From the NCBI GenBank assembly GCA_963761305.1, contig CAVXGK010000002.1, positions 1,568,001-1,632,000 on the forward strand: a DNA stretch of 64,000 nucleotides, written 5' to 3'. Position 1 is the stretch's first letter, and each line of letters begins with the position of its first letter. This DNA is from an uncultured Gemmatimonadaceae bacterium (GTDB lineage: Bacteria; Gemmatimonadota; Gemmatimonadetes; Gemmatimonadales; Gemmatimonadaceae). The position numbers were made by a program, and so were the translations under genes. Positions 1 through 64,000 of the stretch are shown here, in pieces. Below the pieces are notes generated by a model. The model was given only the letters and a program-made list of their open reading frames with translations, was not told where the DNA came from and did no database searches.

Positions 1-201
1 GGTCTTTGCGGCCCGGTTCACGTTGCCGGTGAGCGACGTGGCGGTGACCGAAACGTTGGCGATCGGTGAGGCATCCACAGCGGCCGACGTCACCCGCCCG
101 CGGATGACGTCGACCTGCGCGCCGAGCCCCGGCCCGTCGCCTCCCCCGACGACGACGAGCGCGGCGCTCAGTCCGATCGCGAGAACGACTCCGCGGAGCA
201 T
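1..201 (-). CDS. N-terminus (runs off the window) of a secreted carboxypeptidase-regulatory-like domain protein, probably a TonB-dependent receptor
   Basis: Manual translation from ATG at 201: MLRGVVLAIGLSAALVVV...AQVDVIRGRVTSAAVDASPIANVSVTATSLTGNVNRAAKT, i.e. signal peptide plus IRGRVT...PIANVSVT motif. Starts 4 bp after the M56 gene stop. Confidence 0.65.
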   Translation of the reverse strand, partial: MLRGVVLAIGLSAALVVVGGGDGPGLGAQVDVIRGRVTSAAVDASPIANVSVTATSLTGNVNRAAKT

Positions 202-205
202 CGCA

Positions 206-2209
206 CTATCTCGGCGGAGTCTCGATCGTACGGCGCACTTCGATCACGATATGCGACTGGAGCGTCGCGCGGTCGCCGTCGTCCGACAACAGCGACGCCA
301 AGGCCGCCGCGCTCTCCGGCGACATCGTGACCAGATTCGAGAATCCGCGCCGAGCGATGATCGTGCCCGGTATGGGCGGATTCGTCGCGCGAATGTCCGC
401 CTGCATCTTGGCGATGATCACACGCGCGTCGGACTGCTGCTGCGGCGTGAGCGGAATTCCGTCGAAGAAGCGACGGAACGCCAGCTCGACCGCGTCGGCC
501 GCCGCCGTTGGACCGACGCCGCCACCTCCGCGCGCGCCGCCTCGTCCCCCACCTCCCCCGCCGCCGGGGAGCGGTCCGGCGAACCCACCGCCGCCGACGC
601 GCGCGCCGCGGCCGGCCGCGATTAGCAAAGTGGTATCCCCGACGAGCGTGGCCGATCTTCCGCCGCCGCGACCCGCGGCCATCTGCGGGGCGAATCGCGT
701 GTGCAGCAACGCGCGGTCGGCGTCGTTCGTGAGCAACGCTTCCAGCCCGGAGTCGGCCTGTGCTTGCATGGCTTGGCGGAGCGGTGCCGCGGCGACCAAC
801 GCCTTGATCGCGTTGGCCATCTGCGCGATCTGCGCGGCTTCCAGTTGGTTGACCAGATCGCGCGCCTTCGCTTCCTGATCCGGCGTCAACGCGATGCCGG
901 CGAACAGATGCTCGAAAATCGAGTCCTGTTGCTGGACGCGCAAATCGAGTTGGGTGGATGCCCGCACGGTGGTGTTGCCCGGCACGACGCGTCGCTCGAG
1001 CGTCGGGCTGGTCGCGAGAGCGGCCGAGTCCTGCACGCCGGGGGCTGCGACCGTTTGACGAGGAACCGAGTCGAGATCGCGTTGGGCGGACGGCGATGGA
1101 GTCGTTCGCGGGCGCTCGGGTGCGGCGACTGAGCGCGCCGGCGCGCTCGGTGACGAGGACGCGTCGACGAGCGCCGGTCTCTGAGTGCGTACCGCCGCCG
1201 AATCAGTGCGAGGCGATGCCGACGCCGGTGCGGGCGGGACGGGCCGCGGCGAGGTGCGCGCCGGGGCGGGCGGACGCGGCGCAACCCACGCCGCGGTCAC
1301 CACGACGACGCCGATACCCGCCACGCCGAGTCGCGCGATGCGCGACGCGTGAGCGCGACGGCGGCCGATGGCGCGAATCCGGCGCTCGAGCTGCGACGCG
1401 CGCTCGGCGAACGCCGTGGCGCCCATGAGCATGAGACGTCGTCGCGGGCGCGCGACTTCCAAGAGAAGGTCGCCGTACGAGCGGGCGTCGGCGTCGCGAA
1501 GCACGCGCGCGTCGCAATCCAGTTCGACGGCGACGCGCAGCCTCATGAGCTGCCACCAGAGTGCGACGTTCCACGGCATCGCGATCAGGGCGAAGTGCGC
1601 CGCGGTGAGCAGCTGCCCGTCGCGCGCACGACGATGCTCCTCCTCGTGGCGCAGCATGAGCTCGACCTGCGACGCCTCCATGGCGAGCGTCCACTGGGGA
1701 ACGACGATCGCCGGCGAGAGGGCGCCGACCAGCGCGGGTCCGGTCGACTCTGACACGAGAACTTCGACTCCTTGCAACGTGTCGCGGCGCCACCAGCGAC
1801 GCATCCAATTCAGCGCGATCATTCCGCAGAGGAAGTGCGCGACGAGCGCGGACGACAGCGTCAACCATGCGATCGTGAGCGGCGTGTCGGCGTGAGCCAA
1901 CGTCGCGCGCCAATTCCAGCCCGGCCCGGTATTCGTGGCGGTCACTGCGGCCCCGGTCGACGCGACCGCCGAAGAGTCCAGAGATGAGGAATTTGGCATC
2001 TCGGCGACGACGGGCGCTTGGGGCACGACGACGGCGGCGCGAGGCGCGAATCGAAACGCGGCCGCCGGCACGAGCACCGACAACAGCACAGCGCTGGTCC
2101 AGACGTGGCGCACCGGTCCGCGGCCGGCGAGCACTCGCTCGGCAACGACAGCGGCGAGCGACAAGGCGACTGCGCACAGCGTGCAGTAGAGCATCCAGGC
2201 GGCGATCAT
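206..2209 (-). CDS. BlaR1/MecR1-type M56 family metallopeptidase signal transducer with a non-canonical C-terminal domain
   Basis: TM segments, GPALVG...P.IVVP, LRHEEEH (HExxH), WNVALWW...ELDCDARV, LERRI. True start MIAAWM at 2209 overlaps the blaI stop (ATGA). Confidence 0.9.
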   Translation of the reverse strand: MIAAWMLYCTLCAVALSLAAVVAERVLAGRGPVRHVWTSAVLLSVLVPAAAFRFAPRAAVVVPQAPVVAEMPNSSSLDSSAVASTGAAVTATNTGPGWNWRATLAHADTPLTIAWLTLSSALVAHFLCGMIALNWMRRWWRRDTLQGVEVLVSESTGPALVGALSPAIVVPQWTLAMEASQVELMLRHEEEHRRARDGQLLTAAHFALIAMPWNVALWWQLMRLRVAVELDCDARVLRDADARSYGDLLLEVARPRRRLMLMGATAFAERASQLERRIRAIGRRRAHASRIARLGVAGIGVVVVTAAWVAPRPPAPARTSPRPVPPAPASASPRTDSAAVRTQRPALVDASSSPSAPARSVAAPERPRTTPSPSAQRDLDSVPRQTVAAPGVQDSAALATSPTLERRVVPGNTTVRASTQLDLRVQQQDSIFEHLFAGIALTPDQEAKARDLVNQLEAAQIAQMANAIKALVAAAPLRQAMQAQADSGLEALLTNDADRALLHTRFAPQMAAGRGGGRSATLVGDTTLLIAAGRGARVGGGGFAGPLPGGGGGGGRGGARGGGGVGPTAAADAVELAFRRFFDGIPLTPQQQSDARVIIAKMQADIRATNPPIPGTIIARRGFSNLVTMSPESAAALASLLSDDGDRATLQSHIVIEVRRTIETPPR

Positions 2210-2580
2210 TTGCCGGTCTCCCGCAGTTTCTCGTCGAGGAGTCGGCGAAGCCGTTTCAACTCGGCCGGAGTCACGCTTCGCTCGGTAACCAGGTGGGTCA
2301 GCAGCCGCTCGGTCGAACCGCCGAAGAGTTTTTCGACCAGCCTCGACGCCGCCGTGGCACCGGCGATGTCCTGCTTGACCCGGGCTTGAAAGCGGTGCGC
2401 CTTCCCTTCTTCGGTGTGCGTGACGTAGCCCTTGTTCTCGAGCACGGTCAGCACGGTGAGGACCGTGTTGTGCGCGAGGTCGTCTCGCAATCGTCCGCGG
2501 ACCTCGGCGACGGTCGACGGCCCGCGCTCCCAGAGGATGGCCATCACGTCGAGCTCTCGATCGGTGAACGTCGGCGGCAT
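2206..2580 (-). CDS. BlaI/MecI/CopY family transcriptional repressor
   Basis: FTDRELDVMAILWERGPSTVAEV...LAHNTVLTVLTVLENKGYV...LFGGS...ELKRLRRLL. Confidence 0.95.
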   Translation of the reverse strand: MPPTFTDRELDVMAILWERGPSTVAEVRGRLRDDLAHNTVLTVLTVLENKGYVTHTEEGKAHRFQARVKQDIAGATAASRLVEKLFGGSTERLLTHLVTERSVTPAELKRLRRLLDEKLRETGK

Positions 2581-2652
2581 CCGCTCCTCCCACGTTTCTC
2601 GGTGAACCTTGCATCGACCGCCGCGCGCTCAGAGCGAGGCCGGGGCGACCGC

Positions 2653-2702
2653 TATCTCCTAGATTTATAGGAGATAATGGGACGACGGCCGCCGGTTGTC
2701 AA
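2653..2702 (-). promoter_or_regulatory. sigma70-type promoter of the blaI operon overlapped by a palindromic operator
   Basis: Minus strand TTGACA (2702-2697), 17 bp, CATTAT (2679-2674). Perfect inverted repeat TATCTCCTA-N6-TAGGAGATA at 2653-2676. Confidence 0.7.
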
Positions 2703-2739
2703 TAGTACGGGTCATCGCCCTGAAACGTTCGCGCCGGCG

Positions 2740-3588
2740 TCAGCCCCGCTTCGCAGCGTGGTATTCGCGCCGGATCCGGTCGAGGTCGACCGTCGGCTCG
2801 GGGTAGCGCATCTTCAGCCCTTCGAGGGTCGCGACCACGATCCGCGCGATCGCCAGATTGCGGAACCACTTGTGGTCCGACGGGATGACGAACCACGGCG
2901 CGTGCTTGGTGCTGCACCGGGACAACGCGTCGTCGTACGCGTCGACGTAGTCGTCCCAATACTTGCGCTCGGCATAGTCGGCCTCGCTGATCTTCCACTG
3001 CTTCGACGGATCGTCGAGGCGGGCCTTGAAGCGCTTGAGCTGTTCCTGCTTGGAGATGTGCAGGAAGAACTTGAGGATGTGCGTCCCTTCGGCGGCCAGC
3101 TCCTCCTCGAAGGCGTTGATCTGCTCGTAGCGACGCGACCACGTGGACTTGGATACGAGCTTGTGGACGCGGGCGACGAGCACGTCCTCGTAGTGCGAGC
3201 GGTTGAAGATCACGACCTCACCCTTGGCCGGGACAGCGCGGTGAATCCGCCAGAGGAAGTCGTGGGACAGTTCCTCCACGGACGGCGCCTTGAACGCGAC
3301 CGCTCGGCAGCCCTGCGGGTTCATGGCGCCGAAGATGTGGCTGATCGCCCCGTCCTTGCCCGACGTGTCCATGCCCTGGAGGCAGATCAGCAGCGAGCGT
3401 GCATGCTCCGCGTAGAGCACGTTCTGAAGCTCGCGCAGCCGCTTGGTGTCGGCGTCGAGCACACCCGCCGCTTGGGATTCGTTGATCTCAGGATCCTTGT
3501 ATCCAGGATCGACGCGTTCGAGCTTCGTTCGTAATCCCGGAGCGATTCTGAAGCGCTCGACGTAGTCCATCGACTTCGCGGGCGTCAT
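2740..3588 (-). CDS. ppk2: Polyphosphate kinase 2 family (polyphosphate:nucleotide phosphotransferase)
   Basis: LQGMDTSGKDG Walker A, FKAPS.EE..HDFLWR, IFNRSHYEDVL, APWFVIPSDHKWFRN. Start overlaps the fucosidase stop (ATGA); alternative start at 3570. Confidence 0.93.
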   Translation of the reverse strand: MTPAKSMDYVERFRIAPGLRTKLERVDPGYKDPEINESQAAGVLDADTKRLRELQNVLYAEHARSLLICLQGMDTSGKDGAISHIFGAMNPQGCRAVAFKAPSVEELSHDFLWRIHRAVPAKGEVVIFNRSHYEDVLVARVHKLVSKSTWSRRYEQINAFEEELAAEGTHILKFFLHISKQEQLKRFKARLDDPSKQWKISEADYAERKYWDDYVDAYDDALSRCSTKHAPWFVIPSDHKWFRNLAIARIVVATLEGLKMRYPEPTVDLDRIRREYHAAKRG

Positions 3589-4919
3589 CGCGCGGTCACG
3601 AGCACGGCGACGCGATCCGGCTCGGTCGGTGAGGCATTCGGCAGCGTGAGCGTTACGCCGGTGCCCGACTCCGCGACGTCGACGCGCTCGCCGGTTCCCA
3701 GCATCGACGCGCGCACCACTCGCGCGCCGAGTGGCGGCAACGACAGTTGGCGATCCGGCCAATCGAGCACATGCACGAACACGGTGTCGCCGCGGCGCGT
3801 CGTCGCACCCCACGCTCGCGGGCTCACCGGACCGCCGCGTGTTCCGTAGATGGAGCGTCCGTACGTGCGCAGCCAATCGCCGATCGCCCGCAGCCGTTCG
3901 ATCGCTTCCGGTTGAATCGTCCCGTCCGGCCGAGGGCCGATGTTGAGCAGCAGGTTGCCGTCGTTCCCCGCGGCGCGGACGAGGTAGCCGATCAGCTCTC
4001 TTACCGACTTGAACTTCTTGTCGGTGATGTTGAACCCCCACGACTGGTTCATCGTAAGCGAGGTCTCGAGCGGCAGCGTGCCGATCTCGTTGGTGTTGAA
4101 ACCCGCCGTATTCGCGCCCGGCAAGTCCTGCTCGAACGTCTGTACGTCTTCGCCGGGCTTCGGCGCGTTGTGATGGTTGGGAACGATGAGCGCCGCGGGC
4201 TGAAGGCGATGGATGAGCGCGTACGTCTTCGTCAATCGCCAGTCGGCGTCGGGCTTGTCCCACATCCCGTCGAACCAGATGCCGCCGACCGGCCCGTAGT
4301 TGGTCAGCAACTCGGTGAGCTGTGCATCGAGGAAGTCGAGGTAGCGATTCCAGTCTCCCGACTCGGGGCGGCCGGTCGCGTGCCCCGTGCGACCGCGCGG
4401 CCAGTAGTCGGGATGATGCCAGTCGAGTTGCGAGTAATAGAAGAAGAGTTTGATGCCATTCGCTCGGCATTCGGCGGCAAGATCTTTCATCGGATCGCGC
4501 GCGAACGGCGTCCAATCGACGATGTTGTAGCGTGTCGCCTTGGTGGCGAACATCGAGAAGCCGTCGTGATGCCGCGCGGTGATGGTGATGTACCGAACGC
4601 CGGCGGCCTTGGCCGTCGCGACCCACGCGTGTGCGTCGAACTTGACGGGGTTGAACGCCGAGGCGAGCCACTCGTAGGTATCCACGGGAATGCCGCGATT
4701 CTCCATCACCCACTCGCCCTGGCCGAGCTGGCTGTACACGCCCCAGTGGATGAACATCCCGAACCGGGCGTCGCGGAACCACTCGCGCGCGGCGAGGCGT
4801 TCGGCCGGTACTTGCTCGCCGTTCTGTGCGCGGGCGGATCCGGCGACGGCCAGTTGGGATGCGGCGACTGCCGCGATGAGCAGCGACGCGCGAACGCCGA
4901 ATCTCCGTAACGTCGACAC
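3585..4919 (-). CDS. Secreted alpha-L-fucosidase (GH29)
   Basis: Signal peptide; WF.DARFGMFIHWGVYS, RHHDGF, YYSQLDWHHPDY, IWFDG (nucleophile), NLLLNIGP. Confidence 0.93.
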   Translation of the reverse strand: MSTLRRFGVRASLLIAAVAASQLAVAGSARAQNGEQVPAERLAAREWFRDARFGMFIHWGVYSQLGQGEWVMENRGIPVDTYEWLASAFNPVKFDAHAWVATAKAAGVRYITITARHHDGFSMFATKATRYNIVDWTPFARDPMKDLAAECRANGIKLFFYYSQLDWHHPDYWPRGRTGHATGRPESGDWNRYLDFLDAQLTELLTNYGPVGGIWFDGMWDKPDADWRLTKTYALIHRLQPAALIVPNHHNAPKPGEDVQTFEQDLPGANTAGFNTNEIGTLPLETSLTMNQSWGFNITDKKFKSVRELIGYLVRAAGNDGNLLLNIGPRPDGTIQPEAIERLRAIGDWLRTYGRSIYGTRGGPVSPRAWGATTRRGDTVFVHVLDWPDRQLSLPPLGARVVRASMLGTGERVDVAESGTGVTLTLPNASPTEPDRVAVLVTAR

Positions 4920-4935
4920 GTCGGTCGTTGGGCGG

Positions 4936-5322
4936 CTACGACGAGCGACTGATCGGCGTCAGCACGAACGTCGCGAGCATTACGAGAAGGCCGAGTCCAT
5001 ACCACTGCGACTCGTTCGTCAGCAGGAACAAGACGCCGCCGAACAACGCTGGAGCCTCGCCGATCACCCAGAGTTGAATGAGACCGTTGTTCCGTTCGAG
5101 TCCGTCGGGGGCGCGAGCCACGCGCCCGCGCATGGCAAGTACCGCGACCATCGCGAGCACGGAGAGCGCGACTTGCGCGTTTCGCAGCGCCGCCGGTTGG
5201 ACCGAGACCGGAAACCGCGCGCGCCAATGCAGGAACCAAACGACCGCGCCGAACGCGACGATACCAGTCCAGAGCGCGAGTCGGATGAGAGCGAGCGGCG
5301 CGGTCTGCGTTCGTGTAGCCAT
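4936..5322 (-). CDS. Small hypothetical membrane protein (about 4 TM)
   Basis: MATRTQTAPLALIRLALWTGIVAFGAVVWFL...; hydrophobic segments; GAGG RBS upstream of ATG 5322. Confidence 0.7.
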   Translation of the reverse strand: MATRTQTAPLALIRLALWTGIVAFGAVVWFLHWRARFPVSVQPAALRNAQVALSVLAMVAVLAMRGRVARAPDGLERNNGLIQLWVIGEAPALFGGVLFLLTNESQWYGLGLLVMLATFVLTPISRSS

Positions 5323-5448
5323 CGCGCACCTCGTGTGGGGGGAGGGACGTCGGCGAAGAACGTACGCGCCGACCGGCGGGGCGGACAAGCGCCGAGGGGG
5401 GAACGCGTCGCGCTTGACGAACGATCCCGATCTTCGCATCGTGCATGC

Positions 5449-5589
5449 GGCGCCGATCCGCGCCCAACCTCTCGAGACTCCGCCCCAGCCGGAGTCGAGT
5501 GCGAGGCAAAGGGGGGCAGACTCCCGGATCCGTTCGTCGGCCCTTTGCGTCACCGCGTGCGCTGCTGGGGGGTGGCCCGTGGTGTAGCC
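5449..5589 (+). ncRNA. Candidate structured 5' leader RNA (multi-stem, possible pseudoknot)
   Basis: Stems GACTCCG/CGGAGTC (5476-5482/5490-5496) and GCAAAGGG/CCCTTTGC (5506-5513/5541-5548). Loop CCCCAGC (5483-5489) is complementary to GCTGGGG (5564-5570). Upstream TTGACG-17-CATCGT (5414-5442). Confidence 0.55.
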
Positions 5590-5604
5590 AAAGGAGACCA
5601 GACG

Positions 5605-6314
5605 ATGCCCAGCCAGAAAGACTTGAAGCGCCTCGTGCGCGCTCGTATGCAGAAAACCGGCGAGGCCTACACCGCCGCCCGCGCTCAACTGCTCGCCAAG
5701 CCTTCGCGTGCACGCACCACGAAAGAGACCGCGCGTTCCGCGCCACCCGCCGCGACTACCCCAAGCTCGCCGGAATGAGCGACGTGATCGTCAAACAGAA
5801 AACAGGCGGCACGTGGGACCGATGGGTCCGCGCGCTCGATCAACTCGGCGCTGCTGACATGAAGCACCGAGACATCGTGGACGTCCTGCGCACGAAGTAC
5901 AAGGCGGACGCATGGTGGTCGCAGATGGTGACCGTCGGCTATGAGCGCATCAAGGGGTTGCGTGCGCGCGGCCAACGGCGTGACGGCAGCTATGCGGCGA
6001 CCAAGTCGCGGACGTTCAACGTCCCGGTCGCCACCCTGCACCGCGCCTTCGCCGATGCAAGCCTTCGTCGCCGATGGTTGGACGAGCCGGGCGTGAAGGT
6101 CCGCACATCGATTCCACCAAAGTCGGTGCGACTCGGCTGCGACGCGGCATCGTGGCAATCGGCTTCACGGCGAAGGGCGAGGCGAAGCACGGTCGAGTTG
6201 AGCCACGCCAAGCTGCCGAGCAAGGAGGCCGCGGCGAAGGTGAAGCGCGAGTGGTCCGAACGGTTGGCTGCGCTCGCCAACATCGTGTCTCCATCGGGGC
6301 GCGCGCGTGATTGA
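5605..6314 (+). pseudogene. Hypothetical protein with N-terminal 'KRLVRARMxKTGExYTAAR' domain and DUF4287/SRPBCC-like body; frameshifted (decay or sequencing error)
   Basis: AAGGAG RBS at 5591, ATG 5605. Coding sense moves between frames near 5750, 6143 and 6187 (…DYPKLAGMSD…KTGGTWDRWV…WWSQMVTVGYER; GIVAIGFTAKGEAK lies in a third frame). Confidence 0.7.
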
Positions 6315-6358
6315 GTCGCCGCAACGAGTCGTCGCGTCTCGGTCGTGAGGATGCATGG

Positions 6359-6388
6359 CGGCCCCGACGACGCCGTCGGGGCCGTTTT
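6359..6388 (+). terminator. Intrinsic terminator
   Basis: CGGCCCCGACG-ACGC-CGTCGGGGCCG followed by TTTT. Confidence 0.7.
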
Positions 6389-6953
6389 CATGGCAACTGT
6401 GCGTCACAGAAATTCGCACCGCTGAGCGCGAGCCAGACGAATGAGCGGTCGATTCGGACACACGAGACACCGCCGTCGGCCGACGAATGGAACGAGCCTG
6501 AGGACCTGTGCGTGCGCGCGTTCGTTGGCGCGCGAATCACGCGACGGACGCCGGCAGGTCCGCGCGGGCGCCGTTCGAAAGCGCCCTCGATGCCGGACCT
6601 CCGCCTCGGCGGAATCAGGGGCGCGGCTCTCCGCCGTGTCTGAACTCTAAGATTTCGCACGTCTGTTCGGCCTGGGAACACTCAGCACACTTCCGCGCTC
6701 CGTGGAATCGCCCCGACCAGTTCGATGCGTTCATTAATGCTTTGCAGACAGAACGACGAACCGCCCAGCAAGTTGCTGCGCTTCAGGGCGGCCGTCGTCC
6801 ATGATATTCACTTGCACCCGCTCGTCGCACGGGTGTATCGAACCGCGAGCCGAGCGTCGGGCTGCGGATGCGATTCCCCTCATCGTTGCACTGGCGGGAT
6901 TCCAGATGCCATCGCCGTGGATCGAGCGCGCGAACCTATTCGGGGTGATTAGA

Positions 6954-9176
6954 ATGGTCGAACAATTGGAAGCCCTGAAAGGAGCGGTGCGGCTCGCAGC
7001 CTCGGCCGTAGCCATCGGGCTGGCAGTGTCCTGCGGGGGAGCGGAACGCGATGGCGGTACGGGGCCGACGTCCATCCCGACCATCGCGCTCGCGACGACG
7101 ACTCAGCTCTTCAGCGCGAATGTCGGAAGCGGCAGCCCCGCGCCCCAATCGATCACCATAACCAACGGCGGAAGCGGCACTCTCGGCGGTTTGGCCGCTG
7201 GCCCGGTGGCCTACGGCTCCGGCCAATCGACCGGTTGGCTCGCCACGAGCCTGAGCGGCACGTCCGCTCCAGCAACGCTCACCCTCACCGCCACTCTCGG
7301 GAGTCTGGCGGCCGGCACGTATTCGGCGACCGTGCCGATTACGTCGTCGGCGCCCGGCGTCACGAACAGTCCGCTGTCCCTCGCGGTGACGTTCACCGTC
7401 ACGCTCGCCGGCGCGGGACCCACACTGAACGTGGCTGGACAGTCGGTGGCGTTTCTCAACTCGCCAGCCTTCAGCACGTCGCTCACCGTGCAACCGGGAT
7501 CGCAGTACCTGATTGCCGTCGTGAACACGGACAACTCCTATACAGCACAAGAAGATTTCACGCTGTCCGCTTCGTTCGGCGGCGCATCGTCCTCACGTGC
7601 CGCTCCTGTCGCGCCACCTGTCTCGCTGGCCAAGACCGCGGAGCCGGGTTCAGCGCTCTCCGTGCCCGGCCTGCCGCGATCGCTGACGGCATTGCGGTCG
7701 GCGTTCCTGAGCCACACGGCCATGCTCGAGGAGAACCGCAAGACCTTCGCGCGCATGGGGAGCCCGCTCAGGGCGTGGGCGAAGGCGCGCGCGCAGTCGA
7801 AGGGGCTCGAGCTCCCCGCCAGCGCAGCGGCCGTCGTATCGCCGGCCGTCGGCACGGTCAGCAAGGTGTACGTGCGCAACTCGATCACCGGCGGTTCGTG
7901 CACAACGGTAGACTCGATCGGTGCGCGCGCCGTGGCGGTGGGACAGCACGTGATCGTGCTTGCCGACACCAACCGGCGCACGTGGCCCGACAGCCTGCGG
8001 CCCGATTCGTCGTGGTACCAGACGTTCGTCTCGGAGTACGACGCGCTCACGTACCCGCACATCCTCAACAACATCGGCAACCCGCTCGGCCTGGACCAAT
8101 CGCTCTCCAAGCTGGGCAAGATCAGCGTCGTCATCACGCCCGTGCTGAACAACTTTCCCGGGAACGGCGGCTCGGTGGTGGCGTTCGTGAACGGCTGCGA
8201 CTTCTTCCCGTTCGCGACCAGCGGCGTCGACGCCGATTATAGCAACCAGACCGAGATGTTCTACTCGTGGGTACCCGGGAGTGGCGGCTTCTCCGTGCCC
8301 GACTGGGAAGCGGGCCTCCGCGCGACGGCGGCGCACGAGTCCAAGCACATCGTCTCGTACACCGATCGCATCCTCAACAACAGCCCGGTGTTCGAGGAGA
8401 TCTGGCTGGAGGAGGGGCTGGCGCAGGAATCGTCGGAGATCTGGGAACGCAACTTCAATCAGGCCACTTGGCTGGGGCACGCGAACTTCCTCCAAACGGC
8501 TGCGTGCGAGATTCCGCTCGGCGCCAACGCGCCGTGTGATGTGGCGAACAACAAGCCGCTCGCGCTTCTGGTCAGCCATCTGCCGTTCTTCTGGGACTAC
8601 CTGGCGGCGGAGAACTCGAATTCCGAGGGACTCGGCCTGGACACGCCCTCGAACTACGGCGCCGGCTGGACGATCGCTCGCTGGGCCACCGATCAGTACG
8701 CGCAGGGCATCGGTGAGGCGGCGTTCATCAAATCGCTCATCAACGATCCGTCGCTCAGTGGGCTGGCGAACTTGAGCGCGCACACGGGTCAATCGGTGGC
8801 GACGCTGCTCGTCTACTGGAACCTCGCCACGGCGATCTTCCAGACTCCCAGTTACACCGCGGCCGACGTGCGCACGACGATTCCGAGCTTCAACTTCGCC
8901 GACATCTTCAACGTCGGGCAAACCAAGCTCACGTGCAGCGGCACGCCGTGCGGGTTATTCACGCAGTCGGGATCTCCCGTATACCCGATCCAGCCGATCA
9001 CCATCACCGCCGGCGCGTTCACGAAGACCGTGCGAGCAGTGCCGGGCACGTCGGCGTCATTCTTCCTGCTCTCTGGCGCGACGGCGGGCACGGAAACGCT
9101 CCAGCTGCTCAGCGGCTCCGGCGGCGCGCTGTCCCCGAGCAGTGGCTTCCGCGTCGCCATTCTGCGGGTGCAGTAG
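6954..9176 (+). CDS. Secreted/lipoprotein zinc metallopeptidase (gluzincin-like, M30-like) with N-terminal BACON/Ig-like domain
   Basis: Lipobox-like LAVSC; Thr/Ser/Gly-rich Ig-like region (GWLATSLSGTSAPATLTLT); AHESKH ... WLEEGLAQ. Start uncertain (the ORF is open from 6801). Confidence 0.75.
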   Translation: MVEQLEALKGAVRLAASAVAIGLAVSCGGAERDGGTGPTSIPTIALATTTQLFSANVGSGSPAPQSITITNGGSGTLGGLAAGPVAYGSGQSTGWLATSLSGTSAPATLTLTATLGSLAAGTYSATVPITSSAPGVTNSPLSLAVTFTVTLAGAGPTLNVAGQSVAFLNSPAFSTSLTVQPGSQYLIAVVNTDNSYTAQEDFTLSASFGGASSSRAAPVAPPVSLAKTAEPGSALSVPGLPRSLTALRSAFLSHTAMLEENRKTFARMGSPLRAWAKARAQSKGLELPASAAAVVSPAVGTVSKVYVRNSITGGSCTTVDSIGARAVAVGQHVIVLADTNRRTWPDSLRPDSSWYQTFVSEYDALTYPHILNNIGNPLGLDQSLSKLGKISVVITPVLNNFPGNGGSVVAFVNGCDFFPFATSGVDADYSNQTEMFYSWVPGSGGFSVPDWEAGLRATAAHESKHIVSYTDRILNNSPVFEEIWLEEGLAQESSEIWERNFNQATWLGHANFLQTAACEIPLGANAPCDVANNKPLALLVSHLPFFWDYLAAENSNSEGLGLDTPSNYGAGWTIARWATDQYAQGIGEAAFIKSLINDPSLSGLANLSAHTGQSVATLLVYWNLATAIFQTPSYTAADVRTTIPSFNFADIFNVGQTKLTCSGTPCGLFTQSGSPVYPIQPITITAGAFTKTVRAVPGTSASFFLLSGATAGTETLQLLSGSGGALSPSSGFRVAILRVQ

Positions 9177-9670
9177 TGCCTCGGAGCCACGCGGCGCTGG
9201 CGTGCGTGGCTCTGGCTGCGAGTCTGATCGTTCCCGCGTGTCACCGCGCGGCCGCGAGCGTGTCCAATGGATCGCGCGCGCCGGCAGATTCGCTCGAGGG
9301 CGTCGTCCAGGTAACGGGAACCGACCCGTTGCTGCAGACGACGCTGGCGCCTGACAACGGGGGCCGCGCCGTCACACTCGACGGGCCGGCGTCACTCCGA
9401 CGCCTGACCGGTTTGCGAATCGCCGCCGTTGGCACGCTTACGGGAAGTCATCTTTCCGTTGCGCGATTCACCGTGCTTGCTGCCAGCGGCGTTGCTGCTA
9501 CGGACGGCACGCTCGCTCAGAGCGGCGATGCCATCGTGCTCGTCACCGCGACCGGCAAGCGATATGTACTGGTGAACCCGTCTCCTGTTCTGCGCGGCGA
9601 CGTTGGGCATCGCGTCTGGGTATCGGGCACTCTGGACAGGGAGCCCGTTGCGTACGGGATTATCGACTGA
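9176..9670 (+). CDS. Hypothetical lipoprotein (two small OB-like beta repeats)
   Basis: GTG overlaps the upstream TAG; lipobox-like VPAC; repeated 'L..G.RI...G' / 'VGHRVWVSG' units. Confidence 0.65.
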   Translation: MPRSHAALACVALAASLIVPACHRAAASVSNGSRAPADSLEGVVQVTGTDPLLQTTLAPDNGGRAVTLDGPASLRRLTGLRIAAVGTLTGSHLSVARFTVLAASGVAATDGTLAQSGDAIVLVTATGKRYVLVNPSPVLRGDVGHRVWVSGTLDREPVAYGIID

Positions 9671-9679
9671 CCTCGGCGG

Positions 9680-9708
9680 GGCCCCGATATCGATGTCGGG
9701 GCCGCTTT
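9680..9708 (+). terminator. Probable intrinsic terminator
   Basis: GGCCCCGATA-TCGA-TGTCGGGGCC then GCTTT, 10 bp after the stop. Confidence 0.55.
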
Positions 9709-9968
9709 CGCAGTAACCATTCGCCACAAAGAGCACACGCTGACGCGGACCGCGTTGACGGACGGTCAGGGCAGACGCATGAGACATCGCCATCGGGCAG
9801 CCAATGGATCGACGGCTGAGCACCGAGGCATGCACGCGTTGTCCGCATGCGTTTGTCCCCGCGCGATCGTCGCGCAAATTATTAGTTCCATGAACGGCGG
9901 CTCGTGGTATTCGGCACTGATCGTGCGGCGAAATCGGCGAACCAACGCCTCACCTTCCGGAGGACACT

Positions 9969-10328
9969 ATGGCGCTACAGACGCAGACCGAGCACTCGCA
10001 CTCGGCCCACCCGCACGTACACGGACCCAACTGCGGCCACGCCCGTGTGCAGCACGACGGGCACCAGGATTATCTCCACGATGGGCACCTTCACTTCCAG
10101 GATGGATCGAAGGTGGAGGAGCACAAGATCGGCGTGAACGCGACGAATCCCGCGGCGTGCACGCCCGATCACCAGTGCAGCGGGCACGACAAGTCCCACC
10201 ACCATGGCGCGGGCTGCGGCCATGAAGCGGTGCCGCACGGCGACCATATTGATTACGTGGTTCAGGGACACCTGCATCACACGCACAGCGGCCATTGCGA
10301 CGATCACGGACCGGTGACGATCGCGTGA
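9969..10328 (+). CDS. Small His/Cys-rich metal-binding protein (two HGxxCGH...DY...GHLH repeats)
   Basis: GGAGG RBS; HVHGPNCGHARVQHDGHQDYLHDGHLH and HHHGAGCGHEAVPHGDHIDYVVQGHLH. Confidence 0.85.
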   Translation: MALQTQTEHSHSAHPHVHGPNCGHARVQHDGHQDYLHDGHLHFQDGSKVEEHKIGVNATNPAACTPDHQCSGHDKSHHHGAGCGHEAVPHGDHIDYVVQGHLHHTHSGHCDDHGPVTIA

Positions 10329-10335
10329 TGCGTCT

Positions 10336-10373
10336 GCCGCGTGCCGGCCGTCCTCCGACGGCCGGCATGCGGC
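10336..10373. terminator. Hairpin between convergent genes (bidirectional terminator candidate)
   Basis: GCCGCGTGCCGGCCGTC-CTCC-GACGGCCGGCATGCGGC, 17-bp stem. Confidence 0.65.
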
Positions 10374-10374
10374 G

Positions 10375-11340
10375 TCAGGGCACGTGCGGCGTCATCATCC
10401 GACCCATCTCCTTCCACTCGTCGACGCTGATCACACCGGTCGTATCGTCGCGATAGGCTGCCGCCGCGGCGAGAATCGCGGCGCGCTTGCGGGACGCGGG
10501 CACGATGTTCGACGCCAGAATGTCCGAGACGACGTCGTGCAACGAGTGCAGATTGTCGAACACGATCGCCGCGACGGGATACCGTTCGGTGAATAGCGGC
10601 GCCGAGCCCGGCGACATCGGCATTTCGGTCGGCATGTGCGCCGGCGCGCTGTCGAGCATGCGGAAGAACGCCGCAACCTTCGCGTCGACGGCGGACTGAA
10701 GCTCGCGCTCGGAGCGACCTTCGATCAGCGCATCGTAGAGCGACATCTGCAACCAGTGATACGACCACAGCAGTCCGTTGAACTTCGGATCCTGCCGGCG
10801 AAACGCCAGTGAATACGGCTGCCCTTCCATCAGCTCCATGCTTTTTGGTCGCGTGCTGAACGCGAGGTCCTTTCGCGACAGGTAGTACCGAAGCGCCTGC
10901 GCGACCGCTGAGTCGCGCTGCCACCAGGTCAGACCGTAGCCACCCCAGATGTCGTACAACTGGCGATGGAACGCGTGCGCCCAGTCGAACATCGCCGCGA
11001 CCTCGGGCACCAACTTCACGTAGTCGGGGCCGATCGCCGCCTCCTCGAGTGGAACGTTCGGCGGATGCCGCAACACCGACTTCGTAATGAACTGGAACTC
11101 ACCCGACTCCAATCGCCGAGCCGCGTCGGCGCGCGTGAGCAACGTCTCATATAGAATGGCGTGCCCGTAGTCGAAGCCGTTGAACAGACGGTCGGCCTGC
11201 GGGAAATGCTCTCGAAACGACCAGTTGTACTGCGCGGCCCAATACGACTGCTCGTACGTGCGCGCGACCGGCCGGGCGCACGACACGGCGACGAACGCGG
11301 CCGTCGTCACACACAGAATCGAGACGCGCGCCGCGATCAT
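10375..11340 (-). CDS. Hypothetical lipoprotein with four His-bearing helices (putative metal-binding)
   Basis: Start MIAARV overlaps the upstream stop (ATGA); lipobox-like VAVSC; motifs FDYGHAILYE, FDWAHAFHRQLYD, YHWLQ, FDNLHSLHDVVSD. Confidence 0.75.
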   Translation of the reverse strand: MIAARVSILCVTTAAFVAVSCARPVARTYEQSYWAAQYNWSFREHFPQADRLFNGFDYGHAILYETLLTRADAARRLESGEFQFITKSVLRHPPNVPLEEAAIGPDYVKLVPEVAAMFDWAHAFHRQLYDIWGGYGLTWWQRDSAVAQALRYYLSRKDLAFSTRPKSMELMEGQPYSLAFRRQDPKFNGLLWSYHWLQMSLYDALIEGRSERELQSAVDAKVAAFFRMLDSAPAHMPTEMPMSPGSAPLFTERYPVAAIVFDNLHSLHDVVSDILASNIVPASRKRAAILAAAAAYRDDTTGVISVDEWKEMGRMMTPHVP

Positions 11341-12323
11341 TGGCCAAACAACGGACGGGTCGCCATCTCGTAGCTCGCACCCAGGGTGAACGAGAACGAA
11401 CGCAGCACGCCGGCGAAGTGCCACGCGCCGCCGGCGTCGACGGCAACGATTGGCGTCACTTGGCGTCTCACCCCCAGTTCCGCCGACACGTCAGGTCGCG
11501 GGTACAAGCCGACGAATCGCTCGGCGAACGCGTCGGCGGTGATCATCGTCGAGCTGAGCCCGAAGGAGTGATCGTAGCCGACGCCGGCGAACCAATGTCC
11601 GCCGCTGAGACTCGTGCGCGCGCTCACCGTCGAATCGATCTGCTCGACGGGCGGCATGCAGAAGCGAGACGCTCCTCCACGCGGCGCCGTCGTCACCGAA
11701 CACGGTGCGTCGATGACGCCCCCCGGCGGCAGGTTGCTGCACGGCGTTCCCGCGAGGCGAACGGTGCCGGGCGAGCTGCAGCTCGAGTCAGCGATCGGAG
11801 CGCCCAGGCGAACCGAGTACGTGCCGCCCGCCGCGTTAAAATGGAACCGACCGATCGACGTGGTCTTGGTGGCGAGCAGCTTGAGCGAATAGGAACCCAC
11901 CGGCCCAGCGAGCGAACCGGCCGGCACGAGCCACTCGCCGGACACGGCGACGGCCGGAATGCTCGGGGTCTCGACGTTGAAGGCGTGGAGGAATCCCAGG
12001 CCGATGCCGCCGAGTCCCGTGGTGGATCGCGCGCCCAACCCTCGCGGCGGAATGACGTGGACGACTGGAATCCTCAATTCCAGTTCTGTGAACGGGAGCG
12101 CGCCGTACGAGACGCGCGGCTCGGCGCGTAACCGACTGGTCCCGTTGATCAGGCGCTCGTACTGCAGCGACGAAGGATCGATGTCGAGGCTGTAGAGCGG
12201 CGTCGGGATCGCGTCCTCGACGCGCCCGGGACGGTTGGCGTCGAGGTTGAAGTACTGCGTCTGCGCGTTGGCTGATTCTCCCACCACGCAGAGAACCGCG
12301 ACGAACCATGGACCCAGTCGCAT
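11337..12323 (-). CDS. Putative outer-membrane beta-barrel protein
   Basis: Signal peptide; YFNLDANRPGRVEDA; alternating beta-strand pattern ending FSFTLGASYE; 4-Cys inserted loop. Confidence 0.65.
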   Translation of the reverse strand: MRLGPWFVAVLCVVGESANAQTQYFNLDANRPGRVEDAIPTPLYSLDIDPSSLQYERLINGTSRLRAEPRVSYGALPFTELELRIPVVHVIPPRGLGARSTTGLGGIGLGFLHAFNVETPSIPAVAVSGEWLVPAGSLAGPVGSYSLKLLATKTTSIGRFHFNAAGGTYSVRLGAPIADSSCSSPGTVRLAGTPCSNLPPGGVIDAPCSVTTAPRGGASRFCMPPVEQIDSTVSARTSLSGGHWFAGVGYDHSFGLSSTMITADAFAERFVGLYPRPDVSAELGVRRQVTPIVAVDAGGAWHFAGVLRSFSFTLGASYEMATRPLFGQ

Positions 12324-12329
12324 GGCGGG

Positions 12330-12398
12330 AGGGTATCACGTCTGCCGCGGCACCGGGCCCGAGCGCCAACGAATGGTCGCTTTGGGCGCACGAGTGGT
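12330..12398 (-). promoter_or_regulatory. LytTR-type direct repeats plus -10 element (leaderless promoter)
   Basis: Minus strand ACCACTCGTG (12398-12389) and ACCATTCGTT (12377-12368), 21-bp period; TACCCT (12335-12330) 6 nt before the ATG. Confidence 0.65.
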
Positions 12399-12452
12399 CG
12401 CACGCGTCCACCGCCTTTCCCTGCCGTCCAGCACATGCTACTTCAATACGGC

Positions 12453-14393
12453 ATGAACGCTCGCGACCTCACCGCCCTGGTCCACCTCGTCGGCTTCGGC
12501 ACCGGCATCGTGCTCTACGCGATGCTCGGCGTCATGACGCGGCGGCGCCTCTCGCACGTGACGGAAACGGCGGACAGACAGAAGGCCGATCGCGTACCGC
12601 TGGCGGCCAGCTTGCTCGGCGTGATCTGGAACGTCGGCGCGATGGTCGTCTTCGCCGCGCGCGACTTCGGCGCGACCTACGAGCTGACCTGGGTCGCGGC
12701 GATCGCCTACGCGGCACTCGGATTTCTTCCCGCCGTCGTCGTGCACTCCACGCTGCGAAGAACCAAGCGCGCCGATTTCGCGTGGTTCCTCGGCATCGCC
12801 TACTCGGCGAGCACCGTCGCCGCGGCGATGCACGTCGCTGACGCGTTGCGCGGAGAGACGCCCTCGTCGGCCGGTTTGCTCCTGCTGACGATCACATACG
12901 GTGTATTGCTCGGGGCGCTGGCGATCACGGAGCGTCGGCGTCCCGGCTTTCAGCGAACGATTCTCGCCGTCGCGCTCGCCGCCTTTGCTGTGTCGGCGCT
13001 TCACCTGAGTCGCAATCAGGGCAGCGCCGATCAGGGCCCGTGGCTCGTCGAGCTCATCGGTCACCACGCGTCGCTCCCGCTCGTGTTGGCGATCCTCTAC
13101 CAGGATTACCGTTTCGCGTTCACCGACCTGTTTCTCAAGCGCGCGCTTTCCCTCTTGGCGCTTGTCGGTCTCGTGTCGTTGCTGTATGCGCTGATCGCGG
13201 CGCCGCTGGTCGATCCGCACGCGTTGGCGGCGCGGCAACTGTCGCGCGACGGTTCGCATCTCTGGTCGACCGGCGCGCTGCTCGGACTGTGGATCGTCAC
13301 CGCGCTGGCCTATCCGTTCATCCAGCGCCGCATCTACCGATTCGTCGACCGCGTCATTCTGCGTCGCGCGGACTACCGCGCGTTCCGCGGCGAGTTGGCG
13401 AGCGCGCTGAGTGAGTCTCGGACGCCGGATGCAGCGCTCGAGGTGACCTGTTCTTTGCTCGGGATCGCGCTGGGAGCGAGCGGCGTCACGTGGCGGGCGG
13501 CCGAATCGCCTCGGGTGCAGGGCGACGCCGTCATCGAAGTCGACCCGCGGCGAACCGGCGCACTCATCGGCGTGCGGACCGCGCTCGATCCGACGTTCCA
13601 GATTCGAATCGACGAGTTGAGCGGCGGACGCACGCTCCTGTCGGACGACTTCGTGCTCATCGACGCCGTGGCGGCGCTGGTTGGCCGGCGTATCGACGAG
13701 CTTCGTCTCGAAGCGGAGCATCGCGCGCACGAACAGCGCGAACAGGAAATGCGACAATTGGCGGCCGAGGCGGAGTTGCGTGCCCTGCGCGCGCAGCTCA
13801 ACCCGCATTTCTTGTTCAATGCCCTGAACACGCTCGGCCATCTGATGCAGACCGCGCCCGAGCGCGCGTTGGACACGCTGTATCAACTCACGAACTTGCT
13901 GCGCAAGGTGCTCCGCCGGACCGATGGGGGCTTCGTTGCGCTTCGTGACGAGCTGGACATCGTCGAGGCGTATTTGGCGATCGAGCACGCGCGATTCGAA
14001 GAACGACTTGTCGTTTCCATCGACGTACCTCACGAGCTGTGGCATGCCCGGATTCCGCCGCTCCTGTTGCAACCGCTCGTCGAGAATGCGGTCAAGCACG
14101 GGATCGCGCCGACGCGCGAAGGCGGCCGAGTGTCCGTGTTCGCGCGGCGGTCGGACGGCGACGACGCCGACGCGTTCCTCACGCTGATCGTCTCCGACAC
14201 CGGTGCCGGCTGGACGGGCGGCAGCCTCCGCGATACGCGCGGCGGGGTCGGGTTGGACAGCATCGAGAGTCGTCTTCGACACTACTTCGGCGCCGCGGCC
14301 GCGATGGCGATTCGTCCGACCGTCGGCGGCGGCACGACGGTCGAGCTCTGCGTCCCGTGGGTCCACGACCGTCCAATCGCCGCGGCCAGCTGA
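12453..14393 (+). CDS. LytS/YehU-type membrane sensor histidine kinase
   Basis: Multi-TM N-terminus; AELRALRAQLNPHFLFNALNT H-box; LQPLVENAVKHG; VSDTGAG; GVGLDSIESRL. Confidence 0.93.
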   Translation: MNARDLTALVHLVGFGTGIVLYAMLGVMTRRRLSHVTETADRQKADRVPLAASLLGVIWNVGAMVVFAARDFGATYELTWVAAIAYAALGFLPAVVVHSTLRRTKRADFAWFLGIAYSASTVAAAMHVADALRGETPSSAGLLLLTITYGVLLGALAITERRRPGFQRTILAVALAAFAVSALHLSRNQGSADQGPWLVELIGHHASLPLVLAILYQDYRFAFTDLFLKRALSLLALVGLVSLLYALIAAPLVDPHALAARQLSRDGSHLWSTGALLGLWIVTALAYPFIQRRIYRFVDRVILRRADYRAFRGELASALSESRTPDAALEVTCSLLGIALGASGVTWRAAESPRVQGDAVIEVDPRRTGALIGVRTALDPTFQIRIDELSGGRTLLSDDFVLIDAVAALVGRRIDELRLEAEHRAHEQREQEMRQLAAEAELRALRAQLNPHFLFNALNTLGHLMQTAPERALDTLYQLTNLLRKVLRRTDGGFVALRDELDIVEAYLAIEHARFEERLVVSIDVPHELWHARIPPLLLQPLVENAVKHGIAPTREGGRVSVFARRSDGDDADAFLTLIVSDTGAGWTGGSLRDTRGGVGLDSIESRLRHYFGAAAAMAIRPTVGGGTTVELCVPWVHDRPIAAAS

Positions 14394-14394
14394 A

Positions 14395-14483
14395 TCCGAT
14401 CGACCACCGATGCCGACCGATCGTTCGCAAGAATCAACCATTCATTGGAGCGCGATGGCGACGGATCCGCGATCGTCTATTCT
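14395..14483 (+). promoter_or_regulatory. LytTR-type direct repeats plus -10 upstream of the response regulator (autoregulation)
   Basis: TCCGATCGAC (14395), ACCGATCGTT (14416), ACCATTCATT (14437), 21-bp period; TATTCT at 14478. Confidence 0.6.
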
Positions 14484-14544
14484 GCCCTCGAGTGATGACC
14501 ACCATCATCCCCACCCGCGAGGCTCCGGTGCCGCAACGGAGTCG

Positions 14545-15324
14545 ATGAACCAGCTGCGCGTCATCATCGCCGACGACGAACGACCGGCGCGGGCATTCCT
14601 GTCGTCGATCCTCGTCAACTTCGAGGACGTGGAGCTCGTCGGCGAGGCGGCAAGCGGCGCCGAGTGCGTCGAGCTCATCGAGCAGGTGAGCCCGGACCTG
14701 GCGCTCATCGACCTTCAGATGCCGGAGGTCGATGGATTGGGCGTCGTTCGCCTCATTCGCAAGGAGCGCCTGCCGCTCGTCGCGTTCGTCACCGCCTTCG
14801 ACGAGTACGCGGTTCGCGCCTTCGAGATGAACGCGGTCGACTATCTCCTCAAGCCGGTCGACGCGGTCCGTCTGAGAAACACGGTCAACCGCGCGATCGA
14901 ACGGCTCGAGCGCGCCGATCTGCGGCCGGGCGACCGCGACCGAATTCGGGCCGCGGCGACCGAGTACGCCGCATCGTTGCCACCGACAACGTTGCGACGC
15001 ATCCCCGTTCGCAAACGGGACGACATCTATCTGGTGCCTGTCGAGCAAGTCGTCTCGGTCATCGCCGACGGCGAACTCTTGCACCTCACCACTCGACAGA
15101 ACGAGCGCTACACGATCACGTACCGACTGAAGGATCTCGAACACCGCCTCGACCCGGCGCAATTCGTTCGGATCTCCCGCGGCACACTGCTCAACATCGG
15201 GATGATCCAGAAGATCACCCCGATGCCGGGCGGTACGTACGTGGCGGTCACGCACGCCGGCACGCAGCACCAGGTGAGCCGCATTCGCGGCCGCGTGCTG
15301 CGCGACCAGCTGCTCAGGCTGTAG
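14545..15324 (+). CDS. LytTR family response regulator
   Basis: VIIADDE...DLQMPEVDG...FVTAFDEYAVRAFEMNAVDYLLKP; C-terminal LKDLEHRLDPAQFVRISRGTLLN...VSR. Confidence 0.95.
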   Translation: MNQLRVIIADDERPARAFLSSILVNFEDVELVGEAASGAECVELIEQVSPDLALIDLQMPEVDGLGVVRLIRKERLPLVAFVTAFDEYAVRAFEMNAVDYLLKPVDAVRLRNTVNRAIERLERADLRPGDRDRIRAAATEYAASLPPTTLRRIPVRKRDDIYLVPVEQVVSVIADGELLHLTTRQNERYTITYRLKDLEHRLDPAQFVRISRGTLLNIGMIQKITPMPGGTYVAVTHAGTQHQVSRIRGRVLRDQLLRL

Positions 15325-15327
15325 CGC

Positions 15328-17721
15328 TCAGAACGCCGCCTTCAGTCGCAGTTGGAAGCTGCGCGGCCGCCCGACGGACGGACCGCTGAAGAATGCGCCC
15401 TTGAGCAAGTACGTCTTGTCGAAGACGTTGTCGACGTACAGCTCGGGCGTGAACTGCGTCCCGCCGACTCGCATCTGGTATCCCGCGGCCGCGTTGAAAA
15501 TGGTGCTCGGCGCAACGTGGATGCCCGAGTTGAAGTCGAAGAGGCCCTGGCCCAGGCTGCAGTTGCAGCTGCTCGGGTCGACGCCGTTGGTGAGACCGGA
15601 CCCGTAGATCGCCGTGCCGCTCAGAAAGAAGTTGCTCGGCGAATAGGTGGCGCTCGCCACGATGGAAAGACGCTGATCGTGATCGAGGTCGAAGAAACCG
15701 CTCGGCGGCGCGCTGGGGAAGAATCCTCCCGTGATGGTGCCGTACCCGTATGCATGGTTGAGCGCGGCGTTGATGTAGCCCGAGAACGGTCCGGGCGGCC
15801 GCACCTCGAGCACGCCCTCGATTCCCGTGATGTGCACGTGCTCGATGTTCACGTCGGTGACGATCGCCGAGCCGGGCACTGTGTTGTCGTCGATTCCGGG
15901 GCTGCTCTCCTTGTGGTACGCGGAGAGCTTGGTCACCAGGCCCGCCTCGGGGAAACGCTGGACGAGCCCCGCCTCGAAGAAGTTGTCGCGCTCAGGCAGC
16001 GTCGGGAGATCCGCCTCTCCGCCCTGGGAGACACTCGTGATGGTGCGGAGATCTTCGATGTTCGTCGGCATGAACAGGCGGCCGTAGTACAGATATGCGG
16101 TCGTCGTCGGCGACGGGAAGAAGTTGATGCGGAATCGCGGGCTCACCTGGCTCTGGACCGGCGTATTGGGCGCGGCGTGCGAGTCGTACCGGACGCCCGC
16201 GCGAAACTCCACCCACTCGGCCGGTGCGTAAGAGCCTTGGCCGTACACGCCGATGTCGTGGCCAGTGAGGTCGACGCTCGACTGCGGCCCGAAGCTCGTG
16301 GCGTTGAAGGTCGAGAAGTCTTCGTGCCCGCTGGTTAGCGACGACAGCGTGCCGAACTTGAATTCCGTCTCGTGTGCGGGGCGAAACGCGTAGTCGGCCT
16401 TGATCCCGTAGATGTTCGCCGCGCGGTTCTCGCGGATGTTGTAGAGGTTGGTGTCCGGGAAAAACTGGAACGTCGGATCGTCAAGCGGATCCGGGTTGTA
16501 GCGGAGAGACGCATGGCGGTAGAACAGGCCTCCGAAGAAATCGCCGGCCGTCTGGCCGTCGTCGTTCGGCTCACCCACCTGGTGGTGCCAACCCAGATTG
16601 ACGAAGCTGTTCCCGTCGTTCTGATGGTCGTTCTGAAACGCGCCGCCGCTCGAATCGTACGGAACGGCGAACTGCGTCGTCGAGAGATTCCCTTCGAGCG
16701 TGAACACATCGTGCGTGCTCGGCGAGTACTGGAGCTTGCCGAAGCCGTAGTAGTCGGTGCCGTCGTTGTGAAAGTTGCTGATGCGATTGGTGCTCGGGTC
16801 GATGACGATCGGCTCGAGGCGCATGTCGCTGAACTGGCGCGAGCCGGACAGGAAGAAGCCCCACGGCCCGCTGTTGCTGCTGATCGTGCCGGCTTCACCG
16901 TTCGAGCCGGTCGGCCCCGAGACGGTCGACCCGGAATAGCCACCGCCATATCCGCTGAAGCTTCCGTGGAATCCGCCCGACGGAATCTTCGTCGCGACGT
17001 TGACGATGGCCGATTGCCGGCCGCCGTACTCCGCGTCCCAGCCGCCCGTCTGGAAGTTGATTTGATTCACGACCTGCGGGTCGAACAATTCGTTGAGCGA
17101 TCCCGAGATGCCCGGCGGCACGGGGACGCCATCGATGTAGTAGGTGTATTCGGCGTGCTGTCCGCGAATGTGGACCTCGCCGGTCGGCGCACGGGCGGCG
17201 CCGGCGATCGACTCCTGAAGAATCTGTGACGTCGTCAACGTCGGCGCGCCATGGAAGTCGTTCTGTTTGAAGACCTGGTCGCCGCTGCGCGTGTCGACCG
17301 TGACGGCTGCCGGCGCGACGATCTGCACTGCCTCGAGGTTCAAGCCGACCGGTGCGAGCGCGAACTTGAATTGCTGGGTGGCCGTGGCCGTCTGCGCAAT
17401 GACCAGCGGTTGCGAGATCGCTCGGTAGCCGATGACGTGGACCGAGATCGAATACGTGCCCGCGCCGAGATGGTGAATCGTGAATCCACCGAACGTGTTC
17501 GTCGTGGTGTTCGCCACGACGGCGCCGCCCTGGTTGGCGACCGTGACCTCCGCCGACTCGATGGGCTGACCATTCGTGCTATCGGAGACCACACCAGTCA
17601 CATCGACGCTCGCGACGGCGGGCACTCCGCGGTGGATCGGGTCTCGTGCCGCGAACGCGAGTTGGCTCGGCACCAGCAACGCGCAGAACGCGAACGCGTG
17701 GAGGAACGGCGGTCGTATCAT
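15328..17721 (-). CDS. TonB-dependent receptor (paralogue 1)
   Basis: Signal peptide, carboxypeptidase-regulatory-like domain, plug HIRGQHAEYTYYIDGVP...TGGWDAEYG, C-terminal NVFDKTY...GRPRSFQLRLKAAF. Confidence 0.92.
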   Translation of the reverse strand: MIRPPFLHAFAFCALLVPSQLAFAARDPIHRGVPAVASVDVTGVVSDSTNGQPIESAEVTVANQGGAVVANTTTNTFGGFTIHHLGAGTYSISVHVIGYRAISQPLVIAQTATATQQFKFALAPVGLNLEAVQIVAPAAVTVDTRSGDQVFKQNDFHGAPTLTTSQILQESIAGAARAPTGEVHIRGQHAEYTYYIDGVPVPPGISGSLNELFDPQVVNQINFQTGGWDAEYGGRQSAIVNVATKIPSGGFHGSFSGYGGGYSGSTVSGPTGSNGEAGTISSNSGPWGFFLSGSRQFSDMRLEPIVIDPSTNRISNFHNDGTDYYGFGKLQYSPSTHDVFTLEGNLSTTQFAVPYDSSGGAFQNDHQNDGNSFVNLGWHHQVGEPNDDGQTAGDFFGGLFYRHASLRYNPDPLDDPTFQFFPDTNLYNIRENRAANIYGIKADYAFRPAHETEFKFGTLSSLTSGHEDFSTFNATSFGPQSSVDLTGHDIGVYGQGSYAPAEWVEFRAGVRYDSHAAPNTPVQSQVSPRFRINFFPSPTTTAYLYYGRLFMPTNIEDLRTITSVSQGGEADLPTLPERDNFFEAGLVQRFPEAGLVTKLSAYHKESSPGIDDNTVPGSAIVTDVNIEHVHITGIEGVLEVRPPGPFSGYINAALNHAYGYGTITGGFFPSAPPSGFFDLDHDQRLSIVASATYSPSNFFLSGTAIYGSGLTNGVDPSSCNCSLGQGLFDFNSGIHVAPSTIFNAAAGYQMRVGGTQFTPELYVDNVFDKTYLLKGAFFSGPSVGRPRSFQLRLKAAF

Positions 17722-17793
17722 CAGAAACTCCGTTTGACGGGATGCGCAGGATCGCCGGCGGCGTGAAGACGCTCGGCTGTTCGTGCTTCGCAT

Positions 17794-17883
17794 ACGCTAC
17801 GGATTCGCCGCGGCGAGCCGCGTTGGAATTCAACGTCCGGCTGCGTGGCTCCCATGAGCGGTCATCGTATGGCCACAACTGGT
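17794..17883 (-). promoter_or_regulatory. LytTR-type repeats plus -10 of TBDR1
   Basis: Minus strand ACCAGTTGTG (17883), ACCGCTCATG (17862), GCCGGACGTT (17841), 21-bp period; TAGCGT at 17799-17794. Confidence 0.6.
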
Positions 17884-17935
17884 CGCGGCAACGCCCGCTC
17901 GCTGATGGCGAGGTGCGTGCGAGGCAGCGCGGTGC

Positions 17936-20329
17936 TCAGAACGTCGCTTTGAGCTTGAGCTGGAGGCTGCGCGGCCGGCCGACCGACGGTCCGCTGAAGA
18001 AGGCGCCTTTCAGCAAGTACGTCTTGTTGAAGAGGTTCTCGACGTACAGCTGCGGCGTCATCACCGAGCCGTGCACGACGAACGAGTATCCTCCCGCCGC
18101 GTTGAAAATCGTGTTCGGCGAGACGTGAATGCCGCTGTTGAAATCGAATAGCCCGGTGCCGAACGAGCAGTGGCAGTCCGCGGGATCGACGCCGTTGGTG
18201 AGGCCCGAGCCGTAGATGATCATCCCGCTCAGGAACAAGCGCTTCGGCGAATACGTGCCGCTGGCGACGATCGATACCCGTTGGTCGTGATCGAGGTCGA
18301 ATGCGCCCGTCGGCGGCTGCGTCGGAAAGAAACCGCCGGTGATCGCCCCGAAGCCGTAGGCGTGGTTCAGCGCCGCGTTGACGTAGCTTGAGAAGGAGCC
18401 CTTGGGGTTCAGCTCGAGCACGGCCTCGATGCCGGTGATACGAATGTGCGCGATGTTCACATCGGTCACGATCGCCGAGCCGGGGATCGTGTTGTCGTCG
18501 ATGCCTGGATTGCTGTCCTTGTGGTACGCGGCGAGTTTCGCAACGACGCCTGCGTCGCGGGAATCGTTGGACGACGCCCGCCTCGTAGAAGTTGTCGCGT
18601 TCGGGCACCGTCGGTTGAGCGGCTTCGCCGCCCTGCGCGACGCTCGTAATCGTGCGCAGGTCCTCGATGTTCGTGGGCATGAACAGACGGCCGTAGTACA
18701 GATACGCCGTCGTCAACGCCGACGGATAGAAGTTGAGCCTGATACGTGGGCTCAACTGGCTCTCCACCGGCGTGTCGGGAGCCGCGTGCGTATCGTACCG
18801 CAGGCCGACTCGTAGCTCGATGTCGCTCGATGGGAGAGTACACCGTCTGGCCGTAGAAGCCGACGTCATACCCGTTCAGATCGACGTTGGACTGGGGGCC
18901 GAGCGAGACGGCGTTGAACGCCGAGAAATCTTCGTGCCCGGTCGTCACCGACGAGAGCGTGCCGATCTTGAACTCCGTCTCGCGTTCCGGGCGGAACGCG
19001 TAGTCGACCTTCAGGCCGTAGATGTTGGCGCTGCGATTCTCAGAGAGGTTGAAGAGCGTCGTATCCGGGAAAAACTGGAACGCCGGGTCGTCGTTGGGAT
19101 CGGGGTCGAATCGCAGCGACGCGCGCCGGTAGAAGAGGGCGCCGAACACGTCACTGCGCGCTCGTCCAGCCGAGTCGATGTCGCCGATCTGGCGGTGCCA
19201 CCCGAGGTTCAGAAAGCTGTTGGCGTCGTTCTGATGATCGTTCTGGAAAGCGCCGCCGGTCGAGTCGAAGGGGACCTCGAACTCGGTCGTCGACAGACTC
19301 CCTTCGAGCGTGAACACTTCGCGTGTGGTACGCGTGTATTGCAGTTTGCCGAAGCCGTAGAGGTCGGTGCCGGAGTTGTGAAAGTTGCTGATCAACCCGG
19401 TGCGCGGGTCGATGACGACCGGCTCGAGCCGCATGTCGCTGAACTGACGCGTGCCGGAGAGGAAGAATCCCCACGGCCCGCGGTTGTCGCTGACAGTCGC
19501 CGACTGGCCGTTCGATCCGGTCGGCCCAGCCACGCTCGATCCCGTGTACCCGCCGCCGTACGCGCTCGCGTCGCCTTGAAACCCGCCTGTCGGGATCTTG
19601 GTCGTGATGTTCACGACGGCGGCGATGCGCCCGCCGTATTCGGCGTCCCATCCGCCGGTCTGAAAGGTGATGTGGTCCACGACGTCCGGGTCGAACAGCT
19701 CGTTCAGCGACCCGGAGATGCCGGCAGGCACCGGCACGCCATCCACGTAGAACGTGTACTCGGCGTGCTGTCCGCGGATGTGTACCTCGCCCGTGGGCGC
19801 GCGGGCGGCACCCGCGATCGAGACCTGAATGATCTGCGACGTCGTCGCCGCCGGCGCGCTGTGAAACGTGTTCTGCCGGAAGATCTGGTCGCCGGTTCTC
19901 GAATCCAACGTCACGATGGGCGCATGTCGTGATCTGCATGGCCTGGAGATTCAGTCCGATCCGGGACAGCGCGACGTTGAGCACCTGCGCGGCGGTGACG
20001 GCGGACGCAATGATGAATGGCATCCTCTCGGCGCGGAATCCGATCATGCGGACGCTGAGCGAGTAGGGACCCGGCGCGAGGTTGTGAACGGTGAAGGCGC
20101 CGAACGTACTCGTCGTCGTCGTCGCGACGACGGCGCCGATGTAATTCGCGACGCTCACCTGCGCCCCGGAAACGGGTTGCCCTGTCGCGCTGTCGGTGAC
20201 GACGCCCGTCACGTCGGCGTTGGCCCATTCGCGCGCGGAGTTTGAGTAGCGAGCTGCGTGTGCGCTCTGGCAAGGAATCACGAGCACGCCCACGGCGAAC
20301 AATCGGCACCACAGTCCCAGCCCCGACAT
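17936..20329 (-). pseudogene. TonB-dependent receptor (paralogue 2), three frameshifts
   Basis: Four ORF fragments (19151-20329, 18466-19914, 17862-18869, 17936-18469) are collinear with TBDR1; shifts near 19920, 18830 and 18560. Confidence 0.88.
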
Positions 20330-20401
20330 CGAAAACTCCGCAAAGGCCGAACGGAGCGGCTCGCCGGCGTCGATTCGCCCGTTGGCTGCCCTCGGCGGAG
20401 A

Positions 20402-20511
20402 AGGCTACCGATTCATTCCGGGGCGTCGCGTTGGATTCAACGTGCGGGAACGGACATCTCATGACCGGCCATTCCGCGCGAATGAACGGTCCAATGGTAG
20501 AGCTGAGCGGC
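20402..20511 (-). promoter_or_regulatory. LytTR-type repeats plus -10 of TBDR2
   Basis: Minus strand GCCGCTCAGC (20511), ACCGTTCATT (20490), GCCGGTCATG (20469), CCCGCACGTT (20448), 21-bp period; TAGCCT at 20407-20402. Confidence 0.65.
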
Positions 20512-20551
20512 AAACTCGAGGGTGAACGCGAACCCAACGCGCGCCTCGCGG

Positions 20552-20578
20552 GCTGCTGCAATGAAATGTTGCAGCAGC
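20552..20578. promoter_or_regulatory. Perfect palindrome, candidate metalloregulator operator
   Basis: GCTGCTGCAA-TGAAATG-TTGCAGCAGC (10-7-10). Confidence 0.5.
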
Positions 20579-20637
20579 GAACGCGAATGAGACTCCCAAC
20601 CTTGACGCGGCGCTGACGGGGCGAAGCTTCCATGTCG

Positions 20638-21285
20638 CAGCGACCATGGACCACTCGGCGTCGACCAGCGGACAGCCGACTCCGACCATGCGACCACCGC
20701 ACCCCGAACAGGAGACGGGCGATGCCGACCGAAGTGCGCGCCGATGTCGAACAGCGGCCACGCGACTTGGCGCTGTTGCCAGTCGGGTTCGAACGTCGGC
20801 GAGGAGAGCGGTCGGTCTTGTCGGTCGACCGCGACCGAGGATCCAGTCGACGTCGAACACCCGTCAGACCAGCCCGAACAGCGGCCACCTCACTCGACCG
20901 ACGCTTTCATCTCGCTCCGAACATCGGCCAGCCGAGCGGCGCATGGATCCAGCTCACTCCGACCATCGGCCAGGCGACCGGTCAGGTGGTTCCATGTCAC
21001 TCCGATCACCCGACCGGTGAGCGGTCGCGTGGATCCAGATCACTCCGACCGTCGGCCAGGCGAGCGGTCGGGTGGATCCATGCTGTTCCGACCATCGGCA
21101 AGGCGAGCGGTCGGCGGATACAGCCTACTCCGAACGTCGGCCAGGCAACTGCGAACGTTGCGCGCCCTGCTGAACCAAGGTTCCACGCCACTCCGAACGC
21201 CGATCGCATCACCGCCACCACGGATCACCGCACTCCGAACGCCGCCCGGCGAACGAACCACATCTCCCACCTCACTCGGCTGAGG
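20638..21285 (+). repeat. Degenerate tandem array, 42-43 bp unit with 21-bp sub-period
   Basis: (C/T)TCCGA-type anchor at 20915, 20957, 21000, 21043, 21086, 21128, 21191, 21233 and (degenerate) 21275. Consensus ~CACTCCGACCATCGGCCAGGCGAGCGGTCGGGTGGATCCA. Weaker CGA(A/C)C anchors extend back to ~20638. Confidence 0.85.
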
Positions 21286-21290
21286 CTTCC

Positions 21291-22046
21291 ATGAATCTCA
21301 GACAGGGCCGCACCCTACTGGCGTTCTATGCCGTCGATGTATTCCTCGACGCGTACCAGGCGCGCCTCCCCAAGACGACAGCGAGCGGCGCGCGCAAGCA
21401 ATTCGCCCGCACGCTCGCCGAGCTCGCCCTCCATGTTCAGACCCAGGCCGGCGCGCCGATCACGGCGCAGGGGCTCACCGCCGCGAAGGCGAAACAGCGC
21501 GCGGCGCTGGTTCGGGATTACCTGGCGCCGATCGCAAAAATCGCCAAACTCGAATCGGAAGCGCACCCGCCGCTCAAAGCACTCAAGCGCCTGCGCGGCG
21601 AACCGGCGTTGCAGAAACTGCTCGCCCACGCGGCCGGCATGGCCGTCATCGCTCAGGATTATCGCGAGGTCTTCGTCGCCGCCGGGATGCGGCCCACCTT
21701 CATCGAGGACATGACCGAGTCGATCGACGCGATCATGAACACCGCCACGGCGCGCACGGAGCGGGTCGGCGCGGGAAGCGGCGCGACCAAGGGACTCGAG
21801 ACAACGCTCGCCAAAGGCATGAAACAGAAACGGGTGCTCGATTCGTTCATTCGAACCGAGCTGAAGGACGATCTCACGCTGTTGGCGGCGTGGCGCACCG
21901 TTCAGCGGGTGGAAGGCCTGCCCGGCCGACGAAAGCGGCAAGATGATCGCAGTGCGTCGAGTGGGCCGCAGACCGCGTTGGCTGCGCCCGGCGATCTCCC
22001 GGTTCGCGAGCCGTCGCGGCTGCTGTCGGCGCCGGGGCAAGTCTGA
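21291..22046 (+). CDS. Hypothetical all-alpha-helical protein
   Basis: 251-aa ORF with amphipathic helical pattern (LVRDYLAPIAKIAK; FVAAGMRPTFIEDM; LLAAWRTVQRV); GAGG upstream; no catalytic motif recognised. Confidence 0.8.
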   Translation: MNLRQGRTLLAFYAVDVFLDAYQARLPKTTASGARKQFARTLAELALHVQTQAGAPITAQGLTAAKAKQRAALVRDYLAPIAKIAKLESEAHPPLKALKRLRGEPALQKLLAHAAGMAVIAQDYREVFVAAGMRPTFIEDMTESIDAIMNTATARTERVGAGSGATKGLETTLAKGMKQKRVLDSFIRTELKDDLTLLAAWRTVQRVEGLPGRRKRQDDRSASSGPQTALAAPGDLPVREPSRLLSAPGQV

Positions 22047-22172
22047 CACTCAATTGGATGCACTGCAACCATATAGGCGGCCTGGGAGTAACAACGAGTG
22101 GACGCCTCCGCCCGTAGACGGTTGTGGCCGTCTAGCGCCTCGACTCGTCAAGGAATAGGCTTCCTCTTCAGA

Positions 22173-22520
22173 ATGACCCCTCCGTACCGACCCAGACGCC
22201 GGCATCCGCTGACGCTGGTCATCGCCTTTTTGGCGTTGATCGCGCAGGTGGCTGTCGCGTTGTCTCCGTTGGCTGAAGGCCGTCGGCCGGGGATGGCGTC
22301 GCACGTCGAGAGCACCGGGGTGAGGCTTCACTATTCGCACGACGAAGCCACGTGCGCCGCGTGTCAGGCCCGTTCGATTCACGGCACGCCGCGAGCCGCC
22401 GACGTCGGGTTTCGTCCGTCGAGCGAGGTCGCGACCGCCGTCTGTACGGCGAGTGTTCGCGTCGCCACGGCCGACCGTTTTTCCCAAGACAACCCCCGCG
22501 CGCCACCCGGATTGATCTGA
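22173..22520 (+). CDS. DUF2946/CzcI-like small exported protein with CxxC and C-terminal RAPP motif
   Basis: Signal/TM segment, HYSHDEATCAACQ, ends NPRAPPGLI; directly upstream of the efflux operon. Confidence 0.75.
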   Translation: MTPPYRPRRRHPLTLVIAFLALIAQVAVALSPLAEGRRPGMASHVESTGVRLHYSHDEATCAACQARSIHGTPRAADVGFRPSSEVATAVCTASVRVATADRFSQDNPRAPPGLI

Positions 22521-22566
22521 GCTCGCAGCAGTAGCAGTACGCCTCAGATCCACAATCCGGGACAAC

Positions 22567-23871
22567 ATGCGCCTTCCATTAGGAGTGTGTGCGCTGGCCG
22601 CAATTGCCAGCGTCACAGCCTCGCGTTGCATCGCACAAGCCGGTGTCACGCGGGGGAACCAAGACCGTTCGACCGACACGCTTCACCTGTCGCGCCTTCA
22701 GGCCATCGCCGCGGCGCTCACGGGCAACGCGCAAATCGACGCTGCCCGCCAGCAAGTCGGCGAGGCGGCCGCGCGCCGAGTCAGCGACATAGCGATCCCT
22801 GATCCGCAGTTCACGGCGGGCTACGATCAGTTGACCAGTCCGTTCGCGTTCAGCGGTGCGCCGTCGCGGCCGGTCGCGCTCAGTCTCACGGTCCCCTTCC
22901 CCGACAAGTTCCGGCTCAACAACAGGATCGGGCGCGCCGACATCGGCAATTCGGAAGCGAACCTGCGGCTGCAGCAGCAGACCATCGCGCTCCAGGCGTC
23001 GGCGACGTACGACTCGCTCCTCGTCGCGCAACTCCACCGGCAGAACCTGCTCGAGGCGCTGCAGCTCTCCCAGGATTTCCTGACGCGCACCAAGGCGCGC
23101 TTCGACGCGGGGACCGCCGCCAAGCTGGACGTGATTCAGGCGCAGGTCACGGTCGCGCAGGCGCAGAATGACCTGATCGGCAACGAGCGCGACCTTCTCG
23201 CCGCTCAGGCGTCGCTCAACCGCACGCTCGGCCGGATCGTCGGCGCGGCGATCATCACCACCGACTCGCTCGAGTTGCCGCCCGCGCTCCCCGACTCGAC
23301 GACGATCGTCCAGACGGCGCTCCAGAATCGCCAAGAGCTCAAGGCCCTCCAGCAACAGCAGCTCGGCCAGTCGGCGACGACGAAGCTCATCAAGGAATTC
23401 TGGATTCCCGACCTCACGTTCGGCGTCGCCAAGGACTACTCGGCCGTGGGGCAGGCGCTGTTCACCACTGGCATCTCCATGCCGCTGCCCGTGTTCTACT
23501 GGCAACATGCGCGCGGCGACATCGCGCTTTCGCAGCACACCGAGAACGAGCTCTCCGCCACGTATCGCGACACTCGCGCGCAGGTGACCCAGGACGTGCG
23601 CACGTCGTACGCCAATGCGAGCACCGCGATGAAACAAGTCACGTTCCTGCGCGACGAGCTGGTGCCCGCCGCGCGCGAAGCATACCGCGTCTCGTCCACG
23701 AGCTACGCCCTCGGCGGCTCGTCGGCGCTCGACGTGATCACCGCACGCACGGCACTCCTGACCGCAGAAGCACAACTCGCCGACGCACTCGCGGCGGCCA
23801 ACACCGCTCGCGCCGATCTCGATCGCGCGCTCGGACTCAGCGTTACCGCCACTGGGGCGACAATCAGATGA
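22567..23871 (+). CDS. TolC/CzcC family outer membrane efflux protein
   Basis: OEP repeats (RFDAGTAAKLDVIQAQV; YALGGSSALDVITART); ATGA-coupled to the MFP gene. Confidence 0.9.
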   Translation: MRLPLGVCALAAIASVTASRCIAQAGVTRGNQDRSTDTLHLSRLQAIAAALTGNAQIDAARQQVGEAAARRVSDIAIPDPQFTAGYDQLTSPFAFSGAPSRPVALSLTVPFPDKFRLNNRIGRADIGNSEANLRLQQQTIALQASATYDSLLVAQLHRQNLLEALQLSQDFLTRTKARFDAGTAAKLDVIQAQVTVAQAQNDLIGNERDLLAAQASLNRTLGRIVGAAIITTDSLELPPALPDSTTIVQTALQNRQELKALQQQQLGQSATTKLIKEFWIPDLTFGVAKDYSAVGQALFTTGISMPLPVFYWQHARGDIALSQHTENELSATYRDTRAQVTQDVRTSYANASTAMKQVTFLRDELVPAAREAYRVSSTSYALGGSSALDVITARTALLTAEAQLADALAAANTARADLDRALGLSVTATGATIR

Positions 23872-25025
23872 CTACTCGATCTCATCGCGGATCCATCTCC
23901 GCACTCGTGCTCGCCGGCGCTTTCGCCGCGGGCTGCTCCTCTCGCGACGCGTCGGGCACCCAGCTGGGCGACACAACACTCGGCCCCAAGCCGAGCAACC
24001 TGACCGTCACCGCCGACCAACGCCAGCGCATTCACCTGGTGACCGCCAAGACGGTCTCGTTCCGGCCGAACGTCGAAGCCACCGGCACGGTGGCCTTCAA
24101 CGGCGACCACTCGACTCAGGTGTTGTCACCGGTGTCGGGCCCGGCGGTCCGCGTGATCGCCGAGCCGGGACAAGTCGTGGAGAAGGGCGATGCGCTCGCC
24201 GACGTCTCGTCGCCCGACTTCGCGACGGCGGTGGCGACGTATCGCAAGGCGGAAACGGCCGTCCACAACGCCAAGCGCATCTACGTGCAGGACTCGGCGC
24301 TCTTCAAGAACGACGCGCTGGCGCGCACCGATCTCGAACAGGCACAGTCGGACCTCTCGTCGGCCGATGCCGACGTCGGCGCGGCGATCGAAGGTATGCG
24401 GTCGCTCGGCGTTGACGAGGCGCAGATCCAAGCGGTGCGCGACGGCAAGACGACGTCGATTGCGGCCGTCGTGCGCGCTCCGATCTCGGGCACCATTGTC
24501 GAGAAGCTCATCACGCCGGGGCAACTGCTCGCCGCCGGGACGACGCCGACGTACACCATCGCCGATCTCTCCACGGTGTGGGTGCTGGCCAACGTCTACG
24601 CCAACGATCTCGGCGACGTGTCGGTCGGCCAGAACGTCGACGTGATCGCCGACGACGCGGCGCAACCGCTGCCTGGGCGCGTCGACTACATCGCGTCGCT
24701 AGTCGATCCGGGAACGAAGGCCGTGCAGGTTCGCCTCGTCGTGCCGAACCGCCGCCAGGCGCTCCGGCGCGACATGTTCGTGCAGGTCCGGATCAAGTCG
24801 ACCGCCGAACACCGCGGGATCCTCGTCCCTGTGTCGTCGGTCCTGCGCGACGAACAGAACCTGCCGTTCGTGTTCGTCACGGCGCCGGGCGGCACGTTCC
24901 TGCGCCGCAAGATCATACTCGGCCGCCGGGTCGGCGATTCGTACGAGGCCGCGTCGGGGCTCGTCGACGGTGACCAGGTGGTGGCGGAGGGTTCGCTGTT
25001 CCTCGAGTTCGCGGAGACGCAGTGA
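23868..25025 (+). CDS. RND efflux periplasmic adaptor (CzcB-like), lipoprotein
   Basis: Lipobox AAGC; VRAPISGTIVE...G; TIADLSTVWVLANVY; VDPGTKAVQVR. Confidence 0.92.
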   Translation: MTTRSHRGSISALVLAGAFAAGCSSRDASGTQLGDTTLGPKPSNLTVTADQRQRIHLVTAKTVSFRPNVEATGTVAFNGDHSTQVLSPVSGPAVRVIAEPGQVVEKGDALADVSSPDFATAVATYRKAETAVHNAKRIYVQDSALFKNDALARTDLEQAQSDLSSADADVGAAIEGMRSLGVDEAQIQAVRDGKTTSIAAVVRAPISGTIVEKLITPGQLLAAGTTPTYTIADLSTVWVLANVYANDLGDVSVGQNVDVIADDAAQPLPGRVDYIASLVDPGTKAVQVRLVVPNRRQALRRDMFVQVRIKSTAEHRGILVPVSSVLRDEQNLPFVFVTAPGGTFLRRKIILGRRVGDSYEAASGLVDGDQVVAEGSLFLEFAETQ

Positions 25026-28000
25026 GCGACCCGAACCACTCCGCGGCCGAGCACTCGTCGGCCGGCGGCGCCGCGTCGAGACACGGGCCGATCCAACGGC
25101 TGGTCGAGGCGTCGGTCGGGCAGCCGCTCATCATCCTGCTCATCACGCTCGGCATCATTGGGCTCGGTTTTTTCTCATTGAAGCGGCTGCCCGTCGACGC
25201 GTATCCCGACGTCTCGCCGACGGCCGTCGAGTTGACGGCGCAGTGGCCCGGACACGCGACGGAAGAGGTCGAGCGGCTGGTGACGGTGCCGATCGAAACG
25301 GCGTTGAATGGGCTGCCGAATCTCGTCGTGATGCGATCGGTGTCGCTCTACGGATTGTCGAGCGTTCGCGTCACGTTCTCAGAGGGCACGGATCTCTATT
25401 TCGCGCGGCAACAGGTGTTCGAGCGACTCGGCGATGCGGCGGTCCCGGCGGGCGTCAGCCCGGGCATGGAAGCGGCGTCGTCGCCGTCGGGACTCGTCTA
25501 CCGCTACGTCATCAAGAGCAGCGATCGATCGGCGATGGAGCTGCACGTCCTCGAGGACTGGGTGCTCGACAAGGCGTATCGCGCCGTGCCGGGCGTCGCC
25601 GACGTCGCGTCGCTCGGCGGCGAGACGATGCAGTACCAGGTGCTCGTCGATCCGACGAAGCTGGCCGGAGCGGGGCTCGCCGTCAGCGACGTGGCGAACG
25701 CTCTCAGTGCCAACAACAGCAACGCCGGCGGCGGGTTCTATTCGGAAGGGGCGCAGTTCATCTACGTCCGGGGACTGGGACGCGTCGTCACGCTGGAAGA
25801 CATCGGGAACATCGTGATCGCCGTGAAGAACGGCATTCCGATTCTCATCAAGGACGTGGCGAAGGTGGAGATCGGCCACGCGCCGCGGCTCGGCCAGTTC
25901 GGGTTCAACAAGACCGACGACGCGGTGGAAGGCACCATCCTGATGCTCACCGGCGAGCAGGCGCAGGTCGTTCTCAAGCGTGTCGAGGCGAAGACCCAGG
26001 AGCTGAACGATCACGTGCTGCCGAAGGACGTGAAAGTCGTTCCGTTCTATGACCGGAGCGATCTCGTCTCGCTGACGACGCGCACCGTAGCCGACAACCT
26101 GATTCGCGGCATTCTGCTCGTCGTCGTCGTCCTGATCTTCTTCTTGTACGACATCCGGTCGGGGTTGATCGTCGCGGTCACCGTGCCGCTCGCGCTGCTC
26201 ATCGCGTTCATATGTCTCGACCTGCGCAACATTCCGGCGAACTTGCTGTCGATCGGCGCGATCGACTTCGGCATTCTCGTAGACGGCGCGGTCGTGATGG
26301 TGGAGAACGTCTACCGTCAGCTCGCCGAGCGTCACGGCACCGAGTATCGCTTTCGCGATGTGTTGTTCGACGCGGCGTCGGAAGTGAATCGCCCGATCGT
26401 CTACGCGATCGCCGTCATCGTGGCCGGATTCCTTCCGATCTACGCGTTGACGGGACCGTCGGCCAAGCTGTTCCGGCCGATGGCCGACACGACGATCTAC
26501 GCGTTGCTCGGCTCGCTGGTGCTCACGTTGACGGTCATTCCCGTACTCTGTTCCATCGTGCTGCGCCGCGGAGTACGCGAGCGCGTCAATCCGGTGTTCG
26601 AGTGGATCAAGCGCGGGTACGCGCGCGGACTGGATTGGTGCCTCGGGCATCGCGCATCCACCGTGGTCGTGACGCTGGCGCTCTTCGTCGTATCGGCGTT
26701 GATCGCCTACACGCGCGGCGGCGAATTCATGCCCAAGCTCGACGAAGGCGCGATCTGGGTGCGCGCGACGATGCCGTACACGATCTCGTTCGAGGCATCC
26801 TCGGCGATCGTGCCGCAGGTTCGGTCCATTCTGGCGAGCTTCCCGGAAGTCACCGACGTCGCGTCGGAGCACGGGCGCGACGACGGCGGCACCGACCCGA
26901 CCGGATTCTTCAACGCCGAGTTCTACGTCGGACTGAAACCGTATCGGCAGTGGAACGGCGACTTCAAGTCGAAAGACGCGTTGATCGCCGCGATCGACAA
27001 AAAGCTGTCCGTGTTTCCAGGCATCACCTTCAACTACACGCAGCCGGCGGAAGATGCGGTCGATGAGGCCCTCACCGGCTTGAAGTCGTCGCTCGACGTG
27101 AAAGTGTTCGGCACCGACCTCAACATTCTCGAGGACAAGGGCCGGCAAATCAAAAGCATCATCCAGGGGATCCACGGCATCACGGACGTGACGCTGGTGC
27201 AGGAGTTGGGTCAGCCGAGCCTCACCATCACCGTCGACCGCGCGAAGATCGCGCGCTACGGCCTGAGCTCCGACGCGGTGAACGGGCTCATCGAGGCAGC
27301 GGTCGGCGGCGTCGCCACGACGCAGGTCGTCCAGGGCGAGCGCACGTTCGATCTCGTCGTGCGGCTCCAGGAGCAATACCGCGGCACGCCGGAGGAGATC
27401 GGCAACATCCTGCTCGCCACTCCCGACGGCAATCAGATCCCGCTCCGTGAGGTCGCCGACGTGCAGATCGGCAACGGCGCGGCGTTCATCTATCGGCAGG
27501 ACAACTCGCGCTACATCGGCGTGCAGTACTCGGTCGAAGGACGCGATCTCGCCAGCGCCGTCGCCGAGGCGCGCGCCGCGGTCGACAAGAAGGTGAAGCT
27601 GCCGATCGGATACAGCGTCCGGTGGGGCGGCGAGTTCGAGGAGTACACGGCGTCGCGCGCGCAGATGAACGTCGTGCTCCCGGTGACGATCATTCTGATT
27701 TTCTCGCTCCTGTTCTTTCTCTACAAGAATCTGAAGTTTCCGCTCATCACGGTCGTCGGCGTCATTCTCTCGGCGCCGCTCGGCGGATTGGTGGCGATGC
27801 TCATCACGAACACGCCGTTCTCGGTGTCGTCGATGATCGGGTTCCTCGCCCTGTTCGGCGTGTCGGTGCAGACGGCCGTCGTCTACATCTCCTACGCCAA
27901 CGAGCTGCGGCTCGGCGGCCACGGCATCGAGCAGGCGACGCGCGAAGCCGCGCTGTTGCGGTTGCGGCCGATCATGATGACGGCGCTCGTCGCGGCGCTC

Positions 28001-28165
28001 GGCTTGTTGCCGGCCGCGCTGTCCACCGGCGTCGGATCGGATACGCAGAAGCCGTTCGCGCTGGTGATCGTCGGGGGACTCTTCTCGCGTCTTCTGATCA
28101 GCGTCTTCCTCATGCCCGTGCTCTACGTGATGTTCGCGCGGAGCGACGATCACCTGGAGGTCTGA
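25022..28165 (+). CDS. czcA: Heavy-metal efflux RND permease, CzcA/CusA family (CzcA-type)
   Basis: [64 protein letters not shown]. Confidence 0.9.
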   Translation: [1047 protein letters not shown]

Positions 28166-28234
28166 ACCGGGGTCAGGAGGCGGGCGGATTCATCCTGACG
28201 GAGCCCCCGAACGGCGCTATTTTTCGGGTCCCTC

Positions 28235-30550
28235 ATGACCAAACGCCAGGACGCGCTCGACTACCATTCGACCGGTCGGCCGGGCAAGATCGCCGTCGTG
28301 CCCACCAAGCCGCTGGCCAACCAGCGGGACTTGTCGCTCGCCTACTCGCCGGGCGTGGCCGAGCCGTGCCTCGAGATCGAGCGCGACAGCGATCTCGCGT
28401 ACACGTACACGGCCAAGGGCAACCTCGTCGCCGTCGTCACCAACGGCACCGCGGTGCTCGGCCTCGGCAACATCGGAGCGATCGCCGGCAAGCCCGTGAT
28501 GGAAGGGAAAGGGAATCTCTTCAAGCAGTTCGCCGACCTCGACGTGTTCGATCTCGAGGTGGGTTCGGAGAATCCCGACGACGTCATCAAGTTCTGCCAG
28601 CTCCTCGAGCCCACGGTCGGCGGGATCAACCTCGAGGACATTCGCGCGCCCGACTGTTTCTACATCGAAGAGACGCTGCGCAAGACGCTGCGCATTCCGG
28701 TGTTCCACGACGACCAGCACGGCACGGCGATCATTTCCGGCGCCGCCCTGCTCAACGCGCTCGAGATCGTCGGCAAGAAGATCGAGGACGTTCGTGTCGT
28801 CTTCTCCGGCGCCGGCGCTGCCGCGATCTCCACGGCTGAGCATTACGTTCGGCTCGGCGTGAAACGCGAGCACATCGTGCTCTGCGATCGCCACGGCGTG
28901 ATTCACAAAGGTCGCGACGGCGAGACCGATCCGTACAAGCGGCGGTTCGCGCTCGAGACGAACGCGCGCACCTTGGCCGACGCGCTGGTCGGCGCCGACG
29001 TGTTCGTGGGACTCTCCGTCGCCGGCGCGATGACGGGCGAAATGGCGAAGTCGATGGGACCGAAGCCGATCATCTTCGCGCTGGCCAATCCGGTGCCCGA
29101 GATTCTGCCGGAGGAAGTGCGCGAGGTGCGCGACGACGCGATCATCGCCACCGGCCGCAGCGACTATCCGAACCAGGTCAACAACGTCCTCGGGTTTCCG
29201 TTCATTTTCCGCGGCGCGTTGGATGTCCGGGCGACCGAAATCAACGAAGAGATGAAGATGGCGGCGACGCGTGCGCTCGCGCTCCTCGCCAAGGAAGACG
29301 TGCCGAACAGCGTCGCGGCCCTGTACGGGCTGCACGACGTACAGTTCGGCGCCGAGTATCTGATTCCCTTCCCGTTCGACCCGCGCGTGCTGCTGTGGGT
29401 GGCGCCGGCGGTGGCGTGGGCCGCGGTCGCGTCGGGTGCGGCGAACGATTTCGTCGACATCGGCGATTATCGCGAGCGTCTCGAGTCGCGGCTCGGCCGC
29501 GCGCGCGGCGTGATGCGCGGGCTGATCAACCGCGCGATCAGCAATCCGAAGCGCGTCGTGTTCCCCGAGGGCGACGAGCCCAAGATCATCCGCGCCGCGT
29601 ACATCTGCGTCGAGGACGGCATCGCGATGCCGATCCTGCTCGGCGACCGCAAGGCGATCGAGCAGAAAGCGCGCGCGATGAACATCCCGCTCGACGAGAT
29701 CTCGATCGAGGATCCGGCGACGTCGCGCAAGCGCGAGGAGTATGCGCAGCACATGTGGGCGCGACGCCAGCGGAAAGGCATGAGCCTCGACGAGGCGCGG
29801 CGACGGCTGTACAACGGCAACTACTTCGGCTCGTGCATGGTCGTGCGCGGCGACGCCGACGCGCTCGTGTCGGGCGTGAACCTGCACTACCCGGAAACGA
29901 TTCGACCCGCGCTCGAGGTCATCGGCGCGCATCCGAAATCCGGCCTGGTGAGCGGCATGTACATGCTTGTGTTCGAGAAGCAGCTCGTGTTCTGCGCCGA
30001 CACGACCGTCAACATCGATCCGACGGCGGAACAGGTCGCGCAGATCGCGTACTCGGCGTCGCGCATCGCGCGCACGATGGGCGTCGAGCCGCGCATCGCG
30101 ATGTTGTCGTTCTCGAACTTCGGGTCGGTGCGCCATCCGGACACGGAGAAGATGGCGCGCGCGGTTCAGTTGCTCCGCCAGCGCGATCCGTCGCTCGTCG
30201 TAGATGGCGAGATGCAGGCGGATACGGCGTTCGACCCGGAGATCATAGGCCGGGACTACCCGTTCAGCACGCTGAAGGAAGAGGCGAACGTGCTTATCTT
30301 CCCGAACCTGAGCGCGGGTAACATTGCGTACAAGTTGTTGAACCATTTGGGGGGCGCGACAGCGATCGGGCCGATCCTGGTCGGCATGAGCCGGCCGGTG
30401 CATGTGCTCGAGCGTGGCGCGGACGTGCAGGACATCGTCAACATGGCAGCGGTCGCGGTCGTCGACGCGCAGGAGCGGTCCGCGCCGGCCGATGCCGGGA
30501 CGCCGTCACACGACGGCACACCATCACCAACGGTTTTCTCGAGGTTGTGA
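28235..30550 (+). CDS. maeB: NADP-dependent malic enzyme with PTA-like C-terminal domain
   Basis: [40 protein letters not shown]-terminal VVFPEG...DGEMQAD...[12 protein letters not shown]. Confidence 0.96.
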
Positions 30551-30556
30551 CAGCTT

Positions 30557-32185
30557 ATGGGGATTCTGTCGAAAACGCAGGACGACAACGAGTTGAACGA
30601 TGACGAGACCGGGGGGCTGAAGGCGCAGGGCATCGCCCCGACCGGTGAGGTCCACTGGAACCTCACCGCGCCCGTGCTGATTCAGACGGCGATCCGTCGC
30701 GGCGAGGGGCAGTTGGCCGACATGGGGCCGTTCTGTGCCGTCACGTCGCCACATACCGGCCGCTCGCCCAACGACAAGTTCGTCGTGAAGGAGGATGCGT
30801 CCGCCGGCGACATCGATTGGGGGAAGGTCAACCAGCCGATGTCCGACGCCCATTTCGATACGCTGCTGGCCGACGTCCGCGCCTATCTGAGCGCGCGCGA
30901 CGACCTCTTCGTGCAAGATCTCTACTGCGGCGCCGATCCGGAGTACCGCCTGTCGGTTCGGTACGTGAGTCCGAGCGCGTGGCACATGGCGTTCGTGCGG
31001 AACATGTTCATCCGCCCCGACGCGACCGCGCTGCCGACGTTCGACCCGAACTTCACCGTGCTGCACGCGCCGGAGATGGAAGCCGATCCCGCGCGCCACG
31101 GAACGCGCACGAGCACGTTCATCGTGCTGAATCTCGCCCGACGCATGATCCTCATCGGCGGCACGCGCTACGCCGGCGAGTTGAAGAAGGCGATGTTCAC
31201 GGTGATGAACTACTACATGCCAAAGCAGGGCGTGCTCTCGATGCACTGCTCGGCCAACGTCGGCAAGTCGGGCGACTCGGCGTTGTTCTTCGGACTCTCG
31301 GGAACCGGGAAGACGACGCTGTCCGCCGATCCCGAGCGCGCGCTGGTCGGCGACGACGAACACGGCTGGTCCAAGTCCGGCATCTTCAATTACGAAGGCG
31401 GCTGCTACGCGAAGGTGATCAATCTTTCCCCCGAAGGGGAACCGGACATCTATAAGACGACTCAGATGTTCGGGACGATTCTGGAGAACGTCGTCCTCGA
31501 CGATCTCACGCGCAAAGTGAAGTTCGAGGATCAGTCGATCACCGAGAACACGCGCGCGTCCTACCCGCTCAACTACATCCCGCACCATGTCGCCAACGGC
31601 CGGGCCGGTCATCCGAAGAACGTCGTGTTCCTGACGGCGGACGCGTTTGGCGTGCTGCCCCCGCTCGCGCGACTCACGCGCGAGCAGGCGATGTACTACT
31701 TCTTGTCGGGCTACACGGCGAAGGTCGCCGGGACGGAGCGCGGCGTGAAGGAACCGCAAGCGACGTTCTCGTCGTGCTTCGGTGCGGTCTTTCTCGTGTG
31801 GCATCCGAGCAAGTACGCGGAAATGCTCGGCCGCCTCATCGACGAGCACGGGTCGGACGTGTGGCTCGTGAACACGGGTTGGACGGGCGGTGCGTACGGC
31901 GCCGGTCGGCGCATGACGCTGTCGCACACGCGGGCGATGGTCGCGGCGCTGCTGCGCGGCGATCTGCACTCCGCACCGGTCGACACGGACCCGATTTTCG
32001 GTCTCAAGATTCCGCGGCACGTCGCCGGCGTTCCGGACGACGTGTTGCGTCCTCGATCGACGTGGGCCGACGGCGGCGCCTACGACGCGCAGGCCGCGAA
32101 GCTCGCATCGATGTTCCGCGAAAACTTCGCCAAGTTCGAGAAGTTCGTTCCGGATTCGGTGAAAGCCGCGGGGCCAAAGGCCTAG
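30557..32185 (+). CDS. pckA: Phosphoenolpyruvate carboxykinase (ATP)
   Basis: TGRSPNDKF, YAGELKK, FFGLSGTGKTTLS, GDDEHGW, EGGCYAK, ENTRASYP. Confidence 0.97.
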   Translation: MGILSKTQDDNELNDDETGGLKAQGIAPTGEVHWNLTAPVLIQTAIRRGEGQLADMGPFCAVTSPHTGRSPNDKFVVKEDASAGDIDWGKVNQPMSDAHFDTLLADVRAYLSARDDLFVQDLYCGADPEYRLSVRYVSPSAWHMAFVRNMFIRPDATALPTFDPNFTVLHAPEMEADPARHGTRTSTFIVLNLARRMILIGGTRYAGELKKAMFTVMNYYMPKQGVLSMHCSANVGKSGDSALFFGLSGTGKTTLSADPERALVGDDEHGWSKSGIFNYEGGCYAKVINLSPEGEPDIYKTTQMFGTILENVVLDDLTRKVKFEDQSITENTRASYPLNYIPHHVANGRAGHPKNVVFLTADAFGVLPPLARLTREQAMYYFLSGYTAKVAGTERGVKEPQATFSSCFGAVFLVWHPSKYAEMLGRLIDEHGSDVWLVNTGWTGGAYGAGRRMTLSHTRAMVAALLRGDLHSAPVDTDPIFGLKIPRHVAGVPDDVLRPRSTWADGGAYDAQAAKLASMFRENFAKFEKFVPDSVKAAGPKA

Positions 32186-32216
32186 CGATCTGGCCACCGC
32201 CGGCGTTCTCGAAAAT

Positions 32217-32337
32217 GGGAACGCAGATGCCGCAGATTTTCAAAAGCGATGCCGCAGATAAAAAGGGGTGACCGATCGTGGTCACCCCCTTATCACATCT
32301 CCGTGCATCTGCGTGCATCTGCGGCATCGTTGTTCCC
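32217..32337. repeat. Long imperfect palindromic intergenic element (REP-like) between convergent genes
   Basis: GGGAAC...GCAGATGCCGCAGAT / ATCTGCGGCATC...GTTCCC arms around the GGGGTGACC-GATCGT-GGTCACCCC core. Confidence 0.7.
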
Positions 32338-32391
32338 CTCTTGTTCGTCGCCAATCGTAGCCGGGGTGCCAAGAGAGAAGCGACAATCCGT

Positions 32392-33150
32392 TCAGTGCGG
32401 CGTTATCGATTGACGAATCGCTTGACGCTCGGCCGCGCGGATCGGTTCGATCGGACCGGCGCCGAGTGCGAGGAAGGGCTTGGCCTCCCCGAGTGCGCTC
32501 GACGCGTCGCGCGCCATCGGTGATTCGCTGGCCACGTGCCCGTGAGCTTGCGCCGGGCGCTCGGCCAGCACCTTCGTCACGAAGCGCTGGCCCTCGGCGA
32601 CGCGCTCGATCTCGATCGCGATGGCGTCGACGGCTTGCTCGAGCCGGTCGAGACGCGGTGCAACCGTGTCGGTCTGCGTAGACGCCGACGGCATGCCGCG
32701 CCAGATGCGGCGCGCGTACGCGACCGCCAGCGGGAAGGCCACGGCGATGGCGAGCGTGAACGACATGCCCACGATGATGTCCGGATCTGGCCCCCGTCGC
32801 GGGAAGTCCGGACGGCCCTGCATCGGACGACCATTCGGCCCCAGGTTCTCAGCGGAGATCCCCATGCGGCTGGCGAGCTGCGCCCGCGTGCCGGCCAGGT
32901 CCATTTGAAGCTTGAGGATCTGGTTGTCGAGCACCGTCCGCTGCGCCAACAGCCCTTCAGGCCCGGGGTCCGAGCTGACGTTTATCCGCCCCTGAAGCAC
33001 CCGGAGCTGCGCCTGAAACACCGCGAGCTGCTGCGCCTGGCCGATGAACTGGGCCTGCAACGCCTCGAACGACAAGCCGCCCGCCTGTGGAACGATGGGC
33101 GTTCCTGCCGGAGGCGGCGTTTGAGTCTGGGGGCGGGGGGATGGCGTCAT
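32392..33150 (-). CDS. Hypothetical single-TM coiled-coil protein
   Basis: TM (IIVGMSFTLAIAVAFPLAVAYARR) followed by RLDRLEQAVDAIAIEIERVAEGQRFVTK. Confidence 0.8.
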   Translation of the reverse strand: MTPSPRPQTQTPPPAGTPIVPQAGGLSFEALQAQFIGQAQQLAVFQAQLRVLQGRINVSSDPGPEGLLAQRTVLDNQILKLQMDLAGTRAQLASRMGISAENLGPNGRPMQGRPDFPRRGPDPDIIVGMSFTLAIAVAFPLAVAYARRIWRGMPSASTQTDTVAPRLDRLEQAVDAIAIEIERVAEGQRFVTKVLAERPAQAHGHVASESPMARDASSALGEAKPFLALGAGPIEPIRAAERQAIRQSITPH

Positions 33151-33185
33151 GGGCGGCGCTGCCTCGAGTGTGGGCGTGCGTCACC

Positions 33186-33212
33186 TACGAGTATTGAAAG
33201 ACGGCGGTTTCC
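33186..33212 (-). promoter_or_regulatory. Candidate ECF-sigma promoter
   Basis: Minus strand GGAAACC-N16-CGTA, resembling the SigW-type AAAC-N16-CGTA. Confidence 0.4.
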
Positions 33213-33283
33213 GTTTGCAACGGCGGGATACGGCGAGGCCAGCCGGGCCCGGCTATCATACGCGAGACTTCCGCCGAAACGCC

Positions 33284-34555
33284 GTGGACATCATCCGCGA
33301 TCCGCTCTGGAACAACATACGGTTCGATCCGCTCGCCTTCGAGTTGATCGACACGCCGGCATTCCAGCGGCTCCGATATGTTCGCCAGCTGGGACTCGCC
33401 TTTCTCGTCTACCCCGGCGCCACGCATTCGCGGTTCGAGCACGCGCTCGGCACTTATCATCTCACGCGGCGCGCATTCAGCCTGATCGAGGACCAGCCTG
33501 ATTTCGGCCTGGTCGATCGGGAAGACGTCCAGCTCACGCGGCTCGCTGCCCTGCTCCACGACATCGGCCACTATCCGTTCTCGCACGCGCTCGAGGAGAT
33601 CGGCGCGATGCACCACGAAGACGTTGCCCGCCCGCTCATCTGCGAGGGCGAAGTCGCCGAGGTGCTGCGACGGGAGCTGGGCGACGAGGCGCCGCAACGC
33701 ATCCACGCGCTGATCTGCGGGAAAAGCGACAGTCCTCTCCAGGGACTCATCTCCGGCTCGATCGACCTCGACAAGCTCGACTACCTTCGCCGCGACGCGT
33801 TCATGTGTGGCGTGAGCTACGGCGAGATCGACGTCGACCGGCTGATCAACGCGCTGGCGATCGTGCGCGATCCCGAAACCGGCGCGCCGCGCATCGGCAT
33901 GGTCGAGAAGGGTCTGTCGGCGCTCGAGTCGCTGCTGTTCGCGCGCTATCAGATGTATCGCAACGTGTATTGGCACCACGCCGTGCGCAGCGCCACGGTG
34001 ATGTACAAGCGTCTCGTGAGCGACGCGCTCGACGCCGGCACGCTCGACGCTCGGACGCTGGCCGGTTTCACCGACGAAGGCCTGCTGCACGCCCTCGAGA
34101 TGCGGGCGCCGAATCAACTGCTCGAGTCGCTTCGCGGCCGGCGTTTGTACAAACGCGCGTTCGAATGTCCCGCCGCTGATCTCGCCGAGGACGACGCGGA
34201 GTGGATCGCCGACGATCCGCGCCTTACGGCGGCGGTCGAGAATCAGTTGGCGCGCGAGCTGAAGCTTCAGCCAGGCGAGCTCCTGCTCGACTATCCCGCG
34301 AAGACACAGATGCTCGGGCTCGACTTGCTGATTCAGCGCCCGTACGGCGACGTCCGTCGCGTGACAGCGTCGGGGTGGGAGGGCGTGATCAACCTGCCGA
34401 AGCTGTCCGAAGAGTTCTATCGCTCGGCGCGATGGCTGAGGGTGTTCACGTCGGAGCGATTGGCGATCGATCCGTCAAAGATGTTGGGGGTGGCGCGACT
34501 CCCGAGCGCCGAAGTGCGCGGCAGACTCACGCGCGGAAGCTCGTTGCTCGCATAG
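33284..34555 (+). CDS. HD-domain phosphohydrolase (dNTP triphosphohydrolase/SAMHD1-like family)
   Basis: IRDP...FQRLRYVRQLG...YPGATHSRFEHALG...LLHDIGHYPFSH...DLDKLDYLRRD; GTG start at 33284. Confidence 0.92.
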   Translation: MDIIRDPLWNNIRFDPLAFELIDTPAFQRLRYVRQLGLAFLVYPGATHSRFEHALGTYHLTRRAFSLIEDQPDFGLVDREDVQLTRLAALLHDIGHYPFSHALEEIGAMHHEDVARPLICEGEVAEVLRRELGDEAPQRIHALICGKSDSPLQGLISGSIDLDKLDYLRRDAFMCGVSYGEIDVDRLINALAIVRDPETGAPRIGMVEKGLSALESLLFARYQMYRNVYWHHAVRSATVMYKRLVSDALDAGTLDARTLAGFTDEGLLHALEMRAPNQLLESLRGRRLYKRAFECPAADLAEDDAEWIADDPRLTAAVENQLARELKLQPGELLLDYPAKTQMLGLDLLIQRPYGDVRRVTASGWEGVINLPKLSEEFYRSARWLRVFTSERLAIDPSKMLGVARLPSAEVRGRLTRGSSLLA

Positions 34556-34607
34556 TGATGGATTGATTGGCTTGGTCATTGCCCTTCTCGACTGGGCGGA
34601 GGATTCA

Positions 34608-36794
34608 ATGACCAAACGTCAACTCGCGCTTCTGCTCGGCACAGCCGCCTGTTCGTGCGGCCGGTCGAGCACGCGCACGGCAGACTCGGCCGCAGGCGAC
34701 GTCGCCAACGATCCACCGGCGCGCGTCGCGCGCCTGAGCTCGATCGATGGCACGGTGTCGCTGCAGACGCCGGGCTCGGACGCATGGACGCGTCCGACAC
34801 AGAATTACACGCTATCCACCGGTGACAGACTGTACGCCGATTCGAATGCGCACGCCGAGCTCGACTTCGGCAACGGCGCGGTTCGCCTCGATCACGGCGG
34901 CGATCTCACCGTCACCAATCTCACCGACAACTTCACGCAGCTGGGGCTGGATCAAGGAGCGCTCGAGGCGAGTCTCTATCGGTATGACAAGGCCGATTCA
35001 CTCGAGTTCGACACGCCGAACGGCGCGCTCCTGCCGACCGCGGCCGGAACCTACATCGTGTCGGTCCAACCTGGCGACAGCGGAACCGTCGTCGACGTGG
35101 AGAGTGGCGCGCTCGATCTCACGGGGCCGGGACTTGATCAGACTCTAACGTCCGGGCAGGTCGTGAGGCTCATGGGGACGAATCCCATTCAGGCCGTCTC
35201 ACTCGACGATTCGTACGCGCAGTCGCAGCCGGCGTTCGCCGATCTCGATCAATGGCGCGCGGGCCGGGATCGATACTACACGTCGACCGGCGACGCGTCG
35301 CGGTACGTCTCCACCGCCAGTCCGGGGTGGGAAGATCTCGACGCCAATGGCGTCTGGGTCACCGATGCCGCGGACACACACGTGTGGTGTCCGACGCACG
35401 TCAGCAGCACGTGGGTGCCGTATCGCGCCGGCCACTGGTCGTGGGTCGAGCCGTGGGGATGGACGTGGGTGAGCGACGAGGCGTGGGGTTACACGCCCTT
35501 CCACTACGGACGTTGGGAATCGCTCACCAGCCATGACTGCGCGAGCAGTTGGGCTTGGGTGCCGGGTCCGGTCGTCGCACAACCGGTGTGGGCGCCGGCG
35601 TTGGTCGCCTTCGTCGACGGCGCCGCATTGCAGCTCAGGCAAGGGCCGGACGTCGAAGCATGGTTCCCGCTCGGACCGAGAGAACCGTTCTTCCCGTGGT
35701 ATCACCACAGCTTCGGCTATTTGCACGACGTGAATGCGACGAACCTGATCCAGGTCCGCGACATCGACGCCGTCATTCGCGACGAAGACCTGCGCAACGT
35801 TCGCAGGATCAATCGCGATAACGCGCTCACGATCGTTCGGTCCGCCTACTTCAGCGAAGGCGATCCGGTCGAACCGCACGCTATCAACATGAAGATCGAG
35901 GATCTTCCGCCGGTGCGCATCGCTGCGCATCCGTCGGTCAATCCACGAGACGAGCTCCTGGCGGGCGGCGCTCCCGCGCCGCGTCCGCACGTCGCGGAGC
36001 GACCGGAGATGGTGTTGACGCGAGCCAATGCGCGCGCAGCGGAACGCGGCGAGCTAGCGGGAGCGCCGCAGAACGCACGCGTACCACGCGAGGGCCAGGG
36101 CGTCGCGGTCGCCTCCCCGGCGGGAGTTCGTGAGCGACCTGCGCCGGTCGTCACGAGGAACGCGCCAAGGGAATCCGGCGGTCAACTGCGCGAGGCGCCC
36201 GGCGAGGTCGCCCCTCCGCTCGAGCATGGCAATCGCGCGGGCCCACCGGTCGAGCGTGGCAACCGTGCGGAATCGCCCGCGCCTGCGTCGCGTCCGACGA
36301 ACACACCGCGGCCGTTGATTGCCCGCAATGCGCCCCCAGCGGCGCGTCCCAGCCCGGCTGCGCGGCAGTCGGCGATGCAGGCGCACCCAGGCCGTCCGCT
36401 CGAGCCTCGGCAAATCGAAAACCTGCGCACCGGCCGGCCGGCCGGTGCACCGCAGGACCACGAAGTCCCGCAACACAAGGTCGCGGCTCCGCCGTCGGTT
36501 CAAGCACGCCCGCAACCGAGTCGGCCAGCGGAGCCACAACGGGCAGCGCCGTCTCGGCCGCAGCCGCAGCACGTACAGGTGCAACAACGGCCGCAAGTGC
36601 AACAACGGCCTCAGGTGCAACAACGGCCTCAGGTGCAACAACGGCCGCAAGTGCAGTCGCGGCCGCAGCAGCAACAACCACAACCCGCGGCTCGGCCGGC
36701 TCCTTCGCGGAAACCGCCCTCACCCCCCGGCAAGGGTAAGCCGGGGGACGATGGCGGCGGCCGCGGCCACGGCGAGGAATCACTGGAGGATTGA
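34608..36794 (+). CDS. FecR-like/DUF6600-type lipoprotein with Trp-rich core and Pro/Gln-rich tail
   Basis: GGAGG RBS; lipobox-like ACSC; DPPARVARLS; WVPYRAGHWSWVEPWGWTWVSDEAWGYTPFHYGRW; WAPALVAF; WFPLGPRE. Confidence 0.85.
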   Translation: MTKRQLALLLGTAACSCGRSSTRTADSAAGDVANDPPARVARLSSIDGTVSLQTPGSDAWTRPTQNYTLSTGDRLYADSNAHAELDFGNGAVRLDHGGDLTVTNLTDNFTQLGLDQGALEASLYRYDKADSLEFDTPNGALLPTAAGTYIVSVQPGDSGTVVDVESGALDLTGPGLDQTLTSGQVVRLMGTNPIQAVSLDDSYAQSQPAFADLDQWRAGRDRYYTSTGDASRYVSTASPGWEDLDANGVWVTDAADTHVWCPTHVSSTWVPYRAGHWSWVEPWGWTWVSDEAWGYTPFHYGRWESLTSHDCASSWAWVPGPVVAQPVWAPALVAFVDGAALQLRQGPDVEAWFPLGPREPFFPWYHHSFGYLHDVNATNLIQVRDIDAVIRDEDLRNVRRINRDNALTIVRSAYFSEGDPVEPHAINMKIEDLPPVRIAAHPSVNPRDELLAGGAPAPRPHVAERPEMVLTRANARAAERGELAGAPQNARVPREGQGVAVASPAGVRERPAPVVTRNAPRESGGQLREAPGEVAPPLEHGNRAGPPVERGNRAESPAPASRPTNTPRPLIARNAPPAARPSPAARQSAMQAHPGRPLEPRQIENLRTGRPAGAPQDHEVPQHKVAAPPSVQARPQPSRPAEPQRAAPSRPQPQHVQVQQRPQVQQRPQVQQRPQVQQRPQVQSRPQQQQPQPAARPAPSRKPPSPPGKGKPGDDGGGRGHGEESLED
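36576..36665 (+). repeat. In-frame 18-bp tandem repeat (QVQQRP x4 plus one degenerate copy)
   Basis: CA(G/A)GTGCAACAACGGCC(G/T) repeated. Confidence 0.9.
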
Positions 36795-37891
36795 TGCGTT
36801 GGTCATGGACGATCGCAAGAGTCAAGGGCATCGACGTCGACATTCACGCGACGTTTCTGCTCTTGCTCGCCTGGATCGCGCTCGCCGACTACCAGATTGC
36901 GCACACCAAGTCGGCGGCGGTGATTGGCATTCTCTTCACGCTGGCGATCTTCGCGTCGGTCGTGCTGCACGAGTTCGGTCACGCGCTCACGGCGGCGCGT
37001 TTCGGTGTGAAGACGCGCAGCATCACTCTGCTGCCCATCGGCGGCGTCGCCCGACTCGAACGCATGCCCTCGCGCCCGCGCGAGGAGCTGATCATCGCGT
37101 TGGCCGGACCAGCCGTGACGGTGGCGATCATCGTCGTGCTGTACGCGGTACTGCGGCTGGCGCGCGTCCCGGTCGTCTCGTCGCCCACGCCGCTCGGCTT
37201 CTGGTCGTTCGTCGCTCAGGTGATGTGGGTGAACGTCGTGCTGGCGTTCTTCAACCTGCTTCCCGCGTTCCCGATGGACGGCGGGCGGGTGCTGCGCGCC
37301 GCGCTGGCGATGCGAATGTCGTTCGAGCACGCGACGGAGATCGCCGCGCGGATCGGCAAGGCGTTCGCGCTGTTGTTCGCGCTGTTCGGGCTGTTCGTCG
37401 TGAACAACCCGTTCCTCGTGATCATCGGCGTCTTCGTGTGGCTGGCGGCCGCGGCCGAATCGCACGCTGCCCAGCTCAAGATGACGGTCGGCAACGTCGC
37501 GGTCTCGAAGGCGATGATCACCGACGTGCGCACGCTGGCGCCGACGGAGTCGGTCTCAGCGGCGATCGAAGAAGTGCGTTCCGGTTTTCAGCACGACTTC
37601 CCGGTCGTGGACGGCAACGGGATCGAGGGCGTGCTGACGCGCGAGGGATTGTTGCGCGCGATGGCCGAGGGCCATTCGGAGGAACCGGTCGGCCAGGTGA
37701 TGCAGCGGAACTTCTGCGCGACGACGCCCGACGAATCGCTCGAGCAGGCGATGCAACGGTTGCAGGAAGGGCACTGTCAGGCGATGCCCGTGCTGCGCGG
37801 ACGCCAGGTCGTCGGATTGCTGACGGCGGAGAAGATTCAGGAGTACGTGCTGATCTCCACCGCCGCGCGCGCGGGCCGCGCCGCAGCGTAG
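36794..37891 (+). CDS. Site-2 protease (M50) with tandem CBS domains
   Basis: VVLHEFGH, IALAGP, FNLLPAFPMDGGRVLRA; C-terminal CBS pair; TGATG overlap with the upstream gene. Confidence 0.93.
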   Translation: MRWSWTIARVKGIDVDIHATFLLLLAWIALADYQIAHTKSAAVIGILFTLAIFASVVLHEFGHALTAARFGVKTRSITLLPIGGVARLERMPSRPREELIIALAGPAVTVAIIVVLYAVLRLARVPVVSSPTPLGFWSFVAQVMWVNVVLAFFNLLPAFPMDGGRVLRAALAMRMSFEHATEIAARIGKAFALLFALFGLFVVNNPFLVIIGVFVWLAAAAESHAAQLKMTVGNVAVSKAMITDVRTLAPTESVSAAIEEVRSGFQHDFPVVDGNGIEGVLTREGLLRAMAEGHSEEPVGQVMQRNFCATTPDESLEQAMQRLQEGHCQAMPVLRGRQVVGLLTAEKIQEYVLISTAARAGRAAA

Positions 37892-37910
37892 CCCGCGCGC
37901 CGAGAACGCG

Positions 37911-40649
37911 TCACTTCTTGTCGATCGACGCGTTCTCGCGGTAGTAGTCGCCGAGCAGATGTTCGGCGAAGTACTCGAACATCAGGTGGTTCGTGTACGG
38001 CGTGTCGTCGCCGTACCCGTGCGGTTTTCCCGGCAGCAGCATGAAGTCGAACCGCTTGTTCGCCTTGATCAGCGCGTTCACCAGGCGGATGGTGTTGGCC
38101 GGATGAACGTTGTTGTCCATGTCGCCGGTCTCGAGGAGCAAGTTGCCCTTGAGATTCGCCGCCAGGTCGACCGTCGTCGGCACGTGAATCTGGAACGCGT
38201 CGGTCGTGTCGTCGTCGGCGATGGACCCGTCGACCAGAGTCGGTGCCGCGGCCGCACGCCCCCGCCCACCGCCGTTCGGCGCGCCGCCGTTGCCATTGCC
38301 GTCCTGCGACGCGGAGCCCGCTTGGACCACGCCGGTCCGGCCGCCCGCCTTCGCCACGATCTTGAGCCCGTGGTACTGCTCGCTCCAGTTCTGGTTGTAG
38401 ATGTTGTTGTCATGGTTTCCTGATTCGCTCACGCCGACTTTGAAGAACTCGTTGTACGGCGGGAGGAGCATCGCTGCGGCGGTGAGGAATCCGCCGCCCG
38501 AATGGCCGTAGATGCCAACGCGGTCGAGGTCGATCCACTTGTAGCGCGCGGCGAGTTGCTCGATGCCCGCCTTTTTGTCGGCCAGCGCGTAGTCACGCAG
38601 GTTGTAATAGCTGTATCCCTGATATTCCTGCGACCGCTGCGGGCTGCCGCCGCGGTTGCCGATCTGGATGACGATGAACCCGAGTTGCGCCAACTGCTGT
38701 GGGATCGCGGTCGGCGAGAAAGTGAAGTTCACCGTTTCGGTCTGCGGCCCCGGGTACACGTTGGCGATGATCGGATACTTCTTCGTCGAGTCGAAGTTGA
38801 ACGGCTTCCACATGTTGCCGTAGATGTCGGTAACGCCGTCGGCGGCCTTCGTCTGGAATTTCTCCGGCGCCCTCCAGCCGAGCTCCTTGAGACCCGACAC
38901 GTCCATCGTCTCGAGATCCATCACGGTCTTGCCCGTCGCGTCGCGCAGCACGGCGTGCGGCACGAGGTCGACGCGCGACGAGTTGTCGACGATCCACTTC
39001 ATGTTCGACGAGAGCCGCGAATCGTGCGACGCGTCGCCGGCATCGAGCATGGCGAAGCCGGTGCCGTCGAGATTCACGCGATACGTGTGGGTGTAGTACG
39101 GATTCTCACCCGGTTCGCGCCCGACCGCCGCGAAGTACAGCACGCCCTTCACCGAATCGACGTCGACGATCCGTTCGGCGCGCCATGCGCCGGACGTCAA
39201 CGCGCGTTTCAGGTGGCCGCCGTTGTCGTACAGGTAGTAGTGGCCCCAGCCGGAACGCTCGGACCACCAGATGAAATCGCCGCCCGTCTTCACGTAGCGC
39301 ACGTTCTGCCGCTCGCTCGAGTTGTTCTCGATGTCCTCGTGCAGCAGTTGCGTCGTCGTCTGCGCGGGCAACGCGATGTCGATCAGCTCGAAGTGCCGCT
39401 GCGTGCGGTCGCGCCGCACCAGTCGCAGGTGGTCGGCGGTGCCGTCCCAGTGCAGATCGAACAGCCGCTGGTCCTTCCACTTCTTGATGGTCACCGGCGT
39501 GAGTTTTGTGTCGCCCACGCGCCACGACCACAGCTCCTCCACGCCAACCTCGGTCTCACCGGGCATGGCGTACGTGTACTCCATCAACTCCGGACGCGGG
39601 TTCGCGAGGTTGTTGACGAGATAGAGCGGCTTGACCTTGCGCTGGTCGTTGCGGATCACGGCGAATCCTTTCGAGTCCTGCGACCAGACGACGTTCGCGC
39701 GGACGCGCGGATCGCGATTCACGCCACCGCGCCCGCCGCCACCGTCATTGCCCCCGCCCTGCTGCGTCGAATCGTCCTGCTGCGTTTGTTGCCGTTGCAG
39801 TTCCTGCTGCTGCCGGTCCTGGAGCGTGTCGCGCGCGCCGAAGCTGTAGTTCTTCACGCCGTCGTGCGTGAGCTGCACGGTGTCCTTCGACGACACCTTC
39901 ACGAGATAGAGATTGTGATCGCGCGCGAACGCGAACATGCTGCTGTCGGGCGAGTAGTTGTGGAAATCGCCGCCGCGGCCGCCGCCGAAACCACCGCCCC
40001 CGCCACCACCGCCGCCCGCGCGGCCGCCACCCCCGCCGCCGCACGTGTTCACCGTATCCGGAGGCGCGGCGTTACCTGCGACACCGTCGACGCCACCGCG
40101 ACCACCGCGGCCACCGCGGCCCGCCCCGCCCGCCCCGCCCGCCGCTCCGCCGGCGTTCGCCGGTCCGACGCGCGTCAACGTTTCAGCCGCGACGTTCCAC
40201 TCCCACTTGGAGCTGTCGGCTGTGAACGTGAACGTCTTCCGGTCCTTGGAGAACGTGAGCGAATTGAACGGAAGGCTCTGCGGGTCGTGTGCGTGGTGGC
40301 TCAGGTCCGACAGCTGAGACGCAAGCTTCACCTGATCGAACAGCGGCTTCTTGGTCTTCGTCGTCGGAACGACGAGAAAGAACGTGCTCCCCGTGTGGTC
40401 CTTCCAGTCGTAACAGAGCGAATCGCTCTGTCCGAGCCAGTGCGGGTTCACGGCGCTCGTGTAGACGCGCGAGCGCAGGCTCGCCGCCGAGAATTTGTCG
40501 GCGAGCTCCCAATTCGCTTTGTTGCCGTGATCCTGGGCCGCCGCCGTCGACGCGACGGCGCCGATGAGCGCCAGGCCAAGTTGGACGGCACGGACAACCG
40601 GCGCGAACCTCGAACCGTTCCGGCGGGGGCGGGGGCGGCGCATGGACAT
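37911..40649 (-). CDS. Secreted S9 family (DPP IV-like) peptidase
   Basis: WSERSGWGHYYLY, YPGPQ, GIYGHSGGG nucleophile, GDMDNNVHP, PGKPHGY. Confidence 0.93.
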   Translation of the reverse strand: MSMRRPRPRRNGSRFAPVVRAVQLGLALIGAVASTAAAQDHGNKANWELADKFSAASLRSRVYTSAVNPHWLGQSDSLCYDWKDHTGSTFFLVVPTTKTKKPLFDQVKLASQLSDLSHHAHDPQSLPFNSLTFSKDRKTFTFTADSSKWEWNVAAETLTRVGPANAGGAAGGAGGAGRGGRGGRGGVDGVAGNAAPPDTVNTCGGGGGGRAGGGGGGGGGFGGGRGGDFHNYSPDSSMFAFARDHNLYLVKVSSKDTVQLTHDGVKNYSFGARDTLQDRQQQELQRQQTQQDDSTQQGGGNDGGGGRGGVNRDPRVRANVVWSQDSKGFAVIRNDQRKVKPLYLVNNLANPRPELMEYTYAMPGETEVGVEELWSWRVGDTKLTPVTIKKWKDQRLFDLHWDGTADHLRLVRRDRTQRHFELIDIALPAQTTTQLLHEDIENNSSERQNVRYVKTGGDFIWWSERSGWGHYYLYDNGGHLKRALTSGAWRAERIVDVDSVKGVLYFAAVGREPGENPYYTHTYRVNLDGTGFAMLDAGDASHDSRLSSNMKWIVDNSSRVDLVPHAVLRDATGKTVMDLETMDVSGLKELGWRAPEKFQTKAADGVTDIYGNMWKPFNFDSTKKYPIIANVYPGPQTETVNFTFSPTAIPQQLAQLGFIVIQIGNRGGSPQRSQEYQGYSYYNLRDYALADKKAGIEQLAARYKWIDLDRVGIYGHSGGGFLTAAAMLLPPYNEFFKVGVSESGNHDNNIYNQNWSEQYHGLKIVAKAGGRTGVVQAGSASQDGNGNGGAPNGGGRGRAAAAPTLVDGSIADDDTTDAFQIHVPTTVDLAANLKGNLLLETGDMDNNVHPANTIRLVNALIKANKRFDFMLLPGKPHGYGDDTPYTNHLMFEYFAEHLLGDYYRENASIDKK

Positions 40650-40780
40650 ACTCTCCCGATGTGCTGGACAGCGTGGATGCGGCGGACGATTCGTCGTTCG
40701 CCGCGGTTGGCAATGATTTGCAGGGGTGCCAGACTTCTGGGAAGGGCTACGCGGAAGCCGCGTCCCGTGCTGCCGCCGGA

Positions 40781-41563
40781 TCAGCGGGGCGTCGCGACTT
40801 CCTTGGTCGTGGAGCCCACGCCGTCTTCGTCGGCCGCCACTTGGACGACGATCGCCGTGATGTTGTCCAGTCCGCCCCGCCCGTTCGCCTCGGAAATCAA
40901 CGCCAGAACTTTGCGTTCCGGCTCGGCGCGCGACATGAGGAGGATCTGGAGGCGGCGGTCGTCCACCATGCTCGTGAGCCCGTCGCTCGCCACGAGGAAC
41001 AGGTCGCCGACGCTGACGTCGCCGTGGTAGATGTCCGGCTCCACGTCGGGGCTCGCGCCCACGCAGCGCGTGATGACGTTGCTGTACGGATGGTACCGCG
41101 CCTGTTCCGGCGTCAGGAACCCGGCGTCGACCTGCTCCTGCACGTAGGAGTGGTCCTTCGTGAGTTGGTGCAGCGCGCCGTCGCGGAGCAGATACACGCG
41201 CGAATCGCCAACCTGGCCGATCAGGTACTGCGAGTCATAGATGAGCAGCACCGACGCCGTCGTCCCCATCCCCTGCTTGTCGACTTCGGTGATGGTGCGC
41301 TCGTGGATGTTTCGATTCGCCTTGCGCAGCGCCTGACTCAGGCGATCACCGGTCGACGCGTCGAGGTCTCTGAGACTATCGAGCTCCTGCTCGATGGTCT
41401 GCACGGCCATCTCGCTGGCGACTTCGCCGGCGGCGTGGCCGCCCATGCCGTCGGCGACGACGAACAGCCCGCGGTTTCCGCGGGCCATCACGGCGAAGTT
41501 GTCCTCGTTCCCGGACCGGATCATGCCCACGTCGGTCCGGGCGGCGTGAAGCAGGCGTACCAT
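40781..41563 (-). CDS. PP2C-family Ser/Thr protein phosphatase (Stp1/PrpC-like)
   Basis: TDVGMIRSGNED, VADGMGGHAAGEVAS, MGTT, VGDSRVY, ASDGLT, GGLDNIT; TGATG overlap. Confidence 0.95.
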   Translation of the reverse strand: MVRLLHAARTDVGMIRSGNEDNFAVMARGNRGLFVVADGMGGHAAGEVASEMAVQTIEQELDSLRDLDASTGDRLSQALRKANRNIHERTITEVDKQGMGTTASVLLIYDSQYLIGQVGDSRVYLLRDGALHQLTKDHSYVQEQVDAGFLTPEQARYHPYSNVITRCVGASPDVEPDIYHGDVSVGDLFLVASDGLTSMVDDRRLQILLMSRAEPERKVLALISEANGRGGLDNITAIVVQVAADEDGVGSTTKEVATPR

Positions 41564-42603
41564 CAATGCTGGAGCATGTAGTAGGCGATAAAGAGCAGCA
41601 GGAGCAGGACGACGGCCCATGCCCAACCGAAACGCGTTCCGCCGTCTTCCCGCGCTTGAGACTGGGCGACGGCCGTGGACGCGGACACGGGCGTGTGCGG
41701 AGTGGCCCGCCGTTTGTCCTGATACGCCAGCCGGCTCGAGATGGCGTGCGCGCTGGACGGCGTCCGGCGGACGGGCGACACGTCACGATTCGACTTTGGC
41801 TTGGGCGCGAACGACTGGATCGATCGCGCCGGCGCCAACGAGGTCGCGTCCGCGTAGAAGCGGAATTCCTCCTTGGCGATGCGAATCATGTCGGCGCGAT
41901 GCAGCAGATGCGTCCCCTTGATCTTGGTGCCGTTCACGTAGACCCCGTTCGAGCTCAGGTCCTTCAATTCATAACCCCGCAGTGTCGGCGTGATCACGGC
42001 GTGTCTTCGCGATACCTGTTTGGCCGCCAGCACGACGTCCGATCCCGACTCGCGTCCAATAGTCAATCCCGTCTCAGCCACCGTGTACTCCCGACCGTCC
42101 ACCAGCGACACGAGCCGGCCGCCGGAGGCACCGCCCAAGGGATTCGTGACCACCGTCTCCACGCCGGCCACCGCGGGCGACGGCCCTCGAATCGTTTCTC
42201 CCAGCTGGATCGGCTCTCCCAACTTCGGACTCGGAGGAGGGGGGGGCGTCGTTGCGGTCGTTGCGGTCGCTACCGCGGCGGCGATTTCCGCGCGCGGAAT
42301 GAACGTCGTTGCACCCGTCTTCGAGTCGTCGGAATACGATACCTCTTTCCCCCCGATGTCCAGCTTGTCCCCGTGCAGCAACGGCGTCGGATCGGTCAAC
42401 AACACGCCGTTCACCATGACGGCGGCCGTTTTTCCCGGCGGCGGACGAATCACAACGCCCTCGGTCCCCGTCACTTCGATGATCGCCTGCACGCCCAACG
42501 AGACGTCCGGCGAAATGGTTATCTCGACGAAATCGCCGCCACCAAGTCGGTTGGTTCCCGGGCGCAGTTGGAACTGTTGATCGTTCAGCTTGATGACCGG
42601 CAT
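41563..42603 (-). CDS. Double FHA-domain membrane-anchored protein
   Basis: TIGRESGSDVV...VSRRHA...DLSSNGVYVNG; degenerate N-terminal FHA; C-terminal TM. Confidence 0.88.
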   Translation of the reverse strand: MPVIKLNDQQFQLRPGTNRLGGGDFVEITISPDVSLGVQAIIEVTGTEGVVIRPPPGKTAAVMVNGVLLTDPTPLLHGDKLDIGGKEVSYSDDSKTGATTFIPRAEIAAAVATATTATTPPPPPSPKLGEPIQLGETIRGPSPAVAGVETVVTNPLGGASGGRLVSLVDGREYTVAETGLTIGRESGSDVVLAAKQVSRRHAVITPTLRGYELKDLSSNGVYVNGTKIKGTHLLHRADMIRIAKEEFRFYADATSLAPARSIQSFAPKPKSNRDVSPVRRTPSSAHAISSRLAYQDKRRATPHTPVSASTAVAQSQAREDGGTRFGWAWAVVLLLLLFIAYYMLQH

Positions 42604-42669
42604 CGCGATGCGCTCGAAAACGGACGGTTCCGGCAGAAAGTACCCCATCGGCCATCACAGAGGCAAGCA

Positions 42670-44565
42670 TCACGCGCCGGCGCGAACCGCCGCGCGCGCG
42701 GCCGCGGGTTCGTCGACATTCGATTCGTTTGAATCGCCACGCAAGGCATCGCTGACCGCGCCCGCCTGTAATCGATACAAACGCTCGTAGAGGCCCCGTC
42801 GCGCCAGCAGTTCGCGGTGCGTCCCTCGCTCGCGCACCTGGCCGTGGTGCAACACGAGAATCTCGTCCGCGCCGACAATTGTACTCAATCGATGCGCCAC
42901 GGCGATCGTCGTGCGGCCGGACATGAGCGTCGCCAGCGCGGTCTGGATCTCCGCCTCGATCTCGCTGTCCACGGCGCTCGTCGCCTCGTCCAGCACCAGC
43001 AGCGCCGGATCGGCGGCGATCGCGCGCGCAAACGACAGGAGCTGCCGCTCCCCCACGCTGATCGACGCCCCACGCTCGGCGAGCATCTGCTGGTAGCCGC
43101 CGGGCAGGCGTCTGATCACCCGGTCCGCACCCACGCGCGCAGCCGCCGCCGCGACTTCCAGCTCGGAGATCTCGTTCGACAACCGGATGTTCGTGAGCAC
43201 GTCGCCCGCGAAGAGGAAGATGTCCTGCTGCACGTACCCGATCAGTCCCCGCAGCTCGGCGACCGGCATCTCTCGGATGTCTACGCCGTCCACGAGGATG
43301 CGGCCGCGCTGCGGGTCGTAAAATCGGAGGAGGAGGCTGATGATGGTCGTCTTCCCCGCGCCTGTGTGTCCCACAAGCGCGAGGGTTCGTCCGGTCTCGA
43401 CTTTAAAGCTCACACCCTTCAGCACCCACTCCGGCGACACGGACCGGCCTCCCTCGCGTGCGACATGGCCAAGGTCGTATGCGAACCAAACGTCGTCGAA
43501 CTCCACGCGCACCCCGTGCCGGCGCGGGGCCGCCGTCGCCGACTCCGGCGCCGTGGTCAACGCCGCCAGGCCGACGGCTTCCGGCTCGTCGAGCAACCGG
43601 AAAACTCGCTCGCTCGCCGCCATGGCCTGCTGCAGCGTGTTGAACTTGTCCGAAAGATCCTGCAACGGCTGGAAGAACCGCCGCACGAGCTGCAGAAACG
43701 CGGCGACCGTCCCCACGGTCAACGATCCGATCTCCACGCGATGCGCGCCGGCCACGATGAGGCTCGCCAACGCGATCGTCGTCAGCACCTCGATCACCGG
43801 GAAGTAGAGCGCGTAGTAGGTGATCGAATCGAGATTCGCCTTCAGATGTCCGTGATTCAATTCGTCGAAGCGCTTCGCCTCCGACGCTTCGCGGCCGAAC
43901 AGCTGCATGACGCGAATGCCGGTGATGCGCTCTTGCAGAAACGCGTTGATCCGCGCCAGCCGCGCGCGAATGTCGCGATACGAGTCGCGCACCTTGAGCC
44001 GGAAGGCGTACGACGCCGCGTAGACCAGTGGAATCACCGCGAACGACGCGAGCGCGAGCCGCCAATCCGTCACCAGCATCAACCCGCTGATGGCGAGCAG
44101 CGTGAAGAGGTCGCCCAACCCGGCGACGACTCCCGCCGTGAACAGCTCGTTCAGCGCTTCGACATCCGACGTCACGCGCGTGACGAGACGGCCCACCGGA
44201 TTGCGATCGAAGAACGTGATCGACAAGCGCTGGACATGGCCGAAGATGTCGCGGCGCAGATCGCGCATCACGCGCTGGCCGAGGAGCGCGGTGAGCATGG
44301 TTTCGCCGTATTGGCAGGCGAACCCGATGACGAGAGACGCCGCGAAGAGGGTCGCCGCGTGCCACACCATCGTCCCCGAATGCGCCGGGAGCGCCACGTC
44401 GATCACGCGCTGCGTCATCAACGGGCCGACCAACTGCATGAGCCCGTCGACGATCAAACAGGCGAGCGCACTGATGATCAGCCACCAGTACGGGCGCGCG
44501 TAGACGAACAGCCGGCGCATCAGCCGGGCGTCGAACGGCTTTCCGGTGAGTTCGTCGTCGTGCAT
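42670..44565 (-). CDS. ABC exporter, fused TMD-NBD (MsbA/multidrug-like)
   Basis: GHTGAGKTT, ISVGERQLLSFARA, LVLDEATS, IAVAHRLST. Confidence 0.95.
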   Translation of the reverse strand: MHDDELTGKPFDARLMRRLFVYARPYWWLIISALACLIVDGLMQLVGPLMTQRVIDVALPAHSGTMVWHAATLFAASLVIGFACQYGETMLTALLGQRVMRDLRRDIFGHVQRLSITFFDRNPVGRLVTRVTSDVEALNELFTAGVVAGLGDLFTLLAISGLMLVTDWRLALASFAVIPLVYAASYAFRLKVRDSYRDIRARLARINAFLQERITGIRVMQLFGREASEAKRFDELNHGHLKANLDSITYYALYFPVIEVLTTIALASLIVAGAHRVEIGSLTVGTVAAFLQLVRRFFQPLQDLSDKFNTLQQAMAASERVFRLLDEPEAVGLAALTTAPESATAAPRRHGVRVEFDDVWFAYDLGHVAREGGRSVSPEWVLKGVSFKVETGRTLALVGHTGAGKTTIISLLLRFYDPQRGRILVDGVDIREMPVAELRGLIGYVQQDIFLFAGDVLTNIRLSNEISELEVAAAAARVGADRVIRRLPGGYQQMLAERGASISVGERQLLSFARAIAADPALLVLDEATSAVDSEIEAEIQTALATLMSGRTTIAVAHRLSTIVGADEILVLHHGQVRERGTHRELLARRGLYERLYRLQAGAVSDALRGDSNESNVDEPAAARAAVRAGA

Positions 44566-44687
44566 ATTGGAAACGTAGTCGCCGGCGAGACGTCCTCGTC
44601 CGGTGCAGGCGTCGCAGAACCGGAAGTGGTATGTGGGTTGCGTGCCTCGTTGGCTCAGCCAACCACTCCATAACCGGAGGCGATCGT

Positions 44688-44960
44688 ATGGGTGTTATCG
44701 CGTGGATCGTGCTCGGCTTGATCGCCGGCGCGATCGCCAAGGCGATCATGCCAGGCAAGGATCCCGGTGGGATCATCGTCACCGCCGTCATCGGGATCGT
44801 AGGCGCACTCGTCGGCGGTTACATCGGCAACCTCATCACTGGAACTGGGCTCACCGGTTTCTCTCTGTGGAGCATCATTCTCGCGATCGTAGGGTCGCTG
44901 ATCCTGCTCTGGATCTATCGCGCGGCAACGCGCTCGCGTCACACGACGCCGCCGATGTAG
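44688..44960 (+). CDS. GlsB/YeaQ/YmgE (transglycosylase-associated) membrane protein
   Basis: GGAGG RBS; IAWIVLGLIAGAIAKAIMPGKDPGG...IGIVGALVGG. Confidence 0.92.
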   Translation: MGVIAWIVLGLIAGAIAKAIMPGKDPGGIIVTAVIGIVGALVGGYIGNLITGTGLTGFSLWSIILAIVGSLILLWIYRAATRSRHTTPPM

Positions 44961-45030
44961 TTCGTTCGGTGCGGGCCTGGAAGAGCCGCGGCGGGTGGGC
45001 TCTCGTGGCGACGTGGGTAACCGCGTAGCC

Positions 45031-45300
45031 ATGCCGCTGTGGCTCTTCTGGATCCTGCTCGGTCTGATTGCCGGAACGCTGGCCAAGTTTCTCATGCCCG
45101 GTCGAGATCCCGCCGGGTGTGTGTTCACTATTGTGCTCGGCATCGTCGGCGCGATGCTCGGCGGTTTGATCGGTACCCAGCTCGGCTGGGGGCGCGTCAC
45201 CGCGGGCGATCTCGACTTTCGGTCGATCGGCATCGCGACGTTCGGTGCGCTCATCCTGCTGCTTGTCGGGCGATTGCTTCGCCGGCGTCCGACTCGGTGA
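45031..45300 (+). CDS. GlsB/YeaQ/YmgE membrane protein (tandem paralogue)
   Basis: WILLGLIAGTLAKFLMPGRDPAG...LGIVGAMLGG. Confidence 0.9.
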   Translation: MPLWLFWILLGLIAGTLAKFLMPGRDPAGCVFTIVLGIVGAMLGGLIGTQLGWGRVTAGDLDFRSIGIATFGALILLLVGRLLRRRPTR

Positions 45301-45341
45301 CGCTGTATGCTCGCGAAACGCTCACGACGCGAGCCGAGAGG

Positions 45342-45376
45342 TCAGACGTCTGAAATCTGACGTCAGACGTCCGATA
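45342..45376. repeat. Five 7-bp tandem repeats
   Basis: TCAGACG TCTGAAA TCTGACG TCAGACG TCCGATA. Confidence 0.6.
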
Positions 45377-45438
45377 TCTTCCGGCTGTTTCGGTCCACGT
45401 GCTTCGCCATTTCTTCGGTGCCCGACTAAATTGGGTAC

Positions 45439-48324
45439 ATGAAGGACGCCATCGTGGTGCGCGGAGCCCGTCAGCACAACCTCAAGGGCTTCGACCTCGA
45501 GATCCCGCGCCGCGCGTTCACGGTCATCACCGGACCGTCGGGATCGGGTAAGTCCTCGCTCGCGTTCGACACCATCTACGCCGAAGGCCAGCGTCGCTAC
45601 GTCGAGTCGCTATCGGCCTACGCACGCCAGTTCCTCGAGCGGATGGAGAAGCCCGACGTCGATTCGATCGACGGGCTGTCGCCGGCCGTCGCCATCGAAC
45701 AGAAGAACCCGACGAAGACGTCGCGCTCGACCGTCGGCACGGCGACCGAGATCTACGATTACCTGCGCCTCCTCTGGGCGCGCGTCGGCCACACGTTCTG
45801 TCCGCTCTGCGGCCGCGAGATGCGCCCCGACACTGTACAGTCCGTCGTCGACACGGTGCTCTCGCTGCGGCCGGGGCTGCGATTCCACGTCGCGTTTCCG
45901 CTGGTGCTCTCGCCCGAAGTCACGCACGAGGTCGTCGTCGAAAACCTGCGCGAGCAGGGATTCGTCCGCCTGAGCGTCGACGGCGCGATCAAGCACCTCG
46001 ACGATCTGCTCAGTGAACCGGTCGACGTCACGCTCGCCAAGGAGCTGCTCGTCGTCGTCGACCGCCTTGTGGCGGGCGACGACGCGCGCGGACGGCTGGC
46101 CGACGCGGTGGGTACGGCGTTTCGCGAGGGCGACGGCGACTGTGTGATTCTCTTCGCCGAGCCGGTCGCCACGTCGCTCACACCGCGGCCGTCGACGCGC
46201 CTGCGGTTCACCGAGCGATACGAGTGCGCCAACGACGGCACGCGCGCGCCGGCGCCGGCGCCGCAGCTCTTCTCGTTCAACAGTCCGCGCGGCGCGTGCG
46301 AGCGGTGCAACGGATTCGGCGCGACGCTCGAGTACGACGAGTCGCTGGTCGTTCCCTACCCGAGCCGCACGCTGCGCGAGGGCGCGATCGATCCGTGGAC
46401 CAAGCCGCGGTACGACAACAAGCGCCGCGCGCTGGCCGAGTTCGCCAAGCGCGAGGGAATCTCGCTCGACACGCCGTGGGAGCGTCTCTCGGCCGGCGCG
46501 CGAGCGAAACTGCTCAACACGCGCGGTCGTGGCTACAAGGGCATTCTGCCGTTCCTCGAGGATCTCGAGGAAAAGAAATACAAGCAGTACATCAGAGTTT
46601 TCTTACGGCAGTACCAGACGGCGCGCGAGTGTCCGCAGTGCCACGGCACGAAGCTCAAGCCGGAGGCGCTCCAGGTGCGCGTCGGCGGCGAGACGATCGC
46701 CGCGGTGTGCGAGCTCCCCGTCGACCGCCTGCTCTCCTGGCTCGAGGCGCTCACGCTCAGCCAGTTCGAGCGGCAGATCGCCGCGCACATCCTCAAGGAA
46801 ACGCGCGACCGCGTCCAGTTCCTGTGCGACGTCGGACTGAACTATCTCACGCTGCACCGCGGGACGCGCACGCTGTCGGGCGGCGAGGCGCAGCGCATCG
46901 GACTCGCCAACTCGCTCGGCTCGCAGCTGGTCGACACGCTCTACGTGCTCGACGAGCCGTCGATCGGACTGCATCCGCGCGACATGGATCGCCTGCTGCG
47001 TCTGCTGCACCGATTGCGCGACGGCGGCAACACGGTGCTCGTCGTCGAGCACGATCCCGAAGCGATTCGCGCGGCCGATCACATGGTGGAGCTCGGGCCG
47101 GGCAGCGGTGAGAAGGGCGGACATCTCGTCTTCAACGGACCCATCTCGCGCATCGCCGAGAGTCCCCTCACCGGCGCGTACCTCACGGGCCGGCGCGAGA
47201 TTCCGGTGCCGGTCGAGCGACGGCGGGTGGGGCCGCGATGGATCACGCTGACCGGGGCGCGCGAGCACAACCTCAAGAATGTCGACGTGAAGATTCCGCT
47301 CGGCGCCGTGACCGTGGTGACCGGCGTCTCGGGGTCGGGCAAGAGCACGCTCGTCCACGACGTGCTGTTGCGCGCGCTCGAGACGAAGCTTCACGGCGAA
47401 CACTCCGCCAAGCAGTACCTCGGTGAACGCGTCGGCGAATACGACACGCTCTCCGGCGCCGACGCGATCGAGGACGTGGTCGGGATCGACCAGAGCCCGA
47501 TCGGCAAATCGCCGCGCTCGAATCCGGTGACGTACGTGAAGGCCTTCGATGAAATCCGTCGAATCTTCGCCGATGCCCCGTTGTCCCGCGAGCGACGCTA
47601 CACCGCGGGCACGTTCAGCTTCAACGTCGCCGGCGGTCGTTGCGAGACGTGCGAAGGCGCGGGCTATCTCGAGGTCGAGATGGTGTTCATGGCCGACGTG
47701 TTCGTGCCGTGCGACGAATGCGGCGGCAAGCGGTTCAAGCCCGCCGTGCTCGACGTGCGCGTCAACGGCAAGAACGTTCACGACGTCCTCGAGCTCACGG
47801 TGGACGAAGCCATTCGCTTCTTCCCGCGCGAAGAAAAGCTCGGCCAGGCGCTCTGGCAGTTGCAGCAGGTTGGACTCGGCTATCTCCGGCTCGGCCAGCC
47901 GGCGACGACGCTCTCCGGCGGCGAAGCGCAGCGACTCAAGGTGGCGCGCGAGCTCGCGCTCGCGACCAAGAAGAGCGGCAAGAAGCTCTATGTGATGGAC
48001 GAGCCGACCACGGGTCTCCACCTCGACGACATTCGAAAACTCGCGAACGTGTTCGACCGGCTGGTGGACGCGGGGCACACGCTCGTGCTGATCGAGCACA
48101 ATCTCGACGTCATCAAGCTCGCCGACTGGGTGATCGATCTCGGCCCCGAAGCGGGCGATCGCGGCGGTGAGATCGTGGCGACGGGTCGGCCCGAGGACCT
48201 CGCTCGCGCGGGGAGCTCGCATACAGGGAAATGGCTTCGCACCGTGCTCCCCGGGTTCGCCGAGTACGGTGGATCCGCGCCGCGTGCAAAGGTGCCGCGA
48301 GGCGCCGTGTCGCAGGCGGTTTAA
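45439..48324 (+). CDS. uvrA: Excinuclease ABC subunit A
   Basis: [31 protein letters not shown], zinc fingers, LSGGEAQR x2, GVSGSGKS. Confidence 0.96.
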
Positions 48325-48364
48325 GTGGATGATGCATAGAGGTTTGGCTTCATAGCCGGCCGCG

Positions 48365-48392
48365 TTGACTTCGACGTGGCTTTCACTACCTT
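48365..48392 (+). promoter_or_regulatory. sigma70 promoter of tRNA-Asn
   Basis: TTGACT-N16-TACCTT. Confidence 0.55.
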
Positions 48393-48428
48393 TCTGCGTC
48401 TGGTCCGTCCTTCCGTTGATCCTTCCGA

Positions 48429-48501
48429 TCCCCGATAGCTCAGTTGGTAGAGCGCTCGACTGTTAATCGAGTGGTCGTAGGTTCGAGTCCTACTCGGGGA
48501 G
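48429..48501 (+). tRNA. tRNA-Asn (GTT), CCA not encoded
   Basis: Acceptor TCCCCGA/TCGGGGA, D-arm GCTCAGTTGGTAGAGC, anticodon arm CTCGA-CTGTTAA-TCGAG, T-arm GTAGGTTCGAGTCCTAC. Confidence 0.97.
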
Positions 48502-48503
48502 TT

Positions 48504-50606
48504 GTGCAGCCGCCTTCCGCTCGCGACGCCACACGTCGACCCGCGCGGAAGGCGGTTGTGTTTTCCGCCGGCTTGGCGCTGATCGTCGCCGTTTTCACGG
48601 CGTACTGGCCGGCGCTGCGCGCGCCGTTCGAGTTCGACGACTTCGCGAGCATTCCCGCCAACGCGACCATCCGCACGCTGCGGCCGTCCGTCGCGCTCGA
48701 CCCGCCGCCCAACACGTCGGTCGCCGGACGCCCCGTCGTGAACTACTCGTTCGCGGTCAACTATGCCATCAACGAATGGCTCGGCGTCGACCAGCGCGCC
48801 GATCCGCTCGGCCCGAATAAGACGCTCGGCTACCACGTTGCGAACATCCTCATCCACGTTCTCTGTGGATTCCTGCTGTTCGCGCTGATCACCCGAACGC
48901 TGGAACACGGGCGTTTCGCCGACAGATGGGGGGAGTCGGCTCCGTGGATTGCCGGCGCCGTCGCGGCGCTCTGGCTGCTCCACCCGATTCAAACCGAAGC
49001 CGTCGACTACGTGGTACAGCGCACCGAGACGCTGGTCTCGCTCTGCTACCTCGCCACGCTGTACGCATCGCTGCGCGCATGGGACGCACGGTCGCCGCGC
49101 TCGGCGGCGGCATGGATGGTATTCGGCGTGCTCGCATGCCTGGCCGGCATGGGCAGCAAAGAAGTCATGCTCACCGCGCCGCTCGCCGTGATTCTCTACG
49201 ACCGTGCTTTTCATGTGGAATCGTGGCCGGGATTGCTGCGTCAGCGCGCGCGTGTCGGCTTCTACGCGGCGCTCGTCGCGACGAGTGCGCTTGCGATCGC
49301 GATGATCGCCGGCAACTCACGATTCGACACGGTCGGCTTCGGGTTGGGCATCCCGTGGTATGAGTATCTGTACACGCAGGCGTGGGCCATTCCGCACTAC
49401 CTGCGGCTCGTGCTCTGGCCGGATCACCTCACGCTCGACTACGGGCAGCGCCCGATTTCCGGATGGCAAGGCGTGCCCGGCGCGATCGTCATGGCCCTGC
49501 TGTTCGTGGCGACGATCGCCGCCTGGACGCGGCCCAACCACTGGGCGTGGTTCGGGTTCCTGGGCGCGACCTTCTTTCTGCTGCTCGCGCCGTCGTCGAG
49601 CGTCGTACCGATCGCCACCGAGGTCGCGGCCGAACGGCGGATCTATCTCGCCCTGGCGCCGGCGTTGGTCGCGTTGGTCGTGGGGGTCGAGCTGCTGCGT
49701 CGACGATACGCGGCGCCGGGCAGAATCATCCGCCCACTCGTATTCGCGGCGGCGGCGACGCTCGCGCTCGTGACCTTCCAGCGCAGTCGCCTGTACGCCG
49801 ACCCGCAAGCCTTGTGGCGCGATGCGGTGGCGAACGCGCCGGCGAATCCGCGCGCGTACGACAACCTCGCGTCGACGCTCTTCTTCGTCGATCCGCCGCG
49901 GCTCGACGAAGCGGAGGCACTCTACTCTCGCGCCATCGCCCTCGACTCGACGTACCTGCATGCGTGGCCCGGACTGGCCTCCGTGGCGATGGACCGCGGA
50001 AAGTTCGACACGGCTGAGTGGATCCTCGAGCACGTGCTCACGATTGATCCGAATTACTCGGACGCGATCGATCATCTCGGCCGCCTGTTGCTCCGCGAGG
50101 GAAAGCCGGACCGCGCGCTGCCTTACCTCGCTCGTTTCGCGGATGCGTACCCAAGCGACAACTCGCTGGTGTCGCTGGGAACGGCATATCTCCAACTCGG
50201 CAAGCTCGACTCGGCGACGAGCACGCTGCGCGCGGCGCTTGACCTCAATCCGAATCGCGCCGACGCGCTGCGATTCCTCGGCGGACTGTTCGCCGAGCAG
50301 GGCCGCGGCGGCGATGCGGTGCCGCTTCTCGAGCGGGCCGTCGCGCTCGAGCCGGAGTCGGGACTCGATCGCGGGCTGTTGAGTCTCGCGTACGCCGAAG
50401 CGGGGCGTGCGGACGACGCCGCGCATGCGGCGCACGAGGCGGTGTCGGTGAGCAAGGACGCGAGCGTCCCGATTCTCGCCGCTCGCGCGATGCTTGCCCT
50501 GCACCGCGACGACGACGCGCGCGCATTCTTCAACAGTGCGTTGCAGCTCGACCCGAAGAACCGCGAAGCCGCCGCTCGGCTCCAGTCGATGGAGCGGAAA
50601 CCATAG
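48504..50606 (+). CDS. TMTC-like GT-C membrane glycosyltransferase with C-terminal TPR repeats
   Basis: FEFDD...N, RPVVNYSFA, LHPIQTEAVDYVVQR, SKE, AERRIYL, LWRDAV, then TPRs; start uncertain (48504 or ~48558). Confidence 0.85.
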   Translation: MQPPSARDATRRPARKAVVFSAGLALIVAVFTAYWPALRAPFEFDDFASIPANATIRTLRPSVALDPPPNTSVAGRPVVNYSFAVNYAINEWLGVDQRADPLGPNKTLGYHVANILIHVLCGFLLFALITRTLEHGRFADRWGESAPWIAGAVAALWLLHPIQTEAVDYVVQRTETLVSLCYLATLYASLRAWDARSPRSAAAWMVFGVLACLAGMGSKEVMLTAPLAVILYDRAFHVESWPGLLRQRARVGFYAALVATSALAIAMIAGNSRFDTVGFGLGIPWYEYLYTQAWAIPHYLRLVLWPDHLTLDYGQRPISGWQGVPGAIVMALLFVATIAAWTRPNHWAWFGFLGATFFLLLAPSSSVVPIATEVAAERRIYLALAPALVALVVGVELLRRRYAAPGRIIRPLVFAAAATLALVTFQRSRLYADPQALWRDAVANAPANPRAYDNLASTLFFVDPPRLDEAEALYSRAIALDSTYLHAWPGLASVAMDRGKFDTAEWILEHVLTIDPNYSDAIDHLGRLLLREGKPDRALPYLARFADAYPSDNSLVSLGTAYLQLGKLDSATSTLRAALDLNPNRADALRFLGGLFAEQGRGGDAVPLLERAVALEPESGLDRGLLSLAYAEAGRADDAAHAAHEAVSVSKDASVPILAARAMLALHRDDDARAFFNSALQLDPKNREAAARLQSMERKP

Positions 50607-50614
50607 CGCGCTCA

Positions 50615-50666
50615 GCGGGAGTGCAGTAATCGAGGTCCGTGTCGACCTCCGGTAGTGCACTTTCGC
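50615..50666. other. Long imperfect hairpin just after the TMTC-like gene
   Basis: GCGGGAGTGCA...GAGGTC-loop-GACCTC...TGCACTTTCGC. Confidence 0.4.
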
Positions 50667-50886
50667 CGGCGCACTCATCGGCGCCGCGAACGCGGCGACC
50701 GCGACGATCAACATCTCGGGCCTGAGATTGCTCGCTCCCGGCGGGCTCCGATCCCAACGCCGCAAATCGCGGCGAAAGTGATCATGGGACCGGCCGGAGC
50801 GGAGGCCGATGGCGCTATCCTTGTATCCGGGAGCCGGTTGCGCCCCCTGAGCGATTCGCTACAGACCTCATAGTCGTATTGCCACG

Positions 50887-51954
50887 ATGAGTCCCCGATC
50901 ATCCTTCCGCGGTCGCGTCATCGCCGCGTTGTTCCTGAGCAGCCTGGCTGCTGGTTCAGTCGCCGGCCAGTCCAAGCCGACCGTGCGCGCCACGCCACGC
51001 GCCGCGGCACACCCGACGCCTGCGCCGACTGCGCCGACGGACACGATCAGCGCGCACCTGATCGCCGGCCGCAACGCGCACGACAAGACATCGTATGCCT
51101 CGGCGGTTCGCTCCGGCACGAAGGCGGCGGCGAAGTGGCCTGCGGGACCGGCAGCGCTACCCGGCGCTGTCTTTCCCGCGAAGCGAGTCGTCGCGTTCTA
51201 CGGGAATCCGCTCGCCAAGAAAATGGGAGTGCTCGGCGAATATCCCGTCGATGTGATGCTCTCGAAGCTCGATCAGGCCGTTGCCGAGTGGCGTCGCGTC
51301 GATCCGTCGACTCCCGTGCAACCCGCGTTGCACCTGATCGCGGTGGTCGCGCAGGGAGCGCCCGGTCGCGACGGCATGTATCGGCTCCGCATGGACACGA
51401 CGCTGATCGAGAAGGTGTACGGCTGGGCGCAGCAGAAGAACGCGCTGCTCTTTCTCGACATTCAGGTCGGACACAGCACGCTCCCGGCCGAGCTGCCGCG
51501 CCTCCTTCCATTTCTGGCGCGGCCGAACGTGCACCTCGGCATCGACCCCGAGTTCTCCATGCACTACGAGCGCGAGGGCATGCGGCCGAGCACGAAGATC
51601 GGCGAGATGAGCGCCGACGACGTGAACTACGTGATCAAGACGCTCACGCAGCTCGTGCAGGAAAAGCACCTCCCGCCCAAGATCCTCATCGTGCACCGGT
51701 TCACGCAGAAGATGGTGCTCGGCGCGCCGAACATTCATCCGACGCCGCAAGTGCAGGTCGTGATGGACATGGACGGCTGGGGCCCGCCGTGGCTCAAGTT
51801 CGATTCGTACCGCGACTACATCGACGCGGAACCCGTCCAGTTCACCGGGTTCAAGATCTTCTACCACAACGACGTCAAACATGGCGACGCGCTGCTCACG
51901 CCCGCCGAAGTGCTGCGGCTCACACCCAGGCCGCTGTACATCCAGTATCAGTGA
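50887..51954 (+). CDS. Conserved hypothetical secreted protein
   Basis: Signal peptide; RVVAFYGNP...MGVLGE, LFLDIQVG, HLGIDPEF, HRFT, DMDGWG, GFKIFY. Confidence 0.8.
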   Translation: MSPRSSFRGRVIAALFLSSLAAGSVAGQSKPTVRATPRAAAHPTPAPTAPTDTISAHLIAGRNAHDKTSYASAVRSGTKAAAKWPAGPAALPGAVFPAKRVVAFYGNPLAKKMGVLGEYPVDVMLSKLDQAVAEWRRVDPSTPVQPALHLIAVVAQGAPGRDGMYRLRMDTTLIEKVYGWAQQKNALLFLDIQVGHSTLPAELPRLLPFLARPNVHLGIDPEFSMHYEREGMRPSTKIGEMSADDVNYVIKTLTQLVQEKHLPPKILIVHRFTQKMVLGAPNIHPTPQVQVVMDMDGWGPPWLKFDSYRDYIDAEPVQFTGFKIFYHNDVKHGDALLTPAEVLRLTPRPLYIQYQ

Positions 51955-52000
51955 GTGAGCGGGTGGCGCGCTGAGGGGGGACCAGCCGATACTCCTCTAG

Positions 52001-53005
52001 GTGATCGGCTTCCGCCCGCTGTCAGCTGCGGGGATCGCGCGCGGGTCGCGCGTCTCGCTCGCCCTCATCGTGATCGCGTTGATTCCGCTCCGCGCGAGCG
52101 GGCAATCACCGCGCACGTTTTCGGTGCGCGCCGACAACGACGCGTTCGACTTCTGGATGCTGCCGTGGAACCGTCCCGACGACGAGTACACGAGCGGCGT
52201 GCACTTGTCGTACGACGGCGGCGACGCGCCCTGGTGGGCGCGACGAATCTTGAGCGGTTTGCAACCATGCACCGCGCAATCCACCGCGTGCCGATCGTCC
52301 GGGTTCGAGATCGGTCAGGACATCTACACACCGTTCGTGCCCACGAACGGCGCCGCTGCGCCAAACGATCGGCCCAACGCGGGATGGCTGTACGCGAGTC
52401 AGAGCGCGCAGTCGCTCACCACCGAGCGCTCCGACGCGCTGACGTTCACGCTTGGCGTCACCGGGCCGCCGTCGCTCGCGCAACTCACGCAGCACGTCGC
52501 GCACGACGCCGGTCCGGCGTTCAACAGACCGACCGACTGGAGCCGGCAGATCGCCTTCGAGCCGGGGGTGATGGTTCGCTACGAGCACGACGCACGATTC
52601 GCCACGCCGGTTGACCTGCCTTTCGGGGTCGAGTTGGTGCCACGCGCCGGCGCATCGCTCGGCAACGTGCTCACTGCCGCGGACGCCGGCGCACGCGTGC
52701 GATTCGGCTGGCGAATGTCGCACCCCTGGCTCCCGCCCACGCGCGACGTCGGATTTGATTTTCTGTGCGGGGTTTCAGCCCAGGCCGTGGCGCACAACCT
52801 GTTTCTCGACGGCAACACGTTCGAGAACGGGCCGCGTGTGGGACACGAGGCGCTCGTCGAATCGGGTGAAGTGGGTTTCGAGTTCCACGCGCGCGGAATC
52901 GCGCTCGGCTACCGCGCCGTGAGCGACTCGCGGCAGTACGCGGGCGGGCCCAAGTGGCACCCGTGGGGCTCTTTGGTTGCGAGCATCACGTTGGGAGCTC
53001 AGTAA
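52001..53005 (+). CDS. Lipid A deacylase LpxR family (DUF2219) outer-membrane protein
   Basis: DND...DDEYTSG, GQDIYTP, DRPNAGWLY, LGVTGPPS...Q...H, NLFLDGN. Confidence 0.85.
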   Translation: MIGFRPLSAAGIARGSRVSLALIVIALIPLRASGQSPRTFSVRADNDAFDFWMLPWNRPDDEYTSGVHLSYDGGDAPWWARRILSGLQPCTAQSTACRSSGFEIGQDIYTPFVPTNGAAAPNDRPNAGWLYASQSAQSLTTERSDALTFTLGVTGPPSLAQLTQHVAHDAGPAFNRPTDWSRQIAFEPGVMVRYEHDARFATPVDLPFGVELVPRAGASLGNVLTAADAGARVRFGWRMSHPWLPPTRDVGFDFLCGVSAQAVAHNLFLDGNTFENGPRVGHEALVESGEVGFEFHARGIALGYRAVSDSRQYAGGPKWHPWGSLVASITLGAQ

Positions 53006-53054
53006 GCGCTGCTCGACTGATTGGGATCGCTGAGGATGCCGGGACTCTAGGCGG

Positions 53055-53114
53055 CAGCAACAGCATCAGCATCAGACTCGTCGATCCACCGGTCCACCGG
53101 TCTACCGATCCACC
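53055..53114. repeat. Short tandem repeats (6-bp CAGCAT-type and 8-bp GRTCCACC-type)
   Basis: CAGCAA CAGCAT CAGCAT; GATCCACC GGTCCACC GGTCTACC GATCCACC, running over the cyclophilin stop. Confidence 0.55.
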
Positions 53115-53803
53115 GTGATCCGAATCAACCGGTCCAGCTTCGGATACTCGCGATCGATGTAGAGGTTGCCGCCGTTCAGCAGCGGGCCCTGTTTGCCGGC
53201 GCGCACGCCGCCACCTGAGTTTTCGCCGTAGCCGCCGTACAGGCTGTCGACGACGGACATGCCTTCCACCACACGGCCGAGCGGCGAGAAGCCTTGGGCA
53301 TCGAGGCGCGTGTTGTCGACGAGACTGATGTAGATCTGTGTCGTGCGTGCGTTGGGGCCGGTCATCGCAAAGCCAAACGTGCCCCGCGTGTTGGACGTCT
53401 TGACCGAGTCGTCCGGGAACGACCGCGCGCTCCACATCGCGTTGAGAGCCGAGTCGCGGGCGATGCCGAATTGGACGATGAAGCCGGGTACGACGCGAGT
53501 GAACCGAGAATCGTCGTAGTAGCCGGCGCGAATGAGGTTGTAGAACCGGTCCGCTCCCAGCGGCGCCAACGCGCGCTGCACTTCCATCACGAACGCGCCG
53601 CGCGACGTCTCGACCCGCGCGCGATACACGGTGGGCGCGTGCTCGCTCCAAGACGCGCTCGCCGGAACGAGCAGCGCCGTTCGCCCTGATTTGCCGGATG
53701 CTGCACGGTTGCCGGCACACGCGACCGTCGCCAGAAATCCCAGCGCCACGAGCGCGGACATCGTCGAGCGCGACGACGGCTTCGGTGTTCGATGAGCTTG
53801 CAC
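53102..53803 (-). CDS. Cyclophilin-type peptidyl-prolyl isomerase (likely lipoprotein)
   Basis: APLGADRFYNL...YYD...RVVPGFIVQFG, SNTRGT..FA, RTTQIYI, GRVVEGM; alternative start 53761. Confidence 0.92.
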   Translation of the reverse strand: MQAHRTPKPSSRSTMSALVALGFLATVACAGNRAASGKSGRTALLVPASASWSEHAPTVYRARVETSRGAFVMEVQRALAPLGADRFYNLIRAGYYDDSRFTRVVPGFIVQFGIARDSALNAMWSARSFPDDSVKTSNTRGTFGFAMTGPNARTTQIYISLVDNTRLDAQGFSPLGRVVEGMSVVDSLYGGYGENSGGGVRAGKQGPLLNGGNLYIDREYPKLDRLIRITVDR

Positions 53804-53898
53804 GCGTTGACGCTATCGCCCGAGCGATCGCGGATCAACGTCGAGGTCAGTTCGTCGGCCGCCTTTACTCTCCCGCGACACGACGCGATGTTTGCCCC

Positions 53899-55170
53899 GT
53901 GCACCGCCACCTGATTCCCGCCCTCGCCGTCGCGCTCCTCGCGAACCGCGCCGACGCGCAGCTCAAGGCGCTCGAGTTTCGCGCCGTCATCGACTCGCCG
54001 GGCCACGTCATCCCCAATGGCGTGATTCTCGTCGACGGCGACAAGATCTCCGCCGTCGTCGCCGCCGACTACCGCCTGCCCGCGAACACGCAGGTCATCG
54101 ATCTCACCCGCTACACCGCGATCCCGGGCATGATCGACGTGCACACCCACATGACGTACTACTGGGATTCCACGTCGGGCACCGACCCGTGGCGACAGCC
54201 GCAGCGCACGCCGGCGCAGACCGTTCAACTCGCGCGCGCCAACGCCGTCCGTACGCTGGAGACGGGCGTGACCACCGTGCGCGATCTCGGCTCGTCGAAC
54301 TACATGGACATCGCGCTGCGCGATTCGATCAACAAAGCCGGCTGGCTCGGGCCGAGAATGTTCGTTGCGGGCTACGGCCTGCAGAAGGCGCGGCCGCCGT
54401 TTCGTCCGAACACCGATACTACGCACACGCAGCGTGGCCGCGTGTTCTCGATCGCGCAGATCCCCGAGGCGGTGAAGCAGCAGGTCGATGCCGGCGCGGA
54501 CTACATCAAAGTGTACGGATCCACCGGCACCGGCGCCGACGTCACCGGCAACGAGACGTTCACCTACGAAGAAATGAAGGCCGCGGTCGACGCCGCCAAG
54601 TCGTTCGGCAAACGCATCGCGATCCACTCGTACGGTCCCGAGGGCGGACGCGACGCGGTGCGCGCCGGAGTCACGTCGCTCGAGCACGCGATCAACCTCG
54701 AGGACTCGACGCTCGCGCGCATGGCACACGACGGCGTCTTCTACGTGCCGACGATCGATCACAACCGCTACTACGCGCAGTATCGCGACGCCTACCACTA
54801 CACCGCTGAACAGGCCGCCGGGCTCGATTCGTTTCGTCTGCTGAACATCGAGACCGCGCGCCGCGCGTACAGAGCCGGTGTCAAGCTCGGCATGGGCTCC
54901 GACGCCGTGCACATCATGTTCGGCCAGAACACGCGCGAGCTCGGCTGGTTCGTGCAGATGGGCATGACGCCGAGCGAAGCGCTCGCCACCGCGACGACGA
55001 ACGGCGCGGCGATCCTCGGCATGGAGAATTCGCTGGGTCGGATCGCGCCGGGCTACTTCGCCGACATCGCCGCCGTGGACGGCGACCCGCTGACCGACAT
55101 TCACGCGGTGATCGACCGCGTGCGCTGGGTGATGAAGGGCGGCGCCGTCGTCGTCGACAAGACGCGATAG
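53899..55170 (+). CDS. Secreted metal-dependent amidohydrolase (Xaa-Pro dipeptidase-like)
   Basis: [57 protein letters not shown]. Confidence 0.9.
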
Positions 55171-55228
55171 GGGCGCGGTATATTTCCGAGCGAATTTCCG
55201 CGTCGCTCGCCTGCCTCTTCCGACACCG

Positions 55229-55750
55229 ATGCCCAAGCGCAAATCCTCCGCGCGCGAACCGAAACCGTGGGTCGGCGTGATCATGGGCAGCAGCTCGGAC
55301 CTCAAGTTCATGCAAGCGGCGATCGACGTGCTGCGTGAGCTCGACGTGCCGCACGAAGCGATGGTCGTGTCCGCGCACCGCACGCCCGACTGGATGTTCG
55401 AGTACGCGTCGTCGGCCGAGTCGCGCGGACTCGAGGTCATCATCGCGGCGGCGGGCGGTGCGGCGCATCTGCCCGGCATGGTCGCCGCGAAGACGACGCT
55501 TCCCGTGCTCGGCGTGCCGATTCCCGCCACGACGCTCGACGGGCTCGATTCCCTGCTGTCGATCGTGCAAATGCCCAAGGGCGTGCCGGTCGGAACGCTG
55601 GCCATCGGAGAACCGGGCGCGATCAACGCCGCATTGTTGGCGACGTCGATCGTTTCGAACAGCCGCCCCGACGTGCGCGAGCGATTGCGCGCGTGGCGAA
55701 AGAAGCGCACCGACGACGTACTCGCGAACACCAAGCTTCCGTCGCGGTGA
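55229..55750 (+). CDS. purE: N5-CAIR mutase
   Basis: [36 protein letters not shown]. Confidence 0.97.
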
Positions 55751-55754
55751 CGGC

Positions 55755-56894
55755 GTGATTCCTCCCGGTTCGACGATCGGCATCCTCGGCGGCGGTCAGC
55801 TTGGCCGCATGACCGCGATGGCCGCGCGCACGCTGGGCTATCACGTGCACGTGCTCGACCCCGACGCGAACTGCGCGGCGAGCGCCGTGGCCGATCGCGT
55901 CGTCGCCGCGAGCTTCGACGACGCCGACGCCGCGGCCGATCTCGCCCGGCAGTGCGACGTCGTCACACTGGAGATCGAGCAGATCGGGCCGGAGGCGCTG
56001 GCCGCCGCGTCGCGGCACGCGCCCGTTCGGCCGAACCCGGCGATTCTCGCCATGGTGCAGGATCGGTCGCGACAGAAGCGCTGGCTCGCCGAGCATGGGT
56101 TTCCCGTGGGCGCCTACCGCGACGTCTCGCGGCTCGAGCATCTCGCCGCGGCGCAGCGCGAGCTCGGCGCGCTGGTCGTCAAGGCGAATCGAGGCGGATA
56201 CGACGGCCGCAGCCAGGTGCGCGTTGGAGACGCCGCCGGTGTCGAGCGAGGGTGGGCGGAGCTCGGCCACCGCGCGTCGGTCGCCGAGCGCGCGCTCGAC
56301 CTTCGATCAGAGATCTCTGTTCTCGTCGCGCGCCGGCCGAACGGCGAAGTGCGCGTCTATCCGCCGGCGCTGAACTTTCACGAGCGACAGATTCTGGCGT
56401 GGTCCGTGCTTCCCGCGCCGATCGACGCCGCGCTGGCGCGGCGCGCCGAAACAATCGCGCGCGACATCGCGGCGGCACTGTCGCTCGAGGGCATTCTGGC
56501 CGTCGAGATGTTCGTGCTCGACGACGACGCGCTCCTCGTGAACGAGCTGGCGCCGCGCCCGCACAACTCGTTTCACGAGACGGAAGTCGCGTGCTCGACG
56601 AGCCAGTTCGAGCAGATCGTGCGCGCGGTATGCGATTTGCCGCTCGGCGACACGCGCGCGCTGCGCCCCGGTGCCATTCACAATCTGTTTGGCGACCTCT
56701 GGCTCGCTCACGATGGACCGCCGCCATTCGAGCGCGCGCTCGCGCGGCCGGGCGTGCGTCTTCATCTCTATGGAAAGCCCGGCCCGCGCCCGGGGCGAAA
56801 GATGGGTCACTTGTCGGCAGTCGGTGACACGGCTGACGACGCTCTCGCGCGAGTTCGCGCCGCCGCGGACGCGCTGGTCCTACCGCCAGTCTGA
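55755..56894 (+). CDS. purK: N5-CAIR synthase
   Basis: IGILGGGQLGRM, GGYDGR, NELAPRPHNS, HLYGK...GRKMGH. Confidence 0.96.
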   Translation: MIPPGSTIGILGGGQLGRMTAMAARTLGYHVHVLDPDANCAASAVADRVVAASFDDADAAADLARQCDVVTLEIEQIGPEALAAASRHAPVRPNPAILAMVQDRSRQKRWLAEHGFPVGAYRDVSRLEHLAAAQRELGALVVKANRGGYDGRSQVRVGDAAGVERGWAELGHRASVAERALDLRSEISVLVARRPNGEVRVYPPALNFHERQILAWSVLPAPIDAALARRAETIARDIAAALSLEGILAVEMFVLDDDALLVNELAPRPHNSFHETEVACSTSQFEQIVRAVCDLPLGDTRALRPGAIHNLFGDLWLAHDGPPPFERALARPGVRLHLYGKPGPRPGRKMGHLSAVGDTADDALARVRAAADALVLPPV

Positions 56895-56901
56895 GGCTTT
56901 C

Positions 56902-57504
56902 GTGGCGAAATACTTGGTCGCGGCTTCCATGGCGCTGTGCGCGGCGAGCACATCGTGTTGGTGGTATGCCGGTTCGAGCTTGCCGCCGCCACACCCCGTG
57001 CCGCCAAGCCCCGCGCCCGTCGCCACCCAAACACGCGGCCCGATCGCGCCCACCGGCGCGACGGCGAGCGCCAGCCTCCATGACTCGGTTGGCCGCCGCG
57101 TCGGCTTGGTCACGTTCAGCGAGACCTACGCCGGGCTGCTCGTTCACGGATGGGTGAGCGATCTGGGCCTGGGTACCCACGGAATCCACCTGCACGCCGT
57201 CGGCAAATGCGACGGGCCGAACTTCACGTCGGCCGGCGGTCACTTCAATCCAGAGCAACGCGCGCACGGATTCAAGAACCAGCATGGGCATCATCTCGGC
57301 GATTTGCCCAACATCGTGACGCCGGCGGCGGGCCGTCTCGACTTCGATTTCGTCATTCCGAACGTCACGCTGCACGGCATCAACCCGTTGCTCGACGCCG
57401 ATGGCGCGTCGGTCGTCGTGCACGCGTCGGCCGACGACTACATCACCGATCCCGCCGGCAATTCGGGCGCGCGCATCGCCTGCGGCGTGATCATCACCCC
57501 GTAG
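56902..57504 (+). CDS. sodC: Cu/Zn superoxide dismutase (exported)
   Basis: HGIHLH, SAGGHFNP, HG...HHLGDLPN, VVHASADD, GNSGARIACG. Confidence 0.93.
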   Translation: MAKYLVAASMALCAASTSCWWYAGSSLPPPHPVPPSPAPVATQTRGPIAPTGATASASLHDSVGRRVGLVTFSETYAGLLVHGWVSDLGLGTHGIHLHAVGKCDGPNFTSAGGHFNPEQRAHGFKNQHGHHLGDLPNIVTPAAGRLDFDFVIPNVTLHGINPLLDADGASVVVHASADDYITDPAGNSGARIACGVIITP

Positions 57505-57506
57505 CA

Positions 57507-58613
57507 ATGCAGATCGCGGACTTCACGCTCGAGCGCTACTTCGCTCGCTGGGAGTTCGCGGTCCGTCACGTGCTCTGCGCGTCGGACGTCGAAGCCTATC
57601 GTCTGCCCGAGTTGCTCGACCTGGCCGACCACGACGCGCGCCAACGCTGGGAATCGCTGAGCCTCGGCTACACCGAGTCGCTCGGGCTGCCCGTGCTGCG
57701 CGAGGAGATCGCGAAGCTCTATGACGGCGTCACCGCCGACGACGTCGTCACTTTCGCCGGCGCCGAGGAAGCGGTGTTTCTCACGATGCACGCGACGCTC
57801 GGCGCCGGCGACCATGCCGTGGTCGCGTGGCCGGCCTATCAATCGTTGTACGAAGTCGCTCGATCGATCGGCGCCGACGTGACGCTCGTTCCACTGAGTC
57901 CCGCCGATTGGTCCCTCGACGTCGACGCCGTCGCGGCGGCGATGCGGCCGACGACGCGCATCATCGTCGTCAATTCGCCGCACAGTCCGACGGGAGCACA
58001 GCTCGGCGCCGACCAGCTCGCACGACTGGCATCGATCGCCGAGTTGCACGGCGCGTGGCTTTTCTCGGACGAGGTGTATCGCTTTCTCGAACACGGCGCG
58101 CCGGCGCTGGCGCCCGCCGTTTCATTGTCGCCGCGCGCGTTGAGCGTCGGCGTGATGTCGAAGGCGTTCGGTTTGGCTGGCCTGCGCATCGGTTGGCTCG
58201 CGACGCGCGATGGGATGCTGCGAGCAAAGCTCGCGGCCCTCAAGGACTACACCACGATCTGCAACGCCGCGCCGAGTGAAGTCCTGTCGCTCGTCGCGCT
58301 GCGGGCGCGCGAGCGCGTGCTGGCACGCGCGCGCGGCATAATCGCCGCGAATCTCTCTCTCCTCGACGCGTTTTTCGCCGAACACTCCGACCGGCTGTCG
58401 TGGATTCGTCCTCGCGCCGGAAGCGTCTGCTTTCCTCGCCTCGCCGGCGGCTCCGTCGACGACTTTGCTTCGACGCTCGTCCAGCGCGAGGGGGTTTTGC
58501 TCCTGCCCGCGTCGCAGTTCGGCTATCCCGGGAACAACTTCCGGCTGGGCTATGGACGCACCGACATGCCGCAGGCGCTCGAAGGGCTGGCGCGCCACCT
58601 TCGCGCCGGCTGA
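57507..58613 (+). CDS. Class I/II PLP-dependent aminotransferase
   Basis: FTLERYF, LGYTES.G, NSPHSPTG, SDEVYR, GVMSKAFGLAGLRIGW. Confidence 0.92.
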   Translation: MQIADFTLERYFARWEFAVRHVLCASDVEAYRLPELLDLADHDARQRWESLSLGYTESLGLPVLREEIAKLYDGVTADDVVTFAGAEEAVFLTMHATLGAGDHAVVAWPAYQSLYEVARSIGADVTLVPLSPADWSLDVDAVAAAMRPTTRIIVVNSPHSPTGAQLGADQLARLASIAELHGAWLFSDEVYRFLEHGAPALAPAVSLSPRALSVGVMSKAFGLAGLRIGWLATRDGMLRAKLAALKDYTTICNAAPSEVLSLVALRARERVLARARGIIAANLSLLDAFFAEHSDRLSWIRPRAGSVCFPRLAGGSVDDFASTLVQREGVLLLPASQFGYPGNNFRLGYGRTDMPQALEGLARHLRAG

Positions 58614-58679
58614 GTCCCGGTCAAACCTTCGCGCCACCGCCGCTGTCTGAGCCGGCAAGCCCACCAACCGGTTCTCCTC

Positions 58680-59744
58680 ATGAAAAACGTCGGTTCCTCC
58701 TTTCGCGCGATCGCAGTCGGCGTCCTCGCGGTGTTCACGCCGGTCGCGGCGCATGCGCAGGCCGAGCATCGCGCGCTCTCGGGCGAGCGCGTGGCGGTCT
58801 ACAACCTCGCCGGCCACGTTCGGGTGCAAGCGGCGACCGGAACGCAGGTGACCGTCGACATTACGCGCGGCGGCCGCGACGCGAGCAAGTTGCGCATCGA
58901 GTCGGGCGAGGTTCGCGGCTGGAGCGCGCTGCGCGTCGTGTACCCGTCCAATCGAATCGTCTATCCGGACTGGCAGTCTCGCGGCCGCACGCAGATGCAC
59001 GTCAACTCCGACGGCACGTTCGACGACGACGACCGCGGCTCGTACGATCAGGACCGCGTCGAGATCCGCAGTTCCGGCGACGGCCTCGACGCGCACGCCG
59101 ACATCACCGTCGGCGTACCGAAGGGCCAGCGCGTTGCCGTGCACTGGGGCGTGGGCGACGCGACCGTCTCCAACGTCGACGGCGACCTGCGCGTGAGCGT
59201 CGCCGCGGCGACGGTGACGTCGGAGCACACGCGCGGCCGGTTGGCGCTCGAGACCGGCTCGGGAACCGTGTCGGTCACCGACGCGCAGGGCGAGGTGAAG
59301 CTGGACACCGGCTCGGGCGGCGTGACGATCGACGGCGTGCACGGCGAGACGCTCGACATCGACACCGGGTCGGGGTCGGTCCGCGGCAAGGACGTCGATA
59401 CGAAAATGCTCAAGATCGACGTCGGATCAGGAGGTATGTCTCTCGATCGGGTCAGCGCGACGCGTGTCACGGTCGACGCCGGCAGCGGTCGGACGGAGCT
59501 CGGCTTCCTTCAGCCGGTCGAGGATCTGGCGGTCGACGCCGGCTCGGGCGGTGTGACGATCCGTCTTCCCGGCACGCAGGGCGCCGAGGTCGACATCGTG
59601 ACGGGCAGCGGCGGCATCGACACCGACTTCGCGGTCCAGACCACGCGTCTGTCGCGAGACCGTCTGCACGGGCAGATCGGCGACGGAAAGGCACGCATCA
59701 AGATCGAGAGCGGGTCCGGAGGAGTCCGGCTGCTCAAGAACTGA
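58680..59744 (+). CDS. Secreted DUF4097-type beta-strand repeat protein
   Basis: Signal peptide; repeated (D/E)TGSG.V units. Confidence 0.85.
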   Translation: MKNVGSSFRAIAVGVLAVFTPVAAHAQAEHRALSGERVAVYNLAGHVRVQAATGTQVTVDITRGGRDASKLRIESGEVRGWSALRVVYPSNRIVYPDWQSRGRTQMHVNSDGTFDDDDRGSYDQDRVEIRSSGDGLDAHADITVGVPKGQRVAVHWGVGDATVSNVDGDLRVSVAAATVTSEHTRGRLALETGSGTVSVTDAQGEVKLDTGSGGVTIDGVHGETLDIDTGSGSVRGKDVDTKMLKIDVGSGGMSLDRVSATRVTVDAGSGRTELGFLQPVEDLAVDAGSGGVTIRLPGTQGAEVDIVTGSGGIDTDFAVQTTRLSRDRLHGQIGDGKARIKIESGSGGVRLLKN

Positions 59745-62700
59745 GGTCGCCGATTCCCGCTTCGCGCGCGCGGTCGGCCAGCTCGCCGCGCGACTCGACG
59801 CCCAGCTTGGTGAAGATGTTCGACAGGTGTGTGCTCGCCGTGCGCGCCGAGATGCCGAGCGCGGCGCCGATCTCCTTGTTGGATCGGCGCGCCGCGACGA
59901 GCCGCACGATCTCGACCTCGCGTCCGGTGAGACCGGCCATTCCCTGCGTGAGGCTGCGCGCCGGCGGCCGAGCGCCGAGCTCGCGCAATTGCTCGCGCGT
60001 CTCGTTCAATTCCGTCTCGGCGCCGAGGCGCGCGAACACCTCGTGTGCGCGCCGCAGCTCGCGCGTCGCACCCTCGCGATCGCCCGTTCTCGACAACGCG
60101 ATCGCGAGCTGTCGCCGCAGACGCGCCGCGTCGGCCACGTAGGGAATCGCCTCGAGCGCCTCCGTGGCACCGCGCAACAGCGTGATCGCGCGCTCGGCGT
60201 CGCCGACGAGCAACTCGCTTATCGCATCGCACGCGTCGGCCCACGCCATTCCGAGGCGCTGGCCCAGCGCCGCCGACTGACGGCGCATACGCGCAGCGAT
60301 CGCTCGGGCACGTTCATGATCCGCGGCCCACAGCGCCGATTCGGCGATGATCGGCATGAGACGATGAATCGCCCATACGACGTAGCCGGATCGGTCGGCG
60401 ATTTCGAGTCCGCGCTCGCCGACTTCGATCGCCTCCGCGTACTGTTTCATCGCGAGGTGATAGCCGGCTTTGCCGATGTGCGCCGGGACGGTTCCGTACA
60501 CGTCGCGTCCGGGCGCCGTGGGGTCGGCGGCGCCGGAAAGCTCCCACGCTTCCTCGACGCACTGGCGTCCGCGCTCGATGTCGCCGCGACCGAAATGCAG
60601 AAGGCCGAGCCACACGAGAAGCCGCGGAATCAGCGTGCGCTGTCCGAGCGCACGCGCCAGCGCGATCGTTCGCTCGGCGAGCGAGAGCGCGTGCTCCCAC
60701 TCACCGATGCCCGCCCCGTACTCGACTTCGATCTCCGCGGTCCAGACGCGGAACAGCGGAGAACGCGCCTCGTCGGCGAGTCGCTGCGCCTCGGCGAGGT
60801 GTAGCCGAACTTCCTCGGCATTGCCCGTGAGGCCGCCGAGCATCGCCAACGCCCAGTGCGCCGACCAGGCGACGCCGCGGCTCCGTCCGTTCGTTCCCTC
60901 GGCGATCTCGATGGCACGCGCGCCATTCTCGCGAGCCTTGTCCGCCGGACCGGTCCACAGGTACAGCAGCAACAGCGCGCGGTGCGCGCGCGCGAGCAAC
61001 CCCGGCTCGTTCTCGCCGTTCGCGATCGCGACCGCCGATTCGATGTCTCGCGCCGCCTCCTCGGGCCGGCCGAGCGCCTGCAGGCAGCTCGCTTTCGGCA
61101 GCAGGACGCGGGCTTCGAGCGAACGCTCTCCGGCGCGACGCGCCGCGTCGATCGCGGCGTCGAAGTGCGCGAGCGCGTCTTCGAACGCGCCGCCCCAATA
61201 TCGAACCAGGCCGATGCTTCGCTCGATCGAGCCGACCTTCGCGAAATCGCCGTGCGATCTCGCGGTCGCCAACGCGCGCGCCCAGAGGGAGAGCGCAACG
61301 TCGTAGTCGCCCATCCGCTGGCGCACGCGGGCCAGATCGAGCACCACCTCATCCACGTCGGCGCCGGTCGCGTCGTCACCGGCCGCGAGCTCGAGCGCCG
61401 ACGTGAGATAGTCGGCTGCCTCGCGGTTGGCGTGTTTCGCCGACGCGTCGCGCCCGGCCGCGCGCAGATACTGCACTGCCTTTTCGGCGAGCTGTCGTGC
61501 GTCCGTTCGCGCGTAGTGAAACGCGAGACGCCCGGCGTGCGCCATCGCGCGATCGCCGTACAGTCGCTCGAGTTTCTCGGCGATCGCGCCGTGCAGCGAG
61601 CGCGTTCGCGCCAATCCGATTTCCGAGTACAGCGTCTCCTGAAAAAGCGGATGCGAGAAGTCGTAGACGATGTCGTCGTCGCGGTGACGCTCGGCGAGGA
61701 CGTCGGCCGTGCGCAACTCGTCGATCGCGATGATGAGCGCCTCGGGCTCGAATTCGCTCACCGCCGCCAATTCGGCGTGCGTCGCCTCGGCGCCGATCAC
61801 GGCAGCCACGTCGGCAAGTCGACGCGCGTCGCTCGACAGATCGGCAAGCCTCGCGACCACCGCCTCACGGATCGTGGCCGGCACATGGAGATCTTCGACG
61901 TCCCACCCACTCCACGTGCCGTACACCTCGCGCAGCTGCCCGCTTTGCACGAGCGAGATGACCGTTTCGTCGATGAAGAACGCGTTGCCGCCCGTCCAGC
62001 GATGCAGCCGCTCGGCGAGAGGCGCGACGCGAGCCCGCTCCGCGCCAAATCGTTGCTCGAGCAACGCGACGACGTCCTCCACGCCGAGCGGCTGTAGTCG
62101 GAGGCGCTGCGCGCCTTTGAGGCCGCGCAAGGAGCGCTCGGTGTTGCGGAGCGCCGCGTTGCCGCGCAAGTCGGGGTCGTTGTGGGTGCCGACCAGGAGC
62201 AGACGTTCGCCGCCGATCTGCCTGGCCACGAAGTGCAGCAGCTCCAGCGACGCGCTGTCGGCCCACTGGAGATTCTCGAGCACGAGCAGCAACGGCTTCT
62301 TGGCGGAGAGCCGAGACAGCAGCTGCGTAAAATTCCAGAGCACCCGCGCCTTGAGCTCGGCGGGATCGCCGCGCGCCGGCGACACGGGTCGATCCGCGCT
62401 CCCCAGCGTCGGAAACAACTGTGCGAGTTCGGCCGTTCCGCCCCGCGTGAGTAGAGTCAGCACCGAGGGTTCGATGGTTCGCAGAAGCGGCATGAGTGCG
62501 TCGGAGAACACGGCGTACGGGATGCCGGTCTCGACCGGATAGGCCCGGCCGACCGCGACGGTGAATCCGCGCCGCGACGCTTGCTCGCTGAGCGCCTCGA
62601 CGAGACGCGTCTTGCCGATTCCGCTCTCGCCGACCACGAAGACCGTCGAACCAGTGCCGGCGTCGGCAGCCGCAACCGCGGCGACGAGCACGTTGAGCTC

Positions 62701-62790
62701 AGTCGCACGGCCGACGAGCGTTGGACGGGAGGTGACTTGAGCGGCGGGCGCTGGCGACGGCGGCCGACGGGTGGGCGTTGACACGCCCAA
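59734..62790 (-). CDS. LuxR-family large ATP-binding regulator (AAA/STAND + TPR + LuxR HTH)
   Basis: LVGRATEL, GESGIGKTRL, LENLQWAD, TGGNAFFI, C-terminal LTGREVEIVRLVA...SNKEIGAALGISARTASTHLSNIFTKLGV; start may be GTG 62784. Confidence 0.93.
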   Translation of the reverse strand: MGVSTPTRRPPSPAPAAQVTSRPTLVGRATELNVLVAAVAAADAGTGSTVFVVGESGIGKTRLVEALSEQASRRGFTVAVGRAYPVETGIPYAVFSDALMPLLRTIEPSVLTLLTRGGTAELAQLFPTLGSADRPVSPARGDPAELKARVLWNFTQLLSRLSAKKPLLLVLENLQWADSASLELLHFVARQIGGERLLLVGTHNDPDLRGNAALRNTERSLRGLKGAQRLRLQPLGVEDVVALLEQRFGAERARVAPLAERLHRWTGGNAFFIDETVISLVQSGQLREVYGTWSGWDVEDLHVPATIREAVVARLADLSSDARRLADVAAVIGAEATHAELAAVSEFEPEALIIAIDELRTADVLAERHRDDDIVYDFSHPLFQETLYSEIGLARTRSLHGAIAEKLERLYGDRAMAHAGRLAFHYARTDARQLAEKAVQYLRAAGRDASAKHANREAADYLTSALELAAGDDATGADVDEVVLDLARVRQRMGDYDVALSLWARALATARSHGDFAKVGSIERSIGLVRYWGGAFEDALAHFDAAIDAARRAGERSLEARVLLPKASCLQALGRPEEAARDIESAVAIANGENEPGLLARAHRALLLLYLWTGPADKARENGARAIEIAEGTNGRSRGVAWSAHWALAMLGGLTGNAEEVRLHLAEAQRLADEARSPLFRVWTAEIEVEYGAGIGEWEHALSLAERTIALARALGQRTLIPRLLVWLGLLHFGRGDIERGRQCVEEAWELSGAADPTAPGRDVYGTVPAHIGKAGYHLAMKQYAEAIEVGERGLEIADRSGYVVWAIHRLMPIIAESALWAADHERARAIAARMRRQSAALGQRLGMAWADACDAISELLVGDAERAITLLRGATEALEAIPYVADAARLRRQLAIALSRTGDREGATRELRRAHEVFARLGAETELNETREQLRELGARPPARSLTQGMAGLTGREVEIVRLVAARRSNKEIGAALGISARTASTHLSNIFTKLGVESRGELADRAREAGIGDLSS

Positions 62791-62832
62791 GAATCTCTTA
62801 TGAGTAGCGGCGGGCGGCTAGATCGCCGGCCG

Positions 62833-63576
62833 TCAACTCGCGGCTTGCGCCGGGACCCCGCCGAAGCGCCGCTCCCGTCCCGCGAATTCGCGCAGCGCGT
62901 GGAGCAATTCCGCCTCGTTGAATTCGGGCCACATGTGGTCGGTGAAATACAGCTCCGCGTAGGCGCACTCCCAGAGCATGAAATCGCTCAGACGCTGCTC
63001 GCCGCCGGTGCGGATGAGGAGGTCGATGTCGCCCGTCTGGAACGTGTCGTGATTCACCTCGGCCAGGAGGCGATCGAACGAAGCTGCATCGAGAGACGCG
63101 CCGTTGGCGCGCGCCGCGGCGCGCAGGATCGACTCTCGCGCGGAATAGTCGACCGCCACTCGCAGATGCAGATTGGGACCGGCCGCCGTCGCCAGCTCCG
63201 CGTCGCGGATCGCCGCCACCAACGCCGCCGGCAGACGATCCCGCCGGCCGACGACCGAGAGGCGAACACCGTTGTCGATGCAACGCCTCGACTCGATGGC
63301 GAGCGAGCGTCGCAGCAACCGCATGAGCGTCGAGACCTCGGCGGACGGCCGCCGCCAGTTGTCCGACGAGAACGCGTAGAGCGTCAGCGTTCCGACGCCG
63401 GCACGGGCGGCAGCTTCGACGATGTCGCGCGCCACGCGGACGCCGGCCCGGTGTCCGGCCGTGCGAGGCATGCCACGAGCGCCGGCCCACCGGCCGTTGC
63501 CGTCCATGATGATGCCGACGTGAATCCCCCTGCACTCGTCGGGGAGCCCCGTGGGAGCCGTGGTCGATCGCTTCAT
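62833..63576 (-). CDS. uppS: cis-prenyltransferase (undecaprenyl/decaprenyl diphosphate synthase family)
   Basis: HVGIIMDGNGRWA, YAFSSDNWRRP, DLLIRTGGEQRLSDFMLWE, RERRFGG. Confidence 0.93.
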   Translation of the reverse strand: MKRSTTAPTGLPDECRGIHVGIIMDGNGRWAGARGMPRTAGHRAGVRVARDIVEAAARAGVGTLTLYAFSSDNWRRPSAEVSTLMRLLRRSLAIESRRCIDNGVRLSVVGRRDRLPAALVAAIRDAELATAAGPNLHLRVAVDYSARESILRAAARANGASLDAASFDRLLAEVNHDTFQTGDIDLLIRTGGEQRLSDFMLWECAYAELYFTDHMWPEFNEAELLHALREFAGRERRFGGVPAQAAS

Positions 63577-63609
63577 GTCTAGAGGGAGACGATTGAAAGT
63601 CTCGGACGT

Positions 63610-63999
63610 TTACCGGTCGCGCGTGAGCCTGATTAAGGCTTCCATGTGGTCCAGGTAGCGCTCGAGCGCCTTACGGCCAACCGGCGTGATCGCGTAGCGC
63701 GTCCGCGGAACCCGGCCCTCGAACGACTTGGTGCACGTGATGTAGTTGGCTTCCTCGAGCTTGCGCGCGTGGACGCTCAGATTCCCATCGGTTGTCCGAT
63801 TGAGCTTCTTGAGGTCATTGAACGTGAGGCTCTCGTTCACGGCGAGCGCGCTCACGATCCCGAGGCGCAGACGCTCGTGGATCAATCGGTCCAGCGCCAA
63901 CGGCCCTTGATCGGTCGCTTTGCCGCGGACCGGCGCCAACTGCGGCTTTTTTTCCGCCGGCTCTGCACGACTAGTGCCCTTCCGCTGCGCCTTAGCCAC
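63610..63999 (-). CDS. Winged-helix transcriptional regulator (HTH_34-type)
   Basis: LDRLIHERLRLGIVSAL...TDGNLSVHARKLEEANYI...F.GRVPRTRY.IT..GR. Confidence 0.9.
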   Translation of the reverse strand: MAKAQRKGTSRAEPAEKKPQLAPVRGKATDQGPLALDRLIHERLRLGIVSALAVNESLTFNDLKKLNRTTDGNLSVHARKLEEANYITCTKSFEGRVPRTRYAITPVGRKALERYLDHMEALIRLTRDR

Positions 64000-64000
64000 C

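What the first reader, a model, noticed from the sequence alone, without database searches (positions are those of the whole stretch)
5414..5700. Pseudoknot-capable leader RNA paired with a basic 'RARMxKTGE' N-terminal domain
Seen: a promoter-like TTGACG-17-CATCGT lies ~160 nt before a strong AAGGAG/ATG. The leader has a closing helix (CCGCG 5459-5463 with CGTGG 5578-5582), hairpin GACTCCG/CGGAGTC, and an 8-bp helix GCAAAGGG/CCCTTTGC. The whole 7-nt loop CCCCAGC is perfectly complementary to GCTGGGG at 5564-5570. The same G-run can instead pair with ACCTCTC (5467-5473), giving two mutually exclusive folds just upstream of the RBS. The protein starts with a short basic helical module (MPSQKDLKRLVRARMQKTGEAYTAARAQL) on a linker. 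Inference: an RNA-protein module, either a riboswitch-like element or an autoregulatory RNA bound by that N-terminal domain. I do not recognise it as a known Rfam family.
Basis: partly seen in the sequence, partly recalled or inferred. Interest (0 to 1): 0.72.

Follow-up and report, generated by a model that had tools for sequence, protein, structure and literature searches.

The report
Double-pseudoknot leader RNA with portable peptide
This is one copy of a widespread, uncatalogued folded mRNA leader that is predicted to hide the ribosome-binding site and almost always precedes the same 30-residue basic peptide at the start of otherwise unrelated proteins, likely a portable unit by which a protein switches off its own translation.

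Summary
The 160-nt leader (5449-5607) has no Rfam match. Across 91 homologues from several phyla, covariation supports a 5' pseudoknot core, a 7-bp loop-loop kiss (5483-89 with 5564-70) and a helix that pairs the Shine-Dalgarno sequence. The RNA follows the N-terminal peptide, not the rest of the protein: 112 of 120 RNA-core hits precede the peptide, which is fused to nine Pfam domain types. Among 25 further loci, all 7 with the peptide had the RNA, and none of the 18 with the same C-terminal domains but no peptide did. The peptide is a predicted two-helix module with no Pfam or NCBIfam family, and it is not ANTAR. Best model (0.55, binding untested): the peptide binds its own leader and represses translation. 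The gene copy in this window carries three frameshifting deletions. The scan found this family before on other DNA (e1-6401972, e1-7316504 and others). I found no description in print, though two key supplements and a large preprint catalogue could not be checked.

The parts
5414..5442 (+). Predicted sigma-70-type promoter (-35 TTGACG, -10 CATCGT); transcription would start near 5448-5449
   Evidence: Sequence; -35-like word at a conserved distance in homologues; below the threshold of the promoter scan
5449..5464 (+). P1 hairpin (5449-5453 with 5460-5464); its loop forms pseudoknot 1
   Evidence: The 4-bp core pairs fully in 151 of 153 RNAs, with one double change; nearly invariant, so covariation support is thin
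5455..5530 (+). Pseudoknot 1: GATCC 5455-5459 with GGATC 5526-5530
   Evidence: All 5 pairs have double changes in A4, and the pairing was not in the model; longest duplex 5.9 bp for own partner versus 4.9 bp for foreign partners
5462..5513 (+). Conserved junction core GCCCAACCYC...GRGGCAAAGGG with P2 (5468-5471 with 5503-5506); predicted protein-binding surface
   Evidence: its conservation in the set is partly by selection, but near-identical cores occur in protein-selected loci
5476..5496 (+). P3 hairpin with 7-nt loop L3 (5483-5489)
   Evidence: 7 of 7 pairs with double changes
5511..5525 (+). P4 hairpin
   Evidence: 97.7% paired, with double changes at the distal pair
5542..5594 (+). P5: anti-Shine-Dalgarno CCTTTG 5542-5547 with CAAAGG 5589-5594, hiding the ribosome-binding site
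   Evidence: CCTTTG/CAAAGG in 38 and CCTTCG/CGAAGG in 11 of the 85 RNAs that have both words; SD pairing probability 0.77 versus 0.52 in shuffles
5551..5584 (+). P6 (5551-5557 with 5578-5584) and P7 (5560-5563 with 5571-5574), presenting the 7-nt loop L7 (5564-5570) that kisses L3
   Evidence: Perfect own complement in 110 of 121 RNAs versus 374 of 9598 foreign combinations; 5 of 7 kissing pairs with double changes
5605..5700 (+). N-terminal basic module of about 31 residues, predicted two helices (4-18, 22-31); invariant K8 R12 R14 T18 G19 E20 Y22 A25 in A2
   Evidence: third codon positions vary; no Pfam hit below E 0.068 and no NCBIfam hit
5701..6314 (+). Linker, DUF4287-like and AHSA1/SRPBCC-like coding region, broken by three short deletions (near 5753, 6144, 6191) relative to the same-genus copy
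   Evidence: rpoB of the same assembly is intact
6360..6387 (+). GC-rich hairpin followed by TTTT, a possible terminator
   Evidence: Read from the sequence; not listed by the terminator scan; not present at this place in the same-genus copy

Best explanation
The stretch is the 5' leader of a gene and one member of a conserved double-pseudoknot RNA family that is coupled to a 30-residue basic N-terminal peptide, and the two likely form a portable feedback unit in which the peptide would bind its own mRNA leader and hold the ribosome-binding site closed. Shown by comparison: the fold (P1-P7, pseudoknot 1, loop-loop kiss), pairing of the SD or start region, the near one-to-one link between RNA and peptide, and independence from the C-terminal domain. 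Inferred: without protein the short SD helix opens often enough to allow initiation. The finished protein's two-helix module would then recognise the conserved junction core, which is docked on the 3' domain by the kiss, and lock P5. The result would be a homeostatic cap on whatever domain is fused behind the module. A weak alternative pairing of the anti-SD strand with the SD-like AAAGG of the core may help the open state, but it is not conserved.
For: RNA to peptide: 112 of 120 core hits, and a 113th (L258) by eye. Peptide to RNA: all 30 loci from the window's phylum carry it, L003 only its 3' part. In the class of G302, 20 of 24 are complete by eye, 3 partial or divergent and 1 lacks it. 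Whole genomes: RNA in 20 of 151; 19 of these are genomes with the peptide and the 20th is a decayed remnant of both. Control: 7 of 7 loci with the peptide have the RNA (E up to 6.2e-7), and 0 of 18 with the same C-terminal domain types and no peptide do (best E 0.11). Nine Pfam C-terminal types lie behind the RNA plus peptide. The peptide is conserved as protein and is predicted to be a separate module on a disordered linker. The SD is more paired than in shuffles in 132 of 152 RNAs.
Against: No binding, probing or reporter data. RNA and peptide are adjacent, so they would be inherited together even if they never touched. No conserved second fold was found: the core versus anti-SD duplex is -9.5 against -8.7 kcal/mol shuffled and shows no covariation, so the ON state is undefined. 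L293 has a weaker module match and no RNA. A core this conserved and compact is also typical of small-molecule aptamers (own knowledge). Related genomes are not independent samples.
Confidence: 0.55

Rival explanations
1. One-component sensor with RNA output: the C-terminal domain (SRPBCC pocket, Clp N-domain, ClpX zinc finger, kinase, phosphatase and others) senses a ligand or stress and gates RNA binding by the module, as in ANTAR proteins, possibly with further RNA targets in trans.
For: Several fused domains are binding domains. Four ANTAR proteins appear among the top 30 weak fold matches (Z 3.5-3.9).
Against: Only one RNA copy in the window's genome, and RNA hits without the peptide are remnants or chance, so no trans targets were seen. 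The linker is predicted disordered. The ANTAR profile match is not significant (0.9%).
Confidence: 0.15
2. Orphan riboswitch: the RNA binds a metabolite or ion that signals a shared stress, and the peptide is a separate tag (targeting, degradation or DNA binding) that travels with the promoter and leader.
For: Near-invariant junction, A-rich linkers, two pseudoknots and a sequestered SD.
Against: The downstream domains share no pathway. The same C-terminal domains without the peptide lacked the RNA in all 18 cases.
Confidence: 0.15
3. Cis-acting nascent-peptide or translational-coupling element: the ribosome translating the basic first 30 codons, or the emerging peptide, remodels the leader of the same transcript.
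For: The module starts at residue 1, 50-140 nt after the core, in all 153 RNA-module pairs (this distance was a selection rule). It is rich in Arg and Lys.
Against: It is predicted to fold as a two-helix unit with a conserved turn and hydrophobic pattern. Codon use is free.
Confidence: 0.08
4. Stable ribonucleoprotein: the RNA is a structural partner (whole or processed from the leader) that scaffolds or localises the fused protein, and SD pairing is secondary.
For: The fold is more elaborate than simple feedback needs, and the transcript is predicted to start right at P1.
Against: The RNA always runs into the SD and pairs with it. There is no terminator or stand-alone intact copy.
Confidence: 0.07

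Closest known systems
Ribosomal-protein leaders (r-leaders; PMC7247131, passages read)
   Same: [quoted passage not shown]
   Different: The genes are not r-proteins. The proposed binder is a dedicated 30-residue module with no known second RNA target, fused to unrelated domains. The family spans many phyla, whereas that paper found only one of its 20 motifs in more than one phylum.
ANTAR protein-RNA system (PMC8164766, passages read)
   Same: A small helical RNA-binding domain fused to varied partner domains (own knowledge); actinobacterial targets often overlap the SD or start codon. An M-x3-G-x5-A spacing occurs in both.
   Different: ANTAR RNAs are two small stems with 6-nt A1/G4 loops and are found before many different genes. 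This RNA is 160 nt, has 7-nt complementary loops and sits only before the module's own gene. No profile homology.
Translational riboswitches with kissing loops or pseudoknots (cobalamin, lysine, preQ1, SAM-II; recalled)
   Same: Compact conserved core, loop-loop contact, SD control.
   Different: No Rfam match; linked to a peptide rather than to a pathway.
ColE1 Rop with the RNA I-RNA II kiss (recalled; PMC2602780 passages show Rop binding a kissing complex)
   Same: A helix-turn-helix hairpin protein and a 7-nt loop-loop complex whose sequence can vary.
   Different: Rop is a free, longer homodimer acting on two RNAs. Rop was not among the 50 listed fold matches, and dimerisation of the module is untested.
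COMPASS cluster 566,452 (bioRxiv 10.64898/2026.10.21.760802, section 6 and passages read)
   Same: A covarying motif directly upstream of unannotated proteins with a YndB-like domain.
   Different: There the YndB-like domain is N-terminal; here it is C-terminal, behind the module and a DUF4287-like domain. No sequence was visible, so identity could be neither shown nor excluded, and some other of its 1.5 million clusters may hold this RNA.

Membership tests
Any Rfam 15 family | Covariance-model score at the gathering threshold | tested here: not met
   No match over the leader at E up to 10; 0 matches in 10 homologous loci
r-leader | Lies before ribosomal-protein genes | tested here: not met
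   43 downstream proteins scanned, no r-protein family
r-leader / autogenous operator | Structured 5' UTR able to sequester the SD | tested here: met
   (comparative and computed, not probed)
r-leader / autogenous operator | The product of the downstream gene binds the leader and represses | not testable with these tools
   Only co-occurrence evidence
ANTAR system | ANTAR domain (PF03861) in the protein | tested here: not met
   0 of 42 members hit PF03861 at E up to 0.1; hhalign against 23 ANTAR domains gave probability 0.9%
ANTAR system | Dual stem-loop RNA with hexanucleotide A1/G4 loops | tested here: not met
   The loops are 7 nt, begin with a pyrimidine or G and are mutually complementary
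Riboswitch | Association with one metabolic or transport theme | tested here: not met
   Nine unrelated Pfam types
Riboswitch | Direct small-molecule binding | not testable with these tools
   Needs in-line probing
Riboswitch | Conserved alternative fold (expression platform) | tested here: inconclusive
   The candidate alternative helix shows no covariation and only a slight energy excess
Glyoxalase_8 (PF20066) N-terminal domain and its upstream region | Homology to the module and presence of the RNA | tested here: not met
   hhalign 0.5% against one sequence; no RNA-model hit in L275 or L276
Rop | Homodimeric four-helix bundle binding a kissing complex | tested here: inconclusive
   Not among the 50 listed fold matches, and all Z were below 5; no dimer prediction was obtained

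The most novel reading that the evidence does not exclude
A dedicated, genetically portable RNA-peptide pair: the RNA-level counterpart of a helix-turn-helix autorepressor and its operator. Bacteria of many phyla would have shuffled it onto hydrolases, kinases, phosphatases, ligand-binding and Clp-derived domains to cap or sense their levels, using a 30-residue peptide that reads a double-pseudoknot, kissing-loop RNA.
Probability: 0.45. Interest if true: 0.9.

Novelty: new variant of a known kind. Interest (0 to 1): 0.8.

Why it matters
Neither the RNA nor the peptide is in Rfam, Pfam or NCBIfam, yet about 840 genome stretches are estimated to hold the strict core and 4,311 representatives at 50% identity hold the module (many are short and may be fragments). 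If binding is confirmed, this is feedback control by a domain that exists for that purpose rather than as a side job of an RNA-binding protein. It would also be one of the smallest RNA-binding modules, a compact target for structure work, and a ready-made part for translational control in high-GC bacteria. The test is simple: a 160-nt RNA and a synthetic peptide.

Tried and rejected
Single-sequence folding gave no signal. A relaxed core pattern in viral contigs gave 120 hits that look like chance, with no module seen downstream in the part of the output shown. The strict pattern gave 4 viral hits, 3 real (nitrilase type) and 1 chance. A recalled link to leaders of Glyoxalase_8 genes was not found (with 0 of 151 genomes, 58, 87). 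PDB sequence and fold searches for the module gave nothing significant, and the ESM Atlas gave only unnamed clusters below 0.9. No relatives of the RNA-less L293 protein were found in viral contigs. Sequencing runs held only small shares. Contigs of relatives in RNA libraries cover the leader, but one runs on into the promoter, so they show neither expression nor whether the frameshifts are real. Paper searches without a description of this RNA; term searches in the main texts of PMC8632094, PMC11109978 and PMC5737381. The supplements of PMC11109978 and PMC5737381 could not be read, and those of the bioRxiv preprint are closed; they may hold the motif.

Full report
Observation. The leader alone folds no better than its shuffles (z = 0.21) and has no Rfam match at E up to 10. 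The ORF from the ATG at 5605 ends after 57 codons. Intact homologues are about 231 residues. Against the same-genus genome G131 the window lacks 1, 4 and 2 bases near 5753, 6144 and 6191, while the leader differs at only 4 positions. rpoB of this assembly lies in one open frame, so the copy is more likely a decaying gene than a noisy assembly, but reads were not available to decide. The genome holds one copy of the RNA and one of the peptide.

Conservation and fold. A search with the first 32 residues hit 34 of 301 genomes of the window's phylum; the closest named relatives are Gemmatimonadota. All 30 fetched loci carry the leader, L003 only its 3' part. Alignment A1 used 28 of them, leaving out L003 and L023. 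A covariance model built from A1 with nested helices only matched 91 places in 100 chosen sources. On that alignment, 93.8% of cells pair and 37 of 48 pairs have double changes, with 0 of 500 shuffles as high. The nested helices were fitted to the model and relatives are not independent, but the two pseudoknots were not in the model. The loop-loop kiss is 96.8% paired with double changes at 5 of 7 pairs, and pseudoknot 1 has double changes at all 5 pairs. An alignment-free test agrees: of 141 distinct RNAs, 121 had a hairpin my script could define (20 dropped); 110 of the 121 have the perfect complement of their own loop downstream, against 374 of 9598 foreign combinations. Loop types include CCCCAGC, CTCACGC, CCCCGGC, CCCCCGC and TCCACGC. 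P1 pairs fully in 151 of 153 RNAs but has only one double change. The SD region is more paired than in shuffles (0.77 versus 0.52; higher in 132 of 152), and the anti-SD word changes together with the SD word.

Link to the peptide. A strict core pattern gave 120 loci from 10 of 64 parts of the genome collection (about 840 estimated), with record titles from Actinomycetota, Gemmatimonadota, Acidobacteriota, Rhizobiales, Planctomycetota, Chloroflexota, Myxococcota and others. 112 of the 120 are followed by the module. Of the other 8, L258 has it by eye, L206 and L272 are cut short, L195, L219 and L235 are partial RNAs without the gene, and L180 and L230 have no model hit. In reverse, 24 module matches in 18 of 151 genomes of the class of G302 show by eye 20 complete leaders, 3 partial or divergent ones (L292, L296, L300) and one without (L293). 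The model, trained on another phylum, hit 9 of the 13 of these that I gave it. In whole-genome scans the RNA was found in 20 of 151 genomes. 19 of these handles also have the peptide, and G004 holds a 3' remnant followed by a decayed module start. The control: I took 15 module-free matches out of the 66 C-terminal matches, five nitrilase-type loci and five further module loci. All 7 with the module have the RNA and none of the 18 without it does. One of the 18, L320, is only a weak C-terminal match. L009 (G057), L279 (G478) and L288 (G469) come from unpublished genomes; they enter A1, the model and the counts, but no conclusion depends on them.

The protein side. Behind RNA plus module lie DUF4287 with AHSA1, carbon-nitrogen hydrolase, DUF1835, BtrH_N with DUF4872, PP2C, ClpX zinc finger, Clp_N, DUF2087 and APH domains, plus unassigned ones (43 proteins scanned; some hits are below Pfam's cut-off). 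Proteins without genomic context add WD40 and LRR. In a tree of 74 leaders the DUF4287 type falls in three separate supported groups beside other types, which suggests repeated swapping of the C-terminal part (30 rows were labelled DUF4287 by default rather than each scanned, and deep branches are weak). The module is conserved as amino acids with free third positions. It is predicted as two helices (pLDDT 84) followed by a disordered linker (residues 33-45), and the C-terminal part matches AHSA1/START folds. It has no Pfam, NCBIfam or PDB family. Weak fold matches include four ANTAR proteins (Z below 4), but the profile comparison is not significant. The module occurs in 4,311 representatives at 50% identity and at least 4,573 clusters at 90%. 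No conserved downstream gene was evident from a rough ORF listing.

Mechanism. Shown by comparison: fold, SD pairing, coupling to the peptide and independence from the C-terminal domain. Inferred: the module binds the junction core and kiss and locks the SD helix, giving negative feedback (0.55). The simplest common ligand for an RNA that ignores the function of the gene but never leaves the peptide is the peptide. Against this, adjacency alone forces co-inheritance, no conserved ON fold was found, and nothing was measured. The rivals are a sensor-gated RNA-binding regulator (0.15), an orphan riboswitch with a passenger tag (0.15), a cis-acting nascent peptide (0.08) and a structural ribonucleoprotein (0.07).

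Known systems and novelty. It would work like r-leaders (PMC7247131, passages) and resembles ANTAR systems in design (PMC8164766, passages), but it fails the membership tests of both. Riboswitch and Rop comparisons are recalled, apart from passages of PMC2602780. The searches listed under Tried and rejected found no description. A 2026 preprint (10.64898/2026.10.21.760802; section 6 and passages read) shows a motif before YndB-like proteins, but with that domain N-terminal, and its catalogue and two older supplements could not be seen. Earlier notes of this scan report the same family on other DNA; I recorded my reading before seeing them, and they are not independent evidence. Verdict: a real, widespread, apparently uncatalogued RNA-peptide cassette; a new variant of autogenous leader control on the best model; interest 0.8.

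Noticed in passing
window 5753-6191: Three short deletions break the gene behind the module, while the leader and module are nearly unchanged against G131.
   Followed up: partly
L195, L219, L235, L003, L315, L358: Remnants where part of the RNA, the gene, or RNA plus module has been lost; in L315 a -35-like word runs directly into mid-gene.
   Followed up: partly
G302 (L285, L296, L298) and G535 (L278, L295, L299, L300): Genomes with three or four module genes of different C-terminal types; cross-regulation between them is possible.
   Followed up: no
L293:1126-1593 (-): Divergent module fused to a cysteine-rich domain with no Pfam match; it has no such RNA, only a short hairpin over the SD.
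   Followed up: partly
L276 upstream of 1671 (-) and L275 upstream of 1501 (+): Glyoxalase_8 genes have long leaders after a promoter-like word; they may hold a different structured RNA, a possible parallel system.
   Followed up: no
L031-L033: Nitrilase-type cassette on three contigs of the viral collection.
   Followed up: partly
window 206-2580 (-): BlaI-like repressor followed by a BlaR1/M56 peptidase gene.
   Followed up: no
window 3585-5322 (-): Divergent neighbours: a small membrane-protein gene with no Pfam match and an alpha-L-fucosidase gene.
   Followed up: no
window 12435-14393 (+): Histidine kinase gene with PF06580.
   Followed up: no

Follow-up and report, generated by a model that had tools for sequence, protein, structure and literature searches.

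Leader DNA phased at about 21 nt precedes a family of genes for predicted helical-rod proteins in Gemmatimonadota

Our analysis showed that a leader of ~650 nt, directly upstream of a 251-aa gene in the window (the whole 64,000-nt stretch of Gemmatimonadaceae DNA studied here), carries a short directional word, CGA(A/C)C, on a lattice with a basic step of ~21.3 nt, and that upstream DNA of differing sequence is likewise phased at 21 nt at 72 of 98 loci of the same gene family in Gemmatimonadota (z of at least 3 over the 800 nt upstream). Comparison of these loci supports the two-part module, array plus protein, that a preliminary description of this DNA had proposed. The window locus is real, ordinary as one of many copies and unusual as a system. 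We suggest that the protein may polymerise on its own two-helical-turn lattice and that copies of the leader may spread as extra sites, a reading to which we give not far short of an even chance.

Features of the locus and its flanks

20600..22063, + strand: whole inserted unit, left end approximate (20565-20605), delimited by comparison with five close relatives
20603..20634, + strand: promoter-like head, of putative function, with two TGACG words (20603 and 20614, 11 nt apart) and TTCCATG (20628)
20632..21294, + strand: 220-aa open frame across the leader (from the ORF list), its stop overlapping the ATG of the gene; probably no conserved protein
20635..21285, + strand: non-coding leader in which CGA(A/C)C sites, separated by spacers that vary, are phased on a ~21.3-nt lattice; delimited by site phase and by a gene-less copy on C1 that matches from 20635
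20908..21146, + strand: core of homogenised 42/43-nt units, internally self-complementary and containing TGGATCCA palindromes (TRF, folding z)
21291..22046, + strand: 251-aa gene, with a ~205-aa basic, predicted all-alpha core and a low-complexity tail
15328..20329, - strand: left flank, outside the module, two tandem TonB-dependent-receptor-like genes (CarboxypepD_reg domains; weak TonB model match)
22567..28165, + strand: right flank, outside the module, genes for an outer-membrane efflux protein (PF02321), an RND adaptor and a CusA/CzcA-family heavy-metal efflux permease (TIGR01730 and TIGR00914 above cut-off)

The lattice and its conservation

The TCCGA anchors of the array, counted from 20916, are spaced by 42, 43, 43, 43, 42, 63, 42 and 42 nt, and the array ends, after a last, degenerate anchor at 21276, ~6 nt 5' of the ATG at 21291, as had been described. 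The top score (231-260) among the 56 TRF rows for the window belongs to 20908-21146, with a period of 43, 5.6 copies and 74% matches. The CGA(A/C)C anchors reported further upstream reach back to 20641; 19 of the 25 sites (20641-21254) fall within phase 0-0.12 of a 21.33-nt lattice, the best period is 21.2, with a score matched by none of 300 random placements, and CGAAC occurs 11 times on the + strand of the leader vs once on the - strand. The basic step of the leader is ~21.3 nt instead of the 42 bp first taken as the period, the 42/43-nt units being a locally homogenised part of it, and the idea of a period of two or four helical turns fits this non-integer step. The 43-bp units, which had been read as variants of a 42-bp unit, are real, but 43 nt is the homogenised unit and not the variant, since a gene-less array at C1:1445565 holds 9.7 copies of period 43. 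An assembly error as the origin of the 43-nt units was rejected on the basis of that copy and of an independent run, in which a contig of 116 nt covers 20966-21081 gap-free. In related strains the core 20908-21146 is a net 42 and 170 nt shorter.

The palindromes noted between units are found as three exact copies of TGGATCCA (20944, 21030 and 21073), and the inner hairpin noted in unit 3 as TCACC/GGTGA at 21006/21016. The core is self-complementary, as claimed, but only modestly: the folding z is -2.3 on the + strand and -2.7 on the - strand, and -1.0 for the whole leader. A conserved RNA structure was rejected on this modest folding and on the lack of covariation (a term of +3.94, unfavourable, over four close leaders, with a double change in 7 of 156 pairs). 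The promoter-like head does not match the sigma-70 consensus. To its left, near the left junction, lies a short inverted repeat, CTGCTGCAA ... TTGCAGCAG (20569-20577 / 20553-20561 region).

Nine gene-bearing leaders belong to the window clade (clade labels come from a protein tree based on a quick search, which served just for that); they lie in different neighbourhoods and the more distant ones precede proteins of 45-59% identity. All nine share the head, TGACG-N6-TGACG followed by a TACCATG-like word, ~600-720 nt before the ATG. CGAAC, strand-biased in the clade (125 vs 24), is the top phased 5-mer in eight of the nine and tied in the ninth. CCGAAC spacings fall on 21n+0..3 in 102 of 111 cases and drift through 21/22, 42/43, 64, 85/86, 107/108 and 128/129, that is by ~21.4 nt (clade period 21.2-21.5), which neither codons nor a fixed unit would yield. 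Spacers, hairpins and TGGATCCA are absent from the orthologues, where the spacers are unalignable and TRF detects almost no tandem repeat; CGAAC and its phase remain. Identity within the motif is 0.92-0.97 vs 0.70-0.86 elsewhere in the leaders, figures that are partly circular because the motifs anchor the alignments. Slightly over half of the indels of at least 10 nt (29/57) measure 21/22, 42/43, 86 or 126 nt and keep the phase. The leaders diverge ~3 times as much as the gene, with no codon bias. Sharing of a motif within clades may be plain ancestry.

Arrays and genes across Gemmatimonadota

The window genome (5.2 Mb, 66% GC, 93%-complete) has 13 full-length genes of the family, and 11 of them are preceded by a tandem repeat of period 21, 42, 43 or 63, each with its own unit. 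Among 61 relatives, 27 were found to have the family, the number of matches in a genome ranging from 0 to 24 and many copies being broken; across the phylum it was found in 48 of 201 genomes, which all belong to two families. One family match, at C2:2958745, was dropped as spurious because a second search did not recover it. The flanks of the homologues were examined for 21/42-bp autocorrelation, as the preliminary description had recommended, in 98 of 100 distinct loci, two having been dropped for less than 800 nt of upstream DNA. The upstream 5-mers gave a sharp comb at multiples of 21, with counts of 2770, 2443, 1523, 1230, 966 and 862 at lags 21, 42, 63, 84, 105 and 126 vs ~150 as background, and no 3-nt comb, in which genes and downstream DNA differ. 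When 104 leaders were tested, 62 scored, 61 of these with a best period of 20.4-21.5, compared with 1 of 95 gene controls scoring; the signal is strongest 250-450 nt before the start codon. With periodic arrays at 72 of 98 loci, a count that is descriptive only because the loci share kinship, the objection that homologues might lack arrays does not hold against the module.

At the other 26 of the 98 loci there is no clear phase, and these include one whole clade with intact genes, so the gene can last without a lattice; intact genes behind unphased leaders (L104, L106, L108-L110, L112, L114 and L115) form a natural negative control. Near-identical proteins stand behind different repeat units at L005, L008 and L009, so any specificity would have to be loose.

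Some loci are larger. A related ECF-type sigma gene lies upstream at 21 of the 94 loci with enough upstream DNA, 20 times divergently, and at 10-11 of 95 loci, for example L196:4032-4747 (+), the helical gene is followed by a pair of small hydrophobic genes that belong to no known family; neither the sigma gene nor the small downstream genes were found at loci of the window clade. The ECF-type sigma-70 gene is seen at L196:1548-2183 (-), at L008:184-993 (-) and at 19 more loci, and all four copies in the window genome adjoin family genes. At L012, L026, L027 and L086 one subfamily is inserted just 5' of a gene that we take to be padR-like. Genome-wide, the next commonest TRF periods after 21 are 8 and 16 (CCGTCCAC-type; 157 and 89 of 1044 rows), and one such period 8/16 array abuts the 3' end of a family copy at C2:1923062.

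The 251-aa protein and its family

The length of the ORF (21291-22046, 251 aa) is exactly as first described, and its all-alpha character was borne out in a structure model built from 135 sequences (pLDDT 92.4), in which two helices of ~55 residues each (33-88 and 137-190) give the protein the predicted shape of a helical rod. The family core is basic (median pI 10.2, net charge +8), with conserved arginines and an invariant W201. Strong purifying selection on the gene follows from the close homologues, in which third codon positions account for 54 of 58 substitutions. At silent sites there is no avoidance of G (5608 G vs 5314 C).

No library family fits the protein. A profile from 17 close relatives drew 2,678 related clusters at 50% identity (E<=0.001); the close homologues include two Gemmatimonadaceae records, and the Atlas neighbours are unnamed clusters, with few placed members, from Acidobacteriota, Gemmatimonadota and Bacteroidota. 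Searches of Pfam and NCBIfam (135 members each), PHROGs and PDB sequences returned no usable family match, PADLOC gave one weak match in 2 of 17 sequences and nothing usable, and neither plasmid and phage records (one paralogue as query) nor viral contigs gave a match. The fold search that had been called for found only generic helical bundles: Foldseek returned nothing at E<=0.001, the best structural match, the McpS sensor domain (Z 9.7, rmsd 4.9, 179 aligned), is in the range of such bundles, and no recognisable DNA-binding domain is present in the predicted fold. PQLLE (NF052641) is touched by 15 of 135 members at E<=0.1 (best 2.9e-5), the window protein not among them, and its best match in the genome, at 19.2 bits, stays below the curated cut-off of 80 bits. 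Clusters bearing DUF6261 (PF19775) are listed by the Atlas at 0.86-0.87; this family (cut-off 27 bits) is matched by nothing in the genome at E<=0.01 and is absent from the families listed for the 135 members. To judge from sequence, PQLLE and DUF6261, both uncharacterised and of similar length, may be distant relatives at most.

Gene-less copies of the leader

The window genome holds gene-less leader copies in at least 14 places; they are multi-copy and intergenic, and 10 of 14 end between -160 and +15 of the ATG. The copy of the window leader at C1:1445454-1446115 covers the leader from 20635 to a point immediately before the ATG. Genomes G017 and G024 contain CGAAC leaders, and the window-clade gene was found in neither; three independent CGAAC-type gene-less copies there lack the TGACG head and two of them end after 4-5 codons. 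Gene-less copies of other clades retain 860-1050 nt of upstream DNA, including promoter-like parts. Leader-only matches, obtained with two leader queries, came only from genomes that also have family genes.

Full units have ragged 5' ends and no recombinase travels with them. Neither Cas1 nor a Y1 transposase (PF01797) was found in the 93%-complete genome, consistent with the initial view that the array has no cas genes and no recognisable transposase. The genome encodes one RVT_1 reverse transcriptase, presumably a group II intron enzyme from its appearance. A general target-site duplication was rejected, being clear at 1 of 15 sites and marginal at 2. The clear case is at G000:C1:1445350-1446290 (L015, L193), where the 3' end of the neighbouring gene is duplicated, in degenerate form, over ~105 nt beside the gene-less copy of the window leader (score 83 vs a null maximum of 38; the sole case in 15 sites). 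At L189, a 25-nt hairpin is duplicated on both sides.

What might read the lattice

The period of ~21, non-integer in the clade, the free spacers, the directional word and a basic protein, predicted to be a rod of matching length, together point to polymerisation. The basic rod would bind evenly spaced sites on the double-stranded leader DNA and polymerise along one face of it, one step per two helical turns; this step would match the rod, two ~55-residue helices of ~80 angstrom vs ~72 angstrom for 21.3 bp, lengths computed with textbook values for the rises. By coating its leader the protein may control its own promoter, and the gene-less leader copies could act in trans as extra sites. Such a filament on DNA would agree with the tie between lattice and gene family, with the conservation of motif and phase among free spacers, with purifying selection on the gene, and with the patchy copy number, the empty site described below and the gene-less copies. 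An unnamed polymerising protein has been proposed for repeats of this kind, in the part of the article available to us (Subirana and Messeguer, 2021; PMC8161180). Against it, a strand-biased motif confined to a presumed transcribed leader would fit RNA equally well, and the fold has generic bundles as its matches and no recognisable DNA-binding domain. The unphased 26 of 98 loci, the different units behind near-identical proteins and the leaders of G017 and G024 without the clade gene also count against a filament, as do 3 of 14 clade leaders with no significant period and 5 of 14 that peak near 14.3 (43/3). More broadly, the pair may be a new and widespread type of selfish or chromosome-structuring module, in which an enzyme-less helical rod forms filaments on a two-turn lattice of a 5-base word and leaders seed dozens of gene-less arrays, a proposal that we put forward tentatively, as possible rather than probable.

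Instead, some host protein might recognise the lattice, or a two-turn mutational process such as slippage or homogenisation might maintain it, the gene being an ancestral neighbour with another role. The sequence of the units does change quickly, even where the genes behind them are nearly identical, in one clade the gene occurs with no lattice, no period is more frequent than 21 among the TRF rows of the genome (166 of 1044) and only 11 of 65 phased regions are near an intact gene; 20-21-nt repeats are, moreover, found in many phyla, according to the portion consulted of PMC8161180. Yet the motif and phase outlive unalignable spacers, which is beyond slippage alone, at least 14 gene-less arrays are recognisable leader copies, and the link between array and gene spans at least three genera and two families, and we consider this explanation unlikely.

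That the protein coats its own leader RNA, at ~21 nt per subunit in the manner of a nucleocapsid, with gene-less leaders retro-copied by a reverse transcriptase encoded elsewhere, appears to us rather improbable. The one-strand motif begins right after the promoter-like head, the C1 copy runs from the presumed start at 20635 to just before the ATG, the G017 and G024 copies are headless, most copies end near the start codon and an RVT_1 enzyme is available in the genome. However, copies of other clades keep their upstream DNA with its promoter-like parts, of 15 sites just one has a flanking duplication that rises clear of the null, identical end points would follow from selective loss of the gene, and a non-integer period would suit the double helix better than a fixed RNA footprint.

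Translation of the leader, as ribosome traffic, translational coupling or a repeat peptide, is very unlikely. The open frame that crosses the leader (20632-21294), which had gone unmentioned in the preliminary description, overlaps the start codon, the leader has been annotated as a repeat-like N-terminal extension of some database proteins, and in the clade 6 of 9 leaders have a stop-free + frame (3 of these 6 near-identical; the remaining 3 of 9 have none) and stop codons are somewhat scarce (40 vs ~74 in shuffles), a shortage that speaks against a purely non-coding view. But an open frame arises by chance in the shuffled window leader with a frequency of 0.31, the frame differs between orthologues, a 21.4 period carries the motif through every frame, the longest open frame across the family is 145 aa vs 148 in shuffles, and substitutions by position mod 3 are 74/46/63 in the leader vs 1/3/54 in the gene. 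The leader is probably non-coding, and the idea that the array is a conserved 14-aa repeat CDS is contradicted by the lack of codon periodicity and of third-position bias.

Processing of the transcript into ~42-nt hairpin RNAs acting with the protein, also envisaged originally, is the least credible explanation: the core units are self-complementary (z -2.3) and phased inverted matches occur in 23 of 98 leaders (against a null that ignores repeats), but the - strand folds as well as the + strand, the whole leader folds poorly, the covariation term is unfavourable, orthologues have neither the hairpin units nor TGGATCCA, Rfam gives no CRISPR or other match (two chance matches fell below the gathering score) and the module contains no nuclease.

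Comparison with known systems

The available text of Subirana and Messeguer (2021; PMC8161180) describes bacterial tandem repeats of 20-21 nt that are non-coding, constant in size and variable in sequence, with several families of sequence in each genome, a short word conserved in every repeat and a length noted to equal two DNA turns. The arrays studied here resemble them in fixed length (20.4-21.5 in 61 of 62 scoring leaders), differing sequence, short word and non-coding character, and differ in that they precede one gene family, where that text names no linked gene, and in that many gene-less arrays trace to family leaders. In the excerpt seen of PMC4596501, the BrickBuilt MITE of Porphyromonas gingivalis is likewise an intergenic element present in multiple copies, built of ~23-nt tandem repeats plus a leader and a tail, and has promoter activity; its termini are inverted repeats that match IS elements, there are some target duplications and it carries no gene, whereas the present module has ragged ends and its parent form carries a conserved gene. 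The gene-less leader copies are, like MITEs, multi-copy, intergenic and non-autonomous, and no terminal inverted pair was found among the 25 longest inverted repeats. The array is unlike CRISPR-Cas, with head-to-tail degenerate units, no Cas1 and no Rfam CRISPR match, and unlike REP/RAYT (BIME) systems, with no PF01797 match in the genome and a predicted all-alpha protein next to it.

The sopC/SopB pair of the F plasmid also combines 43-bp direct repeats, with an internal inverted repeat, and an adjacent gene for the binding protein, but in the part seen of PMC3177203 its sites are a conserved 16-bp inverted repeat, and here there is a non-palindromic 5-mer at half that spacing. Unlike ParABS or sopABC, the module is chromosomal, multi-copy and without a ParB family or fold match (none in Pfam or NCBIfam among 135 members, none among PDB sequences), and it has no palindromic site per repeat, the orthologues keeping only the non-palindromic CGAAC. 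No partition NTPase gene was found between 14 and 29 kb of the window and none recurs within 1.5 kb of the 100 loci; the centromere-like role once considered thus finds no support, as a partner ATPase gene recurs at none of them. Iterons are direct repeats that recur every ~21-22 bp on the same face of the helix, next to a gene whose self-repressing product binds them; they are conserved sites of 17-22 bp, recognised by winged-helix proteins and carried on plasmids or phages. The module differs from iteron-Rep pairs in its predicted long helical bundle, modelled without a beta strand, in its 5-mer sites and in the absence of a Rep family match among its members. By analogy, it would work most like iteron-Rep or sopC-SopB pairs, yet it lacks distinguishing traits of both.

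No report pairing 21-nt arrays with such a gene was found in the literature searched, which included few subscription journals. Constant-length 20-21-nt repeats are a published puzzle, for which a polymerising protein is only guessed at in the pages available of PMC8161180. The present results connect such arrays with a large unnamed protein family (2,678 clusters) and trace gene-less arrays back to the leaders of that family, so that the puzzle becomes a direct question of binding with defined phase mutants. If binding is true, it would represent a new mode of nucleic-acid recognition, in which a helical rod reads spacing and a 5-base word, and perhaps also a novel means by which a gene unit lacking its own recombinase can spread; if the module is selfish or chromosome-structuring, the constant-length 21-nt satellites of bacteria would have in it both their missing partner and their origin.

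Insertion site and flanking genes

The match of five close relatives to the window begins only at 22064. In G024 a TonB gene abuts the equivalent point, with neither array nor gene, and thus represents an empty site; the other four have different genes there. Together these indicate that ~20600-22063 is an insertion at a variable site, and the module looks, as first suggested, independently acquired at this place. No flanking duplication surrounds the unit at the window site, very short ones being beyond the reach of the test. The 'metal island' said to be interrupted stands as regards the CusA/CzcA efflux genes on the right, but only one of the five close relatives has TonB beside efflux genes.

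A small CxxC gene at 22170-22520 (+), with no family match above cut-off and presumably DUF2946-like, precedes the efflux operon and is kept in relatives. In G011, which has no family match, that operon is preceded by an unrelated 24/25-nt array (L133 ~1220-1460 +; TRF 721-957). On the left, the TonB-receptor-like gene at 17862-20329 (-) is split over several frames, as a pseudogene or by assembly error, and is a tandem paralogue of the intact gene at 15328-17793.
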